Shown: one piece after another, positions 1-64,000 of the stretch
Numbering within the stretch: the stretch's first letter is position 1
Layout of the letters: each line of letters starts with the position of its first letter
Assembly: GCA_963707955.1 (NCBI GenBank)
Contig: OY970176.1
Span: 1,568,001 to 1,632,000, forward strand
Length of the DNA: 64,000 bases
DNA from: Candidatus Bathyarchaeota archaeon
Lineage (GTDB): Archaea; Thermoproteota; Bathyarchaeia; Bathyarchaeales; Bathycorpusculaceae
Reading direction: 5' to 3'
Notes under the pieces: generated by a model
Database searches by the model: none
Told to the model about the DNA's origin: nothing
The model's input: the letters and a program-made list of their open reading frames with translations, nothing else
Translations under genes and position numbers: made by a program

Positions 1-269
1 GAAAGAAGTTAACTTTTATGATTTAGAATTTCAAACGCGGTCAAGAATGAAGGATCTAAGCTGTAGCTCTAAGCAAGCTTCATGTGGGTAACTGCGAACA
101 GGCAGCTTTTCAGGTTTCTGGGTACCTGTTTACCTTCTCTTTTTCTGTCGCATTCCCCCTTGGAACGTTCACGAGTGTCTGAGTTCTACAGTTATGCACA
201 AATGTTTATTAAGTCGTAAGATGCACGTTACGGCAACCATCCGATGGTGAAACAAGAAGGAAAAGAACC

Positions 270-692
270 ATGTCTTCAAGAAACAAGAAGAAGTCAAAAG
301 GCAGGAACACGCAGAATCTGGGGTGTCACACAGAAGCTGTAAAAGTTCTGAGAACGGTAGGAGACCATGAGGCTTTCTATTTCTACGAAGCTGTTGGAAA
401 ACCAACGGGCGAAGTTGCAAGGAACCTCTCTGATTTTGTCGATAGGGTCAAGTCTGTCAAGTCAGAGAGTCTGATGTTCCATCTTCAGAGAAAAGACTTT
501 CAAAACTGGGTCGAGAAAATTCTCGGTGACTCCAAACTTGCCGAAGAACTTGAGAGGATTTCTCCTTCAAACAGTGATGACATTCGAGCGAAGATTCACG
601 AAACCGTTGAAAATCGTGTGAGAGAACTAAGAGAATCATCTGTAGAGATCTCGGTTGACGAGAACGCTGTCGTCCTCCTGCCTTACTCTTAG
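270..692 (+). CDS. DUF5752-family protein
   Basis: 140-aa ORF with FYFY..GKPTG..ARNL.DF, SL.FH..R.DF.NW...LGD..LA pattern typical of DUF5752. Confidence 0.75.
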   Translation: MSSRNKKKSKGRNTQNLGCHTEAVKVLRTVGDHEAFYFYEAVGKPTGEVARNLSDFVDRVKSVKSESLMFHLQRKDFQNWVEKILGDSKLAEELERISPSNSDDIRAKIHETVENRVRELRESSVEISVDENAVVLLPYS

Positions 693-892
693 AATTTGCC
701 ATTTTCTATATCGAGCCCATGCACAGGGCTTTTTTTTGTTGCATTAGTGTTCAGATTTCAGTTACTCCTTCGCTTCGCCATTTCCCGAAAAATATCGTTC
801 CATAGCTACTTTCGGGTCAGATTCCTGCCCCCGCTGATTTAGTCCTTCACCCAAAATGTGGCGCCAGCCTCTGGACGGATAAGCTGCACCTG

Positions 893-3013
893 TTATTGCC
901 TATTCAGTAGTTCCAGCATGGCGCGGATATCTGTTGTTGGGAGGTTGCAGACGTGGCTTCGGCACACAAACGCCGTTGCCTTGTCTCCCTCACCGTGCAT
1001 GCTCTCAGTGAATTTGGCAATGTCAGTTATTTCTTGAGGCTTCTCGGTTGTGGAGCGGAGTATTACGACTTTTCTGGGAAGAAACTTGCTCCAAAGAGTT
1101 TGCAGCATCCTGGCTGTGTCTTCTTTCTGCGAGTCCCCCACAACTACTACTTCACTTGAGGGCCCCAGTGCGAAATCAAGGACGCTCATTAATTGTGTAT
1201 GGGCAGAGGGATCGTTTGTCACTTCCGTTGAGAAGGCACGCATCAACTGTGCTGCTTCTTCTTCAAACCGTGTTTCTTCCGTCATTCGCGCCAGGTAGAT
1301 CAAATCCAAGGCTGCAGCAGAATTGCCTGATGGATAGGCACCATCATAGATCCCTTTGCTTCTCAGGAGAGCTGTCTCTGAATAGTCGGCAGTCTGGTAG
1401 AAGCCTCCACGTTCTTTGTCCCAGAAGTGTGCAAGCATCTTGTCTGCTAGGTCGATTGCGTACCGGAGGTATTTCGTTTCAAAGACTGCTTCGTAGAGTT
1501 CCACGAGGCCCCAAGTGAAGAAAGCGTAGTCGTCCAAGAAACCGTCTATGCTTGCTTCTCCTTCTCGGTAACGGTGAAGGAGCTTGCCTTCTGCGTCGCA
1601 TAAGTTTCCGATTATGAGGTCAGCGGCCTTTCTCGCTGCTGCCGAGTATTCAGGCTCATCGAAAACCTGGCTGGCCTTTGCCAAAGCCACGATCATTAAG
1701 CCGTTCCAGTCGGTGAGAATCTTGTCGTCTTTGCTTGGGTGAACGCGTTTCTGGCGAACGGCAAGAAGCTTTAGACGGGCCTCTTCGATTAGTTTCTGAA
1801 GCTTTTCTGGCGAAAAGTGCAAGTCCACTGCTAGTTCAGCGGCCGGTTTTCGTAGGTGGAGAACATTCTTTCCAGTCTCCTTGCCAGTTGTCGCTTCAAC
1901 AAAGTTGCCTCCCTCTTCAATGCTGAAGACCTTTTTAATGAGTTCCGCTTCGTCTTCAGACAACGCTTGCCTGATTTCTCGTTCAGTCCAAAGGTAGAAT
2001 TTTCCTTCCTCACCTTCGCTGTCAGCATCTTCAGCCGAATAGAAGCCGCCGCTTGGGTCGGTCATGTTGCAAAGGACGTACGCGATTACTTCGCGAGCTG
2101 TGTGTCTGTAATCTTCTTTTTCTGTCACCTGGTAAGCTTCGGTGTAAGCTATGATAAGCATTGCTTGGTCGTAGAGCATTTTCTCAAAGTGGGGGACACG
2201 CCATTTCGCATCCGTGGAGTAGCGGTGAAAACCAAAGCCTAAGTGGTCGTAGATGCCTCCCAGCCGCATGGCATCAAGGGTTTTCTCGACCATTTGCAGG
2301 GCTTTGTCGTGTCGAGTTCGCTTCCAGTATCTTAGAAGGAAGCTCAGGTTGTGGGGTGAGGGAAATTTCGGTGCGTTCCCGAAGCCGCCGTTGCGTTCGT
2401 CAAAGTTCTCTGCGAGGTGCAAGTATGCTTCGTCCAGGGTAGATTCAGCAAGTTCTTCAGTAAGCTGCAAGCTTGATTCATTTTCTCTCCCTTTGAGAAG
2501 CGCTGTGATCTTCTCTGCAGAGTCGATGAGCTCGTTTCTTTTCGACGCCCAGAGTTGCCTGATCTGCGGTACAAGTTGTTTCATTCCCAACTGCCCAAAC
2601 CTGTTTTCTTTAGGGATGTATGTCGCTGCGAAGAACGGCTTCTTGTCAGCGGTCATGATTATGTGCAGAGGCCATCCGCCTGTTCCAGTGATCGCTTGGC
2701 AAACTTTTATGTAGGCAGCGTCTAAGTCTGGCCTTTCTTCGCGGTCCACTTTTATGCACACAAAAGTGTCATTGAGCATTCTTGCGACTTCTGGGTCTTC
2801 AAACGATTCTCTCTCCATAACATGGCACCAGTGGCACGCTGAGTAGCCGATGGACAAGAAGACCGGTTTGTCTCCTGCGCTGGCCTTTTGAAAGGCTTCA
2901 GCACCCCAAGGATACCAATCCACCGGATTGTGGGCATGCTGCAAAAGGTAAGGGCTCTTCTCAGAGATCAGCCTGTTAGACGTTGAATCCTTTCCAGAGG
3001 TCATCGTCAGCAC
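893..3013 (-). CDS. Thioredoxin-domain YyaL/SPATA20-family protein
   Basis: [43 protein letters not shown] motifs. Confidence 0.92.
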
Positions 3014-3328
3014 TACCCTTGGTACTTATAGCATGAGCACAGAATAACCTATCCAGTAGGCGAGGTTTTGAGTAGTCTGTATGCTTGTTCCTCAATCTCA
3101 GCTATTTCCACCATCTTAGGTCAAAGTGCTTCTGGCCCAAATCTGTGTTGAAACAGGAATATGAGGGAATTGCGGAAGTAGACCCTGCAAAAAGTTAAGA
3201 GCATCATTGACAAACCATAGCACCGCGCCCGCCCCCTTTGCCCTTCAGGATTCTGTTTTTCTGCGTTACATTTGTACATGAAGATATACCAAGTCTGCAC
3301 GGGCTACACAGTGTTCGTGGAATCACAC

Positions 3329-3778
3329 TTGGAAAAGAATGAGAAAATCTTCTTCGGAATTGCGTTGCTGCTTGTTTTGTGCGCTCTGGCAAGCGGAACT
3401 GCATTATCGTTGCTTCAGGCAAGTAGAACTATCTCTAACACAGGATCAGTAAAGGGCATTGGAGTGGGGATCTATTGGGATTTAGCGTGTACAAACCAGA
3501 CATCTTCGATCAATTGGGGACTCTTGGATCCGGGTTCGAACAAAACGGTGGGGATCTACGTTAGAAATGAAGGAAACTCCGTCGCTGTGCTCTCCAAGAC
3601 TGTTCAAAACTGGAATCCATCAAACCTCCAAAGCTACGTGTCCTTGAATTGGAATTACGTCAATCAAACTTTGAGCGTGAATCAGGTTCTCCAAGTAAAT
3701 ATGACGCTAATTGTCTCATCAACGGTTTCAGGGATAACAAACTTCAGCTTTGACATAACGATAAGCGCAACAGGTTAG
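3329..3778 (+). CDS. Small secreted/surface protein
   Basis: Probable TTG start at 3329 (frame open from 3272); N-terminal hydrophobic signal, beta-rich body, several N-X-S/T sequons. Confidence 0.7.
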   Translation: MEKNEKIFFGIALLLVLCALASGTALSLLQASRTISNTGSVKGIGVGIYWDLACTNQTSSINWGLLDPGSNKTVGIYVRNEGNSVAVLSKTVQNWNPSNLQSYVSLNWNYVNQTLSVNQVLQVNMTLIVSSTVSGITNFSFDITISATG

Positions 3779-3896
3779 CAAAACCCTTCCACTTTTTTTG
3801 TCAACGAAAAAGAAACGTCAGCGCACGATTCCACATTGGGAAAACAAACCGGTGACTTCACGTGATTCTTCGGTTTATCGGTATGCAACAAAGTCA

Positions 3897-5849
3897 TCAT
3901 TCATAAGACCGCGGACCTGGCCATCTACGCTGGTCGACAAGAATTCTTTCAAAATCGACGTCTTGCATGTTCCTTATGAAAGTGATCACTTCCCTAAATT
4001 GGCCTGGAAGGTATATTGTCTCTTTTCCTGGGCCTCGAAGCGTGAACCCCGTTCTTGCCTCCACAGCAAACACCATCACAGCAGCCAGAAGCGGAATCAG
4101 AGGGATCAACGCCAAGAAAATTCCAAAGAATGAGGGCTGTACGAGTCCGCTTGCTGTCAGGGAATTCACCAGTTCATTAATCATAGACACCAAGACTGTT
4201 GGAAGAATTGATCTCAGAAAGAGCGCGACAAAAAGCATTAGAGCAATGATGGAGCCGGCAACAAGGGTCTTCCACGAGAATCTTCGGGTATGTTCGATGG
4301 ACGTGACATTTACGTAAGGGATCTCGATGACCTTTCTTGAAATCACACCTCTCCTGATGAACAGTCTACGCCCAGTGGCTATCACTCCCCAAGTACCTGA
4401 TGACCAACTCTTCAAGACATTCTCTGGTTCGGCTATGGTTGCTCGAACCTCGCTGGGCATCGCGATCAGTCCTCTCTCTTTAATCAACTCTTCTGACAGG
4501 GCTTCATCAAGTTGTCCAGTGAGCTTTGAAACAGTCATGTCTGACGTTCTTTGCTTGGCGTTGGCCGACATTTCACTCCAGAGACTTGAGTCCTCGCACA
4601 GTTTGGTGACCGCTGCGGCTGCACCTTCCACATCGTCCGGCCCCTTAACATGGATGCCTTCCTTACCGTCTCGAATGAGCCAAGCTTGCCCTTCAACGGC
4701 TGATGTGATCACCGGGACCCCCAAATACATGAACTCCAACTGTGTTAGCCCAAGAGCCTCTGACCTGCTCAGCAGAACGTTCAGGTAGGAGGATTTCATA
4801 AGCTGCACTTTCTGCTCCTCACTCACTTCTCCAAGGTACGTTACGTTTGGCAAACTCTGGGCGGTATCGATGACTTTCTGAGAATAGGACGAATCGCCCT
4901 TTCCAGCAATGACGAAGTGAATGTCTCTCCTTTCCTTCAGAATTTCGGCTATCTTGAGGACTGCGAGCGGGTTTTTGCGTTCTTCAATACTGCCCACGTA
5001 AGACACTATTTTCTTGTCCTCGTCAATGCTGGATTGTTTGAGGAAGTTTTTGACGCCCTGATCATTGCCTCTCAAATAGCGCGAAAAAACCTCTTCATCC
5101 ACACCGCCAGGGTACAAGAAACACTTCTCTGGTTTTGCTCCCATCTTCACTTTGGCCTCTTTCTCCAAGGGTGTGACCACGAGAATGAGGTTGGCGGTTG
5201 AAAAGATTTGAGGAAGCGTGAGCCTGTTCCACGCGACCCTGAAAGATCTTTCAGTTAAGGAATACCTTTTTGGTGAAGGTTCCTGAAAATGAGACATGTG
5301 GCAGAAGACGAGAGGATCTCGATATCCGCCTATTCTCTTCATATACCGACGCCATTCTATGAATTTGGCAACTTCCTCGGGACCGTTCCACAAAGTGCTG
5401 TGCGTTATTAGAACATCTAAGTGGAAGCCGTCGACGATTCTCTCCAAGACTGGTATGAAGTCTCTAAAGCCTATTCGGCGAGGAGGCCATCTTGCTATAT
5501 AGCTGTCCACTCGAATTATGGGTATGCCAAGTTCGGGGTCTCGTTCTGTGTACGAGTACCCCCCTGAGCTGGCCAAGTCTGCCGAAGAGACCACTTCCGT
5601 GCCATCATGATAATTGCTTGTGATAAGAAATGTTTCATGCCCAAGCCTGATGAATTCCTTCACCATTCTTTCGGCAACTAACTCTTGCCCCTTGCTCTTG
5701 CTAGTCTGATAAATTATGACTCCGATTCGCTTCTTCAGCAATTGACTTCCCTTGCGTCTGCGGGAAACGGTGTTTTCCGCAAATTCCCAGCGCGTGCTAG
5801 GCTTGCTTGCCTCGATGGGACTTGCCCAATCTCTACAATTATTGGTCAC
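3897..5849 (-). CDS. GT4 glycosyltransferase with C-terminal bPH-like domain and two TM helices
   Basis: YVGSIEERKN and EALGLTQLEFMYLGVPVI GT-B motifs; C-terminal ATGRRLFIRRG..IEIPY..VTSIE then hydrophobic helices. Confidence 0.85.
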   Translation of the reverse strand: MTNNCRDWASPIEASKPSTRWEFAENTVSRRRKGSQLLKKRIGVIIYQTSKSKGQELVAERMVKEFIRLGHETFLITSNYHDGTEVVSSADLASSGGYSYTERDPELGIPIIRVDSYIARWPPRRIGFRDFIPVLERIVDGFHLDVLITHSTLWNGPEEVAKFIEWRRYMKRIGGYRDPLVFCHMSHFQEPSPKRYSLTERSFRVAWNRLTLPQIFSTANLILVVTPLEKEAKVKMGAKPEKCFLYPGGVDEEVFSRYLRGNDQGVKNFLKQSSIDEDKKIVSYVGSIEERKNPLAVLKIAEILKERRDIHFVIAGKGDSSYSQKVIDTAQSLPNVTYLGEVSEEQKVQLMKSSYLNVLLSRSEALGLTQLEFMYLGVPVITSAVEGQAWLIRDGKEGIHVKGPDDVEGAAAAVTKLCEDSSLWSEMSANAKQRTSDMTVSKLTGQLDEALSEELIKERGLIAMPSEVRATIAEPENVLKSWSSGTWGVIATGRRLFIRRGVISRKVIEIPYVNVTSIEHTRRFSWKTLVAGSIIALMLFVALFLRSILPTVLVSMINELVNSLTASGLVQPSFFGIFLALIPLIPLLAAVMVFAVEARTGFTLRGPGKETIYLPGQFREVITFIRNMQDVDFERILVDQRRWPGPRSYE

Positions 5850-7122
5850 GGGAACTCATAAACCTACTTGCTCGATCGTTTTTCAACTGCGTTCGAGTCC
5901 TTTCTCGATTAGGATTGGTCCTAATCATAGGAAAATCAGAACGGAATCTGAGATCGTTTACGAGTAGAGCTTTCAAGAAACGTGGAACATCTTCGAACTT
6001 CACGAGGTAATCGCAATCGAGAAGTTTCAAGGGCGTTTCGCCATGGAGCACGCCGACGCTGATACTTGAGGCTCTGAAAGCAGGGTTATCCGTTTCCGAG
6101 TCTCCCAAATAGAGGACACCACTTTTAACAGCTAACTCCTCAAGCGTTTCCTGTAACGCTCTGCCTTTGTCAGGAGCAACAGGATAGACGTCGTAAAAGG
6201 GGCGATTCTCATATCTCAACAACCTCAGTTTCAACGCCTTACAGTAATTCGCGACGACTTCAGCTTGACATTTCGCTGCCTCTGGATCCTTTGTTCGCCG
6301 CCAGTCTACGCAGAAAGCGATTGTGCGGGCTTCAGAATCCTGTTTTTCCTCGATCTCAACCCCAGCAGCAGTGATATGTGATCTTGCATAGTCAATCGCA
6401 CGAGAAATGTTTGGCAATCTCGATTCCAAGCATTCTCTTTTCAAAACTCTCTTTCCAATCTGCGTTTCCAGTCCGCCCATCGCTGACCATGCGTGGGCAA
6501 AGGGCGTCCTTGGCATCACAAACCCCAAGTCTTTCATAGTAAAAATCGATATCGGCAAAAACCTGCTAATCCGCCGAAGCATTACACCCGTTTCCAGCGG
6601 AACATGCGACTCACTTCTTGGAACATTCAGAGGACTTATGGTTCCATCATAGTCCGACGACAAACACTTCAGATTCATCGTTCGAGGCGCGTTTCCGTCT
6701 GGTGGACTATTTTGGCCCGTCAATGATCTTTTGTCCGACTTCATGGACTTGTGTTTGTAATCCTCCATGTTTGTCGGGGTTTTTTCTTTCATCGGTTTTC
6801 CAGAGACCAAACGGAAAAGTATGGCCTTCGAATTCCTTCGTTTTGCCAACCAACCTGCGCGAACTAGCTGATTGAGGTAGTTGCTCTCAATAGCTCGACA
6901 GCGTCCTGTGAGATCTGATACTTCTGTTGCTGTACATTCGCCTTTAGAGGCCACAGTAAGGTAGGCCTTTCGAAGATGATCAGGTAGCGAAAACAATTCT
7001 GATTCGGAAATTTCTAACGGTGGAGGATTCCAACTTGAAATAGAATTCTCAATATCATCAAGCCGATAGCGTATTTCCTGCATCTCTCGGAGAATTCGAT
7101 CGAACATCGATCTCCTTACCAA
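5839..7122 (-). CDS. wHTH fused to HAD-IIB phosphatase (trehalose-6-P phosphatase-like)
   Basis: HAD motifs DYDGT, DKG, GDSETD; N-terminal TATEVSDLTGRCRAIESNYLNQLVRAGWL HTH; overlaps the GT4 ORF by 11 nt. Confidence 0.75.
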   Translation of the reverse strand: MVRRSMFDRILREMQEIRYRLDDIENSISSWNPPPLEISESELFSLPDHLRKAYLTVASKGECTATEVSDLTGRCRAIESNYLNQLVRAGWLAKRRNSKAILFRLVSGKPMKEKTPTNMEDYKHKSMKSDKRSLTGQNSPPDGNAPRTMNLKCLSSDYDGTISPLNVPRSESHVPLETGVMLRRISRFLPISIFTMKDLGFVMPRTPFAHAWSAMGGLETQIGKRVLKRECLESRLPNISRAIDYARSHITAAGVEIEEKQDSEARTIAFCVDWRRTKDPEAAKCQAEVVANYCKALKLRLLRYENRPFYDVYPVAPDKGRALQETLEELAVKSGVLYLGDSETDNPAFRASSISVGVLHGETPLKLLDCDYLVKFEDVPRFLKALLVNDLRFRSDFPMIRTNPNRERTRTQLKNDRASRFMSSRDQ

Positions 7123-7582
7123 GTTTGCGATCCATCCCCCTTTTTACTCAGTCTCTTCCGATTTATCATTCTTTTGGTTCATAGCGCCCGAGTGCAGATC
7201 TGACCACGGCTACTGGCACATGCCAAAACGGTAGCTCTGATCAAAACATTGCTAGTGACCATGACTCTTTCCCTTTCTCGATACCGCGTCAGTTCTTCTT
7301 GCTCTTTCGCATCTGGCTAGTGATCAAAGAGCAACAACTATATGGTGGTTAGTGTGCAAATGTTTACCAGAAAAACAGAATTCGAACGTGGATTTCGTTC
7401 TCAACGCTAGAGTGCACGTTCGCGCGCGTCAAATCGTTCGAAATCAGCGCGCACCACTCATGGTATATAGCATATGACAAAAACCAAGCTTGGATTAGGA
7501 CTTCGGGAGAAGTGTCCACCTGCGAACGCACAATTCGCTCTAAGTTGCCGTCAGAAGCTGAGAAGGAGAAAGTGGCACAGCG

Positions 7583-8116
7583 CTAGTATTTTCCGACCTT
7601 TTTTCCCGCTCTATGATAGAAGCCTTCTTCGCCAACCCATTTAAGAAGAGTTCCATCTTTCCAATCATAGCCTTCGCGAACATGAATTGCAAGAACCTCT
7701 CCTATGAACCAGACATGGTCTCCAACTTCTATGGCTTGAACAACTTTGCACTCAATGCTCAGAGGACTCTCCTCAATGAGGGGCGCGCTGACCCTGCTCG
7801 CGGGGACCGCCGTTAGCTTTGCCAACTCAAACTTGTCCACGTCTCGCCCGGAGTTTTCCCCACAGATCTTTACGGCTTCAATGAGCTTATCATCGACTAT
7901 GTTGACAACGTAAGCTTCGCTTTTTTGGATAAGCCCATAAGAAAATCTCGAAGGCGCTATGCCCACTCCAACCAGAGTCGGCTTTCCAGAGAAGTAGGCA
8001 AACATGCCGATGCTAATTATATTCTTCTTTCCAGAATGTTCACACGATACTAGGTACACGGGTCGAATCGGCAGCTTTCCAAGACCTTCCCGAACCGAAA
8101 TCTCGCTCTTCATCAA
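7583..8116 (-). CDS. Flavin reductase family protein
   Basis: CGENSGRDVDKF, APLIEESPLSIEC, GDHVWFIGEV. Confidence 0.9.
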   Translation of the reverse strand: MMKSEISVREGLGKLPIRPVYLVSCEHSGKKNIISIGMFAYFSGKPTLVGVGIAPSRFSYGLIQKSEAYVVNIVDDKLIEAVKICGENSGRDVDKFELAKLTAVPASRVSAPLIEESPLSIECKVVQAIEVGDHVWFIGEVLAIHVREGYDWKDGTLLKWVGEEGFYHRAGKKVGKY

Positions 8117-8249
8117 CCATCAAATCCTCCAGCGTGTTGTTAAACTTGAATTCTCTATGAAGGGTTTAGGCTGATATTTTCTTATTAAGTTTGCAGCATG
8201 TTAACCTCATCTGAGCTTGAACGGAAAAACACCAGCTCAAGCAGCTAGA

Positions 8250-8381
8250 ATGGAAGCTCCGAACAACTGGAAAGGTCTTATTGAAGAAGCAACAAAATAT
8301 GAAGCCAAAGTTCTAACGAAAGCAACTAGTCCTGAGACAGAAGCGAAAGAAGAAAGAAAAGTGGAGGCGATTGTGAAATGA
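8250..8381 (+). CDS. 43-aa hypothetical ORF (possibly a remnant)
   Basis: Hand-translated MEAPNNWKGLIEEATKYEAKV...EAIVK; ATGA overlap with the next gene. Confidence 0.35.
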   Translation: MEAPNNWKGLIEEATKYEAKVLTKATSPETEAKEERKVEAIVK

Positions 8382-8545
8382 GAAAAGTTCTAGTGGCACT
8401 TCCCGAAAATGTTGCTGATCTCCTGAACAAAGAGTTAGTTGGAACGATAGGTGAAACCTGCTCAGATACGTTACGAACAATTATAATGAGCTGGTTATCA
8501 GAGAAAGGATACTTAACGACAGGTGGAAAACATGACAAAGAGTAA
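8378..8545 (+). CDS. Ribbon-helix-helix (CopG-like) protein, 55 aa
   Basis: Hand-translated MRKVLVALPENVADLLNKELVGTIGETCSDTLRTIIMSWLSEKGYL; GGAGG upstream; below the ORF-track cutoff. Confidence 0.7.
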   Translation: MRKVLVALPENVADLLNKELVGTIGETCSDTLRTIIMSWLSEKGYLTTGGKHDKE

Positions 8546-8688
8546 GCATATAAAAACGAGAGCTTGCAGAAGAAACAGATTTGCTGGACACTATGCTTTC
8601 AAGCCTTGTGGAATTGCTTGAAGAAAAGGGCCTACTGACACATGAAGAATGGGAAAAACGGGTTAAGGAACGAGTCACTATTAAGTAG
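8532..8688 (+). pseudogene. Small helical protein with a +1 frameshift in the A5 run
   Basis: ATG 8532 gives MTKSKHIK; the +1 frame continues RELAEETDLLDTMLSSLVELLEEKGLLTHEEWEKRVKERVTIK*. Confidence 0.5.
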
Positions 8689-8781
8689 AGATGCAGGTGT
8701 TTACCATAAAAGATATGGGTTAGTATTTCATAACATTATTATATATGGTTCTGGAATACTCGATGCTGAGAGGAACGGTTT

Positions 8782-9315
8782 ATGTTTAATTACGTTGACG
8801 GTTGTGAAAGAATACGCCGTATGTTAGACACTTTCTTAGTAAACGGCATTGATGAGAATCACCTAGAACCGCTTGATGATTTGATAAAGTCGGCTCAAAT
8901 TGATGAAGTAAAAGCTTTGAACTCATATCAGCCCTTGTCTCAGCAAAGGATTTTGTTTGGGGCATTCATAAACATATACAATACAACTGAAGAAATGAGG
9001 GCAAAACTTAGAATTGCGCGTGCAATTCATGAAAATCCCAAGACAGTTGAACGAGCCTTAGAAATGATAGAAAGCCTATGTGTTGTTGCACCATACGTCG
9101 ATGAGTTCCTAACCAAGGGCGGCACAAAAGAAAGTGGTAGAATAGACGAACTTTCAAGAGCATTATATAGGAAAGCCAACCGCCTTGGCTTTTATCAGAA
9201 TGTTGAGGCCCAACTGAAGCACGCACAGATACGTGAGGCTGAGGTTGAAGCTTTTGCCAAGAAACTAACTGAAAACATCAAAATAGAAGTGGAGACCACG
9301 GATGAGACCTTGTAA
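8782..9315 (+). CDS. Hypothetical all-alpha protein
   Basis: 177-aa ORF; upstream TTATATAT box; TAATG overlap with the next gene. Confidence 0.7.
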   Translation: MFNYVDGCERIRRMLDTFLVNGIDENHLEPLDDLIKSAQIDEVKALNSYQPLSQQRILFGAFINIYNTTEEMRAKLRIARAIHENPKTVERALEMIESLCVVAPYVDEFLTKGGTKESGRIDELSRALYRKANRLGFYQNVEAQLKHAQIREAEVEAFAKKLTENIKIEVETTDETL

Positions 9316-10109
9316 TGAGAATCTTGGTCGAAACATCAGTTCTGATTGGCGCATCTATTTTTTGGCAATGTGATGGCCAATCTGTAAAAGGATTCAGTTT
9401 CGATAAATGTAACGAACTACTATTTTTTCTCAAGGAACACCCTGAATTGGGTATAATCACTAAGACAATCGAAGATGAGGCTAGAAGCGTATTGGACAAA
9501 GCAGTCCTTAAGACAATTCACCAAACCTATTTCACTGATATTAAAGAAAAAATCAGAGCGATGACGATGCAACACGTTGTAAGTAATTATTGTCTTGATA
9601 GACTTGACAAATTTGTCGAAGAATGCTCAAGCAGATTACCAGTAGACACAAAAGAGCGTGACAGAATTAAGACACAAGAAATCGAACCATTTCTAAATGA
9701 TTTAGTAATGAAAACCGTACGGTATGTCCAACCTGATATTCCCTCTTTCATCAAGAGCAAAGAGATCAGAGAAGAGTTGACAGATGTAATTGTGAAGTCC
9801 CTACCATCCAAAGGCATTGTTTACAAGGGAATGCCTGCAGATAGAGACTTAATGATAATGGCAGAGGCGGCTTTCATTTGTCGAAAACTCAAAAACGAAG
9901 AGAAAATCTACGTTGCGTCAATAGATAATCATTTCATACCCAACAAAGTGCAAGTTGGTTCTTATCTTTCTGGGTATAAGAAATATCTGGAAAACGAGTT
10001 GGATTCAACTGTGCGAGACAGGCTTGCAGCAAAATTTGGATTCATAGGTGACGAACCTGTGAAAATTCTGGAAGTTGCTAAACAGGAAACATCAGAGCAA
10101 ACGACTTGA
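9315..10109 (+). CDS. Divergent PIN-domain protein
   Basis: PIN-like acidic motifs ILVETSVL, TIEDE, DRDLMIMAEA, VASIDNHF. Confidence 0.6.
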   Translation: MRILVETSVLIGASIFWQCDGQSVKGFSFDKCNELLFFLKEHPELGIITKTIEDEARSVLDKAVLKTIHQTYFTDIKEKIRAMTMQHVVSNYCLDRLDKFVEECSSRLPVDTKERDRIKTQEIEPFLNDLVMKTVRYVQPDIPSFIKSKEIREELTDVIVKSLPSKGIVYKGMPADRDLMIMAEAAFICRKLKNEEKIYVASIDNHFIPNKVQVGSYLSGYKKYLENELDSTVRDRLAAKFGFIGDEPVKILEVAKQETSEQTT

Positions 10110-10170
10110 CAGATGTCTAAGAACTTCAACGTGCTTGAACTGTATCACCACAAATAACGCAACAGTGTCG

Positions 10171-11568
10171 CTATTTGCCCGCTATTTGGACACCCTCAAA
10201 TCTGATGTAAGGTGTTATGCATCTGCCGGAGATTTGGGCTTTCTGGGAGATGCCAGAGATTTGATTGAGCAGACCGCTTGCTTTGTGACCTTTCGTGTCT
10301 TGGCTGTCGAGCAGGAAGCCGTTGGTCTGGCCGCCTTTCAACGGTGTTGAGAGTTCTCCTTTCTTGATGAGGTACGCATTTCTGATTTCGGACCCGAAAG
10401 AGGTGGTAACAGAATCGGAAGAAGCGCTGGACAGTTGCTCGAGATAAACACCTTCTTTTGTTGTTTCTATCATCTCGTCTAAACTCATGTCTCCCGGTTC
10501 GACGAGAATATTCGTTGGCTGCACAGAAGGCAGCATTGCATACTTGAGGTCAACTCTGGTGAATGCAAGTGAAAACGCTGGGAGCTTTTGGCCGTTCCCT
10601 GTTGAGTCAACGTTAAACACGGCCGCATACATTGCGTCGTAGAGAAAACTCTTGTGTATTCCCTTTTCGATGAGGGTCGTTCTTGATTGGGGTGTTCCCT
10701 CATCGTCGAAGGTCGACGACCCAAGGGCGTAATCGAAGACTCCATCATCGTGGACGGTCAGTTCCCTAGAGCCTACTTGTTCTCCTATTTTGAACCTGGA
10801 GATTCCTCTGAAAACAGAGGATCCAAGACAGTGAAAGCCCACTGTGCTTGGAAGTATGTTTCCGAGGATTTGAGGAGGAAAGATAACCGCTGTCTTCATG
10901 GTTTTCGGAACCTTTGCCTTCAATGCGTCCTCAGCCAGCTTCACCCATTTTGGAATCTCCTCGTCTAGGTGCAAGTCATCTGCTCTTCTGACGAAACGCA
11001 TTGGCCAATACTCTGCAAGCTTTCCTTCCTGTTCCGCTTTTAACGCTAGCTCGATGTAGAAGAAGGTTTCTCTTTTCTCTGCGTGCACTCCCTCGCTGTT
11101 GCGGATCAGAGTCGACACGTTGTATGTTCGAACCTTCCCGAACGTTGGCAGAACCGTTTCTGACTTTCTTAGAAGTGAAATCAGTTCCTCAGTCTTGTCT
11201 TTGACGACTGTCTCGGCGTCTGAACTGATCTTGGGGTCGGCGACTTTCACTTTCGGATACTTTGCGGGTTTTGGCAGTGTGTAACCTGGGTATTCAGTGA
11301 TTCTGGCTCCGATGGAAGCAGTCTCTAGACATCTCCTTATGTGCGCGGGCCGCAGGGAATTTCCACTTCCGATGCCGATGCCGACTTTCTTGTCCTTTGG
11401 TTTTATCACTCTGACAGCGTATCCTGAGTTTGTTATCGGACCCCTCACAGTTTCGACGTCGAAGTTGCGGAGCTGAACATCGTATTCTTCAGCGTTTTCA
11501 ACGTAGATGTCCCATTGGCCGATGCGTTCTTCTCTCAGAATTTTCTGGATCGAGTCTATTTCGCTCAT
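10171..11568 (-). CDS. TldE/PmbA family protein
   Basis: FDDEGTP, TTLIEKG, STGNG; lacks HExxxH. Confidence 0.85.
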   Translation of the reverse strand: MSEIDSIQKILREERIGQWDIYVENAEEYDVQLRNFDVETVRGPITNSGYAVRVIKPKDKKVGIGIGSGNSLRPAHIRRCLETASIGARITEYPGYTLPKPAKYPKVKVADPKISSDAETVVKDKTEELISLLRKSETVLPTFGKVRTYNVSTLIRNSEGVHAEKRETFFYIELALKAEQEGKLAEYWPMRFVRRADDLHLDEEIPKWVKLAEDALKAKVPKTMKTAVIFPPQILGNILPSTVGFHCLGSSVFRGISRFKIGEQVGSRELTVHDDGVFDYALGSSTFDDEGTPQSRTTLIEKGIHKSFLYDAMYAAVFNVDSTGNGQKLPAFSLAFTRVDLKYAMLPSVQPTNILVEPGDMSLDEMIETTKEGVYLEQLSSASSDSVTTSFGSEIRNAYLIKKGELSTPLKGGQTNGFLLDSQDTKGHKASGLLNQISGISQKAQISGRCITPYIRFEGVQIAGK

Positions 11569-12908
11569 CCTTGGCCCACCACTGCTTCAGCTCGGATGTA
11601 AACGCCACCGTCTCCGACCGGTACCATATCTTCATAACCTTTACCGCAGGTTCCCTGCTCCATGTCAAACTGGTCCTTCTTTCCTACGGCGTCTATTGAC
11701 GCGATGAAATCAGGAACGTTTTCAGTCAGCGTAAGCATCGAAAGAACTCTGCCCACACTTCCTTTTTCTATTACGTAACCCTTTTTGGACTTCAGCTCCA
11801 TTCCGCCTGCAAGCGGGTCCTCCATTCCTGAAAAAGAGCGCACGAACATAACGCCGCAGTCAATCTCTTCTACCATCTCGTCAAAGCTGCAGTCGCCTGG
11901 CTCAACGTACGTGTTAGTCATGCGAACAAAGAGTTTGCGGAGAAAGTTTTCTCTTCTTCCATTCCCCGTTGGCTCAGCTTTCATCAAAGACGCTGAGTAT
12001 CTCTCGTGCAGAAAACCCTTGAGAATGCCGCTCTTCAAGATGTAGTTCTTCTTGCTTCTAATTCCTTCATCGTCAAAAAGGAAGGAGCCGTTTCCGCCCG
12101 GAAGCGTTCCATCGTCACAGATGTTCAGTTTCTCGAATCCGAGGCGCTTGCCAAAATACGGCACCAGATACGACCTTTTCCTCACAATTTGATCAGCTTC
12201 ACAACCATGCCCAAAGGATTCGTGCGCAAACGTCCCCGCCATCCCTGGGTCAAGAATCACCTTGAAATGTCCTGAGGGCGGAGCAGAAGCTTCTAAGAGG
12301 CTGATTGAACTGTCCACAGTTTCCTTCACAGACTTTTCTTCCAAGTCCTTCACGATTTCAAACCCTGCAGTTCCTCCAGTGGACAGATAATCATAATCCA
12401 TCTTGCCCGATTCTCTGACGATCGGTAAGATTTGAAGAGATATCCTCGGAACGACCTGCCGCAGCACACTGCCCTCAGTGTTTGCAAAAAGCCTTTCCAA
12501 CACGGTGTCCGAGTAGTGAACTCTTGCGTTTACAACCCTTTTGTCGTGGCTCACGGCTTCGTTGTGAAGCCTTCGAACGTGCTTTAGTTTCTCTTCAACA
12601 TCCACTTCAGAAGGGCTGATCTTTACGTTCAACTCGTCATCCAGTTCCCAAGGCCTGAGTTCCTGCAGTTTGACAGAGTTCCTAGACAGGGGTTCGAACC
12701 GGGCAAGTTTCCTCGCCATTTCCAGTACGTGCGCAGCGGAAAGATCGTAAGTGCTTGTCTCTCTCCATTGTCCCAGTTTGTAAGCCCTGAGAACAACGCC
12801 CTGAAAAGATGCAGGCGTCGAAACACGTTCCTCAGCATTATCTTTAGCTACAGAGACACCTTCAGCTCTTTCACAGAGTACATCCGCGTATTCAACACCT
12901 TTTTCCAT
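11565..12908 (-). CDS. tldD: TldD metalloprotease (true start probably further upstream)
   Basis: HESFGHGCEAD, DDEG, RMTNT, CGKG. Confidence 0.9.
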   Translation of the reverse strand: MEKGVEYADVLCERAEGVSVAKDNAEERVSTPASFQGVVLRAYKLGQWRETSTYDLSAAHVLEMARKLARFEPLSRNSVKLQELRPWELDDELNVKISPSEVDVEEKLKHVRRLHNEAVSHDKRVVNARVHYSDTVLERLFANTEGSVLRQVVPRISLQILPIVRESGKMDYDYLSTGGTAGFEIVKDLEEKSVKETVDSSISLLEASAPPSGHFKVILDPGMAGTFAHESFGHGCEADQIVRKRSYLVPYFGKRLGFEKLNICDDGTLPGGNGSFLFDDEGIRSKKNYILKSGILKGFLHERYSASLMKAEPTGNGRRENFLRKLFVRMTNTYVEPGDCSFDEMVEEIDCGVMFVRSFSGMEDPLAGGMELKSKKGYVIEKGSVGRVLSMLTLTENVPDFIASIDAVGKKDQFDMEQGTCGKGYEDMVPVGDGGVYIRAEAVVGQG

Positions 12909-13132
12909 CGCCTCAACTGCTTTGATTGACAGTTCCTTTGCCTGGTCAGAAGAGATTTTATCCGTGATGAAACCTCCCCGAGACTATGCACGATCGTGAA
13001 TTTAAGGAAATACGCGATATCACAAGGATGTCCTGAAGCACTCTAACTTCCCCTTCCTTCTCACTTTACGTTATTAGCTGCTGATACAAAATGTTGGGCT
13101 ATTAAACTTTAATTACCTCTGAGAAGGCTATA

Positions 13133-14059
13133 TTGACCTCTCTTGGAAACCTAAGGCGTATGAGCGCTCTTATCAGCAGATACTTGGCGCCGTTAATCGT
13201 AGTTCTAAGCATAGCGTTGGGCTTCTCTCTTCCGCAGGTCGGAGTGATTTGGAAACCGTACCTGTCTGTTCTGCTGATGTTCTTGATGTTCTTCGTCGCG
13301 TTAGGCATAGAACCGAATGAAATCGCACGTGCGACGAGGAATTATTCAGTCATAATGATGGGCTTGTTCACAGCGTTTGTCATGGTGCCTGTGCTGGCGC
13401 TTTCTGCAAAACCCTTTGTCTCATCCATCGTTTACGCTGGGATCATTCTCGCGCTCTGCTGCCCATCTGCGATCGTCTCTGCTTTTTGGGCCAAGGCTTT
13501 CAAAGGAGACGTCGCCACCGCCTTAGTCATGAGCATAACCACAAACCTGCTTTCTATAATCACAGTACCCGCAACAATGCTGATTGCTATCGGCACAGCC
13601 CTCAATGTTGGCATTGCAAGCATGATGTTGAATCTGGCAGAAATAATCTTGGTTCCATTGACCGCCTCCTTCCTAGTGAGGGAATTTGTCCACCTTGACT
13701 GGAACAGAGCCAGCCGTTACAGCTCCAAAGCTGAACTATGCATACTTGCTCTCATAGTTTGGGGGTCTATCGCGCCAGGAGTTGAATACGTCAGAAACAG
13801 CATTGCAGAATTTGTATTACTGAACGTTTTCATACTTGGAATACTTGTACTTGCGTGGACATTGACCCATTTTCTCACCAAGGGATTCGGACATAAAAAA
13901 GCGGTATCACTTGAGATTGCGACAACAGTAAAGAATGCGGCCCTCTCCTTGGTTGCTGGCCTTACAGCGTTTGGCCCGCAGTTTCTCCCACCTCTAATTG
14001 CAAATCTCATCGCGCAAAACCTGCTGCTCATCTCGGCGAAGGCACTGACAAAAGAATGA
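13133..14059 (+). CDS. Bile acid:sodium symporter (BASS) family
   Basis: Multi-TM; CCPSA, GDVATAL, EIATTVKNAA. Confidence 0.85.
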   Translation: MTSLGNLRRMSALISRYLAPLIVVLSIALGFSLPQVGVIWKPYLSVLLMFLMFFVALGIEPNEIARATRNYSVIMMGLFTAFVMVPVLALSAKPFVSSIVYAGIILALCCPSAIVSAFWAKAFKGDVATALVMSITTNLLSIITVPATMLIAIGTALNVGIASMMLNLAEIILVPLTASFLVREFVHLDWNRASRYSSKAELCILALIVWGSIAPGVEYVRNSIAEFVLLNVFILGILVLAWTLTHFLTKGFGHKKAVSLEIATTVKNAALSLVAGLTAFGPQFLPPLIANLIAQNLLLISAKALTKE

Positions 14060-14173
14060 CCAAGCGCACGCCATGCTGGCTCGCGAGCAACGCCAAAGAC
14101 AAAAAAAGAGATTGCAGGAGATGTCTTTTTTGATCTCTGAAAATGGTATATTGGGCTTCTCAGGTAATCATAT

Positions 14174-14584
14174 ATGAAGCCTCTATCATACGGTTGGCTG
14201 ATGCATATGAAGTCCAAATTTACATATGTTGGAATAAGAGTCACAAATCTGCAAAGGTCCATTGATTTTTACACGAAAGTGCTTGGCATGAGGGTTAAAG
14301 GTCGGGACAAGATTGACCAAACCAAAGGCGAAACCGTCGGCCTGGAAAGCGAGAAAGACGGTTTCACTTTGGAACTCAACTTTTACGAAAAAGACAGCCC
14401 GTTTAACACAAAATACGTTGTGGGAGAAGGGTTAGACCACCTTGCCTTCAACGTGGACAATCTAGATAAGGCCTTGGAAGAAGCGAAAAAAGCGGGATAC
14501 AAGACTATCCTAGAAATGAAAGCAGACGGCGGTCGATGGGCCTACATAGAAGACCCAGACGGAATCTGGGTCGAACTCTTCTAG
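14174..14584 (+). CDS. VOC/lactoylglutathione lyase family
   Basis: GIRVTNLQRSIDFYTKVLGM, LELN, DHLAF, EDPDGIWVEL; start may be a downstream ATG. Confidence 0.9.
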   Translation: MKPLSYGWLMHMKSKFTYVGIRVTNLQRSIDFYTKVLGMRVKGRDKIDQTKGETVGLESEKDGFTLELNFYEKDSPFNTKYVVGEGLDHLAFNVDNLDKALEEAKKAGYKTILEMKADGGRWAYIEDPDGIWVELF

Positions 14585-14812
14585 AACCTTAAAGCGAACC
14601 AGACCTCTAGTTCCCGTTATACGTCTTTGGTCCAACGCAAAAGAACTTCAATTTGCCGCGCCCATTTGCAGACGATGCCCTCGTGTTTTGCCACCTCCTA
14701 TCATTATATCAAGAAAAGCTTAGGCGCACTGGCTTGTTCCTAAATTCCCTTTTTCCAGTTGTGGAGCTGAGTTTTGCGATCCAAAATACACTCGCATGCA
14801 CGCTAATTGGGG

Positions 14813-15448
14813 CTACCAGTGTTTATGCCAAGCGCGGAAGAGAAAGGGCAAGCTTAGGTTTGCAAGTTTTTGAGCTGCGAGTGATAGAAATATTCCGCCA
14901 ACAACATCTGTCAAATAGTGTGCCTCGAGAATGACTCTGCTCAGAGAAACTATCGATATGGCTATTACCGCTAGCGATTGTCTGGTTTTGCTTCCCTTCG
15001 CCAGATTCAAGAATCCGCCTGTGGCTCTGGAGACATGGCCAGAAGGATATGAAAAGGAGGAAAAAAGGTTCTCATCATTGTCACTCATACCTGAACAGTT
15101 TGGTCTCGGACGCGCGAAAGCCACTTGTAAGAAGGAAGTAAGTGCTGTCGTTATAACCAAGAAAACCACAAGTTCAGTTGCGGAACCAAGATGTTTTCTT
15201 GACTTAAAACATGCGTAGAGCAAATAGACTGATGTGAGAACGGCCCAAAAGTAGAAATCACCTAGGTACGTCAAGACCTGGAAGGCTTGAAGCCCTATCG
15301 TTCTTTGGGTGAAATTGTGAAGGTCTAGTACAATTTTGCACTCTGGTTGATTCAACGGCAAGAAGACAACAAACAGGCCGATCACTATGGTTATGATTAG
15401 GTAGACAACCGTTAAGACGTAAGGTCTCTTCAAGCAGAAACTGTTCAT
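14813..15448 (-). CDS. PAP2 family phosphatase
   Basis: RPRP, SYPSGH, SRVILEAHYLTDVVGG. Confidence 0.9.
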   Translation of the reverse strand: MNSFCLKRPYVLTVVYLIITIVIGLFVVFLPLNQPECKIVLDLHNFTQRTIGLQAFQVLTYLGDFYFWAVLTSVYLLYACFKSRKHLGSATELVVFLVITTALTSFLQVAFARPRPNCSGMSDNDENLFSSFSYPSGHVSRATGGFLNLAKGSKTRQSLAVIAISIVSLSRVILEAHYLTDVVGGIFLSLAAQKLANLSLPFLFRAWHKHW

Positions 15449-15600
15449 ATGATCCTGCTCTTGGCAGAATGGCAGATTCGGGGTTTAAACATTTTCTCTT
15501 GGCTTGCGCGCGCTTACTTTTTGCAGAATAAACCTTCCAAGCAGTAGACTGTAAGTTTCTCTTTTTCTGCAAAATTCTCCTGCCATCAAGGTCGAAAACA

Positions 15601-15654
15601 TTTAGGTATGCCTAAAAGTTTATATGAGCCCGTGAGGAAGTTAGGTGTGCCTAA
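15601..15654 (+). promoter_or_regulatory. Two DtxR-type operators flanking a TATA box
   Basis: TTAGGTATGCCTAA 15602-15615, TTTATATG 15619-15626, TTAGGTGTGCCTAA 15641-15654. Confidence 0.85.
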
Positions 15655-15660
15655 AAAACG

Positions 15661-16386
15661 GTGAAACGAATGTCCAGCAAAAGCATTGAAGACTATCTGA
15701 AGGCGATTTACATTCTTTCTCTGAACGGAAAATCCACATCCACAACCGAGATTTCAGAACATTTGAATGTTGCCCCTGCAAGTGTTACGGAGATGCTGAA
15801 GAAGCTTGCCAAAAAGGGTTACGTGAGATATTCACCGTATCGCGGTGCCCAACTTACTCGCAAGGGTTTTCAAGTCGCCGAGAAAGTCACGAGAAAGCAT
15901 AGGCTGCTGGAACGGTTTCTGCATGATGTCCTAAGAATAAGGGAGGACAAAGTTCACTCAGAAGCATGCGAGATGGAACACGCTCTGTCTGATGAAGCGG
16001 AAGAGTCTCTTTGCCGGTTTCTCAAGCACCCTGACCTGTGTCCGGACGACAGCAAGATTATTCCAGCGTGCGATCTGCCCTTTTCGACGTGCGAGGAATG
16101 CATAGAACTGCACAAGAAGGATCTCGAGGAGTCAGGAAGACGCCAGCAGATCCCTGTCTCGATAAGCCAACTCAAGAAGGGCGAACGCGGCAAAGTATCC
16201 TTCATACGAGGAGAGCACAAGGTTCTGCAAAGGCTGTCTGACATGGGTCTAACCCCTGGCACAGAGGTGACTGTTGTGAAGTCAGCCCCGTTTCACGGTC
16301 CCCTAGAGATCCTCGTAAGAGGTTCAAGACTGGCCCTCGGCAGAGGCATGACCGAGATAATCTTCGTCGAGGCTGAAAAGGCGTGA
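15661..16386 (+). CDS. DtxR/IdeR family metal-dependent repressor with FeoA domain
   Basis: EDYLKAIY, PASVTEM, RKHRLLERFL, EACEMEH; C-terminal RLSDMGLTPG FeoA. Confidence 0.93.
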   Translation: MKRMSSKSIEDYLKAIYILSLNGKSTSTTEISEHLNVAPASVTEMLKKLAKKGYVRYSPYRGAQLTRKGFQVAEKVTRKHRLLERFLHDVLRIREDKVHSEACEMEHALSDEAEESLCRFLKHPDLCPDDSKIIPACDLPFSTCEECIELHKKDLEESGRRQQIPVSISQLKKGERGKVSFIRGEHKVLQRLSDMGLTPGTEVTVVKSAPFHGPLEILVRGSRLALGRGMTEIIFVEAEKA

Positions 16387-18314
16387 CCCAGAAGAAACTG
16401 ATCATCGCCTTGGCCGGAAACGCAAACGTCGGAAAATCCGTCATATTCAACTATTTGACCGGTTTGCATCAGCACATCGGGAACTGGCCTGGGAAAACCG
16501 TTGAAAGGGCAGAGGGAACCCTCAGCTTCAAAGGCTACACCATAGACATAGTTGATCTTCCAGGCATATACTCTCTTTCCACCTATTCTCTGGAGGAACT
16601 CGTATCCAGAAAATACATAGCGGTTGAGAGGCCCGACCTCGTGATAAATGTCGTGGATGCCTCGGTCCTCGAGAGAAACCTGTTCTTCACCCTGCAGTTG
16701 GTGGAACTCGAGACTCCAATGATCGTGGCTTTGAATCAGGTGGACATCGCTAAGAGGAAGGGCATAGAAATCGACACTGAGAAGCTGGAGCAGCTACTGG
16801 GAGTGCCAGTGGTACAAACCGTTGCCACAAAAGGAGTGGGCATATCTCAACTTCTGGAAATGGCGATTAAGGTCATCGAAAAGGGACAGACCACGAGACG
16901 CGAGGTGAGGTACGGGGAGGAAGTCGAAGAAAGAATTGCAAAGATCACCGAAGCGCTTCAAGGCGTTCAATTCTACTATCCGAGGAGATACGTGGCAATC
17001 AAACTGCTGGAGGGTGACGAGGAGATCGCAAGAGAGATCGCCAAACTGGCCCCTCAGGCTTTGAACACAGCAAAAGAGCTTGCTGGCGAAATCGAAAATC
17101 TCCACGGCCACGCGTGCTCAACTGTAATAACCTCCGAGCGGTACGAAGTCGCTGGCAGCGTTGCCCGACAAGCTCAGAACTCTGTGCCCCCGCTGAAACC
17201 AACTGCGCAGGAGAGACTTCACAACCTCACAACCCACAGAATCGCAGGATACCTAATCATGGTTTCTTCGCTGCTTCTGATTTTTTTCGCAATCTTCACC
17301 TTCGGGAATTACACCTCAGACCTTCTGAGCAACCTCCTTAACAGACTGGAGCCCCTGTCCACGAACCTGTTTGGAACAGGAATCGTGGGTAGCCTCGTCT
17401 GGGGCGGCGTCGCAGAGGGGCTCATAGCAGGCGTGACTGTGGCCCTGCCCTACATAATCCCGTTCTACATCATGCTGTACTTCCTAGAGGACTCAGGTTA
17501 CCTGAGCCGGATAGCCTTTCTCATGGACAACGCTATGCACAAGATAGGGCTGCACGGAAAAGCGTTCATTCCAATGATGCTTGGCTACGGCTGCAACGTT
17601 CCTGCGTGCCTCGGTTGTAGGATAATGGAAACGAAAAGAGAAAGGACCCTCGCCGCGTTTGTGACGACGCTCGTGCCGTGTGCCGCGCGCACGGTCATCA
17701 TACTGGGTCTTGTGGGACATTTCCTTGGTATTCAATGGGCCTTAGCCCTCTATGTCTTCAACTTGGTGGTCATCTTCGCGCTCGGACGGTTGGCTTTCAG
17801 AGTCATGCCAGGTGAGCCAACCGCTCTTATAATGGAGATGGCTGATTACAGGATGCCGCAACCTAAGACTGTGTTGAAGGAGACCTGGTTCAGGTTGGCC
17901 GAGTTCATAAAGATAGCTTTTCCATTGATAATTGCCGGGAGCCTTGTGATAAAGGCCGCGGATGTTTTTGGCTTGTTGAACCCAGTTGCAAACCTGCTCA
18001 GCCCCGTCACTGTCGCTTGGCTCGGATTGCCGGTTATCACGGGCATAACGTTGATATTCGGTGTGTTGAGGAAGGAGTTATCGCTGATTTTGCTGGCCGC
18101 CCTTCTTGCGCCGGTGGGCTTGCAGGCTTTGACGCCTATTCAGATGGTCGTCTTCACCCTGGTGGCAATGTTTTACATACCCTGTGTAGCGACTATCTCC
18201 GCCTTGGTCAGAGAGCTTGGCGGGAAGAAAGCCCTGTTCATAACTCTGTTTGAAATAGCTTTTGCAATAATTCTAGGCGGAGTCGCATTAAGAGTGCTGA
18301 CGCTGGTCACTTGA
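16383..18314 (+). CDS. feoB: Ferrous iron transporter FeoB
   Basis: [34 protein letters not shown]. Confidence 0.96.
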
Positions 18315-18939
18315 CAGCGCGTGCAGTTCATCTAGTCCCCTTGGATGTTTGTTCATCCAATCCACAGCAAACGATTCCGCTTTTGATTCTGTCGGAAACT
18401 CAGGCGATATTTTCTTTCTTTCATCATCCCGCGCGCTAAAAAGGAAAAGACAAATGGGTTATAGATGTCAAAACTGGAGAAAAACCGGGAATTGGAATCT
18501 GCAATTTTGAGAAAATGCTACAAGTGAAGGGATTCAACAAAGTAGTTTTTGCGCGCGCTTCATAACAATCAGAGTTCGTTCCATATGCGCTTTCTCTTGA
18601 ATCGAGTCTGCAAATTCGTTGAGTGAGTTCTGGTCAATCTCCATGGCTGACACCATATTATTGCTATGAACCTTTCCTTTTCAGAGTTTTGCATCCTCAA
18701 CAATTCGCGCGGTTTCGGGTCTTTTAGGTTTTACTGAGGGGTCTGTTAACTAGCAAGTCTTTTTCTGGAGCTATAACATACACGTCGCTTCAGTAAACAT
18801 GTGGGATAGCCTTGAGACATCTTAATCTGCACGTGGAAACGGCGTTGAACAGGAAACGGAAACCGTCGCGAGTCTGAAGCGACGCCAGCTATGCACAGCT
18901 ATATATTTCAGAGTCTAAGAATTCTAGTGAGGTTCAACT

Positions 18940-19711
18940 TTGCCCCTTCCACTGGTTGAGCGATCTAAGGAAGAGATAGCTAAAGCTATTCGAAAGAAAG
19001 TTGAAGCCATAAACAGGGTCAGAGGGATTCGCCACCTCGATGTTCGAATAAGTGGGAAAAGACTTGACGTGGATGTTCACGTGTTCTTGGACAATGACCT
19101 CAAAAGCGAGGATACGCACGGGGTTGCTCTTGACATTGAAAGAGTCGTGAGAAACGCATATCCCAATGCGCGGGTTTCAGTCGACACGGAACCTCTTGGA
19201 CCAGGCCAAAATGGTGTCTGGAAGGCCGTCAAGGATGCGGCGGAAGAAACACAGGGTTCAAGGGGCGTTCACAACATTCACATTCAAAGAATTGACGGAA
19301 AACTGTACGTCGATCTTCATCTGGAGGTAAGCGCGAACATGACAGTGAAAGAGGCGCACGATGTTGCTGAACAAGTCGAGGACAAGATAAGAGTAACGAA
19401 GCCAGAAATATCAGAAGTAACTGTTCACATTGAATCGGCATCAGACCGCATCTCAAGAGAGTTGGCAGGGGTCGAAACCGAGACTGGAATCATACATTAA
19501 GCATGTCGCCAAGCAATTTCCAGAAATCCAGAGTGTCTCAGGAATCGGGGTCCGTAAAGCTGGCGAGGGCATACACTTGACTCTTCAATGTCGTTTCGAG
19601 CCTGAACTTAGCATAAAAAAAGCGCATGAAGTCTCCAGCAAGCTGGAGAAAGCACTCAGAACTGCTTACCCTAAGATAACTAGGATAGATGTCCATGAAG
19701 AGCCGGCTTAG
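18940..19711 (+). pseudogene. Stand-alone triple CDF dimerization (ZT_dimer) domain protein, +1 frameshift at ~19483
   Basis: Three repeats (VDVHV..H..VSVDTEP; VDLHLEV..EAH..VTVHIES; IHLTL..KAH..IDVHEEP) split over ORFs 18940-19500 and 19430-19711. Confidence 0.75.
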
Positions 19712-19891
19712 GTCATACCGATTTTTCTTCAATGCTCTGCATCGTTGCGGGTTGCGAAATGCCTATATCTGTCTCTAGTCTTTAATGGAAGCTACAAGCC
19801 CTATTATGCGCGATAAGGTGGTTCTGATCGAGGCGGATTCAAGAATACGGCAAATGAGAAAACAATCGACGCACGCAAAGACTGCTGGTCT

Positions 19892-22432
19892 ATGTCCCCT
19901 GTGGATGCCTACCATTGCCTTGAAACCAATGAAAAGGGTCTGTCTGAACAAGAAGCTCAACGGCGCCTGAAGACATACGGATACAACGAGCTGGAAAGAT
20001 CGAAATTCGGCTGGGCTCCGATTCTTCTTAGACAATTCAAGAATCCAATATTCGTCATTCTAATCGCATGTGCCGCTGTGTCATGGCTCTTCGCCACGAT
20101 TGATCAGGCAATATCCATACTTTTGATGATTGTCATAGCCGTGGTCTTGGGCTTCATCAACGAGTACAGAGCTGAGAAGACCGTTCACGACCTTCAGAAG
20201 CGTGTATCTATCAGGGCTGTCGTCATAAGAAACGCCAAGCCTTCCGAAATTGAATCGAGGCTTCTTGTTCCTGGAGATCTTGTCTCTTTCTACGTGGGAG
20301 ACATCGTCCCAGCAGACATGAGGATAGTTGAATCCACTGACCTTCACGTTAATGAAGCAACACTCACAGGAGAATCTTTTCCTGTTGAAAAGAGCTCTGA
20401 AGGTCTCGATGTTCAGCATCCCACGCCTCAGCAGTTGACAAACTGCATGTTCATGGGCAGCGTTGTGGCAAACGGGAGCGGTCGAGGCATCGTCGTGTCG
20501 ACCGGAAAAAACTCGGAGTTCGGATCGATATCCAAGAGCCTAATTCGATCCCACCCTGAAACCCCCTTTCAAAGGGGTGTCAGGAGTTATGGAAACATGC
20601 TTCTTACACTTACGCTTGCGCTCGTATTGGGAATATTCACAATTAACGCTGCTCTTGGTCATAACATGATCAATTCTCTGCTTTTCTCTCTCGCAGTCGC
20701 CGTCGGGCTTGTGCCCGAGCTGATGCCTGCCATCGTAACGATCAGCCTCTCTCAAGGGGCGAGGAAACTGTCGAGGCTGAAGGTCATCGTGAAACGCTTA
20801 GTTTCGATAGAGGACTTCGGCAACATGGATGTCCTGTGCACTGACAAAACAGGAACGCTAACAGAGGGCAAGATCTCCCTAAAAGACTACTATTCACCGA
20901 GTGGAGACAAAGATCCGACGGTCATCCCCTATTCGCTGCTCTGCAACACCGCGGTTCTAGGGGAGAAGATCACTGGCAATCCAATGGATGTGGCGATCTG
21001 GGAGTACGCCATCAAGAATAGCGCACAAGAAAGTGTGACATCCTACGGTAGGATGAGCGAGATCCCATTTGACTACCAGCGGAGAATGATGTCGGTGGTA
21101 GTTAGAAAGGACAGCGATTTCATCCTCATCACTAAAGGTGCTCCAGAATCAGTTCTCTCCAGATGCGACTACTCTGAGACTCTAGGGAAGAAGGAATCAA
21201 TACGCGACGTTTTAGAGTCAATTCGCACCAAGTTCTCCGATCTCTCACTCCAGGGATACCGTGTTTTAGCAATTGCGTATCGAAGCATAGACCAGAAGAA
21301 GGCTTACACGGTTGAAGACGAGGCGAACCTAACGTTTCTAGGCCTCCTAATATTCACTGACCCCCGTAAGCAGGATGCCCATCAAGCAATCATGAAGCTG
21401 AAGGAGATGGGGGTTGACGTCAAGATACTCACAGGCGACAACGAGCTCGTAGCGAGAAAAATATGTGAGGAAGTAGATGTCCCCTGTAAAAAAATAGTAT
21501 CTGGCTCAGAATTAACTCAGATGAGCTCGACTGAAATTAAGAAAGTAGCAGAAGAGACCACAATTTTCGCTAGGATCACCCCAGAACAGAAGCTGGACAT
21601 TATCAAAGCCCTAAAGGAGAACCAGCATGTGGTGGGCTTCATGGGTGACGGAGTGAATGATGCTCCAACCCTCTACGAGGCAGACGTGGGCATATCGGTC
21701 GACACAGCGGTTGATGTCTCGAAAGACGCAGCGGATATTGTGCTTCTGGAAAAGGATCTGCCGGTGCTAGTAGATGGTATTAATGAGGGCAGAAAGATCT
21801 TCGGCAACACCATAAAGTATGTTCTGATGGGAACGAGTTCGAACTTTGGAAACATGTTCAGCGCTGCAGCAGCCTCTATCTTCCTTCCATTTCTTCCAAT
21901 GTTGCCGATTCAGATACTCTTCATGAACCTGCTGTATGACATGTCGAACATGACGATACCAACCGACAACGTTGATGAAGAGTACACTACGACGCCAAGG
22001 AAATGGGACATAGATTTCGTGCGAAAGTACACAATCTTCTTCGGCCCATTCAGTTCCGTCTATGACTTTCTCACCTTCGGCATCATGCTTTTCGTCTTCG
22101 GATGTTGGGCAGGAACAACTGGGAGCCACCTAGCAGCACTGTTTCAAAGTGCATGGTTCGTAGAATCATTCTGGACCGAGGTCTTAATCATGTTCGTCAT
22201 CAGGACTAGGCGCATCCCCTTCCTCACAAGCCGCCCAGGGAAGTGGCTAGCAGGATTCATAATAGGGTTCGTCGTGTTCGGAACCATATTGCCATTCACA
22301 CCTTTCGGCAGCTTCTTGGGAATGGTGCCTCTTCCAGCCGAATTCTGGATTCTAGTCGCACTTATGACAGTTACCTATCTGTTTCTTGTGGACGCTGGCA
22401 AAGTGTTCTTCTACAAGATATGCAAGTTTTGA
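19892..22432 (+). CDS. mgtA: Mg2+-transporting P-type ATPase
   Basis: TGES, PELMP, DKTGT, GDGVND, SSNFGNMFS, NLLYD. Confidence 0.92.
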   Translation: MSPVDAYHCLETNEKGLSEQEAQRRLKTYGYNELERSKFGWAPILLRQFKNPIFVILIACAAVSWLFATIDQAISILLMIVIAVVLGFINEYRAEKTVHDLQKRVSIRAVVIRNAKPSEIESRLLVPGDLVSFYVGDIVPADMRIVESTDLHVNEATLTGESFPVEKSSEGLDVQHPTPQQLTNCMFMGSVVANGSGRGIVVSTGKNSEFGSISKSLIRSHPETPFQRGVRSYGNMLLTLTLALVLGIFTINAALGHNMINSLLFSLAVAVGLVPELMPAIVTISLSQGARKLSRLKVIVKRLVSIEDFGNMDVLCTDKTGTLTEGKISLKDYYSPSGDKDPTVIPYSLLCNTAVLGEKITGNPMDVAIWEYAIKNSAQESVTSYGRMSEIPFDYQRRMMSVVVRKDSDFILITKGAPESVLSRCDYSETLGKKESIRDVLESIRTKFSDLSLQGYRVLAIAYRSIDQKKAYTVEDEANLTFLGLLIFTDPRKQDAHQAIMKLKEMGVDVKILTGDNELVARKICEEVDVPCKKIVSGSELTQMSSTEIKKVAEETTIFARITPEQKLDIIKALKENQHVVGFMGDGVNDAPTLYEADVGISVDTAVDVSKDAADIVLLEKDLPVLVDGINEGRKIFGNTIKYVLMGTSSNFGNMFSAAAASIFLPFLPMLPIQILFMNLLYDMSNMTIPTDNVDEEYTTTPRKWDIDFVRKYTIFFGPFSSVYDFLTFGIMLFVFGCWAGTTGSHLAALFQSAWFVESFWTEVLIMFVIRTRRIPFLTSRPGKWLAGFIIGFVVFGTILPFTPFGSFLGMVPLPAEFWILVALMTVTYLFLVDAGKVFFYKICKF

Positions 22433-22443
22433 AGGAGGAAATC

Positions 22444-22890
22444 GTGTTGACTATTGACCTTTTCACTTGGTGGGCTATCAGCATTTCCTGGAGCATCGCT
22501 TTTCTAATAGTGGCCGGCTTTTACCTCTACGCGAGCAGCAGAGCTAAGCGCAAAGAGGATACGCGGGAAGAAAGCAAACGAGAGAAGAATGATGAGCATT
22601 CAGTTAGAGCGCGCGGGTACAAAACTCAATTGAAAGCAACGGCACGAAGCATAGCCAAAAACTTCATTTTTACTTGGATTCTGCTGGGTCTTCTTGTTTT
22701 CTACATCTTCTCAGTCCAGCTGGGCACAGGCAAGCTGTCTGAGGCGGTTTTCGCCGTGGGCAACATCGTTGTGGAAGCCCTCTTAGTCTTTTATTTGCTT
22801 AGGAACAGGGATAAAATGCCTGCCAAAGAACAGACGGAAAAGGCAGGACGAGAATTGCATGCTGAAGCGCGCGCTCCAACAGAGAATTGA
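22444..22890 (+). CDS. Hypothetical membrane protein (3 TM)
   Basis: GGAGG then in-frame GTG at 22444; hydrophobic segments. Confidence 0.65.
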   Translation: MLTIDLFTWWAISISWSIAFLIVAGFYLYASSRAKRKEDTREESKREKNDEHSVRARGYKTQLKATARSIAKNFIFTWILLGLLVFYIFSVQLGTGKLSEAVFAVGNIVVEALLVFYLLRNRDKMPAKEQTEKAGRELHAEARAPTEN

Positions 22891-22971
22891 AACATGAAAA
22901 AGCAAGCCTGTAAAGTTTTCGCGGCAAATTGCAAGACTCAGAAACCGCTTCACCTCTCGCGCGCGCATTAT

Positions 22972-23865
22972 CTAGACGGGTGGCGGCGGAGGAAGTGGCT
23001 GAGGCGGTTCTTCAGGACTCTTTTCTTTCCCGATCCGTGCTAGGACGATGGCGGCGACTAGGAGCACGAGAAGCACAACCACGATGGGCAAGTATTTCTC
23101 GTAGTCTTCCCACAGGCTGGTTACTAGAGGAGTAACCGTTGGAGGGGGAACAGTGCCTTCGGTCAACATCACGTAAGGCACATCGAACGGCAGCTGAACG
23201 CTCTGGTTGAAGACTCCTCTATAGAGCTCCGCGAATCCGTAAACGTCAAGTGTTGAAGAATAAACAACCTCGTTCTTTGACGAGGCGTAATACATCAGCT
23301 CCGGCCCGTTCAACGTGCTGGATGAAGAGGCATGCCCCAGACCAAGCGCATGTCCAAACTCATGCATCACAACGTCCTTCACGAACAAGCTGCTCGCGGT
23401 TGCGAAGCTGGTTGTTGCGTTAATAATTATTGGGGGAACCGGCTCGTGCGTTGCTAAGTCATAATCATAAGTCGTCAGGCCGACGACGCTGGAACCCGGC
23501 GGCATCTTGTCTGGAGCAAAGGTCACGAGCACATCGTAATCCTGCGTCGCGTTGACGTTGCTAACGTAGAAAACATAGCTCACCACAGGCAGCGAAGTGT
23601 CATTGAACGTTTGAGTGTAGTTCCATATGCTTTTCATCCAATCGTCCAAAGCTTCGCGGACGACAACAGCGTAGTCTGGTACGCTCCACTGGTTCATGTC
23701 AACAAGAACCCTCAGAGGAAATCTGGTCCACCTGAACTCTTCAAGCTCAATAGAATAGGAAGACTGAAGCAGCGCTGACTTCCCAGCTGACGAGGCAAAA
23801 CCCACAAGCAAAGTCCCTACTAGCAAAAGGCACAAGATCGGCTTCTCTTTGATGAACATGACCAT
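22972..23865 (-). CDS. Matrixin-family (M10) metalloprotease, membrane anchored
   Basis: HEFGHALGLGH, Met-turn LMY, signal peptide, C-terminal TM and poly-Pro tail. Confidence 0.88.
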   Translation of the reverse strand: MVMFIKEKPILCLLLVGTLLVGFASSAGKSALLQSSYSIELEEFRWTRFPLRVLVDMNQWSVPDYAVVVREALDDWMKSIWNYTQTFNDTSLPVVSYVFYVSNVNATQDYDVLVTFAPDKMPPGSSVVGLTTYDYDLATHEPVPPIIINATTSFATASSLFVKDVVMHEFGHALGLGHASSSSTLNGPELMYYASSKNEVVYSSTLDVYGFAELYRGVFNQSVQLPFDVPYVMLTEGTVPPPTVTPLVTSLWEDYEKYLPIVVVLLVLLVAAIVLARIGKEKSPEEPPQPLPPPPPV

Positions 23866-24005
23866 CTGCGAACCCTACAGGTCAGGCTTCCCGCACAGAT
23901 TCTGTCTCCAACTGGGTTCTTAAGCGTGTTTTCTCCAAAATACATATCAGAACTCCAAGACACAAAGCAAGCGCGCACGCCTGTTCCTAGATCTTCTGTT
24001 AACAA

Positions 24006-24333
24006 TTGCAGGTCTGGGTGCCAGCGCCCGCTTCAACAGAGAGAGGTGGGGTTTACCCGTCTTGGAGGTTCAGCAGCAAAAAACGACGGGTAGGCCGAAT
24101 TTTGAAGGATCGAACACCTCACAACGTTCCCGAATCCGAATGTGCTCTTCGTGTCAGCCTAACGCCGATGCGCAGCGAGCCAGAGTCAGAAAGGGGAGGT
24201 AGCTCTTTTTTTGAAAGTCGGTCAACCTCAGGAAAAACAGACTATCACATCGGAAGTAGGAAATTTTGGAGCGCGCATGCGCACTACATGGATGTTAGGT
24301 CATGTTGGGGAGAACAGCACACCCAGTCTGTGA
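24006..24333 (+). ncRNA. Putative structured non-coding RNA/element of unknown family
   Basis: Nested complementary segments, including pairing of the two ends; many G-U pairs on the + strand. Confidence 0.4.
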
Positions 24334-24334
24334 C

Positions 24335-25153
24335 CTAGCCTTTTCTTTCCAAGTGGCTTATCAAGCTTTCAAACACCAGTTTTCCGTCTCCGTATTCGGA
24401 CCTCCGTTTCTGTCTCGTCCAGTCTGGCTGTTGCCACCAGTAGAAGGCTCTTTCCGGATGCGGCATCAAGCCGAACACGGTTCCCTCAGGGTTGCACACA
24501 CCCACTATGTCATGAAACGACCCGTTCGGGTTTGTCGGATAAGCACCCTCTGCGTACTCGCCGCTGCTGTTGCAGTAGCGGAAGACAAGCTGATCGTTCT
24601 CGTAAAGCCTCTCCAGGCACTGCTTCTCTTTTTCTTTTGCAAACATGAACCTGCCCTCACTGTGCGCGACTGGTACGCGAAGTACCTTTCCCCTAGGAAT
24701 TTTCGACGTGAATACGCACTTTCCTCTGCTTTCATGCTTAATGCTGACCCATCTGCAGTTGTACCCTGGCGGAAAATTAGTGGCCAACGCTGCCTCAGGA
24801 TAGAGACTGATTCCTTCAAAAGCCGGAAGCAACCCTGCCTCAACGAGCACCTGAAACCCATTGCAGATGCCGAGGATCGGACGGTTTTCGTCCACAAAAA
24901 CCCTCAACTCTCTGCCCAACTTGGACATTATCCACTTCGCCCATATGGCTCCAGCTCTAACGTAGTCTCCGTAAGCGAAACCGCCTGGAAAGACCAGCGC
25001 ATCATAGTCTAACATGCTTCGCCGCTTCACCATCTCGTTCGCATGCACAACTTCGGCTTGAACGCCCAGCGCTTCGAACGCCCGTCTCGTCTCAGCATCA
25101 CAGTTCGTTCCGCCTACGCGCGAGACGCAGACCCTGATCTCTTCTCGCTTCAC
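24335..25153 (-). CDS. purQ: FGAM synthase glutaminase subunit
   Basis: GTNCD, GICNGFQ, AHSEG, GLMPHPER. Confidence 0.97.
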   Translation of the reverse strand: MKREEIRVCVSRVGGTNCDAETRRAFEALGVQAEVVHANEMVKRRSMLDYDALVFPGGFAYGDYVRAGAIWAKWIMSKLGRELRVFVDENRPILGICNGFQVLVEAGLLPAFEGISLYPEAALATNFPPGYNCRWVSIKHESRGKCVFTSKIPRGKVLRVPVAHSEGRFMFAKEKEKQCLERLYENDQLVFRYCNSSGEYAEGAYPTNPNGSFHDIVGVCNPEGTVFGLMPHPERAFYWWQQPDWTRQKRRSEYGDGKLVFESLISHLERKG

Positions 25154-25156
25154 AGC

Positions 25157-27538
25157 CTAAACCCTCCTGCTAAGCGTTCGCTTCCAACTCGCTACAAGAT
25201 CAGTGAGCGAAACGTCAACGACAACCTTGCCCGCCAACCCTGTGACACATAATCTAGGAGACTTTGTAACCCTGCCAATCTCTGCAAAAACCCTGCCTCC
25301 CATTACGGCCTCAAAGCGTTCCTTCGCCTCTCCAGAAACTTCTACGAGGAAACGACTGTTCGACTCCGAGAACAGCAGAAAATCGTCACGGTTCAACTCC
25401 TGCGAAGGAACTTTCCTCAGATCCAGCACGATCCCGTACCCACCTGCAAAAGCCATCTCCGCTGCGCTGACAGCTAAACCTCCTTCAGAAACGTCGTGAC
25501 ATGCTCTGACCAGTCCAGAATCAATCGCCTTGGTCACTGCGCCAAAGGCCTTTTTAGCCTGGTTCCTCCGCACTTTAGGCACGGTTCTTCCGATAACTCC
25601 ATTCATTCTATAGTATTCCGAACCGCCGAGCTCTTTGAAGGTTCCTCCAACGATGTAGATCAAATCGTTCGGGGCCTTGATATCCACAGACACTGCGGAG
25701 CGCACATCAGGAACTATGCCTAGAGCTGTTATCAACAGCGTCGGAGTCACCGGGCCCAGAGGTGACTCATTGTAAAGGCTATCCTTCCCCGAAATGAACG
25801 GTGTACCGTAATCAGTCGCAAAGTCATAACATGCTTCGCACGCCCTAACCAAGCTCCCAAGCCTCTCTGGCCGTTCAGGATTGCCCCAAGTAAAGTTGTC
25901 AAGAAGCGCTATTCGTCTTCCGCCCACAGCCACGTTGTTTCGCACCGCCTCATCTATGACAGAAGCAGCCATCCAGTAAGTGTCTATTTTTCCGTAGTTC
26001 GGGTTCATGCCGCACGAGATTGCTACACCCTTCCAGCTATCATCCAAAGGTTTTAACACAGCTGCATCGTTGGGACCGCCGTTCTTGCCCTGCAACGGCT
26101 TCAACACCGTGTTCCCTTTCACTTCATGATCGTACGTTCGCACAACGCTCTCTTTGCTCGCAATGTTAGGCGAAGAAAGAAGCCGCAAGACCGTTTCTGC
26201 AAGGTCTTCTTGAGCGGAAATTTCAGGCTCTTCCAAGTCTGCTGCTTTATATTTTGCCGTTTTCGTCATTCTAGGCGGTTCAAACAGAAATAAGATGTCC
26301 ATTTCTGCAACTTTTAGGCCGTGAAAGCTCAGTCTTAGTGTTTTGTTTGAGGTCAACTTTCCAATAGCAGCGGCTTCAACGTCTTCACCTCTAAAGACAG
26401 CTAACAAACGTGCGAGGTTTTCAGGCGGCGCTGTCAGGAGCATTCTTTCTTGAGATTCTGAAACGTAAATTTCCCATGGGCATAGGTCCGCATATTTCAA
26501 GGGAACTCTTTCAAGCTTCACCGTAGCGCCACAGTCAAACTTTTTCGCGGTTTCGCCCACGGCAGAGGATAGACCACCACCGCCTAAGTCTGTGATTGCA
26601 GATGCCAACCCGAGGTCTCGGATTTTGATTATTGCCCTCTTGAGCTTTTCCTCCTCGATCGGGTTGGCTATCTGAACTGCAGGGCGAGAAACCTCCTCTG
26701 ATTTTTCCGTCAGTTCAGCAGAGGCGAAGGTCACGCCGTGTATGCCGTCCCGGCCAGTTTTCCCGCCCGCCAAAACGATGACCTCATTCGATTTCGCGTC
26801 TTTCCTAAACTTCTTGAGTGGAAGGAGCCCAACGCATCCGCAGTAGACCACGACATTCCCAACGTAGCTTTCATCGAAGTATATGGCCCCGTTTACCGTT
26901 GGAATTCCCATGTTATTACCGTAGCTTCCTATGCCAGCGACGACACCCATGTAAACGTATTTTGGATGCTTAACCCCAGCTGGAAGTTTCTCATAATCAA
27001 AATCCAACGGTCCAAATCCCAAGACATCAGTGCACGCGATCGGATCCGCCCAAACGCCTAAAATGTCCCGGATAACACCGCCTGTTCCAGTTGCTGCCCC
27101 TCCGAAAGGTTCTACTGCAGATGGGTGATTATGCGTTTCAACTTTGATTGCTACTCCGTAACCCTTGTCGAAATCGACTATACCAGCATTATCTTCAAAA
27201 ACAGAGAAGCACCAGGACGGGTTGATTTCCTCCACAACTTTCTCTATGTACTTTTTGAACAGGCTGTCGATTTCCTTCTCGCCGAATTTTATCTTGCCCT
27301 TGAAAGTTTTGTGGAAACAGTGCTCTGACCACGTCTGTCCTATTGTTTGAAGCTCCACATCAGTTGGATTCCGTCTTTTTTTTGCGAAATACTGTTTGGC
27401 AAGATTCATTTCTTCCAAGTTCAGGCCGATGCCGAGTTCACGGCTTATCTCAACAAGTTGCTCGTTTGTTGCATTGTGAAGATTAACTTCAAAGAAGGGA
27501 AAAGGGGTTTCTCTGCGGATGTAAAGACTTGTGGTCAT
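25157..27538 (-). CDS. purL: FGAM synthase subunit PurL
   Basis: WSEHC, KVETHNHPS, SESQER, DLGGGG. Confidence 0.97.
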   Translation of the reverse strand: MTTSLYIRRETPFPFFEVNLHNATNEQLVEISRELGIGLNLEEMNLAKQYFAKKRRNPTDVELQTIGQTWSEHCFHKTFKGKIKFGEKEIDSLFKKYIEKVVEEINPSWCFSVFEDNAGIVDFDKGYGVAIKVETHNHPSAVEPFGGAATGTGGVIRDILGVWADPIACTDVLGFGPLDFDYEKLPAGVKHPKYVYMGVVAGIGSYGNNMGIPTVNGAIYFDESYVGNVVVYCGCVGLLPLKKFRKDAKSNEVIVLAGGKTGRDGIHGVTFASAELTEKSEEVSRPAVQIANPIEEEKLKRAIIKIRDLGLASAITDLGGGGLSSAVGETAKKFDCGATVKLERVPLKYADLCPWEIYVSESQERMLLTAPPENLARLLAVFRGEDVEAAAIGKLTSNKTLRLSFHGLKVAEMDILFLFEPPRMTKTAKYKAADLEEPEISAQEDLAETVLRLLSSPNIASKESVVRTYDHEVKGNTVLKPLQGKNGGPNDAAVLKPLDDSWKGVAISCGMNPNYGKIDTYWMAASVIDEAVRNNVAVGGRRIALLDNFTWGNPERPERLGSLVRACEACYDFATDYGTPFISGKDSLYNESPLGPVTPTLLITALGIVPDVRSAVSVDIKAPNDLIYIVGGTFKELGGSEYYRMNGVIGRTVPKVRRNQAKKAFGAVTKAIDSGLVRACHDVSEGGLAVSAAEMAFAGGYGIVLDLRKVPSQELNRDDFLLFSESNSRFLVEVSGEAKERFEAVMGGRVFAEIGRVTKSPRLCVTGLAGKVVVDVSLTDLVASWKRTLSRRV

Positions 27539-27786
27539 CGCTTTTCCTCAATGTTGACCGAGTAATTGTCCTTTGTTGGATTTGCCAGGAGCCTCTTGCA
27601 CATCTCTTCAGCTTCAGTTTTAGCCTCCTTCTTTGACCGAGCTTCAAGAGTGACGGTGTAGACTTTGCTGACATTAGCAGTTTCAATTTCATAGCCAAGC
27701 TCTTTTAATAATTGTGCGGTCGTCTCGCCTTCAGGGTCGCTGTGCCCGGGCTTCAAGCTTACCTCGATTCTCAGGCGATATTTCAT
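27535..27786 (-). CDS. purS: FGAM synthase subunit PurS
   Basis: LKPGHSDPEG, MCKRLLANP. Confidence 0.95.
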   Translation of the reverse strand: MKYRLRIEVSLKPGHSDPEGETTAQLLKELGYEIETANVSKVYTVTLEARSKKEAKTEAEEMCKRLLANPTKDNYSVNIEEKR

Positions 27787-27843
27787 AGGCTAAGCTTGGG
27801 CCAAAATGGATTTAAACGCTTTTGCCACCATCAGAGCAAACTG

Positions 27844-28926
27844 CTAATCCAAAATGATTTTCTTACCCTTGGCGAAGACTCTGATTCCTCTGGAGTTCGT
27901 TACGTGGCCTATCTGTTCCGATTCTACTCCCAACTTGTTCAAAATGTCTAAGGCTTTGTTAGTGTCAGCTTTTTCCAAGATCGCCGCAAATCCCCATCCC
28001 ATGTTGAATGTTTTGAACATCTCCTTGTCCGTTATCGGGCTTTTCAGTTCGCTTGCAGTTTTTTGGACCAAGTCGAAGATTGGCTGCTGTTTGAAGTTGT
28101 TAAATTCAAAGCCTATAGCTTTGGAAGACTTTGCCAAGCGGTCAAACTTGAGGTAAGCGTCGCCGGTAATGTGCACGGCAGCCTTCACCTCCAGCTTCTC
28201 TGTCAGTCTGAGAAAAGGTTTCACATAAATTCTGGTCGGCTCCAAGACTTCACGGACCAGCTCACGTTCTAACCCGTCAGGAACAGCGTCCGCCCCATAC
28301 TTCCCACCCCACTGTTTGAAAAGCACTCTTCTGGCGAGAGAAATGCCGTTACTGTGGAGCCCCGAGCTCTTCAAACCTATTATTGGGTCCCCAGGGTTTA
28401 TGTTCCTTCCTGAAATCACGTCTTCTTTAGCGACTTCACCTATTGCCGCGAAGATCATGTCGAACCCCTTGCCTGCGTGCAGACCGTTTATCAGATCGGC
28501 TACATCGCCAATTTCGCCGCTGGGAACGATGCATTCTGACTCGGCTGCCGCTCTTGAAATGCCTCTCATCCATTCTCTTACAAGCGAGGGGTCGGAAACC
28601 TGTGCGTGAATGTTGTCCGCAATTGCGATTGGTCTGGCGCCGGAGCGTATGACGTCATTGACTGCCATTGCTACGCCGTCAATTCCGATGGTATCATATT
28701 CCCCTCCTAGCTGGGCAATGAGCACTTTTGTGCCAACTCCTTCAATAGCTAGGTCTAGATAACGGTCGTGAAATGGAAATATGTTCCCGTAGGGAAGCTC
28801 GACAACTTTACCGTACCGACTGTGTCTGTAGGTCCGTTTCAATATCTGTAACGCCTTTTTTGACTCAGCTCTCAGGTCTCTGTCGACTCCAGTGTCAGAG
28901 TATGTGAGTTTTCGGGTCACCGCCAA
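27844..28926 (-). CDS. purM: AIR synthetase
   Basis: EGVGTK, AMAVND, SSGLHSNG, HITG, TFNMG. Confidence 0.95.
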   Translation of the reverse strand: MAVTRKLTYSDTGVDRDLRAESKKALQILKRTYRHSRYGKVVELPYGNIFPFHDRYLDLAIEGVGTKVLIAQLGGEYDTIGIDGVAMAVNDVIRSGARPIAIADNIHAQVSDPSLVREWMRGISRAAAESECIVPSGEIGDVADLINGLHAGKGFDMIFAAIGEVAKEDVISGRNINPGDPIIGLKSSGLHSNGISLARRVLFKQWGGKYGADAVPDGLERELVREVLEPTRIYVKPFLRLTEKLEVKAAVHITGDAYLKFDRLAKSSKAIGFEFNNFKQQPIFDLVQKTASELKSPITDKEMFKTFNMGWGFAAILEKADTNKALDILNKLGVESEQIGHVTNSRGIRVFAKGKKIILD

Positions 28927-29101
28927 GCCTTCTTGTTTGAAGTCTATCTGGTTCTTGATTTATAAAACATAATCCCTTCCCTTCAAAGTCGTGCTGACTT
29001 ATTGAACTACTCGTGGGAACAGTGGATCACAACGTTGGCGTTCAATGTCGAGAAATGGCTCCGTTTGGAACTTGGCAGAACATCAAGGCATTTCGAGGGT
29101 T

Positions 29102-29503
29102 TTATCTCTGCCTCAGTAGCGGTTCATACACGATATTCGGTCGTCTAGTTCCATTCTCAGCAGCCAGAAGCATGCTTAGCAAGACGTAATACTGTCTTAG
29201 GAAGTCGAGTCCTCTTTCACTTGCCCTGTACACCACTCTGCCATCTTTTACACCTTCCTGAATGAAGCCCATCTCGATGAGAGAATTGAGAAATTTGTTG
29301 AGTTGGCCGGAGTTGATGCTTGCATGCTTCATTATGGAGAATCTGGCCTGTCTTCCATCCTTGACAGCTTCAACCATCAAAGCTATGATTTCGAAGTGGC
29401 TTCTGTACTTCTTGCCCAGAGGGAAGCCGCAAAGACGGTATCTATTCTGCAAGGGTAAATAGGACAAATCATGGTCAATGGCATAATTCTCCATATGCAC
29501 CAC
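29102..29503 (-). CDS. Winged-helix DNA-binding protein
   Basis: YRSHFEIIALMVE..IMKHASINS..LNSLIEMGFI..YRASERG. Confidence 0.8.
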   Translation of the reverse strand: MVHMENYAIDHDLSYLPLQNRYRLCGFPLGKKYRSHFEIIALMVEAVKDGRQARFSIMKHASINSGQLNKFLNSLIEMGFIQEGVKDGRVVYRASERGLDFLRQYYVLLSMLLAAENGTRRPNIVYEPLLRQR

Positions 29504-29661
29504 TTAGATCTATTAACACTCATTTTAATCACTTAAGGAGTTTTTCTGTGGACCCTGTTGAAAAGGTAAACAGATGAGTTGAAAGAGTTGAATTCCAACA
29601 TTTCCTGCGCGAAGCATTTATTATATAGGTCAATTGAAGCTATTGACTTAGGGAACAAAGG

Positions 29662-30261
29662 TTGTCTCAGCACCGCCTATTGCCAAGCGAGATAAAATTT
29701 CTTGAAGAAGTCGCCAATGCGGACTGTGTAATTGGCAATTTGCGTTTGCGAGAGGGTGAATATCAGTACACCCTTGTGAAGGCAATCGCGTCCTTCCAGT
29801 TGGAGTTGACGTTTCCAGACGTCAAGGACCTGATAAGAAGGTTATACGGAGAAGAAAAGACGCTTGACCTCCAGTTTGTTCGTAAAATCCAGACGATCCT
29901 GAAGAAGATGGAGAAGAGCCACATCGTCAGAATCTTGCCAAAAAGAAACCCATGGCAACTTCAACGATACGCGCTCTCAAGCTTCAAGTTTCAGGACAGT
30001 GACAAGAACCTTGTCGTTCTAGCGACTGACCAGCAGATAAAACAGATGCAAGATCTGCTTCGCTCCGCCTTGGTCCAACAAGAGAGAGGCAGAAGAGGAT
30101 ATTTCTGGGCTGCGGCACTGATGTTCTTCGTATTCGTCTCATATAGTGCAGTTGTGTGGGCACTTGTACAGCCCATCGTCAACATGATTGTTTTTGTTTC
30201 TAGTCTGTGTACGTCTGTGATATGCTCATTGGCGCTTGGAGAGATGCTTGCTCGCAGATGA
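29662..30261 (+). CDS. Putative membrane-anchored wHTH protein
   Basis: Helix-turn-helix-wing pattern (VKDLIRRLY..KIQTILKKMEKSHIV..RYAL) followed by two TM helices. Confidence 0.55.
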   Translation: MSQHRLLPSEIKFLEEVANADCVIGNLRLREGEYQYTLVKAIASFQLELTFPDVKDLIRRLYGEEKTLDLQFVRKIQTILKKMEKSHIVRILPKRNPWQLQRYALSSFKFQDSDKNLVVLATDQQIKQMQDLLRSALVQQERGRRGYFWAAALMFFVFVSYSAVVWALVQPIVNMIVFVSSLCTSVICSLALGEMLARR

Positions 30262-30320
30262 TTTTTGACGTCACCTTAACGTTTAATAATTCTGTAGACA
30301 GAGAATAAGATGGGATCAAC

Positions 30321-31880
30321 TTGAAGAAAGGCATTTTGATTCTGCTGATTGGGTTACTTTTGCTGCTCACGTTTTCCTTTGTGAGATTTAGAGTATATGT
30401 GTATGCAAGCCCGGGCGTTATCTATGTTCCAGCCAACGGAACGATCCAAGCAACCATAAACAATGCAAGTTCAGGCGACACGATAATCGTTCCAAGCGGC
30501 ACCTACCGTGAAAGTCTCAGCATCAACAAGAGTCTATCCATTGTCGGAGAAAACAGAACGACCACGATTATCGATGGCGATGGTGCCGACAACGTGATAT
30601 CAATAAGCAGCGACAACGTGACCATTGAAAGTCTGACCATCACTAAGACCACCTCAGGGCTTTCTGGCGGCGGGATACTTGTGTCACGAAGCACCGGGGT
30701 CGTCATAAATGACACCCAGATCACGAACACTAGCACTGGGCTTACTCTTGACTTGACCACCAACTGCGCTTTTTCGGACGACGTTATTGCCAATAACACC
30801 AACGCAGTTTTGATCTATGGTTCAAGCAGCAATGTTTTTTCAAGCAACGCTGTTTTAGACAACTCTCTCGGCGTCGTCTTTAGTGGCTACCTTAACAACA
30901 ACCTGTTTTCTGGTAACACGTTTTCAGATAATATTGTTGACGTTTTTCTTTCCTCAGACAGCAACGGGAACGTCTTTTACCACAACAACTTTTTGGACGA
31001 AAATCCCATTCAAGTAAATGCGCCGTCAACAAACGTCTGGAGTCGTGAGGGTGAGGGAAATTACTGGGCTAACTACAATTTTTCTGGACCCAGCACAGGC
31101 GGGATTGGAGATGAACCCTACTACATAGATAAGAACAACCAGGACAACTACCCCTTGATGGGAGTCTTTTCCAGCTACGACATAACATACAACAACGAGG
31201 AGTTTCAGGTAACCATTATCAGCAATTCCACGGTTACTGATTTCACGTTTGAGGTTAGCAGAGAAACGGGCTACAATATAGTCAGCTTCAGTGCTCTTGG
31301 GGAAGACGATACATTCGGTTTCTGTAGGATGACGATTCCGAAGTCGTTGATGTACTACCCGTTAATCATTGTGGATAGTGAAGGAGAGGTCGCAACGTCT
31401 TTATTGAGCGCCTCAGATAACGCAACTACTTATTTGTATTTCACCTATCCCCATGGGGACCAGAGCATCACTGTAATCTCTTCAGAAGCATTACAATTGC
31501 AGAGCGAGCTGAATGACGAGTATGCAGAGCTTCAAGCAGACTTTGACAGCTTGAACGCAACGTACCAGGCTGAGATCGCCAACGTGAACTCCACGTATGA
31601 GGCTCTGCTAAACAGCTTTGGCCTGTTGCTGCAAAACTTCAGCCAACTGCAGAGTAACTATTTGGCGTTGAACTCGTCTTTACAGAACAACTTGGCGAAT
31701 CAGTCTCAAAGCATGCAAAACATTCATAATCTCACGTACATCTTTGCGGCAACAACAGCAGCCTTCTTAATAACCACGGTATACCTGTCAACGCGCGCTA
31801 ATGGAAACAGAAAGCCGAAGGCCCGTGCCTTTGAAGAAGAAGGGCAAGCGAGAAGAACTGCCTTCGTTGAAGAACATTGA
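30321..31880 (+). CDS. NosD/CASH beta-helix surface glycoprotein
   Basis: TIQATINNA..GDTIIV..GTYRE, N-rich repeats, GNYW, DNYPLM; coiled coil and C-terminal TM. Confidence 0.85.
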   Translation: MKKGILILLIGLLLLLTFSFVRFRVYVYASPGVIYVPANGTIQATINNASSGDTIIVPSGTYRESLSINKSLSIVGENRTTTIIDGDGADNVISISSDNVTIESLTITKTTSGLSGGGILVSRSTGVVINDTQITNTSTGLTLDLTTNCAFSDDVIANNTNAVLIYGSSSNVFSSNAVLDNSLGVVFSGYLNNNLFSGNTFSDNIVDVFLSSDSNGNVFYHNNFLDENPIQVNAPSTNVWSREGEGNYWANYNFSGPSTGGIGDEPYYIDKNNQDNYPLMGVFSSYDITYNNEEFQVTIISNSTVTDFTFEVSRETGYNIVSFSALGEDDTFGFCRMTIPKSLMYYPLIIVDSEGEVATSLLSASDNATTYLYFTYPHGDQSITVISSEALQLQSELNDEYAELQADFDSLNATYQAEIANVNSTYEALLNSFGLLLQNFSQLQSNYLALNSSLQNNLANQSQSMQNIHNLTYIFAATTAAFLITTVYLSTRANGNRKPKARAFEEEGQARRTAFVEEH

Positions 31881-31933
31881 GCAAGGGATATATTTAGACT
31901 TACAATAATTCTCTGCAAGATTTTCTGAACACT

Positions 31934-32010
31934 GCGGTCGTAGTCTAGCATGGCCAGGACATCGGCCTCCCACGCCGACGACCCGGGTTCAAATCCCGGC
32001 GACCGCACCA
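31934..32010 (+). tRNA. tRNA-Gly(CCC) with encoded CCA
   Basis: GCGGTCG/CGACCGC acceptor stem, TCGGC-CTCCCAC-GCCGA anticodon arm, GGTTCAAATCC T arm. Confidence 0.97.
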
Positions 32011-32266
32011 CGCCTTCTGCTGAAGCTTCTGTTCAGAAGTCTCCACGCACAGGTCGGTGCGTGACAAGAGGAGTCTGATGCGCCATGACCGCTGTTGTTG
32101 CTGTGTTGAGCTTTGCCCAGGGACGATATATGTTTGTGTTCGCGTTTTCGCAAATCGTCTATTCCACATGCCCCCTTCTCCATAAGCTGTCCTTCATTTG
32201 ATAGCTGTGCAGGCCTTTTCTAGGATTGATAGATTGGCAATAGTAGTGGATAGTCGTATGCTGATT

Positions 32267-33188
32267 TCAACACATACCAAGTTTCTTCAAGTCGCTGAGT
32301 GTTGGCAGGCCACTTCTCGCGCCCATGGCAGTGATGGACCTTGAGGCGACGAAATTGCCTATTTTTCCCGCTTCATTGATGTTCTTGCCGGAGAGTAGCC
32401 CGAATATGAAGCCAGCGTCGAAAGCGTCGCCAGCTCCGGTGGTGTCCACAACCTTGACTTTGAAGGGTTCCACCAAGTGGCTTTCATCTCTGTCTATGAC
32501 GTAGCATCCTTTGCTTCCCAGCTTTACAGCTAAGACTTCAACACCTTCATCAATTAGCAATCGTGCGCCTGCTTTATAGTCAGTCTTGCCTGTTAGCAAT
32601 GCAATTTCACCTGCGTTTGGCATCATTACAGAGGTCTTGTCTATAATGGGCTCTAGTTTCGTTAATCCGATTCCTGCGTACAGTGCTCCAGGGTCGAAGC
32701 TCACTCTGACCTCTTTTGGCAGCTGGCCAACAATTTTCTTCTGCGTTTCGAATGACTGTTTTCCAACAAAGGATGATAAATGCAAGAACCTAGTGCTTGA
32801 CGCATATTCACTGTCTATTTGGTCAAGTCTTATTGTGTCGTTCACGCCTGGGTCGATGTACAATGCGCGTTCTCCCCCTTTGCCCACGAAACCCATCACT
32901 TTGCCGCTTCTTCCCGTCGTCGCAACCGTTACGCCTCTTGTGTCAACGCCTTCTTTTCGAAAATCTTGAAGCAGCATTCTTCCTTCAGCGTCGCTGGCAA
33001 CCTTACCGATGAAACCCACCTTGCAGCCAAGTCTCGCCAAGGCCACCATGGTGTTTGCCGCTGAAACCGCCGCAAGCCTCTGAGTGATCGACTACAAAAC
33101 TTTCTTCCTCGGCAACGGCTATTCTGTTCACCTTAAACAGCTTGTCAACGTTGAGGGCGCCGAATCCTACGGCATCGAGTTTGCTCAT
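32267..33188 (-). pseudogene. PfkB/ribokinase-family kinase (EhaT-like), +1 frameshift at 33064-33066
   Basis: Removing one T restores GGSAANT; DTTGAGDAF motif; may be a sequencing error. Confidence 0.85.
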
Positions 33189-34099
33189 CGAAACAGCTCT
33201 TTCAAATTTATCTTGTAGTCGCCCAACTTTCCACCGTAGTTTCCTGCAGAAATCCTCACCACGCCATCAACGCTCAACGCCGCTTCTATGCCGGCCTTCA
33301 TTGCTTTTCTAACCGCGTCCATGGAGATGCCGTTGATCACTATTTCTGGGATATAGTTGACGCCTTCTGGCACTTTGGACTCGCCTTTTAGCTTCCTTTT
33401 CAGGGAGGGGCAGTACGGATGGTTTGTGGTGGGTCCTATCAGCGGGAAACGTGTTTCAGTCTTCGACCCGGCTGAGCAGACGTCGAATGGTGTTGTTACG
33501 CCCTCAACCTGATGTATGGCTTCCAGTGCTTTCTTTCCGGCGTCGACTACTTGTTTTTTCGTTTTGCCCATGTACCAGAAGTTGCCGCCAGCGATTCCTC
33601 TCGCGTAGCCGATGTAGCGCTCTATGAGAAAGTCAGGCACCATGATTGGAACGACGATCACTTTTTTTCCGTATAGTTGCTCTTCCCACTCATACCCGTC
33701 TCCGCAGTGTCCAACCCTTTCCATCATGTCCATTTTCCCCTCAGGCTTCACGGACAAAGCGTCGAACACCGCTGTGAATGGTTTTACCAAGATATCTTGA
33801 CGAATTCGGTAGGAAAGCTCCTTTTCAAAACGGTCAAGCATGTTTTCTAAAGGTTTCCCTCTGTCTAGGCCCTTCCAGAACTGCAAGATTGCTCCTTTTC
33901 GGTCGTCGGGCGTTTCATTCTTCCCGAGCAGTCTTTCGACTCCGCTGTCAAGTCTGCCTATAACACCCGACGGCGTTGCGGTCGCATCGTCAGCAGCCTT
34001 CTTAACTGTCTCCTCGTCATCGGCGGTCACTATCACGCGACAGTATAATCCTGAAAAGGCTTCGGCATATGTGTCTTCAATCAAGTTTTTCTTGATCAA
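33185..34099 (-). CDS. Formylmethanofuran:H4MPT formyltransferase paralogue (Ftr-II/EhaS-like)
   Basis: [41 protein letters not shown]; divergent [12 protein letters not shown] segment. Confidence 0.88.
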
Positions 34100-34101
34100 A
34101 C

Positions 34102-35184
34102 CTATCCTAACCTGCTGATAGCTTCTCCTCTGACCTTCTTTCTAAACGCACTACTCTTCTTCGCTATGTCTCTCATGTTTTCTCTCGTTATTATTCTGGC
34201 TTTGGGCAGTTCTCGAGGATGCAGTTTGAGAAAACGTTCTCGCAAGTCCTTGTTCACTGAACTATTCTCTAGTGTTCTGCGATTCCATTTCGCCACTAGG
34301 TTTAGTGTTTTCGTTTTTCCGAACCTGATGAAAATGTCGGCGATCAGCGCTGTGGTCAAACTGTCCGCGGAGAGCAGTGCGATTTCAGCGTTTCTGACAG
34401 CGTATTGGTTCCCGTTGAATGAAATAGTCAGACCGCCGTTTTCCTTCACAAGCTTGAAGGCTTTCTCGTCAGTTATGCTGTCACCGACATACATCGTGTT
34501 CCTTAAATCCACGCGTTCCTTGCGTGTGATGTCCTTTATTGCTTCAGCTTTTTCTCTGCCGCCAACAGGTTTGACTTCAGAATAGATTTTTCCGATTGGC
34601 ATTTTGGCAATGGTTTTCCAGAAAATCTGGTCCAGCCTTCGAATTGTTGTCTGTGTCTCTTCTGGAAGGTCTTTTAGGCTCTTCGTTTCTGCTGGATTCT
34701 CGAACACGGGTAACTGCGCGATTTCACGGCCAGCCTTTTTTAAGCAGTCTTTCTCCTCTGAGGTTATGGTGTATGCGTCCAAGCTGAGTTTAGTGCAGTA
34801 GGTTTTCTCAAACGAAAACTCGAGAGCCTTGCATAAGGCCCTGATGTAATGTTCGTAGCTTGTGCTGATGATGTATGCCGGCGAAATGCTTCTCACGTGT
34901 CGAAGCAAGTTCCCTGCGTGTGCGATCAGGACGAGGTTTCTGGCAGAAAACTGCCTGATCTCCTCGTCTGTGACATCGTAAGCCTTGAGGAAGGGTAGCA
35001 CAAGCTTCAACGTGTCGCCTGCCTGGTAACCAGGTCTTCTCAACACGTCTGAAAGGGCATCATCATACCTGCTTACAACGGTGAAGAGTCTGTCGCCATG
35101 TGGGACAAAATGTGACAGCGTTTCGAGAGCGTTGTCGTTCTTCGAAATGGGTCCTTCACAGTCTGTGATGAAAAGCCTCTTCAC
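34102..35184 (-). CDS. HAD-superfamily protein (EhaR-like)
   Basis: [32 protein letters not shown]. Confidence 0.8.
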
Positions 35185-36608
35185 GACTTTCGCCTCAACT
35201 TCTCCATGTGTCTTACGCTCTTCTCTATGTGGTCTTCTGAGGCTATGTCGGTTCGATTCCAGAGGGCTCCACCCCGTATTGCCTTCAAGCCTTCAAGGGA
35301 GATCTGCCGAGCTTTTTCTATGCTTTCGCTGATCCCCACGGCGCACACAGCTCTGGATTTGAGGGCGAAGATCCTGCCGTCGCGTTTTTCCATTGATGCA
35401 GGGTAGATTCGAATATCGCCACCGTATTTCTTGCTCAGTTCATAAGCTCTGGTCAAGTCGACTGGTCTGTCAATGCTGTCTGCCTTGATAAGGCTTGGGA
35501 AGGTTTCTGCGTATCCGCCGTAGGAAGGTGGAGCCTTGTAGGTTACTACGGTCGCGGCTTTTTCTAATTGGAGCCTTGTCAAGTTTCCTTCCAACATTTT
35601 GAAGCAGACATCAATGAAATCATCCTTCAAAACGGGCATTATGTTGATTATCTCGGGGTCTCCTGGTCGACTGTTGTTCTCAAGAATCTTCAGTTTTCTG
35701 CGTGTGTGCATGAACGCAACGTAGAAAGGAACGCCTCGAAGGGCTGAGCTGTCTTCTTCTTTCCATTCTTGAAAGATCGTGTTGACGACGTTCAGCTCCT
35801 TGGCGCGATCAGCATCGGTCAGAAACGGCAACACGTCTCCGACGCCCTTGTACGAACCCATTCCTCCTGTGTTCGTTCCCTTATCGTCGTCGAACGCCCG
35901 TTTGTAGTCTCTTGTATCCGGCAGGGGTATGAGGTGTTTTCCGTCGCAGAACGCCTGAAAGCTTGATTCCTCTCCTTCGATTTTTTCTTCTATTATCACT
36001 GAACCGTGCTGGTAGTTTGAGAGGAAGTGCTCGAACAGCTGTTCTCGGTTCGTAAAGTCGTCACCCCAGACACCGACGCCCTTTCCAGCCGCTGGCTTGT
36101 CCGGCTTAACTACAGCTTGGTCAGCCAGTTTGTCGAGCCAATCGTAAACGTCCTTCTTGACTTCTGCAAGGGTTTTGTACTCTTTTGGGTTGAATATCTT
36201 GAAGCGCGGGTTGACTTCGGGGGCGACTCTTTTGAAAAAGAGCCGTTGTTGAACCTTGCTTCCCTCGATAGCGCATCGCTTTGTTGGACAGATCAGGGGT
36301 ATTCCTGTTCGTTTCTCTATGAGATCCCGTATTCCCTCGATTATCGGTTTTTCAGGGCCCACGATGCCGAAGTCAATTCTATGTTTATTCATCTCTGCGA
36401 ATTTGCAGATTTCCTCAACATTGAGGTCAGGTATTACAACGTGTTTTGTTGCCCTTTTCGCGTTGAAGGGGTTGCGTTGCTTATCGGCAACGTAGATCTC
36501 CACCTTGTAGTTTCGGCTGCGGGCGAAAGCGTCAACCATGGCTGCTTCTCTTGACCCATAAGAAACAACGAGTACGCCTACTTTTTCCATGAGTAACCCT
36601 TCTGCCAT
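35181..36608 (-). CDS. purD: Phosphoribosylamine-glycine ligase
   Basis: GPEKP, AAGKGV, GEESS, DYKRAFDDDKGTNTGGMGS, RPGDPE. Confidence 0.93.
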   Translation of the reverse strand: MAEGLLMEKVGVLVVSYGSREAAMVDAFARSRNYKVEIYVADKQRNPFNAKRATKHVVIPDLNVEEICKFAEMNKHRIDFGIVGPEKPIIEGIRDLIEKRTGIPLICPTKRCAIEGSKVQQRLFFKRVAPEVNPRFKIFNPKEYKTLAEVKKDVYDWLDKLADQAVVKPDKPAAGKGVGVWGDDFTNREQLFEHFLSNYQHGSVIIEEKIEGEESSFQAFCDGKHLIPLPDTRDYKRAFDDDKGTNTGGMGSYKGVGDVLPFLTDADRAKELNVVNTIFQEWKEEDSSALRGVPFYVAFMHTRRKLKILENNSRPGDPEIINIMPVLKDDFIDVCFKMLEGNLTRLQLEKAATVVTYKAPPSYGGYAETFPSLIKADSIDRPVDLTRAYELSKKYGGDIRIYPASMEKRDGRIFALKSRAVCAVGISESIEKARQISLEGLKAIRGGALWNRTDIASEDHIEKSVRHMEKLRRKS

Positions 36609-36637
36609 CGGATTGACCGTGAAGACCAGTTCTTGTG

Positions 36638-38143
36638 CTAGGCTCTTGGAACGGCTTCTTCCATTTCGTACAGTCTTTCTCTCTCTTCAAAACCCTGCAA
36701 GAACCGTTTCTTCATCTCATCGGCTATTGCTTGGGCCAGCGGTGTTGGATATTTGCCTGTTATGCACCCCGTGCACAACTCGTCTTGCTTAAACCCCGTT
36801 GCTTGTACCAAGCCTTCGAGTGACTGGTAGCACACTCCGTCTGCCCCTATGATCTTTGCGATTTCTTCTGTGCTGTGTTTTGAGCCTATGAGTTGGCCAT
36901 ATGTTGCCATGTCTATTCCGTACAGACATGGTCCGACTATCCGTGGAAAAGTAACGAAAACATATACTTTCTCGGCGCCCATCCTGCGCAATTTGTCAAC
37001 TATGACCCTTGTCGTGTCCCCTCTGACGATGCTGTCTTCGGTCACTATGATGCGTTTTCCTTCGATTCTGGGACCGAGGATGTTGATTTTCCTCTCTATC
37101 GTTGGGCTTCGGTCCTTGCTAAGTAGGATGAATGCCCTCTCGGTTACGTAGCGGTGTCTTCGTGAAGCCCTTTCCCATCTCAACCCAGAAGCTTCGTGAA
37201 CGCCGAGGGCCGAGTCGTCGCCTGTTTCAGGCACGGAAAGAATTATATCCGCGTCCTTGACAACCTTCGGATTCTCTCTCACGAGGTTTCTTCCAAATTC
37301 TTCACGAATCTCATAGACGTACTTGCTGTCAAACCGTGAGTCTGGCCTTGCAAAGTATGCGAATTCAAAGGCGCAGAAAGCCTTTCCTTTCCCGTTTACG
37401 AGCTTCTGCCTTTCAAACCCTTTGTTTGAAACCGTGACGAGCTCTCCCGGCTGCAGCTCGAAATCTCTTACGAAACCGTTTATGTCTAAACTGGCGGTTT
37501 CAGAAGAGAATGCATACGTTGAGTGGTCTTCGCTGTGGCCTGCGCACAACGGCCTTATTCCATGCGGGTCCTTAAAGGCGAAGAGATTGCCGTTTTGGTC
37601 TATGCACGCCACAGAAAAGGCTCCGTCGATTTCTTCCATACATGTCCCAACGGCGGATGTTAGATCCTTTCCTTTCAAGAGTTCGATCAGCAGTTTGTAG
37701 CAGATCAAATCTGCGTCGCATTCAGATGTAAACTGTGGAAACTCCTTGCATATCTCTTTTCGAAGCTCGAACGTGTTGACCACGTTGCCGTTGTATGAGA
37801 CGGCGAGCCCATGACCTTGTTTTGAAGCTGTCACTGGTTGCGTTCCTTCCACGAGCGATTTCTCGTCGCATTTTCCGGACGTTGTGTACCTCACGTTTCC
37901 AATGCCGACATTTCCAGGCAACCGGCCAAACCATTCTTGAATTGCGCTCGTTCTAATCTTCGGCACGAGGTCGAGGCTTCTGTGAACGTGGAACTTTCCA
38001 TCAAAATACGTGAGGAAACCATGAGACTGATGTCCCCTGTGGTTTTCAGCCCGTAAACCCCAATAAATGTATTGAAACACTGGCCGTTTATCGTAGTTTA
38101 CAGCTGCATATACTCCACATGCGATCTTCGGCTGGTCTCCCAT
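36638..38143 (-). CDS. purF: Amidophosphoribosyltransferase
   Basis: CGV N-terminus, HRG, VRYTTSG, YFARPDS, DSIVRG, Cys cluster. Confidence 0.95.
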   Translation of the reverse strand: MGDQPKIACGVYAAVNYDKRPVFQYIYWGLRAENHRGHQSHGFLTYFDGKFHVHRSLDLVPKIRTSAIQEWFGRLPGNVGIGNVRYTTSGKCDEKSLVEGTQPVTASKQGHGLAVSYNGNVVNTFELRKEICKEFPQFTSECDADLICYKLLIELLKGKDLTSAVGTCMEEIDGAFSVACIDQNGNLFAFKDPHGIRPLCAGHSEDHSTYAFSSETASLDINGFVRDFELQPGELVTVSNKGFERQKLVNGKGKAFCAFEFAYFARPDSRFDSKYVYEIREEFGRNLVRENPKVVKDADIILSVPETGDDSALGVHEASGLRWERASRRHRYVTERAFILLSKDRSPTIERKINILGPRIEGKRIIVTEDSIVRGDTTRVIVDKLRRMGAEKVYVFVTFPRIVGPCLYGIDMATYGQLIGSKHSTEEIAKIIGADGVCYQSLEGLVQATGFKQDELCTGCITGKYPTPLAQAIADEMKKRFLQGFEERERLYEMEEAVPRA

Positions 38144-38238
38144 GACTGGGCAGTAAGGGAACCGCTATTTATCAGTTTTGAGCACATTTTTAACTAAAAA
38201 CCATATCGGCTTTTACAAAAACAATGCTAATCGAAGTC

Positions 38239-39558
38239 TCATGGGGTCAGTCTGAACTTGTCTCGAGGATAAAGTGTGACTTCTCTAATGTTGTTCTTAC
38301 CTGTTAACATCATTGTCAGCCTTTCCAGACCTATTGCCCAACCTGCATGCGGCGGCATTCCATAATCAAAAGCTTGTAGGTGGTGCTTGAAGGCTTCTGG
38401 GCTCAGACCCTTCTCCCTAAGCCGCTTTATGAGCAGGTCTTTTGAGGCTATTCTCGTACCGCCTGAAACGAGCTCCAACCAGCGCCACATCAGGTCGAAG
38501 CCTTCAGAGATTTCGGGGCAGTCGTCACGCGGCTTTGTGTAGAAGGCTCTTGTCACCGTTGGCCAGTCAACTATGAAGTAGAAGTACGGATGAAGCTTGC
38601 CCAGCTTTCTATAGGCTGGTGTCGGTATGTCCTCTCCCCATGGAATCTCCATGCCTTCTCGGTTCAGTTCTTCGAGAACCTCAGAGTATTTTAATCGTTT
38701 GAAAGGAACGTCCGGCACCTTCAAGCTGTGTTTCAGCGTCTTCAGTTCCCTTTGACATTTTTCAGCGACGGTCCTGCAAACGTGCTGCATGAGCTGCTCA
38801 AGTATCTGCATTACATCTTCAGCTGTTGCGAAAGCCTGTTCGATGTCTATCGACACAAACTCGCTCAGGTGGCTCCGAGTGTGCGACTCTTCAGCTCTGA
38901 AAAAGGGTCCGATCTCGAAGACTTTTTCCAGGCTCATGACAAGCTCTTCTTTGTACAACTGCGGGCTTTGAGCCAGGTATGCTTTTCTGTCAAAATAGTC
39001 AAGCTGAAAGAGTGCGGAGCCTCCTTCTGTCGCTGAGGCAATTATGCGAGGCGTGTGCACCTCTAAGAAACCTCTTTCGAACAGGAAACCTCTGATTGCT
39101 TCTACCGCGGTGTGTTGGACCTTGAAGACCGCGATGTTTTTTTCTCGACACAAGTCTAGTGTTCGTGCTTCCAAGCACGTTTCGATACTTGCTGGGGTCT
39201 TGTCACAAATGTCTATTGGCAACTCTCGCGTGGCCGTGCTCAGAATCTTGATGTCCTCCGGTAGGACTTCGACGCCTCTTTGCGTCATGTCAGTCTTCTT
39301 CACCGTTCCTTTCACGGCTATGCTGTAGCGCCTCTGCAGTCCGTCGGACTTCGATATGACTTCGCTGGGGGCCTTCTTTCGAAGGATAGTGACTTGAATC
39401 GTGCCTTCCCTGTCCTGCAATATTATGAAGCGAATTCCACCCAGGTCTCTTATTTCCTGGATCCAACCGAAAAGGGTAACCTCTTGGCCGTCGAGGTCAG
39501 GTTTAACGTCAACAGAATAGTGCGTTCTGCGCCAATCATCAATGGAATCCAGTTTCAT
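38239..39558 (-). CDS. aspS: Aspartate-tRNA ligase
   Basis: YLAQSPQLYK, FRAEES, GMPPHAGWAIGLERL. Confidence 0.96.
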   Translation of the reverse strand: MKLDSIDDWRRTHYSVDVKPDLDGQEVTLFGWIQEIRDLGGIRFIILQDREGTIQVTILRKKAPSEVISKSDGLQRRYSIAVKGTVKKTDMTQRGVEVLPEDIKILSTATRELPIDICDKTPASIETCLEARTLDLCREKNIAVFKVQHTAVEAIRGFLFERGFLEVHTPRIIASATEGGSALFQLDYFDRKAYLAQSPQLYKEELVMSLEKVFEIGPFFRAEESHTRSHLSEFVSIDIEQAFATAEDVMQILEQLMQHVCRTVAEKCQRELKTLKHSLKVPDVPFKRLKYSEVLEELNREGMEIPWGEDIPTPAYRKLGKLHPYFYFIVDWPTVTRAFYTKPRDDCPEISEGFDLMWRWLELVSGGTRIASKDLLIKRLREKGLSPEAFKHHLQAFDYGMPPHAGWAIGLERLTMMLTGKNNIREVTLYPRDKFRLTP

Positions 39559-39579
39559 GAGAGCCTTTCACCGTGCTGC

Positions 39580-40089
39580 CTAGTCCGCAAACTCTACTCG
39601 CAACGTTATGTTGCGAACTCTACTGGCGATCTCCTTTAAAGCCTTTACATCAAAAGACGGGTGTGTTACACGTCTTCTTCGCAGAATAACTCGAGTTTCC
39701 ATGCTTCCGTCTGGCAACCATATCGTGTTAATCGTCATTATGCTGATTGGGGCAAAAAGGTCTTCTAGAAATTTTCTGTCATCAACGCCGTACTCTAAAA
39801 CACGAATGTTCTTGCCTGTCTCGTCGCCTATTGCTCTGACGATCTTCCCTCCGTAACCCAGAAGGCGGGGGACATCTCCGGGGCCAACCACTATCGCCAA
39901 GGTGCCGTCGGCATCGATTGCTTTGTGAAAGTATAAGTTTTGAAGAGAGGGGTACTTTTCCTCTAACGACATCATTATTCGGGCGATTTTCAGGTCAAGC
40001 TCGCTTATTTCTCCAGACTTTACTTTAGCTAAACACTTTTGGCACAGCATACCACTCTTTAGACAGAAACTGCAAAGCCCCATCTTCAA
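39580..40089 (-). CDS. Archaeal NusA-like KH protein with N-terminal Cys cluster
   Basis: CSFCLKSGMLCQKC; LLGYGGKIV KH motif. Confidence 0.75.
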   Translation of the reverse strand: MKMGLCSFCLKSGMLCQKCLAKVKSGEISELDLKIARIMMSLEEKYPSLQNLYFHKAIDADGTLAIVVGPGDVPRLLGYGGKIVRAIGDETGKNIRVLEYGVDDRKFLEDLFAPISIMTINTIWLPDGSMETRVILRRRRVTHPSFDVKALKEIASRVRNITLRVEFAD

Positions 40090-40155
40090 CTACAAAATCG
40101 CCCTCCGCGAACAAAGGAGGGGCGGCGGAGCATTGACCCTAGCGAGAAACGATTC

Positions 40156-40434
40156 CTAGCGTTCAAGCGAGATCTCGATTGTGCTCACGTTTGAAGGCGA
40201 GCCACCCTCTTCTCTGGGTGCCATCTGCTGTGTTCCAATGCCAACACTTTTGACTTTTACGTCCGGCAGGAATCTGCGTCTGACGACTTCGACGACATCG
40301 ACTGCTCGACTTATTGCTCTCCCTCGTGCCTTGACGTTCACTTCCTTCGCTCCGCCGTGAAAGAGGGTTATGCATGCCAGTACATAGTTCATTACTGGCT
40401 TGTTTCCGATCAGCACTGCGTTGCTATCAGACAT
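40156..40434 (-). CDS. albA: DNA/RNA-binding protein Alba
   Basis: [25 protein letters not shown]. Confidence 0.96.
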
Positions 40435-40647
40435 TTTGTACCGCCTTACTCCTAAGTTTCATTTTTTCTCTAGGTTCGATAACCTTCCTTCTCGGCAAAT
40501 AAATACATTACGGTTTCAATTCGCAGTTGACAAAACGTCAAATCCCATCGCATTTAATCCAATTTGCCTCTGTCTTGCTAAAAACTTAAAAGAGAGCTAC
40601 TATTGTAAAACTCTGACTTAACAAACTACAACGATGAGGAACAGTGT

Positions 40648-41106
40648 ATGGAAACGCTCACAAGACGGTCAATGCAACTACTTCGAATGCTCTACGAAAG
40701 AGGCGAGTCTACAAGCACCTACACCCTTCGCTTGAAGCAAGACGAACTGGCAAAACAGCTTGGCATAAGCAGGCAGGCCTTGAACGTTCATCTGAGAAAA
40801 CTCAGGGATCTACACTACATACGTACAGGCAGAGGCTTCATAGACGTGACAGATCAGGGATTAAGCGCGCTTGGAATATCCTCTACACCCGCCTTCATTC
40901 TGATCAAGGTTTCACCGCTCAAAAGAAGTTACGTGTACGAGAAAGTCAAGGAACTTGCCGTTCAAAGGGCGTTTAGAATCGCAGGAGACGTTGACGCACT
41001 CGCCGTGGTTGACAGGGAGAAGCTTGATGAAGTATTGAAAAAGCTGTCTTCTGTTGATGGTATACAGGACACAAAGTCCTACGTCACGATAGAAGTCATA
41101 AGATGA
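40648..41106 (+). CDS. Lrp/AsnC family regulator
   Basis: HTH QDELAKQLGISRQAL; C-terminal RAM-like AGDVD. Confidence 0.85.
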   Translation: METLTRRSMQLLRMLYERGESTSTYTLRLKQDELAKQLGISRQALNVHLRKLRDLHYIRTGRGFIDVTDQGLSALGISSTPAFILIKVSPLKRSYVYEKVKELAVQRAFRIAGDVDALAVVDREKLDEVLKKLSSVDGIQDTKSYVTIEVIR

Positions 41107-41119
41107 GGGGGGCGAGGGG

Positions 41120-42256
41120 TTGAAGCTTTACGAGTATGAAGCAAAAAACATTCTTGGGAAACATGGCATTACAACGCCTCAGGGCGGATTGGCGACGAGT
41201 GCGGGCCAAGCTCGCGAAGTCGCCGCTAAGCTCAGGCTGCCAGTCGTGATTAAGGCTCAAGTCTTGGTCGCTGGAAGAGGAAAAGCAGGCGGCATACTTT
41301 TTGCCCAGTCGGCTGAGGAGGCTGAAAAAACAGCAGAAAAGCTGCTGCGCATGAAGATAAAGGAGATGCCTGTCAAAAGCGTCTGGGTCGAGGAGAAAAT
41401 TCAGGTTAGGAGAGAGCTTTACTTTGGCATAACAACTGACAGACTTAACCGATGCTACGTTGCTGTCGCTTCTTCACTGGGAGGCGTGGACATCGAGGAA
41501 GTAGCTTCGAAAACGCCTGAAAAAGTGGTGAAAACCTCCATAAACCCGCAGCTTGGTCTCCGCTCCTTTCAAACCAAAGAAATTGCTACGAAGATGGGTT
41601 ATAGGGGCAACCAGATATCTGACTTGGGAAAAATCTTGGAAAGACTTTATGCTGCTGGGTTGGAAAATGACGCTGAATTGATCGAGATGAACCCGTTGAC
41701 GGAGACTGTGGAAGGGAGATTTGTGGCAGCGGACGCAAGGATTATCGTCGATGACAACGCGTTGTTCAGGCATCAGGATTACAAGAAGAGGCTTTTGGAA
41801 GGCGAAAGTGACCTTAGTCCACAGGAGGTGGAAGCCATGAACAACGATCTGGCGTACGTTAGACTTGAAGGTAACATAGGCGTGATCGGCAACGGAGCAG
41901 GTCTCGTGATGGCGACACTGGACACGATCCAGTACTACGGGGGAAAACCAGCCAACTTCTTGGATGTCGGAGGCGGAGCGCCATCAGAAAAAACGGCCTT
42001 GGCGCTGAAAATAGTGTTGTCTGATCCGCGGGTTAAGACACTCTTCATAAACATTCTAGGCGGCATCACGCGCTGTGACGAAGTTGCACGAGGCATACTT
42101 GAGGCGAAACGGAAGGTCGGAGTCAACATGCCCATGGTGATCAGACTCGTAGGCACAAACGACGCGGAAGGCAAGCGAATACTGAAAGAGGCCGGGATCC
42201 ACGTGCTAGAAAGTATGGAAGAGGCCGCTCGGCGAGTCGTTGAAATGTCCAAGTAG
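41120..42256 (+). CDS. sucC: Succinyl-CoA synthetase beta subunit
   Basis: [31 protein letters not shown]. Confidence 0.95.
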
Positions 42257-42270
42257 GGAGGCAACAGGCT

Positions 42271-43152
42271 TTGGCAATAATAATTGGCAAGAACACACGG
42301 GCAATCGTTCAAGGCATAACCGGATCGCAAGGAAGTTTCCACACTAAGCTCATGATCGACTGTGGAACAAGAATAGTTGGTGGCACCTCGCCTGGGAAGG
42401 GAGGATTGGAGGTGCACGGCGTTCCAGTCTACGACACCGTTGAGGAAACCCAGGAAAAACGCCGTGCCAATGCTTCGATAATTTTTGTGCCGGCGCCGTT
42501 TGCAGCAGACGCAGCGCTTGAAGCGCTTGACAACAGTATAAGAACGGTCGTGATAATAACCGAACACATCCCGATAAGAGACGCTATCGAAGTCATGGCC
42601 TATGCGAGTCAGAAGAAGGCAAGGATAATTGGTCCAAACACGCCTGGCATAATAACGCCTGGAGCCTGCAAGCTCGGCATAATGCCTTCACACATCTTCA
42701 CGTCTGGCGGCGTGGGCATGGTTTCCAGGAGCGGCACCCTCACTTATGAAATAGCTGCCGGTTTGACGAGGAGAGGCTTAGGTCAGTCGACGTGTCTCGG
42801 TCTTGGGGGAGACCCGATAACGGGACTAAACTTCACAGACGCCCTGAAGATGTTCGAGAAGGACATGCAAACAAGAGCTGTGGTTTTGATAGGTGAGATC
42901 GGCGGCAACCTTGAAGAGCTGGCGGCAAATTACATTGCGACGGAAAAATACCCGAAACCCGTTGTAGCATTCGTGGCTGGTCGTTCGGCTCCGCCGGGAA
43001 AACGCATGGGCCATGCAGGTGCGATAGTTATGGGCAGAGCAGGAACAGCTGAAAGCAAGATTGAAGCTTTCAAGGAAGCGGGCGTTGCAGTCGCTGAGAA
43101 ACCAGGTGACGTACCTGAACTGTTGGCAAAAGTGGTTGACATCAAAGAGTAG
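42271..43152 (+). CDS. sucD: Succinyl-CoA synthetase alpha subunit
   Basis: [24 protein letters not shown]. Confidence 0.95.
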
Positions 43153-43232
43153 CCAATGTTTCCGGGGAGAACAAAAAGTATATTTGACACTGAACCGTGT
43201 GAGTGTTAGCCTCCGAAAAGTAGGACAAGAAA

Positions 43233-43394
43233 ATGCCAATATTGGATCCGCTGAAGAAGGCACTGGCTCAGAAGCACAGGTTGTACATGAAAATATGCCG
43301 CGATTGCGGTGCAAGGAACGCTGCGACCGCGACAAAGTGTAGAAAGTGTCATGCAAAGAACCTGCGGTGGAAGAAAAGAGAAATCGTGAAGTAG
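43233..43394 (+). CDS. rpl40e: 50S ribosomal protein L40e
   Basis: Hand-translated MPILDP..KICRDCGARN..ATKCRKC..NLRWKK (53 aa, missed by the ORF track). Confidence 0.93.
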   Translation: MPILDPLKKALAQKHRLYMKICRDCGARNAATATKCRKCHAKNLRWKKREIVK

Positions 43395-43416
43395 TCTTCG
43401 CCTGTATTCTGTTTTC

Positions 43417-44031
43417 TTACAGAACGTTGAACAGGGTTTCAATGTTAAAAGCAGTGTTGGCGCATCCATTTTTTATCAGTGGAACGTGCTGACCAACGAC
43501 GTTCATGGCTTTCAACACGTCTCCTCCGAGTCTCACTTCTTCGCCGCAGGCGACTCCCACGACACCTTCATACTGCTTGGCCTTTAGAATCTTTGGGATG
43601 CAAGAACCGCCTGGCAGGATGTACACGTCATAGCCTTTCTTCTGGCCGAAGAGCACCGCTCTTCCTATGGGACAGTCTGGTGAGCAATGGGCGCATACGT
43701 AAGATGGGATGCTCGGGTCGAAGGACGCCCCGCATCTGTTGTCCATAAACTTCCTGGAGCAGTGAGGCAGGAACAAGGCTCTCCTTTTTGTTTGGACGAA
43801 TTTTTCTCTTTCAACGAGGTTTCTTGCTTGTGCATCCATCAGGTCTTCTAGAAGGGTTACAGCGTCGTGCAAGTTGAGGCCTGTTGCCTCTTCTATCTTG
43901 AATTTTCTTATGATCTCTTGTGCCGTTTTGCTAACCTGTTTATGCATGCCCTTTTGATAGCTGGCCTTAGCTATCTCAGTGAAGAAGAAGCGCGGGATTT
44001 TTGAGAGATCAAACGTGAACTTGTATGGCAT
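43417..44031 (-). CDS. DUF116 family protein
   Basis: LFLPHC..C..CAHC..CPIG, PGGS, GVAC, GC. Confidence 0.85.
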   Translation of the reverse strand: MPYKFTFDLSKIPRFFFTEIAKASYQKGMHKQVSKTAQEIIRKFKIEEATGLNLHDAVTLLEDLMDAQARNLVEREKFVQTKRRALFLPHCSRKFMDNRCGASFDPSIPSYVCAHCSPDCPIGRAVLFGQKKGYDVYILPGGSCIPKILKAKQYEGVVGVACGEEVRLGGDVLKAMNVVGQHVPLIKNGCANTAFNIETLFNVL

Positions 44032-44120
44032 ACCCTAGCTTGTGGAGAGACAAACCTTTAAGATTAACTATTCTATACTAGTCCAAAATTGAAGATACTC
44101 AAAGCTGCGGAGGTTTAGCG

Positions 44121-44513
44121 TTGCAAAGATTCAGAAGAAGAAGAGAAGAAAAGAAATCGGATGTTGAACATGAGAGGAAGGTTTCGGAACTTGAACAGCT
44201 TGCTGGGAACGACAGGGAAACCTACGAAGCTTTGTGTTCAACGATGTTTCTCGACCCTAGGAAGATCGAGACTTCTTTGAAGCAGGCGGCTGACAACGCT
44301 GAGAAGAGTGAAAAAGACGGGGACATGGCAAGGGTTGGGATGTGGTATGAGGTCGCTGGGGGGCTAGCGATCTACGAGGGAAACGTGAAGAAAGTCATTG
44401 AGCATTACACTGATGCAGCAAGAGTCACAGGTAGACAATACGTGATATTGAAAAACCCTGAAAAAGCGGTGGCCGTTGCGCAAGAATACTATAAGAAAGT
44501 CCTGTTGGCTTAG
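44121..44513 (+). CDS. Hypothetical helical protein
   Basis: 130-aa ORF, GGAGG before TTG. Confidence 0.7.
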   Translation: MQRFRRRREEKKSDVEHERKVSELEQLAGNDRETYEALCSTMFLDPRKIETSLKQAADNAEKSEKDGDMARVGMWYEVAGGLAIYEGNVKKVIEHYTDAARVTGRQYVILKNPEKAVAVAQEYYKKVLLA

Positions 44514-44562
44514 CCGCGGAAATATTTGGTCTTCAAGTCAAAAACCGTGAGCAGCGGTTTTT

Positions 44563-44988
44563 CTATTTTTCTTCTTCCGTATATCCCAAAAGGTCTCTAA
44601 GAGATCTCACTTCTTCTCTGAGCACACTCACTTCGCTTTCAAGGGCGTCCGCTCTAGACTCTGCAACTTTTCTCAAGTTTTCGATCTCGACCATGAGGTT
44701 TGCCCGTTCTGTTTCCAGAGTTTTTATCTTCTCGCGGAGATTCGTGAGCGTCTGCATGAGTTCTTCCTTGATGCCCTTAATTCTTCCTACCATATTTTTA
44801 ATACTTGCTGTCTGTTGAATTTTCGTTTCACGTTCAACGGCCGATCTGAACCTAGCCCTGCAACTGGGACATTCGAATATGGCAGCAAGCTTGACTTCTG
44901 CACCTTTTTTCAAGGGTTTGCGAGAGGGAATCGGCCAAGTCTTGACAGGCGCGGCCACTTCGCAGCCGCATTTTGGACAGTTGACCAA
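44563..44988 (-). CDS. Cren7-like zinc ribbon fused to a coiled coil
   Basis: CPKCG..PVKTW..IFECPSC..FR, then heptad repeats. Confidence 0.65.
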   Translation of the reverse strand: MVNCPKCGCEVAAPVKTWPIPSRKPLKKGAEVKLAAIFECPSCRARFRSAVERETKIQQTASIKNMVGRIKGIKEELMQTLTNLREKIKTLETERANLMVEIENLRKVAESRADALESEVSVLREEVRSLRDLLGYTEEEK

Positions 44989-45090
44989 GCAGATTCCTCG
45001 TGTGATTTATGGCGTGCTGCGTCTAAAATCTGTTTTGTAGAAAAGCATGGAACGCGCTGTTGACGTTAAGAAAAAAAGGGAGGGAGTGTG

Positions 45091-46065
45091 TTAGATAGTC
45101 ATGTGGAACATTAGCCGTTCAACAAGCTCTTTGTACCTGTTTCGAATGGTGACCTCGGTTACCTGCGCTATCTCGGCTATTTCTCTCTGTGTTTTTCTTT
45201 CCCCGGTCAGTACAGAGGCAATGTAACTTGCTGCTGCTGCGATGCCCGTGGGGCCTCGGCCTGAAGTCAGTTTGAGTTCTTTTGCTGCTCCTAGGATTTT
45301 GTGGGCGATCTCTTCTACCTTTCCCTGCATCGTTAGTTGATTTGAGAACTTTGTGATGTACTGGCTTGGTCTCACGGGCGGTATCGAATAGTTCAGTTCC
45401 TTGATTAGAAAGCGGTAGCTCCGTCCGACTTCCTTCTTGTTCACACTCGAAGCTTGTGCTATCTCCTCCAATGTTCTAGCCAGCGCACACTGTCTGCAGG
45501 CCAGATAGATTGCCGCTGCAGTTACGCCCTGAATGGACCTTCCTCTTATGAGCCTCTCTTTGACTGCCTTTCGGTAGATGACCGAAGCTGTTTCAAGAAT
45601 GCTCTTAGGAAGGTTCAGGTTGTTGGCAATCTTTGTGATTTCGGACAATGCGAAAGCAAGGTTGCGTTCCGTCGCGTCTGAAACCCTTATGCGACGCTGC
45701 CATTTTCTGAGCCTGTAAACCTGTGCCTTCTGTCCTGGCGATAGGCTTTTCCCATAAACGTCTCTGTCGTGCCAATCAATCATCGTTGACAAGCCTTTGT
45801 CGTGAATAGTGTAAGTCAACGGTGCGCCTACCCTCGTTCTCTTGGCTCTTTGTTCATCGTCGAAAGCTCTCCACTCTGGTCCCCTGTCAGTTATCTTCGC
45901 AGCCAGGACGAAACCGCAGTTCATACAAACGATTTCTGCACATTCATAATCGCGCATGAGCCTTGTGCTGTGGCATTCCGGGCATGTCTGGATCTTTACG
46001 TGCTCAGGGTTCTGCGGCGATGCGGACGAGTCTGGGTTTGCCTGAACTTCGTCACTATCATCCAT
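45091..46065 (-). CDS. tfb: Transcription initiation factor IIB
   Basis: Zn ribbon, [23 protein letters not shown]. Confidence 0.97.
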
Positions 46066-46315
46066 ACTTGTTTTTCTCCTTTCTCCTCCTTGAGGGGATT
46101 ACGTAGACTGGTTTGTTCACCAATCTTTCAAGACCATGCATTGTGGGTCTTATTGCCACGTAAGGCGAGGACACTGGACCAAGTATGTCAAAAACCTTTC
46201 CGACGGGTTTTAGGTTTTCATCGACGACTGTTTCGCCAATCCTCGGAATGTTTTCAACCTTCGCTATCATGTTCCGACTTGGGCTTATCTGAAGGATTAG
46301 GCCTAGTCTCTGCAA
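46058..46315 (-). CDS. gar1: H/ACA RNP protein Gar1
   Basis: [24 protein letters not shown]; upstream of tfb. Confidence 0.88.
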
Positions 46316-46709
46316 ATTTTTAGTTTCCCCCTCACGAAAAGCAAAATGCTTCAGCCAAGCAGCCTATTTAAACTTTTCCACGTTTAAATTTTAGGAACAC
46401 GGCCATTTTCGAAAAACTGGCCTGCAACAGCCGATTTTAACCTTGATTGTCATCGAGATCTTGGCAGAAATTTGATTTGCGCGTTCAAAATGTCAGCTTT
46501 TCATTGTCCAAGCGCGTGATTTGCGTGGAAACTTCCCTGAAGGAAGGACTCCTCGTCTATTGGTACGGCAAAACACTTTTTCCAGGCGCATGGTGTCGGA
46601 CTGGGTCGAGGCTTATCATGAAAACACGCGGCAAAAGGTTACTTCGAGAGGTCGAAACCTTCATAAATAAGGACTGTTGATTAGACTGTGCATTTGAAGG
46701 GTGAGGCTT

Positions 46710-47090
46710 ATGTCCAAACCGTTTTATGTGAAGTTCGAGGTTTCGAAGGAACTTGCAGATGCGGCCTATGAAGCCCTGCAAATAGCCGCAAGAACAGGCT
46801 CTGTGAGGAAAGGCACGAACGAAACGACGAAGGCTATTGAAAGAGCTCAGGCCAAGCTTGTGGTTGTGGCAGAGGATGTACAGCCGCCAGAGGTTGTCGC
46901 GCACTTGCCTCTTCTGTGCGAGGAAAGGAAGATTCCTTACATCTTCGTCCCGAGCAAGGAGAAGATAGGCAGCGCGATAGGCATTGATGTTCCTGCTGGC
47001 GCCGCAAGCATCGTCAAAGAAGGAGACGCCACGGGACTGGTTAAGGAGATAGTTGAAAGAATCGAGCAGGCCAAAAGAGGAGCAAAGTGA
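46710..47090 (+). CDS. rpl7ae: 50S ribosomal protein L7Ae
   Basis: [26 protein letters not shown]. Confidence 0.97.
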
Positions 47091-47320
47091 TGAGCAAAGA
47101 GGCAAGAGAGACTGAGCATGCACAGCTCACCCCGGCCGAGGTAATTCAAGTCATCGGGCGCACAGGTGTGACGGGTGAAATCGCTCAGGTCAGAATACGA
47201 ATTCTCGAAGGAAAAGACAAAGGGCGCATCATAACGCGCAACGTTAAAGGACCAGTTCGGGCTCAAGACGTTCTCATGCTCAGAGAAACTGAGAGGGAAG
47301 CAAAGAAGATCAGTAGATAA
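47087..47320 (+). CDS. rps28e: 30S ribosomal protein S28e
   Basis: [23 protein letters not shown]. Confidence 0.96.
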
Positions 47321-47342
47321 GTTTGAGTCAGAATCGCAGGGG

Positions 47343-47549
47343 ATGCCCATCATGCCGAGACCTAGGAAATGCTCATTCTGCGGTAACGACTTCCCAGCGG
47401 GCACGGGCATGATGTACGTTAAGAACGACGGGTCAGTCTTGTGGTTCTGCTCAAGCAAATGCAGAAAGAGCTCCTTGATGTTTGGAAGAGACGCACGAAA
47501 GCTCAAATGGACAACATACTTCGGGAAGGAAGAGAAAGGAAAAGCCTAG
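47343..47549 (+). CDS. rpl24e: 50S ribosomal protein L24e
   Basis: CSFCG..GTGMMYV..FCSSKC..WT. Confidence 0.96.
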
Positions 47550-47628
47550 AATTCCATTCATAAAGAAGACGCACTAACCTTTCAGCTTCAACTGTCTTTT
47601 TCGGACGAGAATCCTGAACCGGCTTGTT

Positions 47629-47753
47629 TGGTAGCGGGGGGTTGATTTGAACAACCGCTAGAGGCAGCTTGATCTAGCTGCTATCTCTGGGTCCCTCAGA
47701 GCATTCGAGCTCTTATGAGCCCAGCGGGTTAATCCTGGCTACCCCACCCCGCT
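47629..47753 (-). tRNA. Initiator tRNA-Met(CAT) with two introns (47693-47713 at 37/38; 47658-47682 at 47/48), encoded CCA
   Basis: A1-U72 pair, three G-C pairs in the anticodon stem; removing both inserts gives a 79-nt cloverleaf; both inserts form BHB-type motifs. Confidence 0.92.
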
Positions 47754-47883
47754 GCATCTTTTATGCTGACGGGTATCTCTCTTAAATCTTTTACCAAGAA
47801 GATTTGGCCCAAAACCCGAGTTTTCCGGCCTCTTTGAAGTCGCTTGGGAGACGGAAACGTTTTAGACCCGCAATGCTTACCTA

Positions 47884-48549
47884 TTGAGTTTGGTGCTTCG
47901 AGGCTTGAACAAACCCTATCTCAGACAGACATCAAGTCCAACCCTTAAGAATCCGATTTTTGTACAAGGTCTTCCCGGGTTCGGGAATGTTGGCAAGATT
48001 GCAGCTTACCTGTTGATGAAGTTTTCTGGAGCGAAGCTTTTTGCCGAGCTGTATTCACCATCTTTCCCAGACTATGTTTCAATTAATTCAAAGGGGATCT
48101 GTCATCTGCCGCGATACGAGTTCTACGCCGCACCTACAGAAAAAAATGATTTCATTATAATGACAGGTGACACGCAACCCTCTTTCGACGATGTGGTCGC
48201 GCATTACGCGCTCTGCAGTGAAACGCTGGATTTCATCGAAAAGAGAGGTTGCAGCTTCCTTGTAACGCTGGGCGGAGCACCCGTCAAAGACGAGAAGGCA
48301 CAGGTGTACGTGGCGGCAACTTCGCCAAGAATTGCGTTGGAATTTATGGAGAAAGGCGCCGTGATTTACAGCAAGGGCAGGGTCGTCGGGGCTACAGGTC
48401 TCACGTTGGGGCTGGCAAAGGAGCGCGGCTTAGAAGGTGTGTGCCTGCTGGGGGCAACAACGGGCTTTAAAGCAGACCGAGGCGCAGGTTTTGCCGTGTT
48501 CAAGTTTCTGATGAAGGCTCTGGGCAGCGAGGTAAAGGAAGGGTTATAA
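47884..48549 (+). CDS. PAC2 (proteasome assembly chaperone-like) family
   Basis: QGLPGFGNVGK, GDTQP, TLGG, VGATG, CLLG. Confidence 0.85.
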   Translation: MSLVLRGLNKPYLRQTSSPTLKNPIFVQGLPGFGNVGKIAAYLLMKFSGAKLFAELYSPSFPDYVSINSKGICHLPRYEFYAAPTEKNDFIIMTGDTQPSFDDVVAHYALCSETLDFIEKRGCSFLVTLGGAPVKDEKAQVYVAATSPRIALEFMEKGAVIYSKGRVVGATGLTLGLAKERGLEGVCLLGATTGFKADRGAGFAVFKFLMKALGSEVKEGL

Positions 48550-48591
48550 GAGAAAACATCGATTTTAAGTCATCATCGAGGCGAGCGAAGG

Positions 48592-48810
48592 TTGACGGAA
48601 CAAAAGCAGAAAGCAAATGCAGGCTTCTTTAAGTCCAAGTACTGGAAGATGCTTCTCGTGCTTGTGATGGGTATCTTGCTGTTTGGAGCACCATACGCAA
48701 TGTATATTTTGCAAAATCACTACACCATTTCAACGATCGCCGGGTTCGGAGCCGTCTTCCTAGGTTTGTTGCTGATGTGGTACCTGATTAAGACCAAAGT
48801 CATTTCCTGA
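48592..48810 (+). CDS. Small 2-TM membrane protein
   Basis: 72-aa ORF with two hydrophobic helices. Confidence 0.6.
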   Translation: MTEQKQKANAGFFKSKYWKMLLVLVMGILLFGAPYAMYILQNHYTISTIAGFGAVFLGLLLMWYLIKTKVIS

Positions 48811-48987
48811 GTACAAGCTGTTTCTGCCTCAGATACCCTAGAGTACATCACCTTTTCAGACATTAAGGTTCGTCATCGGCAGGTCTAAAGGTGCGTGAGC
48901 CCTGTTAAAAATTGTTCGGTTAAAAGAGATTGGTTAGCAAAACATATAGTCTAACCAACGGCAATTACCTGTGTTGAACATTATTGC

Positions 48988-49353
48988 TTGAGCAAAGAGT
49001 GTGCAAAGATGAGCCAAGATGAGAAGAACGCTTTGAAAACTGGGTTGACGCAGCCCACTAAAATGGCGGATCTGATCGCCTACCAGGAAGGTTCTGTCGT
49101 AAGTAGAACAATTGTGGACAAGAAGTCCGGGACTGTTACGCTGTTCGCTTTTGATAAGGGAGAGGGACTGAGTGAGCATATGGCACCATTTGATGCTTTA
49201 GCTTATGTTGTCGATGGAGAAGCAGGGGTCACTATTGCCGGCAAATCTCTTGTGCTGAAGGAGGGAGAGATGATCGTGATGCCGGCCAACAAGACGCACG
49301 CCTTGAGGGCGACTCGAAGGTTTAAGATGCTCTTGGTGATGATCCGGGCCTGA
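48988..49353 (+). CDS. Cupin domain protein
   Basis: TLFAFDKGEGLSEH, MPANKTHAL. Confidence 0.9.
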   Translation: MSKECAKMSQDEKNALKTGLTQPTKMADLIAYQEGSVVSRTIVDKKSGTVTLFAFDKGEGLSEHMAPFDALAYVVDGEAGVTIAGKSLVLKEGEMIVMPANKTHALRATRRFKMLLVMIRA

Positions 49354-49397
49354 GTATGCTTCAATATGCTCCAGCAGAGACACAAATTATATAAAAT

Positions 49398-50003
49398 ATG
49401 CTGAGAGATATACCAGTTATGGAGAACGACAAAGAGAAAAAACTTGAAGAAATGGTTAAGAAGGGCGGAAGTTCAGCCAAGAGAACAACAATAATCCTTG
49501 AAAAAGATGAAAGGGAATTCATCGACTCCCTGATCCGTGAGGGGAAGGAACCCGGTATCAAGCCTCTCATCTCTAAGATGCTAGATGTCTACAGAAGCAT
49601 GATGATTTACGATTGGCGTTTTCCCGGCGAGTACTACTGCGGCATCAGCCGCATAGCCTTCGTGAATGTTGAACTGCTCAACATCCTGATCCAAAACACT
49701 CCGCGGGAGAAATGGCGCGAAATCGGCAGAACAATGGGTGAAGCCACAAGGGTGTCGATTGAAACCACCCTGGGAATACGAACACAGGACCGCGAGAAAT
49801 GGTCAGATGTTTTCAAGCGCTTGCGAGTGCAGGGTTTTGGTGATTTCTATCTGAAGGACAAGTACCTTCTTATAAAAACGCCTTTCATCGGCGAATCTGA
49901 GATCTGGGCTGGCCTGCTGGAGGGCTTATTCGATATAGAATTGGACGTGAAAACCACTTCTTCCCCGTTGGTTTTCGAAATGATAAAAAAAGACACAAAA
50001 TGA
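49398..50003 (+). CDS. Hypothetical regulator-like protein (RHH-like N-terminus, V4R/HNOX-like C-terminus)
   Basis: KRTTIILEK strand-helix start; EIGRTMGE, GFGDF, GLLEGL pattern. Confidence 0.5.
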   Translation: MLRDIPVMENDKEKKLEEMVKKGGSSAKRTTIILEKDEREFIDSLIREGKEPGIKPLISKMLDVYRSMMIYDWRFPGEYYCGISRIAFVNVELLNILIQNTPREKWREIGRTMGEATRVSIETTLGIRTQDREKWSDVFKRLRVQGFGDFYLKDKYLLIKTPFIGESEIWAGLLEGLFDIELDVKTTSSPLVFEMIKKDTK

Positions 50004-50063
50004 ACGAATAGATCTTATACTTCATACGCCAAGATTTGAAGAAAGGCTCAAGAGGAGAGTTAA

Positions 50064-51119
50064 ATGTCACTTCACGAAGCGATGCTTTACCAGAAATTGG
50101 AGGACAAGAAAGTCAACTGCTACCTTTGTGCGAGAAGATGCCATATAAACGACGGAGGCACAGGTTTCTGCCTGGTAAGAAAGAACAATGGTGGCACTCT
50201 TTTTTCGCTCAACTATGCTAAAGCAATATCTGCTGGCGTGGATCCTGTGGAGAAGAAGCCTTTGGCACACTTTGACCCAGGAGCCTTGGTCATGTCCATC
50301 GCTACAGTAGGCTGCAACTTCCGCTGTCAGTTCTGCGACAACTGGATGATCAGCCAAGAGAAGGAGATAGCAGGCAACCCCCTTCCTCCTGAAGAGGTCG
50401 TCAAGGCTGCCAGAGACAACGACTGTCAGGGAATAAGCTACACTTACACAGAGCCGACGATATTCTTCGAGTACGCTTACGACACGTCCAGGCTAGCACA
50501 TGAAGTCGGGTTCTTCAACACGTTTGTTACAAACGGTTACATGACACCAGAGGCTGTAAAGACTATAGCACCATATTTAGACGCTGCAACCGTAGACTTC
50601 AAGGGAGGCGGAGACCCAGAATTCTACAAAACTTTTTCAGCTGTTCCTTCCGTTGCCCCCATTTTCGAGGCTCTGAAAGAGATGAGAAGGAACAACGTCC
50701 ACGTTGAAATCACGAACCTAATCGTGCCAAAATCAGGAGATTCTCTAGAGAGAATAAAAGAGCTCGCAATTTGGATTAGAGACGGAATCGGCAAGGACAC
50801 ACCGTTTCACCTACTGCGTTTTCATCCTGACTATCAGTTAACCTCAATCCCCGCAACACCTATCGAAACATTAGAAAAGGCCTACATGACAGCGAAAGAA
50901 GCTGGACTAAACTACGTTTACATTGGAAACGTGCCAGGGCATCCAAGCGAGAACACGTATTGTCCAAACTGCAACGAAATGCTGATCAAGCGATACAGCT
51001 TCGCGGTCACGCGGTGGAATCTGACTAAGGACATGCGCTGTCCCGTCTGCGGACAAAGCATCCCGATCAAGGGCACACTGCACCCAAGCGGGCACTCGCT
51101 TCCCTACGCCCTGTTCTGA
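50064..51119 (+). CDS. amrS: AmmeMemoRadiSam radical SAM enzyme
   Basis: DPVEKKPL.HF, CNFRCQFCDNW, YTYTEP, RFHP, YVYIGN. Confidence 0.9.
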   Translation: MSLHEAMLYQKLEDKKVNCYLCARRCHINDGGTGFCLVRKNNGGTLFSLNYAKAISAGVDPVEKKPLAHFDPGALVMSIATVGCNFRCQFCDNWMISQEKEIAGNPLPPEEVVKAARDNDCQGISYTYTEPTIFFEYAYDTSRLAHEVGFFNTFVTNGYMTPEAVKTIAPYLDAATVDFKGGGDPEFYKTFSAVPSVAPIFEALKEMRRNNVHVEITNLIVPKSGDSLERIKELAIWIRDGIGKDTPFHLLRFHPDYQLTSIPATPIETLEKAYMTAKEAGLNYVYIGNVPGHPSENTYCPNCNEMLIKRYSFAVTRWNLTKDMRCPVCGQSIPIKGTLHPSGHSLPYALF

Positions 51120-51152
51120 CAAATCCAAAGCGTCGAGTAAGACTGATTAGAA

Positions 51153-52244
51153 ATGTGGAGACTCCTTCGCCCAGATGCCCTTGCCGTTCTCCAAGATGAA
51201 TCAGCAAAGAAAAGTCTGGTCAGATACTTCGCGGTTATGCAGGATGAGAAGCCCGCAAAATTCGTCATCGCCAAAAAGCTTCCCGCCGAATTCAGTGAAA
51301 ACGATTCAGTTGAGACGCTCTGGCAAAAACACGCAAGCCTCACTCAGGAGTTTTGCGAAATCGAAAGAGAAATTGACCATGGCCACGAAAACTTGGCGAA
51401 GATGCCGACTCCAAGCAAGTCTTACCTTGACCTGAAAATTGAAATCGCAAACAGAATTCTGCTTTCCTGCCACTTCTGCACACGCAAATGTCAGGTCAAC
51501 AGGCTGAGGGGGCAACTAGGCTATTGCCGATGCGGTTCAAAGATTACGGTTTCAAGCATTTTTGAGCACACGGGCGAAGAGCCTGAACTTGTGCCTTCCG
51601 GAACCGTTTTTACGATGGGCTGCACGATGCGCTGCAAGCACTGCCAAAACTGGACGATCTCTCAATGGGAGGAAAGAGGCGAAGTCTACGAGCTGGACGC
51701 ATTAGCCGAAGAGGTGAAGCAACTGCGCCTAAACAGTTGCAGGAACATCAACCTCGTAGGCGGAGAACCAACGCCTTGGCTTCAACAATGGTTCAGCACG
51801 TTCAAGCACGTTGACATCAACGTCCCAGTCGTCTGGAACTCAAACACATACTACAGCCCAGAGACGGCCAAGCTATTAGCAGGCTTTGCCGACATTTACC
51901 TATTAGATTTCAAATACGGACCGGGAGATTGTGCAGAAAAGATATCCGACGCTCAGAGCTACTGGAAAGTGTGCACTTACAATCATTTGGAGAGTAACAG
52001 ATTCGGAGAACTCATAGTGCGCATCCTTGTCCTACCAAATCATCTGGAGTGCTGTGCAAAGCCGATCATCAATTGGATAGCGGAGAATCTAAGCCCTGAC
52101 ACGAGGGTCAACGTCATGTTCCAGTACAGACCGGAGTGGCGAGCGTGCGAGGTTCCAGACTTAAGTAGGAGCCTAACAAGCGCTGAGAAGGACAGGGCTA
52201 TTCAACTGGCCAGAGAGGCAAATCTGACAAATTTCATAACGTGA
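51153..52244 (+). CDS. PflX-like radical SAM protein
   Basis: CHFCTRKC, GEEPELVPSGT, CTMRCKHCQNW, DFKYG, MFQYRP. Confidence 0.88.
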   Translation: MWRLLRPDALAVLQDESAKKSLVRYFAVMQDEKPAKFVIAKKLPAEFSENDSVETLWQKHASLTQEFCEIEREIDHGHENLAKMPTPSKSYLDLKIEIANRILLSCHFCTRKCQVNRLRGQLGYCRCGSKITVSSIFEHTGEEPELVPSGTVFTMGCTMRCKHCQNWTISQWEERGEVYELDALAEEVKQLRLNSCRNINLVGGEPTPWLQQWFSTFKHVDINVPVVWNSNTYYSPETAKLLAGFADIYLLDFKYGPGDCAEKISDAQSYWKVCTYNHLESNRFGELIVRILVLPNHLECCAKPIINWIAENLSPDTRVNVMFQYRPEWRACEVPDLSRSLTSAEKDRAIQLAREANLTNFIT

Positions 52245-52317
52245 AGTCACTTCTTCGAGAGCGAAACGTATTTCTCAAGCTGCCCTCACTTCTAGACGCA
52301 GAAACGAGTGAATAAGA

Positions 52318-52525
52318 ATGCCATATTGTCCCGAATGTGGCGGCGAAATGCAGTACATGATAGCCACCAAGCACTACGTGTGCAAGAGACTGCGGGCTCT
52401 CTGTGACGCAGCAGGAACTGATGGAACTGAGAGAAAAACTCAGACCCAACATGGAGTCTGAGGAAGAAGAGCATCAGAAACAGAAGAAAGAATACCTGAA
52501 ATGGTACTTGAGCAAGAAAAAATAG
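52318..52525 (+). pseudogene. Small zinc-ribbon protein, +1 frameshift at ~52389
   Basis: MPYCPECGG..YVCK, then +1 frame CGLSVTQQEL..EYLKWYLSKKK*. Confidence 0.75.
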
Positions 52526-52544
52526 GACAAGCCCTCAGCTTTTC

Positions 52545-53453
52545 ATGGCGAAAGTCAGCAAACAGCATAAAAGAATGAACGGCTTTTCAATAATCGCTCA
52601 AACAGCGGAGAAGTCTGAAATGAGCGTTAAGATGGAAATAGTCTGCGTTGGCAACGAATTGTTGATCGGCAAAACATTGAACACGAACGCTCAATGGCTA
52701 GCCAAGCGTGCCACCACTCTGGGAGTAATTGTGCACAGAATAACGGTCGTAGGCGACGACGTTGATGAAATTGCCAGCGCAATGCGCGAGTCTCTTAGAC
52801 GCAAGCCACGTTTCATAATAACAACGGGTGGACTCGGCCCGACTTTTGACGACAAGACGCTCAAAGGAATTGCTAAAGGCTTCAAGCGGAAGCTTGAAGT
52901 CAACGATGAAGCCCTACAGATGGTCAGAAGGAAATATGAAGCCCTTCTGAGGGAAGGAAGAATAGAGAAGGTTGAGCTGACCCCTGCAAGAGTTAAAATG
53001 GCAACGTTTCCAGAGAGTACAAAACCGCTGCACAATTCTGTTGGCACCGCCCCAGGGATGATAGCAAGTGTTGATGGGACGTTCTTGATAGCCTTGCCCG
53101 GCGTTCCCCCGGAAATGGAGGCTATTTTTGAGGAGTCGGTAGTGCCCATGCTCAAGAGGGACGCGGGGGAATCTGCCTTTTTTGAGGCAAGCATTTACGC
53201 CAATGGCGTAATGGAGTCGAGCTTGGCGCCGCTGATTGACAAGGTTATGCGTGATAATCCTGATGTTTACATAAAATCGCATGTTTATACAAAGTCGCAT
53301 CCACAGGTTGAAGGAAGAAGATCCCATATAGAGCTTCACTTCTCCACAACAGCAGAAGACTCCAAGATCGCTAGGATCCGGTTGGACAAGGCGATGACTC
53401 AGTTGTCAGAACTGGTGCTGGAGAACGGTGGAAGAGTAGGCAAGGCGGCATAG
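52545..53453 (+). CDS. CinA N-terminal/molybdopterin-binding domain protein
   Basis: GNELLIGKTLNTN, TTGGLGPTFDD, LPGVP.EM; start probably ~52620. Confidence 0.88.
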   Translation: MAKVSKQHKRMNGFSIIAQTAEKSEMSVKMEIVCVGNELLIGKTLNTNAQWLAKRATTLGVIVHRITVVGDDVDEIASAMRESLRRKPRFIITTGGLGPTFDDKTLKGIAKGFKRKLEVNDEALQMVRRKYEALLREGRIEKVELTPARVKMATFPESTKPLHNSVGTAPGMIASVDGTFLIALPGVPPEMEAIFEESVVPMLKRDAGESAFFEASIYANGVMESSLAPLIDKVMRDNPDVYIKSHVYTKSHPQVEGRRSHIELHFSTTAEDSKIARIRLDKAMTQLSELVLENGGRVGKAA

Positions 53454-53460
53454 TGATCGG

Positions 53461-54255
53461 GTGAACATAACGGTCGCAGATTATCATGTTCACACGAAGG
53501 CTTCGCCAGACGCTGAGGGAAGCATGAAAGAATACGTGAGAAAGGCTGAACAGAAGAAGATTGAAGAAGTAGGTTTTTCAGATCACATTCTTCTGCAGCA
53601 TCTCGATGGTCGTTCAGATTTCCTCGTCAATGCAATGCCTGCTTACGTTCAAGACTTCTTGGCTTTCAAAAAGAAAGTAAAAATGCCGGTCAAACTAGGC
53701 GTCGAGGTGGACTTCTTTCCTGACATAATTGAGAAAATGGGAGCCTTCATTCGCGAGTATCCTTTTGACTACGTGATAGGGTCTGTTCATGTGATTGGTG
53801 AATGGATAATTGACGAGCCTTCAACAAAAGATGAGTACTCAAGAAGAGATCCTTTCCAAACCTACGAGGAGTATTTCAGACTTGTCAGAGAAATGTGCGC
53901 ATCCAGGCTGTTCGATGTTCTAGGCCATCCTGACCTGATCAAGATCTTTGGCACTAGGCCAACGGAAGACCTGACCCAGATATACGAGGACACAGCAGAG
54001 ACGATTGCAAGGTCCAAGATGTGCGCAGAGATTAACGCAAAGGGGTTGAACAGACCTTGCCGAGAGATCTATCCAGGTGAACAATTCTTGAAAATACTCT
54101 ACGATCACGATGTTCCCATAGTCTTTGGTTCAGACGCCCATGAGCCGAACGACTTGGGCAGGAATCTTGAAGAGGCCGTGAGACTTGCCAAGAAAGTCGG
54201 CTATACCGACGCGTGCAGATTCAGTTGCAGAGAGAAAGAGCTCGTGAAGATCTGA
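53461..54255 (+). CDS. PHP-family histidinol-phosphatase-like protein
   Basis: DYHVH, SDH, GSVH, GHPD, GSDAH. Confidence 0.88.
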   Translation: MNITVADYHVHTKASPDAEGSMKEYVRKAEQKKIEEVGFSDHILLQHLDGRSDFLVNAMPAYVQDFLAFKKKVKMPVKLGVEVDFFPDIIEKMGAFIREYPFDYVIGSVHVIGEWIIDEPSTKDEYSRRDPFQTYEEYFRLVREMCASRLFDVLGHPDLIKIFGTRPTEDLTQIYEDTAETIARSKMCAEINAKGLNRPCREIYPGEQFLKILYDHDVPIVFGSDAHEPNDLGRNLEEAVRLAKKVGYTDACRFSCREKELVKI

Positions 54256-54386
54256 TCAGCAAGAGGATAGTGAAGCAGGAAATCCTTGCCAAGAGATGTG
54301 GTCTTTGAACGGAAAAAGCTTATACTTGAAGATGCCGGTTTGGCAGCTTAGGCACGTTATCAAAATGTGCATGGAGACCGCGAAAC

Positions 54387-55148
54387 ATGTCTATGGTTTT
54401 CATAATAGGAACTGCGGGGTCTGGAAAGTCTAGACTCACAGCCGCATTTGGCGATTGGCTGAAGATGTCTAAACAGGACGTTGCAATCGTGAACTTGGAC
54501 CCTGGAGTGTCTGTACTTCCGTATTCGCCAGAAATCGATGTTCGCGACTACGTTGATGTTGGAAAATTGATGGAGGAGTATCAGCTGGGTCCAAACGGCG
54601 CTCTGATAATGGCCGCTGACCTGGTTGCAGACCAAGTTGAAGAGATTTCGAAGGAGATTGAAGGGTTGCAGTCTGACATTATTCTGGTCGACACCTCAGG
54701 ACAGTTGGAGCTGTTCGCTTTTCGGGCGAGTGGACCCTACATCGCTAACGAACTCACAAAGGGGCCCAGAGCAATAGTCTACCTGTTCGACGCAGTTTTT
54801 TCGGTAAACCCGCTTAACTATGTTTCAAACCTCTTTCTCTCGTCAGCAGTCTACAACAGGTTTATGTTACCTCAATTGTATCTGCTTTCGAAATCCGACC
54901 TGCTCCCGAAAGAAGAGGTTAACAAGATCGTCGACTGGTCGACCAGCCAGGACGCTCTAGCTAACGCCATCGAACAGAAACTTGAAGGGACAAGACGTTT
55001 ACTAAGTAGAAGCGTGATGCAAGCGATTTACAAGCTCGGACTAAGGTTTCCCTTGATTCCCGTTTCAGCCAGCACGAACGACGGAATCATAAATTTCAAC
55101 ACAGCCCTAGAACGCATCCTCTCCGAGGGAGACAAGTACACCTTTTAA
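54387..55148 (+). CDS. GPN-loop GTPase
   Basis: GTAGSGKS, NLDPG, LGPNG, GQLELF. Confidence 0.92.
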   Translation: MSMVFIIGTAGSGKSRLTAAFGDWLKMSKQDVAIVNLDPGVSVLPYSPEIDVRDYVDVGKLMEEYQLGPNGALIMAADLVADQVEEISKEIEGLQSDIILVDTSGQLELFAFRASGPYIANELTKGPRAIVYLFDAVFSVNPLNYVSNLFLSSAVYNRFMLPQLYLLSKSDLLPKEEVNKIVDWSTSQDALANAIEQKLEGTRRLLSRSVMQAIYKLGLRFPLIPVSASTNDGIINFNTALERILSEGDKYTF

Positions 55149-55206
55149 TTGTGCAAGATGGAGATATAATTTCAGTCTTCGCTATGGAGCCCGCGGAAGA
55201 GCTTAC

Positions 55207-55247
55207 ACGTTTTGCATATACGTTTTGCATATACATTTTGTATATAC
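55207..55247. repeat. 13-bp tandem repeat x3
   Basis: ACGTTTTGCATAT ACGTTTTGCATAT ACATTTTGTATAT AC. Confidence 0.85.
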
Positions 55248-55305
55248 AGTTGGTGAGGATTGGTGAAAAGTGCGCGCTAAAATGGAAGAAGGCAAGTGTG
55301 GACCT

Positions 55306-55734
55306 TTATCGGTTGACTTTAGGAACGTAATATTCTCTTACAATGCCCGCTGTCAGAGCAATTAGGCCTACTGCCAACAAATAGACCATTGGATAAATGA
55401 ATATTGAGAGCATGGTTTGGTACGTCGTTCCTGACGGCAACTGTGGAGAGAAGAACACAGCAAGCCACATTATGACGAAAGTAACGATGCATCCTATTCC
55501 TAAACCCACAAAGAGCCCGCTAACAAAAACGTTTGTCTCGCCTCTGTTGTTTCGCTCATCGTTGAGCTGGCCGCTTTCGCAAGGTGGGTCTTTTTCCTCT
55601 TTCATCATTGCCATGGTCTCATCTTCAGGCTTCGGTTCGGCTTGTTCTTCTTTCCATTCTTGTCCTGAGTCTTCTACCCATGGCTCCTCATCATTCTTCA
55701 ATTCTTGTTGGGGAGCTTGATTCTTAGCCTCCAT
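55306..55734 (-). CDS. Hypothetical membrane protein with acidic N-terminus
   Basis: E/D-rich N-terminus, two TM helices. Confidence 0.7.
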   Translation of the reverse strand: MEAKNQAPQQELKNDEEPWVEDSGQEWKEEQAEPKPEDETMAMMKEEKDPPCESGQLNDERNNRGETNVFVSGLFVGLGIGCIVTFVIMWLAVFFSPQLPSGTTYQTMLSIFIYPMVYLLAVGLIALTAGIVREYYVPKVNR

Positions 55735-55835
55735 ACTGTTCGCCTTGGCTTTTGTTCTGGCCCTTGCACTAATAAGACTATTCGATTCGAGATTTTGATG
55801 CAGAATAAGAATTCAGAATACGCAAGAGTAAAGGG

Positions 55836-56099
55836 TTATTTTGAGACGAGTTTGGGCGTAAGCTGTTCTATAGCGGTTTTCAGTTTGTTCCATTCGTCCA
55901 GGTTTCTCACGTTGAACTTGTGCTTTCTCTTCCATGTGTCCGCTTTTTTTTGCCACAGGTACAGGCCGATTGACCGTTTTCCATACGATTCGAAGATGAC
56001 AGCTGCCTCCCACCATTTCTGGCTCTTGAAAAGAGTAACGTAGTCAACGACTTTATAGAAGTCGGATATGGGTAATTTTTCCTCTGCGCCTTCAGTCAT
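55836..56099 (-). CDS. Hypothetical Trp-rich small protein
   Basis: 87-aa ORF with upstream TTTAAAT box. Confidence 0.7.
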   Translation of the reverse strand: MTEGAEEKLPISDFYKVVDYVTLFKSQKWWEAAVIFESYGKRSIGLYLWQKKADTWKRKHKFNVRNLDEWNKLKTAIEQLTPKLVSK

Positions 56100-56218
56100 G
56101 ACATTTCGACCCTTCTGTGATTCTTGCTTTTGGCATTTAAACGTTTCAACTGCGCGCGAGCGATGTTGTTTGAGAAATGCGTTTTCAAGCTTAGGTCTGA
56201 GCTTGTGACATTATAATG

Positions 56219-57427
56219 TTAGCAGGGTGGTATTTTTCCTTCGGCTAATTCCATGCAGAATTTTTGTATGTTTTCAAGTTCATCGTCTAGAACTTCGTTT
56301 ATTTTGTGTTTGACCTTGTCTATGTTGTTGTTTCCCTTCATTATGACTTGCGCAGTTGCGATCGCTGGGTGGTCTATGGGGCCTCCTATCTTGCTTAGTA
56401 GCCAGATGTAGACTTCCTCCAGTTCTTCAACCTCTTTGTACACGTGCTCGGCTGTTCTGAACGTTAGGAAGTTGTAGATTTTTCCCACGTGACTCACCGG
56501 GTTTTTTCCTGCTGCAGCCTCTGAGCAGAACGGTCTGTTGAGCGATATCAGGCCGTTGACACGGTTTCCTCTGCCCACCTGTCCTGAGTCGCCGCTGTCT
56601 GCGCTTGTGCCTAACACCGTGAGGTACAACCCTCCTACGCCTCTTCCTTTCACGTCCAGAGTGTTCAGCTGCACGTCTACCGAGTCGAAGTCCGTGTTAA
56701 CTGCCACATACTTGTTGATTTCCCCAGCGATCCTTTCCTTCTTTTCGAAGTAGTCTTCTTCGCTGCTTATGTAGCGGTCAACGAACGCCATTGCAACCGT
56801 GAGGTTGAGGTCGTTGCGGTTTCTGAAGGCCATGACTTTCACGTCTTCGCCCGACTCGGGAAAGCGCTTCTTGAACGGCTCTGAGTTCACGTATCTTTCA
56901 GTTTCCAGAACTATCTTCTCTGTTCTTGTCATAGGCGCGTAGCCCACCGCGGCTGACGTGTCGTTGGCGCCCAGCACTTTGCCTTTTCGTTTGAAAATGT
57001 CGGTCAGTCCGACTGAGCCGGGCTTCAGTTCTACCTGGTATTTCACGTGCTCTTCGGGATCGACGAAGCGCATGTTCTTCCTGAACCATTTCTTGGCAGC
57101 TTTTACGGCTATTTCGCCAACGTCTATCGTTTGGTCGTCGAATTTGGACGTTGCTCTGTCACCCAACACGAAGAGTATGGGTTGCTTGATGATGCCGCCG
57201 TTGAACCTGGGCTCAGTTTCTCCGGCGACGAGTAGTGACTTGTCAACATTATGGTGAAGTATAGTCCCCGCTTTTTCCATGTACTCTTTGCTGAGGCTGA
57301 TCGATATGCGGTCGGCCACTGCGTCGCAGATGTAGTCGGGGTGTCCGATGCCTTTCCTTTCAACTATCTCTAGGCGTTGTTTCTCAAGGGGTGTCTGTTT
57401 CAAGTCTTCTACGATTATGTTTCGCAT
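56219..57427 (-). CDS. mat: Archaeal S-adenosylmethionine synthetase
   Basis: ERKGIGHPD, ANDTS, GEDVKVM, GRGNR, GKNPVSHVGKIYN. Confidence 0.96.
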   Translation of the reverse strand: MRNIIVEDLKQTPLEKQRLEIVERKGIGHPDYICDAVADRISISLSKEYMEKAGTILHHNVDKSLLVAGETEPRFNGGIIKQPILFVLGDRATSKFDDQTIDVGEIAVKAAKKWFRKNMRFVDPEEHVKYQVELKPGSVGLTDIFKRKGKVLGANDTSAAVGYAPMTRTEKIVLETERYVNSEPFKKRFPESGEDVKVMAFRNRNDLNLTVAMAFVDRYISSEEDYFEKKERIAGEINKYVAVNTDFDSVDVQLNTLDVKGRGVGGLYLTVLGTSADSGDSGQVGRGNRVNGLISLNRPFCSEAAAGKNPVSHVGKIYNFLTFRTAEHVYKEVEELEEVYIWLLSKIGGPIDHPAIATAQVIMKGNNNIDKVKHKINEVLDDELENIQKFCMELAEGKIPPC

Positions 57428-57523
57428 TGTAAGTCTCCTTTCTGCGAAGTTTACGGTGTATAGTTGCGATAAATATATATTTTACTGTATGATTTATAAG
57501 AGAAAATAACTGGTGGTTATTTC

Positions 57524-58057
57524 ATGTTAGTAACGGGCAGCTCTATAAGAGAGTTAAGAATTAAAGCAGGTCTCACTCAGAAAACGCTTGCCGCACTAGT
57601 CGGCGTTTCCCAAGCGCACATAGCGAAGATAGAACAGGGTAAGGTTGATCCTCGGTTCTCAACCGTCAACCGGATCTTGGGCGTTCTCAAGCCGGGGCAG
57701 GAAAGAAAATGCAGAGATGTCATGACCAAGGGCGTGATTTTCGCTAAGTATAACGAAGTTATTCTGAAGGCTAGTGAAATCATGGTTAGAAACGCTGTTT
57801 CACAACTCCCCGTGCTTGATGGAAGCAGAGTTGTTGGAACCATAACAGAGCAGGGCATAGTGCGAAACTTGAGGTCGAGCTTGGCAGACGAGAAGGTCAG
57901 CAAGGTTATGGATCCGCCTTTACCTGAGGTACAGGAAGACACGGGCATAGAAACTGTTCGTGCAGTGCTAGAGAAAAGTCCAGGCGTGCTTGTTAAAAAG
58001 GGTGGGGAAGCAGTCGGCATAATAACGCGGTCAGACCTGTTGAAGACGATTTGTTGA
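57524..58057 (+). CDS. XRE-HTH plus CBS-pair regulator
   Basis: GLTQKTLA..VSQAHIAKIE; SQLPV, GIITRSD. Confidence 0.9.
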   Translation: MLVTGSSIRELRIKAGLTQKTLAALVGVSQAHIAKIEQGKVDPRFSTVNRILGVLKPGQERKCRDVMTKGVIFAKYNEVILKASEIMVRNAVSQLPVLDGSRVVGTITEQGIVRNLRSSLADEKVSKVMDPPLPEVQEDTGIETVRAVLEKSPGVLVKKGGEAVGIITRSDLLKTIC

Positions 58058-58072
58058 CAAGTTAAGTCAGGT

Positions 58073-59455
58073 CTAGAATCCTGCTTTCACTACGTCGTGT
58101 GGTTTCATAAACTCTCTCAGAACTATCGTTGCATAAGAACCACGGTACAGCGTGAAATCCACTTTTATCGTGCGGTTTTGAGGGTCGCCCGCGTCGGATA
58201 CATCGTTCAACGTGAAATCTAGCAGCGGAGTCGCGATCGCTCGCAGTTCTCCTCTCGAACCCATCTCCTGCATTTCTGAAACCTTGAAGTCATGCGGAGA
58301 AACGCCTTCTTCTTCGAGTATTCTGCTCTCGATTTCCCCCTGAACCCCCCGCGACGTGTGTTGTCTGAAGCCGATGAGTGGAATGGCCAGTCGCACTTTC
58401 CCATTTCGAACCGCACCGTTTATTTCTGCAAGAGTCTCAGAGCTTACTGTTCTATACATTTTCGACAATGGCACTCCAGACTTTTCAACATTTACGACAT
58501 AGTCCCCAGCCTCAGCTATATTCATCATAAGGCCATTCTTGATTCTGCTGCTCAGGAACCTGTTGAAGAGATAAGACTGGTACGCCTGAATGAACAGTTC
58601 TAGGAGTTTGGTGGGCAGTTTCTTAAACGCCCCGGCAAAATCGAGGGGTTTTTCAGCCAAGCTTCTCAGCATCATGCGTTCGTACCGTAGCTGTTTTGGG
58701 TAACTTTTGAATGCTTGTTTGAAGTCTTGCGTTGCCTGTAACTCTTGACGTGCTTGTCTTGACTCGGGATGTTCATAAGGGCTCGATTTCGCCAAGAACA
58801 ACATTGCTGCCCTTTTGAGGTTTCCCTTGACAAAGCTTTTTCCGACTAGATGAGTTATGGAGCGGGTTGTTCCGAAGCGCTGGTGCCCAAAAAAGTTTGG
58901 AATTCCTCCGAGCCCGTGAAGCTCTTTCACAGTCTTCGCAGTTCTTCTCTCGATAACAGTTTTGGGATGCTTTACATTTTTGATCCTTACTTGGAAACTG
59001 TTTCCGAGAAGATAGTAAGAGGATAGTTCAGTTCGCAGATAGCCTATCGGGCGTACTTCTATGTCCTTGAGGCGGAGCTTCTGAACATCTTCAATCGCGA
59101 CGTCTTCGATCGTAACATGCTGAGCCGTCAAGGCTTTCGCATCTTTTATGCCGGCGATTTGAATCCGCGTTGTGTTTATGCCTAATTGTTGGGCCACGTT
59201 TCGGAGGGCCATGAACGTGTCCCAGTTTCGCTTAAACAAGACGCATAATAGATAACGATTCTTGACAGAAGAGGATCCAAGCACTGTTTGCTCAGTGTTT
59301 CCATCAGACCTGCTTACTTCTGCCTTGGATCCATCAACTAGGACTTCCTCAACTACAAAGTCTTCGGCACTCTGTCTGATTGTTCCACCAGTTCCTGGAG
59401 AACGTGTTGCATAAACTTCTATTCCAATCGATCTCTCCAAACCTGGGACAAGCAA
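58073..59455 (-). CDS. truD: tRNA pseudouridine(13) synthase
   Basis: AGIKDAKALTAQ, NFFGHQRFG, GSYATIVLRE. Confidence 0.95.
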   Translation of the reverse strand: MLVPGLERSIGIEVYATRSPGTGGTIRQSAEDFVVEEVLVDGSKAEVSRSDGNTEQTVLGSSSVKNRYLLCVLFKRNWDTFMALRNVAQQLGINTTRIQIAGIKDAKALTAQHVTIEDVAIEDVQKLRLKDIEVRPIGYLRTELSSYYLLGNSFQVRIKNVKHPKTVIERRTAKTVKELHGLGGIPNFFGHQRFGTTRSITHLVGKSFVKGNLKRAAMLFLAKSSPYEHPESRQARQELQATQDFKQAFKSYPKQLRYERMMLRSLAEKPLDFAGAFKKLPTKLLELFIQAYQSYLFNRFLSSRIKNGLMMNIAEAGDYVVNVEKSGVPLSKMYRTVSSETLAEINGAVRNGKVRLAIPLIGFRQHTSRGVQGEIESRILEEEGVSPHDFKVSEMQEMGSRGELRAIATPLLDFTLNDVSDAGDPQNRTIKVDFTLYRGSYATIVLREFMKPHDVVKAGF

Positions 59456-59468
59456 TGTCTCCGCCTGC

Positions 59469-59831
59469 TCAAAGAAGCCGGAGCGCGCCCGTTATTCTAT
59501 CTATCCTTTCCACAGGTGCAGGACCAATTCCCAGACATGTAACGGTTCCAGGCGGAATTTCTGTGAGGCCCCTGTCAACTATCAACGCGCATGGCAAGCC
59601 AGACTCTTTGGCCTGCATTTCCAGTTCAGCCATTGCTTTCGCATTCTTTACCTTAACCGCGATCTTGCATTGCCCTTCTTCAAGCCAGTCTTCAAACCAT
59701 TTGCTGCGATGTTTACGCGCCTGTTCCGCTGCCGAAACCGCGGCATGTCCAACCTGAGCCGCCGTCTTGCCCTTACTCAGCCTCAGGTCGGACCGGAAGA
59801 CAATGACCTGTTTGTAGCGAAATTCAGACAT
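59469..59831 (-). CDS. pth2: Peptidyl-tRNA hydrolase Pth2
   Basis: GKTAAQVGHA, DRGLTE, GIGP. Confidence 0.95.
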   Translation of the reverse strand: MSEFRYKQVIVFRSDLRLSKGKTAAQVGHAAVSAAEQARKHRSKWFEDWLEEGQCKIAVKVKNAKAMAELEMQAKESGLPCALIVDRGLTEIPPGTVTCLGIGPAPVERIDRITGALRLL

Positions 59832-59873
59832 GCTTCCCTTTACCTTTCCCTATCAGTCTACGCTTCAAAGATT

Positions 59874-61097
59874 TTAAAGGTTCGCAAAAAAGTCCGCTAG
59901 GAAGAAATAGCTAAGAGCGGCCAATGCGCGAGGGCTCCGCAAGAGACGCAAAAGCGTTCTTCCCTGAAAGTCTATGTCCTCCACTTTCTGAAGAGTCTTG
60001 TTCAAAGCGAGTTTTGTGCACAATCCGATTAGCCCGTCAAGTCTTCTGTCAGACATGGCGTCGAGCGTTTTCCTCATTCTGACCATCATCTTCGCGTCGA
60101 ACCCCAGGGCTTCATCGCATCGGCGTCCGTAAGCGCTTAGGGATTTTGAGGAAAAGTCGTCTTGGCGAATAGCCTCGCGCGCGACTTCTGCAGCGACTGC
60201 TGCGCACGTCATCCCGAAGATGACGCCTCCCCCCGTGGTGGATTTCACCTGTGAGGCTGCGTCTCCAACCGCTAAGAACCCGTTTGAATAGGCTTTCGGT
60301 ATCGGGCCTCCCAGCGTTATCGGGTGAGCCGTGATTTTATCGATTTTTGCCTTGGCCAGTTTCTTTGAGGCCACAGGATGCTTGGCCACGAGTTTTTGCA
60401 GAAGCTCCTTTGGGTTTCTGGCCTTTGCTGCAAGTCCAACCTTTGCCTTCCCATCCTTCTTAGGTATCAGCCACGCGTAGAAGCCGGGAGCATAATCTGC
60501 TCCCAAGTAAACCTCGACCATGTCGAGCTGTGTGCCCTTGACGTTTTCAGCTTCCGCCTCGACGCCGTTGACTAACATACGCTGGTTGGGACCTCGCAGA
60601 CCCGTTTGCCTGAGTATTTTCGAGGATATTCCTTCAGCGTCTATGACTATCTTGGCCAGTCTGTTCTCGGTTTTGCCTTGCCGTCTTATCGTGACCCCCT
60701 TCACGGTGCCATCGTTAACCATCAGACTTTCAACTCTTGAGTCTAAGCAGTACTCTGCGCCTGCGTCCTGTGCTCTTTCTGCAAGGTACTTCTCAAAGAG
60801 GGCACGGTCAACCACGCAGGTCACGGGCGAAGCAAGGCGCACCAAGAATCTTTTGCCAGTCGGCGAGTAGAAAGCAGCGCCTCGAAAAGTGTTCTCAACG
60901 ATTTCGACGGGAAGAGTGTGAATCCTCAGACGTTTAAGACCTCGTATGCTGAGGTGACCGGGGCAGTGGGATGGAAGGCCTATTTCGCTGTGCTCTTCGT
61001 ACACTCTGACGTTGACGCCTAGTCTTGCAAGTTTCAAAGCTGCGAAGGAGCCAGACGGGCCGCCTCCAACCACTATTACGTCGGCAATTTCCTTCAT
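59874..61097 (-). CDS. Geranylgeranyl reductase family flavoprotein
   Basis: GGGPSG, PGFYAWLIP, VGDAA, GGG. Confidence 0.85.
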   Translation of the reverse strand: MKEIADVIVVGGGPSGSFAALKLARLGVNVRVYEEHSEIGLPSHCPGHLSIRGLKRLRIHTLPVEIVENTFRGAAFYSPTGKRFLVRLASPVTCVVDRALFEKYLAERAQDAGAEYCLDSRVESLMVNDGTVKGVTIRRQGKTENRLAKIVIDAEGISSKILRQTGLRGPNQRMLVNGVEAEAENVKGTQLDMVEVYLGADYAPGFYAWLIPKKDGKAKVGLAAKARNPKELLQKLVAKHPVASKKLAKAKIDKITAHPITLGGPIPKAYSNGFLAVGDAASQVKSTTGGGVIFGMTCAAVAAEVAREAIRQDDFSSKSLSAYGRRCDEALGFDAKMMVRMRKTLDAMSDRRLDGLIGLCTKLALNKTLQKVEDIDFQGRTLLRLLRSPRALAALSYFFLADFFANL

Positions 61098-61134
61098 CAG
61101 GATACAGCCACATGTTTCCGCGCGGCTTCGCAGC

Positions 61135-61374
61135 TTACCCTATCAGTTCGACCCGTCTCTTTCCGCGAGACATAGAAGTCATACGGATCTTTCCGCTGAT
61201 TTCTAGCCGCATCAATATTTCGTTGAAGTCTTTGAAGCCTAAGTCCTTAAACTCTTCAATCAGCGCGTCAAAGAGTTCTGCGTCGGTCAGGGCTCCCTTC
61301 TTCTCCAAAAGGTCGAGTAGGACGAAGTAGGCGGGATGAGTTTTCCACGTCTTGGTCGGCATCGGCATGTGCAC
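61135..61374 (-). CDS. Small wHTH-like hypothetical protein
   Basis: Helix-helix-wing pattern; directly downstream of cdc48. Confidence 0.65.
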   Translation of the reverse strand: MHMPMPTKTWKTHPAYFVLLDLLEKKGALTDAELFDALIEEFKDLGFKDFNEILMRLEISGKIRMTSMSRGKRRVELIG

Positions 61375-61380
61375 ACTCGC

Positions 61381-63552
61381 CTACGCAACTGGCGTCGCAG
61401 GTTTCTGCACTTGTCTGGCCTGCTGCATAAAGCCCTTGTACCATTTCTCCATGTCAGGCGTTGTTGAAGGTCCGATGCGTTTCTTTGCCTCTTCGAAGTC
61501 TCTGATCGTGACTTCTTTCACATTCACGTCTCTTCTTAAAGCAATCATCGCCGCCTCACGGCAGAGGGCTTCTATGTCAGCGCCTGAATAGTTCCTTGAG
61601 TTGGATGCCAAAGCCTTCGCGTCCACATCTTTTGCCAACGGCATGTTCTTCGTGTAGATCTTGAAAATCTGGATCTTGCTCTCTTCATCAGGTTCAGGCA
61701 CGTATATCAGCCTGTCAAATCTTCCGGGACGGAGCACCGCTGGGTCTACCATGTCAGGCCTGTTCGTTGCAGCGATGACAACTATATCTTCCAGAGTGAC
61801 CATGCCGTCCATTTCAGTTAGAAGTTGGCTTATGACCCTTTCGCTGACACCGCTGTCGCCGAAACCCAGACCTCGGCGCGGCAGGAGAGAGTCAATTTCG
61901 TCGAAGAAGATCACTGCTGGAGCAGCCATCCTGGCTTTTCTGAAGACTTCTCTTATTGCCTTCTCTGATTCTCCAACCCATTTGGAGAAGATTTCGGGGC
62001 CTTTGATCGTTATAAAGTTAGCAGCGCTCTCAGTCGCCACAGCCTTCCCTAAAAGTGTCTTGCCGCAGCCTGGAGGTCCAATGAGCAGGATACCCTTAGG
62101 CGGTTTTATGCCGAGCCTACTGAAGATTTCAGGGTTATTCAGCGGCCATTCAACCGCTTCTTTGAGGTCCTCTTTGACTTCTCCGAGTCCCCCTATGTCA
62201 TCCCAGTGAACTGTGGGGATTTCTATGTACACTTCGCGCATGGCTGTCGGTGTTATCTCTTTGTACGCGTTGACGAAGTCTTCCATGGTCACTTCCATTT
62301 TCTCCAGCACGCTCGGAGGTATACGCTCTTCCTCAAGGTTTATCTGTGGCAAGTATCTGCGTAGTGACTTCATCGCTGTCTCTCTACCCAGAGCTGAAAG
62401 GTCAGCGCCAGTGTATCCATGGGTAATCTCAGACAGTTTCTTGAGGTCAACGCCTTCGGCCAGCGGCATTCCTCTAGTGTGGATCTGGATGATCTCGTAC
62501 CTTCCCGGCTTGTCGGGAACACCTATCTCGATCTCTCTGTCAAACCTGCCGGGTCTGCGAAGTGCTGGGTCAAGGGCGCTAGGCCTGTTTGTTGCGCCTA
62601 TCACTATCACGTTTCCTCTTCCAGACAGACCGTCCATGAGCGCAAGAAGCTGCGCGACCACGCGTCGTTCAACTTCCCCCGTGACTTCCTCTCGTTTAGG
62701 TGCAATAGCGTCCAGTTCATCGATGAAAATTATGCCTGGGGCGTTCTGCTGCGCCTGCTGAAAGATCTCCCTGAGCCTGGCTTCTGACTCTCCGTAGAAC
62801 TTGCTCATGATTTCGGGTCCGTTTATGGAGAAAAAGTTGGCTTCTGACTCGTTTGCCACAGCCCTAGCCAAAAGTGTCTTGCCGCAGCCTGGAGGTCCGT
62901 GGAGCAGAACACCTTTCGGAGGTTCTATTCCGAGTCTCTGGAAAAGTTCAGGGTGCCTCAAAGGAAGTTCAACCATTTCCCGTACCCTTTGGATCTCCTC
63001 ATGCAGTCCTCCAACGTCTTCATAAGTCGTCCTAGGCAGTCCTTTTCCTTCAGGTGCAGGTTCGTTGAGTATCGTGAGTTTTGTCTCTGCCGTGACTTTC
63101 ACTATCCCGTGTGGACGGGTTTTCGTGGTTGTGAACGGTATAGCATGCCCGAGCATCATCACGAGGGTCGTGTCCCCCTCTACAAGTGTCCTTTCCATCA
63201 AGCGGTTCTTCACAAAATTCGTGAAGTCCTCGTCAACGTTCAGTCTCATGTCGACTGGAGCAAGAGCGATGCTTAGTGCAGGCTTGACCTTGGCTGCCCG
63301 AACGATTACGTACTCGTTGATGGCTACTCCGGCGTTCTTGCGTGTGAACCCATCTATTCGTAGCAGGTCTCGGTTCTGGTCTTCGCTGTAGGCTGGCCAG
63401 GCTATGGCTGAGGTTGTTCTTTTGCCGCAGATCTCTACCACATCGCCGGCTGATATGCCAAGCTTCTGCATGGTTTTTTGGTCAATGCGGGCTATGCCCC
63501 TGCCTACGTCTCTCTGTCTTGCGTCTCCGACACGTAACTGTATCTCACTCAA
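61381..63552 (-). CDS. cdc48: CDC48/VAT AAA ATPase
   Basis: N domain plus two AAA modules ([17 protein letters not shown]). Confidence 0.97.
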
Positions 63553-63645
63553 GAAAAATCCTTCCCATAATGTGGTACGTTCGAAACAGAATGGTTTTCA
63601 GATATAAATGTATTGAGCATAAATGTTTTAAGCAACCGTTAGCGG

Positions 63646-63921
63646 CTACCTGCTCGTTCTTCTGACCATAAGGGTCGTTACCTGGCTTATGCCGTCTATG
63701 GTCTCAATCTTCTTCTCAAATTCTTCGAGCAGGCCAGTCTTGTCTTCTGGGAATTTGATTTGCACCAGAAGGGCCTTTAAACCGTAAGCAACGAGTTCCT
63801 CGCCATACCCGTGGACCGATGCAGACTCGGGCAGGTTGCTCTCAATCTTCTTCTTCATGGGACTGAAGTCTGAAATTATGTCGTTTGGAAAAATCTTGTA
63901 CGTGACGACTACAAAACCCAT
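63646..63921 (-). CDS. ef1b: Elongation factor 1-beta
   Basis: KIFP, EELVAYGLKAL. Confidence 0.9.
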   Translation of the reverse strand: MGFVVVTYKIFPNDIISDFSPMKKKIESNLPESASVHGYGEELVAYGLKALLVQIKFPEDKTGLLEEFEKKIETIDGISQVTTLMVRRTSR

Positions 63922-63944
63922 TTTGAAGTCTCCTCTTCATCATT

Positions 63945-64000
63945 CTATGGGCCGATGAAACCGCATTTTGGACATTTGTACGGGCGTCCGAACTTTCTGC
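63945..64000 (-). CDS. Zinc-ribbon (DUF1610-like) protein, 3' end only
   Basis: ..RKFGRPYKCPKCGFIGP*; usual neighbour of EF-1beta. Confidence 0.8.
   Translation of the reverse strand, partial: RKFGRPYKCPKCGFIGP

Follow-up and report, generated by a model that had tools for sequence, protein, structure and literature searches.

A formyltransferase paralogue within a purine operon

The window, by which we mean the whole 64,000-nucleotide stretch of Candidatus Bathyarchaeota archaeon DNA that was analysed, contains a single tightly packed minus-strand unit of five genes. The first, purF (36638..38143), encodes a 501-aa amidophosphoribosyltransferase for purine step 1 (TIGR01134 314 bits, GATase_7 63 bits), with a Cys-Gly behind a short N-terminal leader in its sequence, and is followed after 29 nt by purD (35181..36608), encoding a 475-aa GAR synthetase (step 2) with GARS_N/A/C domains. 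The GTG start of the third gene overlaps the purD stop as GTGA, and its 360-aa product (34102..35184) is a HAD-superfamily phosphatase-like protein of the AF1437 / EhaR-like family (PF12710 31 bits), hereafter HAD. Two nucleotides later begins ftr2 (33185..34099), whose 304-aa product, Ftr2, is a paralogue of formylmethanofuran:H4MPT formyltransferase (FTR 149 bits, FTR_C 197 bits) and is proposed here to be a GAR (or GAR-riboside) formyltransferase. Its stop is overlapped as ATGA by the ATG, at 33188, of a PfkB/ribokinase-family kinase gene (32267..33188; PfkB 163 bits), an overlap that is kept in most related loci. The PurD is of a divergent type, scoring 251 bits against TIGR00877 (cut-off 288 bits), and this low-scoring type is common to all Ftr2-bearing Bathyarchaeia genomes.

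The five-gene operon-like unit, with its gaps and overlaps, was thus as the first-pass annotation had described it, and the purM and purSLQ genes that it placed downstream of the trio were found on the same strand at 24335-28926: purM (step 5; 27844..28926; AIRS/AIRS_C) and, for step 4, purS (27535..27786; PurS match), purL (25157..27538; FGAR-AT_linker and AIRS) and purQ (24335..25153; GATase_5). The products of these four genes would consume the product of the proposed trio module.

For PfkB, the position given earlier stood, but the reading frame had to be corrected. In the window it is broken after 41 codons by one extra base at ~33066. This base is missing from the contigs of 4/4 public runs compared, one of which may be the source sample, and PfkB is intact in 42/42 closely related loci with enough downstream flank; therefore, the frameshift is an assembly error, and the kinase has ~306 aa once the spurious base is discounted.

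Ftr2 is a clade apart from canonical Ftr

Ftr2 scored 251 bits against TIGR03119, below the 292.6-bit cut-off, and in a tree of 101 sequences it fell outside the canonical Ftr clade of 50 rows (SH-aLRT 100), as expected of the paralogue that the first reading had taken it to be. A profile of the Ftr2 clade gave its members at least 358 bits and the rest at most 296 bits, and the same score gap was seen in whole-genome scans. The genome has a separate canonical Ftr, which sits elsewhere and is 38% identical to Ftr2. The solved canonical enzymes (PDB 1FTR/2FHJ, 1M5H and 1M5S) have the same two Pfam lobes as Ftr2 and match it over its full length (E 3e-58 to 2e-50), and the catalytic Glu common to both (E252) is kept in 77/77 Ftr2 sequences, along with much of the Ftr core. 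However, 13 positions, e.g., R100, C132 and I221-G222-P223, set the two apart: they are conserved to at least 90% among Ftr2 sequences, and the residues concerned are seldom met in canonical Ftr. Unlike canonical Ftr, Ftr2 is linked to pur genes, and whereas canonical Ftr is present in Ftr2 and PurN/PurT genomes alike, Ftr2 is complementary to PurN/PurT.

The bacterial formyltransferase/hydrolase complex (PDB 6S6Y) also contains an Ftr-family protein, FhcD, which matches Ftr2 at E 1e-28 and, unlike Ftr2, sits on the canonical side of the family. Passages of PMC6926001 describe formyl transfer by FhcD from formyl-H4MPT to aminomethylfuran at +4.4 kJ/mol, i.e., from N5-formyl-H4MPT to a primary amine, which is the direction that would be needed here. 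For FhcD, however, the acceptor is methylofuran attached to a large complex, unlike that proposed for Ftr2.

Ftr2 is complementary to PurN and PurT across genomes

The first-pass annotation had noted that neither PurN nor PurT lies in the window, and this absence extends to the whole genome (2.35 Mb, a single contig, 97.2% complete), which gave 0 matches to PF00551 for PurN and 0 to TIGR01142 at E <= 0.001 for PurT. The genome carries purF, D, M, S, L and Q and a single PurP-family gene (step 9), with no match for PurH. Reports of a missing step-3 enzyme in several archaeal groups go back to 2011. Passages of PMC3261824 describe seven purine-making archaea without purN/purT, and parts of PMC9012536 record PurN and PurT as missing from ANME-1, Archaeoglobales and Methanobacteriales and, separately, Ftr2 as present in ANME-1, Archaeoglobales, M. 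kandleri and M. marburgensis.

The anti-correlation that had been predicted between the trio and purN/purT was seen in both groups of genomes profiled. Among 101 purD-bearing Bathyarchaeia, 43 had Ftr2 without PurN/PurT, 53 had a PurN/PurT-like gene without Ftr2, one had both and four had none. Across all 121 Bathyarchaeia genomes, Ftr2 was found in 47 and PF00551 in 44, with an overlap of 0; PurT-like genes, all of them called under the curated cut-off, were found in 12 and coincided with Ftr2 once, at 175 bits, within the PurK-like score range. Ftr2, PF00551 and PurT-like genes were all absent from 19/121 genomes, 15 of which also had no purD. The 151 Halobacteriota divided into 60 with Ftr2 and no PurN/PurT, 82 with PurN/PurT and no Ftr2, four with both and five with none, so that 60/64 Ftr2-bearing genomes had neither PurN nor PurT and 82/87 Ftr2-less genomes had one of them. 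Fisher tests on the Bathyarchaeia and Halobacteriota counts overstate the association because related genomes are not independent, and clear switches within the mixed families (f11, f21) are few. Ftr2 occurs together with a good PurN in four of the 64 Halobacteriota (G132, G143, G154 and G197) and in one Promethearchaeia genome (G123); thus, it is not always the sole option.

The formyltransferase is exchangeable within the operon

The slot directly after purD is occupied by PurN (e.g., in G088, G059 and G076), by PurT (G103, G016, G068 and G006) or by HAD-Ftr2-PfkB. PurN (folate-dependent) and PurT (formate/ATP-dependent) carry out the reaction proposed for Ftr2, and each excludes Ftr2 across genomes with few exceptions. 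They have, however, no sequence relationship to Ftr2, whose proposed cofactor would be H4MPT-bound formyl and which is accompanied by a phosphatase and a kinase that are missing from canonical PurN/PurT Bathyarchaeia genomes.

Linkage to pur genes is conserved: close Bathyarchaeia Ftr2 loci have HAD upstream in 38/41 cases, PfkB downstream in 42/42 and purD in 37/40, and the linkage recurs in Borrarchaeum, whose order is purF-purD-HAD-Ftr2-PfkB-purL-purQ-purM at 42% identity. Two Halobacteriota genomes have the three genes as HAD-PfkB-Ftr2. By contrast with the close loci, the 23 Ftr2-type loci that share less than 58% identity with the window protein have purD adjacent in 2/15 and HAD in 2/19 with enough flank, and their neighbours are unrelated (CYTH, TPR, HD, M42 peptidase, FBPase, PFK).

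HAD is present in 47/47 Ftr2-bearing Bathyarchaeia and in five others, namely four genomes with a PurN-like gene and G058, which has no Ftr2 and carries HAD directly after purD. A PfkB orthologue (at least 287 bits) was found in 43/47 Ftr2-bearing Bathyarchaeia, in all four PurN-like genomes and in 0 canonical PurN/PurT Bathyarchaeia genomes. Of the remaining four Ftr2-bearing genomes, G001 has a weaker, adjacent PfkB and G048 a partial one that is likewise adjacent, and in G070 and G106 the Ftr2 match starts at the first bases of its contig. The operon of G028 reads purF-purD-PurN-like(330 aa)-HAD-PfkB-FolD, so that a divergent PurN-like gene and FolD stand in for Ftr2 while HAD and PfkB are retained, and G034 has purD-PurN-like-HAD-PfkB. 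Our results show that the formyltransferase is swapped in place.

A possible route from GAR to FGAR

We consider the trio the best candidate for purine step 3, and no published proposal of it in this role was found in the literature. The comparative genomics support the earlier suggestion of a formyl-dependent GAR transformylase: Ftr2 probably formylates the glycinamide amine, and it is fairly likely that HAD, Ftr2 and PfkB constitute a three-gene replacement for PurN/PurT (GAR to FGAR) in H4MPT archaea, with HAD and PfkB as partners. Given this reaction, we lean towards formyl-H4MPT rather than formyl-MFR as the donor, a choice favoured by three genomes (G136, G158 and G197, described below) in which Ftr2 is accompanied by Mch but by no FwdA match over its cut-off. 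The C1 units of these archaea would ride on tetrahydromethanopterin, Mch would convert methenyl-H4MPT to N5-formyl-H4MPT, and Ftr2, with its Ftr fold and catalytic Glu, would pass the formyl group to a primary amine in the FhcD direction, its acceptor being the PurD-made glycinamide amine instead of methanofuran, and HAD and PfkB being obligatory acceptor-side partners. Against this donor, a passage of PMC3261824 refers to the opinion that formyl-H4MPT does not function as a purine formyl donor.

The scheme that most economically matches the gene order is one in which PurD makes GAR, HAD would strip its 5'-phosphate, Ftr2 would formylate the neutral riboside, and PfkB, with ATP, would rephosphorylate it to give FGAR for PurSLQ. 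We put forward this removal and restoration of the phosphate tentatively. It would cost one ATP, which counts against it, and we know of no precedent within de novo purine synthesis. Salmonella has a PfkB-family enzyme, aminoimidazole riboside kinase, whose substrate is the riboside form of a purine intermediate; unlike the proposed PfkB, it is a salvage enzyme outside the main pathway, and PDB entries 1TYY/1TZ3 ('putative sugar kinase'), which we take to be this enzyme, reach only 71.6 bits against Bathyarchaeia PfkB.

Alternatively, and in our judgement rather doubtfully, Ftr2 might act on the GAR nucleotide directly, with HAD and PfkB off the main path in salvage, in proofreading or in supplying ribose 5-phosphate for PRPP. 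This would be the simplest chemistry, as PurN and PurT both work on the nucleotide; PfkB is closest to ribokinases (146 bits against ribokinase TIGR02152, far under its cut-off, and ~90-96 bits for Bathyarchaeia PfkB against PDB ribokinases or YdjH), and many distant Ftr2 genes have no adjoining HAD or PfkB. However, it leaves unexplained why, in Bathyarchaeia, only genomes with a non-canonical formyltransferase carry HAD and the PfkB orthologue, and why both persist when a PurN-like gene supplants Ftr2. Genome-wide, HAD was also found in 59/64 Ftr2-bearing Halobacteriota, with four further weak matches; eight Halobacteriota have HAD without Ftr2, four with PurN and four with none.

That Ftr2 retains the catalytic Glu and a large part of the Ftr core would also suit a second, anabolic formyl-MFR:H4MPT isoenzyme, with step 3 left to another enzyme, e.g., a formate-dependent ATP-grasp of the kind of a PurP paralogue. 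In favour of the latter, many Ftr2-bearing genomes have two tandem PurP-family genes, and part of PMC3261824 suggests that the missing enzyme might use formate. We regard this as improbable. The window's own genome has one PurP-family gene, and tandem pairs do not track the step-3 gap, because PurT-bearing genomes (G016, G068 and G103) have them too. Moreover, Ftr2 is the only Ftr homologue in G136, G158 and G197, in which Mch is present (in G136 as Mch-purM-(HIT, other strand)-Ftr2), FwdA has no match over its cut-off and MfnB has no match; without FwdA, these genomes would therefore have no formyl-MFR for Ftr2 to use. An isoenzyme would explain neither the complementarity with PurN/PurT nor the exchange of Ftr2 for a PurN-like gene at the same site.

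A role for the trio in step 9 (AICAR to FAICAR), or in both purine formylations, would fit the absence of PurH from the genome and the fact that step 9 likewise formylates an amine on a ribotide, but it is quite improbable. The PurP family, in which a formate-dependent FAICAR synthetase has been characterised, is represented in this genome and in 46/47 Ftr2-bearing Bathyarchaeia, PurH is present in 4/4 genomes combining a PurN-like gene with HAD and PfkB, and the trio adjoins purD, not late pur genes. Very improbable, too, is formylation before ligation, in which N-formylglycine would be the product of Ftr2 and would be coupled to phosphoribosylamine by the divergent PurD to give FGAR: PurD does score ~220-270 bits in every Ftr2-bearing genome, vs 300-500 bits in most PurN/PurT genomes, but low-scoring PurD also accompanies PurN-type genes, with no HAD, in family f15, and no role would be left for HAD and PfkB.

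The HAD family and the link to the eha operon

The HAD motifs D8-x-E10-G-P, S107-T108-S109, K212 and G-D235-S-I-T-D239 are invariant (alignment A3), and the family profile matches PDB 1Y8A at 178 bits (positions 6-312). This structural-genomics HAD fold, AF1437 of Archaeoglobus fulgidus, and the window HAD are members of one family; AF1437 was deposited as 'hypothetical protein AF1437', and we saw no assigned function for it. Named Archaeoglobus species, including A. fulgidus, carry Ftr2, and Archaeoglobi are reported in part of PMC3261824 to be without purN/purT.

The trio had also been likened to EhaR, EhaS and EhaT, whose genes end the eha operon of Methanothermobacter, and the likeness is one of annotation or cluster name. 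That its proteins serve an energy-converting hydrogenase as accessory subunits, the role given to EhaR/S/T there, is highly unlikely: passages of PMC3087415 describe ehaS and ehaT as co-transcribed with ehaA-R and call a metabolic role for them unlikely, but the window trio, unlike that setting, is coupled to purF-purD (see the 37/40 close loci above), and no hydrogenase was found in a Pfam scan of 19 window proteins (22.9-46 kb), as the first reading had stated. For EhaS and EhaT the comparison is backed by PMC3087415, in which they are annotated as Ftr and ribokinase, respectively. For EhaR the connection is a lead from an Atlas cluster of that name, which lies close to the HAD protein with a score of 0.97.

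A HAD-Ftr2-PfkB trio follows purF and purD in a genome with a gap at step 3

The first-pass annotation described an operon-like unit in which genes for a HAD-fold protein, an Ftr paralogue and a PfkB kinase follow purF and purD, and Pfam and NCBIfam searches bore this out. All five genes lie on the reverse strand: purF (38143-36638), purD (36608-35181), the HAD-fold gene (35184-34102, 360 aa), the Ftr homologue, here called Ftr2 (34099-33185, 304 aa), and the PfkB kinase gene, which starts at 33188. The junctions were as described, i.e., a 29-nt gap, a GTGA overlap, a 2-nt gap and an ATGA overlap, and purM, purS, purL and purQ were located 3-8 kb downstream of the trio on the same strand. The source is an archaeon of the Bathyarchaeia, as are the organisms named for its nearest proteins, and a peat MAG carries a locus 97% identical to this one. 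In the window, the PfkB frame is broken after 41 codons by one extra base near 33066 (within 33060-33070). This base is missing from the contigs of four out of four public runs, one of which is possibly the source sample, and the kinase gene is kept directly downstream of Ftr2 in 42 of 42 close relatives with enough flanking sequence, mostly with an ATGA overlap with the Ftr2 stop. Therefore, the break is an assembly error and not the mark of a pseudogene. Between the trio and purM are a 519-aa NosD/beta-helix gene (30321-31880, forward strand) and a small winged-helix gene (29102-29503, reverse strand).

The genome consists of one contig of 2,346,764 bases and is 97.2% complete. The absence of PurN and PurT, first noted for the window, held for the whole genome, in which neither the Formyl_trans_N model nor the PurT model gave a match; PurH gave none either. 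One PurP-family gene, Mch and FwdA are present, while MfnB (PF04476) had no match. Thus, genes were found for steps 1, 2, 4, 5 and 9 of purine synthesis, and step 3, the formylation of GAR, was left without an enzyme of either known kind. The genome encodes two Ftr homologues: a separate canonical ftr was sought and found at C1:1016455-1017459, its product grouping with canonical Ftr and being 38% identical to the window copy.

Ftr2 is a clade apart from canonical Ftr

Ftr2 has both Ftr lobes at full length (PF01913, 149 bits, residues 5-152; PF02741, 197 bits, residues 155-302) and scored 351.6 bits to NF002554, above the cut-off of 297. Its score to TIGR03119, the canonical Ftr equivalog, was 251 bits, under the cut-off of 292.6, which places it outside that group. 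In a tree of 101 sequences, canonical Ftr formed a clade of 50 (SH-aLRT 100) that takes in Methanosarcinaceae, Planctomycetota FhcD-like proteins and the Bathyarchaeia Ftr1. The window protein fell outside this clade, in the company of proteins from Bathyarchaeia, Borrarchaeota, Promethearchaeota, Hydrothermarchaeota, Archaeoglobaceae, Methanophagales (ANME-1) and Alkanophaga; the named cultured organisms with Ftr2 include Archaeoglobus fulgidus, A. veneficus, A. profundus, Ferroglobus placidus and Geoglobus ahangari. A profile built from 11 clade members gave further members at least 358 bits and all other proteins at most 296, and the gap was repeated in whole-genome scans of Bathyarchaeia (342 vs 275 bits) and Halobacteriota (378 vs 286 bits). 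Thirteen positions are specific to Ftr2, including R100, C132 and I221-G222-P223.

For the catalytic glutamate of Ftr, we take the numbering in use to be that of M. kandleri. In the alignment, E252 of Ftr2 falls on the conserved glutamate within EIVING of solved Ftr, and this residue is present in all 77 Ftr2 sequences and in 41 of 50 canonical ones. PMC6926001 gives Glu252 of FhcD as the catalytic residue that stabilizes the oxyanion. Ftr2 showed no homology to PurN or PurT, Pfam and NCBIfam listing Ftr families only. The reading supported by its distribution and operon slot is that Ftr2 would work like a GAR formyltransferase, not that it is a member of the PurN or PurT families. A complex prediction with two Ftr2 chains and one HAD chain scored close to zero and returned no answer.

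All seven long Ftr homologues checked for fusions were canonical-type by profile score; in two of them (protein representatives P0159 and P0168), the canonical-type Ftr is fused to Fwd-like parts, Amidohydro_3 (FwdA-like) and GXGXG (FwdC-like). An Ftr2-like sub-branch in Promethearchaeota (loci L067, L069, L070 and L071) is 47-49% identical to the window protein and always adjoins a gene of ~303-307 aa in divergent orientation, for which Pfam, run on the L067 copy, gave no clear family. This sub-branch may have a different job, because a normal PurN is also present in G123, the single genome of it that was checked.

Ftr2 and PurN/PurT are largely complementary across genomes

The first-pass annotation named an anti-correlation of the trio with PurN and PurT across archaea as support for its reading, and for Ftr2 this pattern was seen in two scans, of 121 Bathyarchaeia genomes (completeness at least 80%) and 151 Halobacteriota genomes (at least 85%). 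In Bathyarchaeia, Ftr2 was found in 47 genomes, PF00551 (the PurN domain) in 44 and purD in 101, and no genome of the 121 held Ftr2 and PF00551 together. PurT-like matches (E <= 1e-30) occurred in 12 of the 121, all under the curated cut-off. One genome (G001) has Ftr2 plus a PurT-like match of 175 bits, a score within the range of PurK-like proteins in the Halobacteriota scan. The 101 purD-bearing genomes divided into 43 with Ftr2 only, 1 with both, 53 with PurN or a PurT-like protein only and 4 with none; 19 Bathyarchaeia genomes were without Ftr2, PF00551 and a PurT-like match, 15 of them also without purD. Similarly, 60 of the 64 Ftr2-bearing Halobacteriota had neither PurN nor PurT, and 82 of the 87 without Ftr2 carried one or the other, leaving 4 genomes with both and 5 with none.

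Fisher values for both scans overstate the association, as related genomes are not independent. Repeated switching is evident from two mixed families of genomes (f11 and f21), with few clear cases. The pattern is not simply that of the H4MPT pathway, because canonical Ftr occurs on both sides; Mch, present in 149 of 151 Halobacteriota, does not discriminate. Five genomes hold Ftr2 and PurN together, which counts against Ftr2 as a sole option.

In Bathyarchaeia the slot after purD is filled by PurN, PurT or the trio

Directly after purD, Bathyarchaeia carry PurN (e.g., G088, G059, G076 and G047), PurT (G103, G016, G068 and G006) or, as the third occupant, HAD-Ftr2-PfkB. We compared Ftr2-type loci at or above 58% identity to the window protein (45 loci) with those below (23 loci), using as denominators the loci with enough flanking sequence. 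In the upper group the linkage to pur genes was kept, 37 of 40 loci having purD and 32 of 39 having purF upstream, and the HAD gene was directly upstream in 38 of 41 and the PfkB gene directly downstream in 42 of 42. The loci below 58% count against a general linkage, purD being adjacent in 2 of 15 and the HAD gene in 2 of 19; their neighbours include CYTH, TPR, HD and M42 peptidase genes and an FBPase-PFK cluster. A Borrarchaeum genome has, at 42% identity, the order purF-purD-HAD-Ftr2-PfkB-purL-purQ-purM.

The most telling case among the evidence on position and replacement is G028, a Bathyarchaeia genome in which the scan found no Ftr2 and whose operon has the order purF-purD-X-HAD-PfkB-FolD, with X encoding a divergent Formyl_trans_N protein of 330 aa. 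The divergent protein (~280-330 aa, 42-66 bits to PF00551) is encoded at 3841-4833 of locus L104 in G028 and at 4799-5635 of locus L103 in G010, and also in G002 and G034. In all four of these Bathyarchaeia genomes its gene immediately follows purD, and HAD and PfkB are always in the genome; G034 has the order purD-PurN-like-HAD-PfkB, and the three genomes of family f8 have the PurN-like gene right after purD, plus HAD and PfkB. In G028 and these three genomes PurH is present and PurP absent. By gene content, both purine formylations have moved to folate in these four genomes with HAD and PfkB retained, and the divergent protein may represent another type of GAR formyltransferase outside the canonical ones, next to Ftr2.

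The HAD and PfkB partners most likely act on the formyl acceptor

The HAD family was found in 52 of 121 Bathyarchaeia, comprising all 47 with Ftr2, the four PurN-like genomes and G058, in which HAD immediately follows purD and the scan gave no Ftr2. The PfkB orthologue (at least 287 bits, with a gap down to 241) was found in 43 of the 47 Ftr2-bearing Bathyarchaeia as well as in all four PurN-like genomes. In the remaining four Ftr2-bearing genomes, the kinase is weaker and adjacent (G001) or partial and adjacent (G048), or the Ftr2 match begins at the first bases of a contig (G070 and G106, which are without a strong PfkB match). Neither orthologue was found in the canonical PurN/PurT genomes of Bathyarchaeia. 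Among the 64 Ftr2-bearing Halobacteriota, HAD matches were strong in 59, weak in 4 and missing in 1, and in nine Halobacteriota (G265, G135, G184, G192, G176, G153, G197, G220 and G233) HAD and Ftr2 are less than 6 kb apart; two of these (G153 and G197) have the order HAD-PfkB-Ftr2, unlike Bathyarchaeia. Eight Halobacteriota genomes have HAD without Ftr2, which counts against a strict partnership. Because a change of C1 carrier leaves both HAD and PfkB in place, their action is most likely on the acceptor and not on the donor.

The HAD protein belongs to the family of AF1437 of A. fulgidus (PDB 1Y8A) and carries the complete set of four HAD motifs for phosphoryl transfer, D8, S107/T108, K212, D235 and D239 being invariant in 11 sequences. 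Motif I is D-x-E and not D-x-D, which suggests an acid/base role for the Glu. The kinase scored 163 bits to PF00294 and has the motifs GGSAANT (GG lid) and VVDTTGAGDAF (DTTGAGD catalytic); it is closest to ribokinases, with every equivalog model far under its cut-off.

At two Halobacteriota loci (L059 and L092), HAD and Ftr2 flank a sugar-phosphate cluster, in which a TPR gene is joined by genes for a type V fructose-1,6-bisphosphatase, an ATP-PFK and a class II aldolase-like protein; at L094, L095, L096 and L102 the TPR and FBPase genes alone lie between HAD and Ftr2. Immediately upstream of Ftr2 in G211 (L101, 4117-4374), a short open frame resembles the last ~45 residues of HAD, with 57% identity to those of the window, and the frame recurs without a start codon in G172, G152, G218 and G130. 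A role as a docking peptide was dropped, as the frame is without a start codon and these genomes encode a full HAD elsewhere. It looks like a relic of a lost HAD gene in an operon acquired from Bathyarchaeia, since the Ftr2 beside it is 70% identical to the window's.

Formyl donor and a possible phosphate relay

Three genomes (G136, G158 and G197) have Ftr2 as their sole Ftr homologue together with Mch, and gave no FwdA match above the cut-off and no MfnB match; G136 has the order Mch-purM-(HIT gene, other strand)-Ftr2. The formyl source would have to be N5-formyl-H4MPT, the product of Mch, because these Ftr2-only genomes would be without formyl-methanofuran. As PMC6926001 reports for FhcD of methylotrophs, an Ftr-family enzyme can run in the direction from formyl-H4MPT to the amine, at +4.4 kJ/mol. 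We infer that the Ftr2 reaction could be drawn forward by PurL, whose downstream step is driven by ATP.

The interpretation first put forward, that the Ftr paralogue is a GAR transformylase, is thus supported by comparative genomics, and its acceptor could be of two kinds. Ftr2 might act directly on GAR, with HAD and PfkB serving in salvage or supply. About equally likely, and equally tentative, is a relay by which step 3 would leave the nucleotide level in H4MPT-using archaea, and which fits the gene order purD-HAD-Ftr2-PfkB. PurD would make GAR, and a phosphatase of the EhaR/AF1437 family would take off the phosphate to give glycinamide riboside. An exchangeable formyltransferase would then act on the riboside, the donor being N5-formyl-H4MPT for Ftr2 and formyl-folate for a divergent PurN-like enzyme, and the ribokinase-like PfkB kinase would restore the phosphate to give FGAR. 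The price of such a relay would be one ATP, equal to that of PurT. We know of no other such phosphate relay within the de novo purine pathway.

The same relay would also explain EhaR/S/T of methanogens. The first-pass annotation likened the trio to these three genes; the likeness held insofar as HAD-, Ftr- and ribokinase-like genes lie side by side, while the link to EhaR itself remained an Atlas lead only. PMC3087415, in its annotation of the operon, lists EhaS and EhaT as Ftr-like and ribokinase-like. EhaR/S/T stand at the end of the eha hydrogenase operon, whereas the trio here is without that setting, none of the 19 neighbouring proteins scanned being a hydrogenase as first noted; the likeness is one of gene kind and annotation.

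Previous studies described the gap in GAR formylation in Archaeoglobales, Methanobacteriales, Methanopyrus and ANME-1, in 2011 (PMC3261824) and again in 2022 (PMC9012536). In the relevant passages of PMC3261824, purN and purT were not found in two Archaeoglobi, four 'Methanomicrobiales' species, of which the three named are Methanosphaera stadtmanae and two Methanobrevibacter, with Methanothermobacter treated alongside, and Methanopyrus kandleri. One section of PMC9012536 describes Ftr2 in ANME-1, ANME-2a/b, Archaeoglobales, M. kandleri and M. marburgensis, and a separate section states that ANME-1, Archaeoglobales and Methanobacteriales have neither PurN nor PurT and hence an unidentified enzyme; these sections do not connect the two. 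Our literature search, which covered main texts and few subscription journals, found no published link of Ftr2 or EhaS to GAR formylation, and HAD-Ftr2-PfkB as a GAR formylation system is, as far as searched, apparently unpublished.

If correct, the proposal would provide a third, non-homologous and independent solution for a core step of nucleotide synthesis, in which the H4MPT C1 pool feeds purines directly. It would allow metabolic models of methanogens, methanotrophic archaea, Bathyarchaeia and some Asgard archaea to be closed, and would give a function to three genes long classed as hydrogenase subunits; under the relay, EhaR/S/T would be a tap drawing C1 units replenished by Eha into purines. 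The proposal can be tested at the bench now, with Ftr2 in cultured Archaeoglobus species and a crystal structure of the HAD partner (1Y8A).

Variants of PurP and PurD

PurP-family proteins occurred as tandem pairs of ~365 aa, as a ~460-aa form and as a ~490-aa form with an insert. The sole copy in the genome of the window (G000:C1:2048232-2048996; 97.6 and 50.2 bits) is of the ~490-aa form, and tandem pairs were found both with and without PurT. PurD of Bathyarchaeia fell into a low-scoring class (~220-280 bits, under the cut-off of the PurD model TIGR00877), which takes in all Ftr2 genomes, families f8 and f15 and some of f18, and a high-scoring class (300-505 bits), which takes in most PurN/PurT genomes; these may represent an archaeal and an acquired type, respectively.
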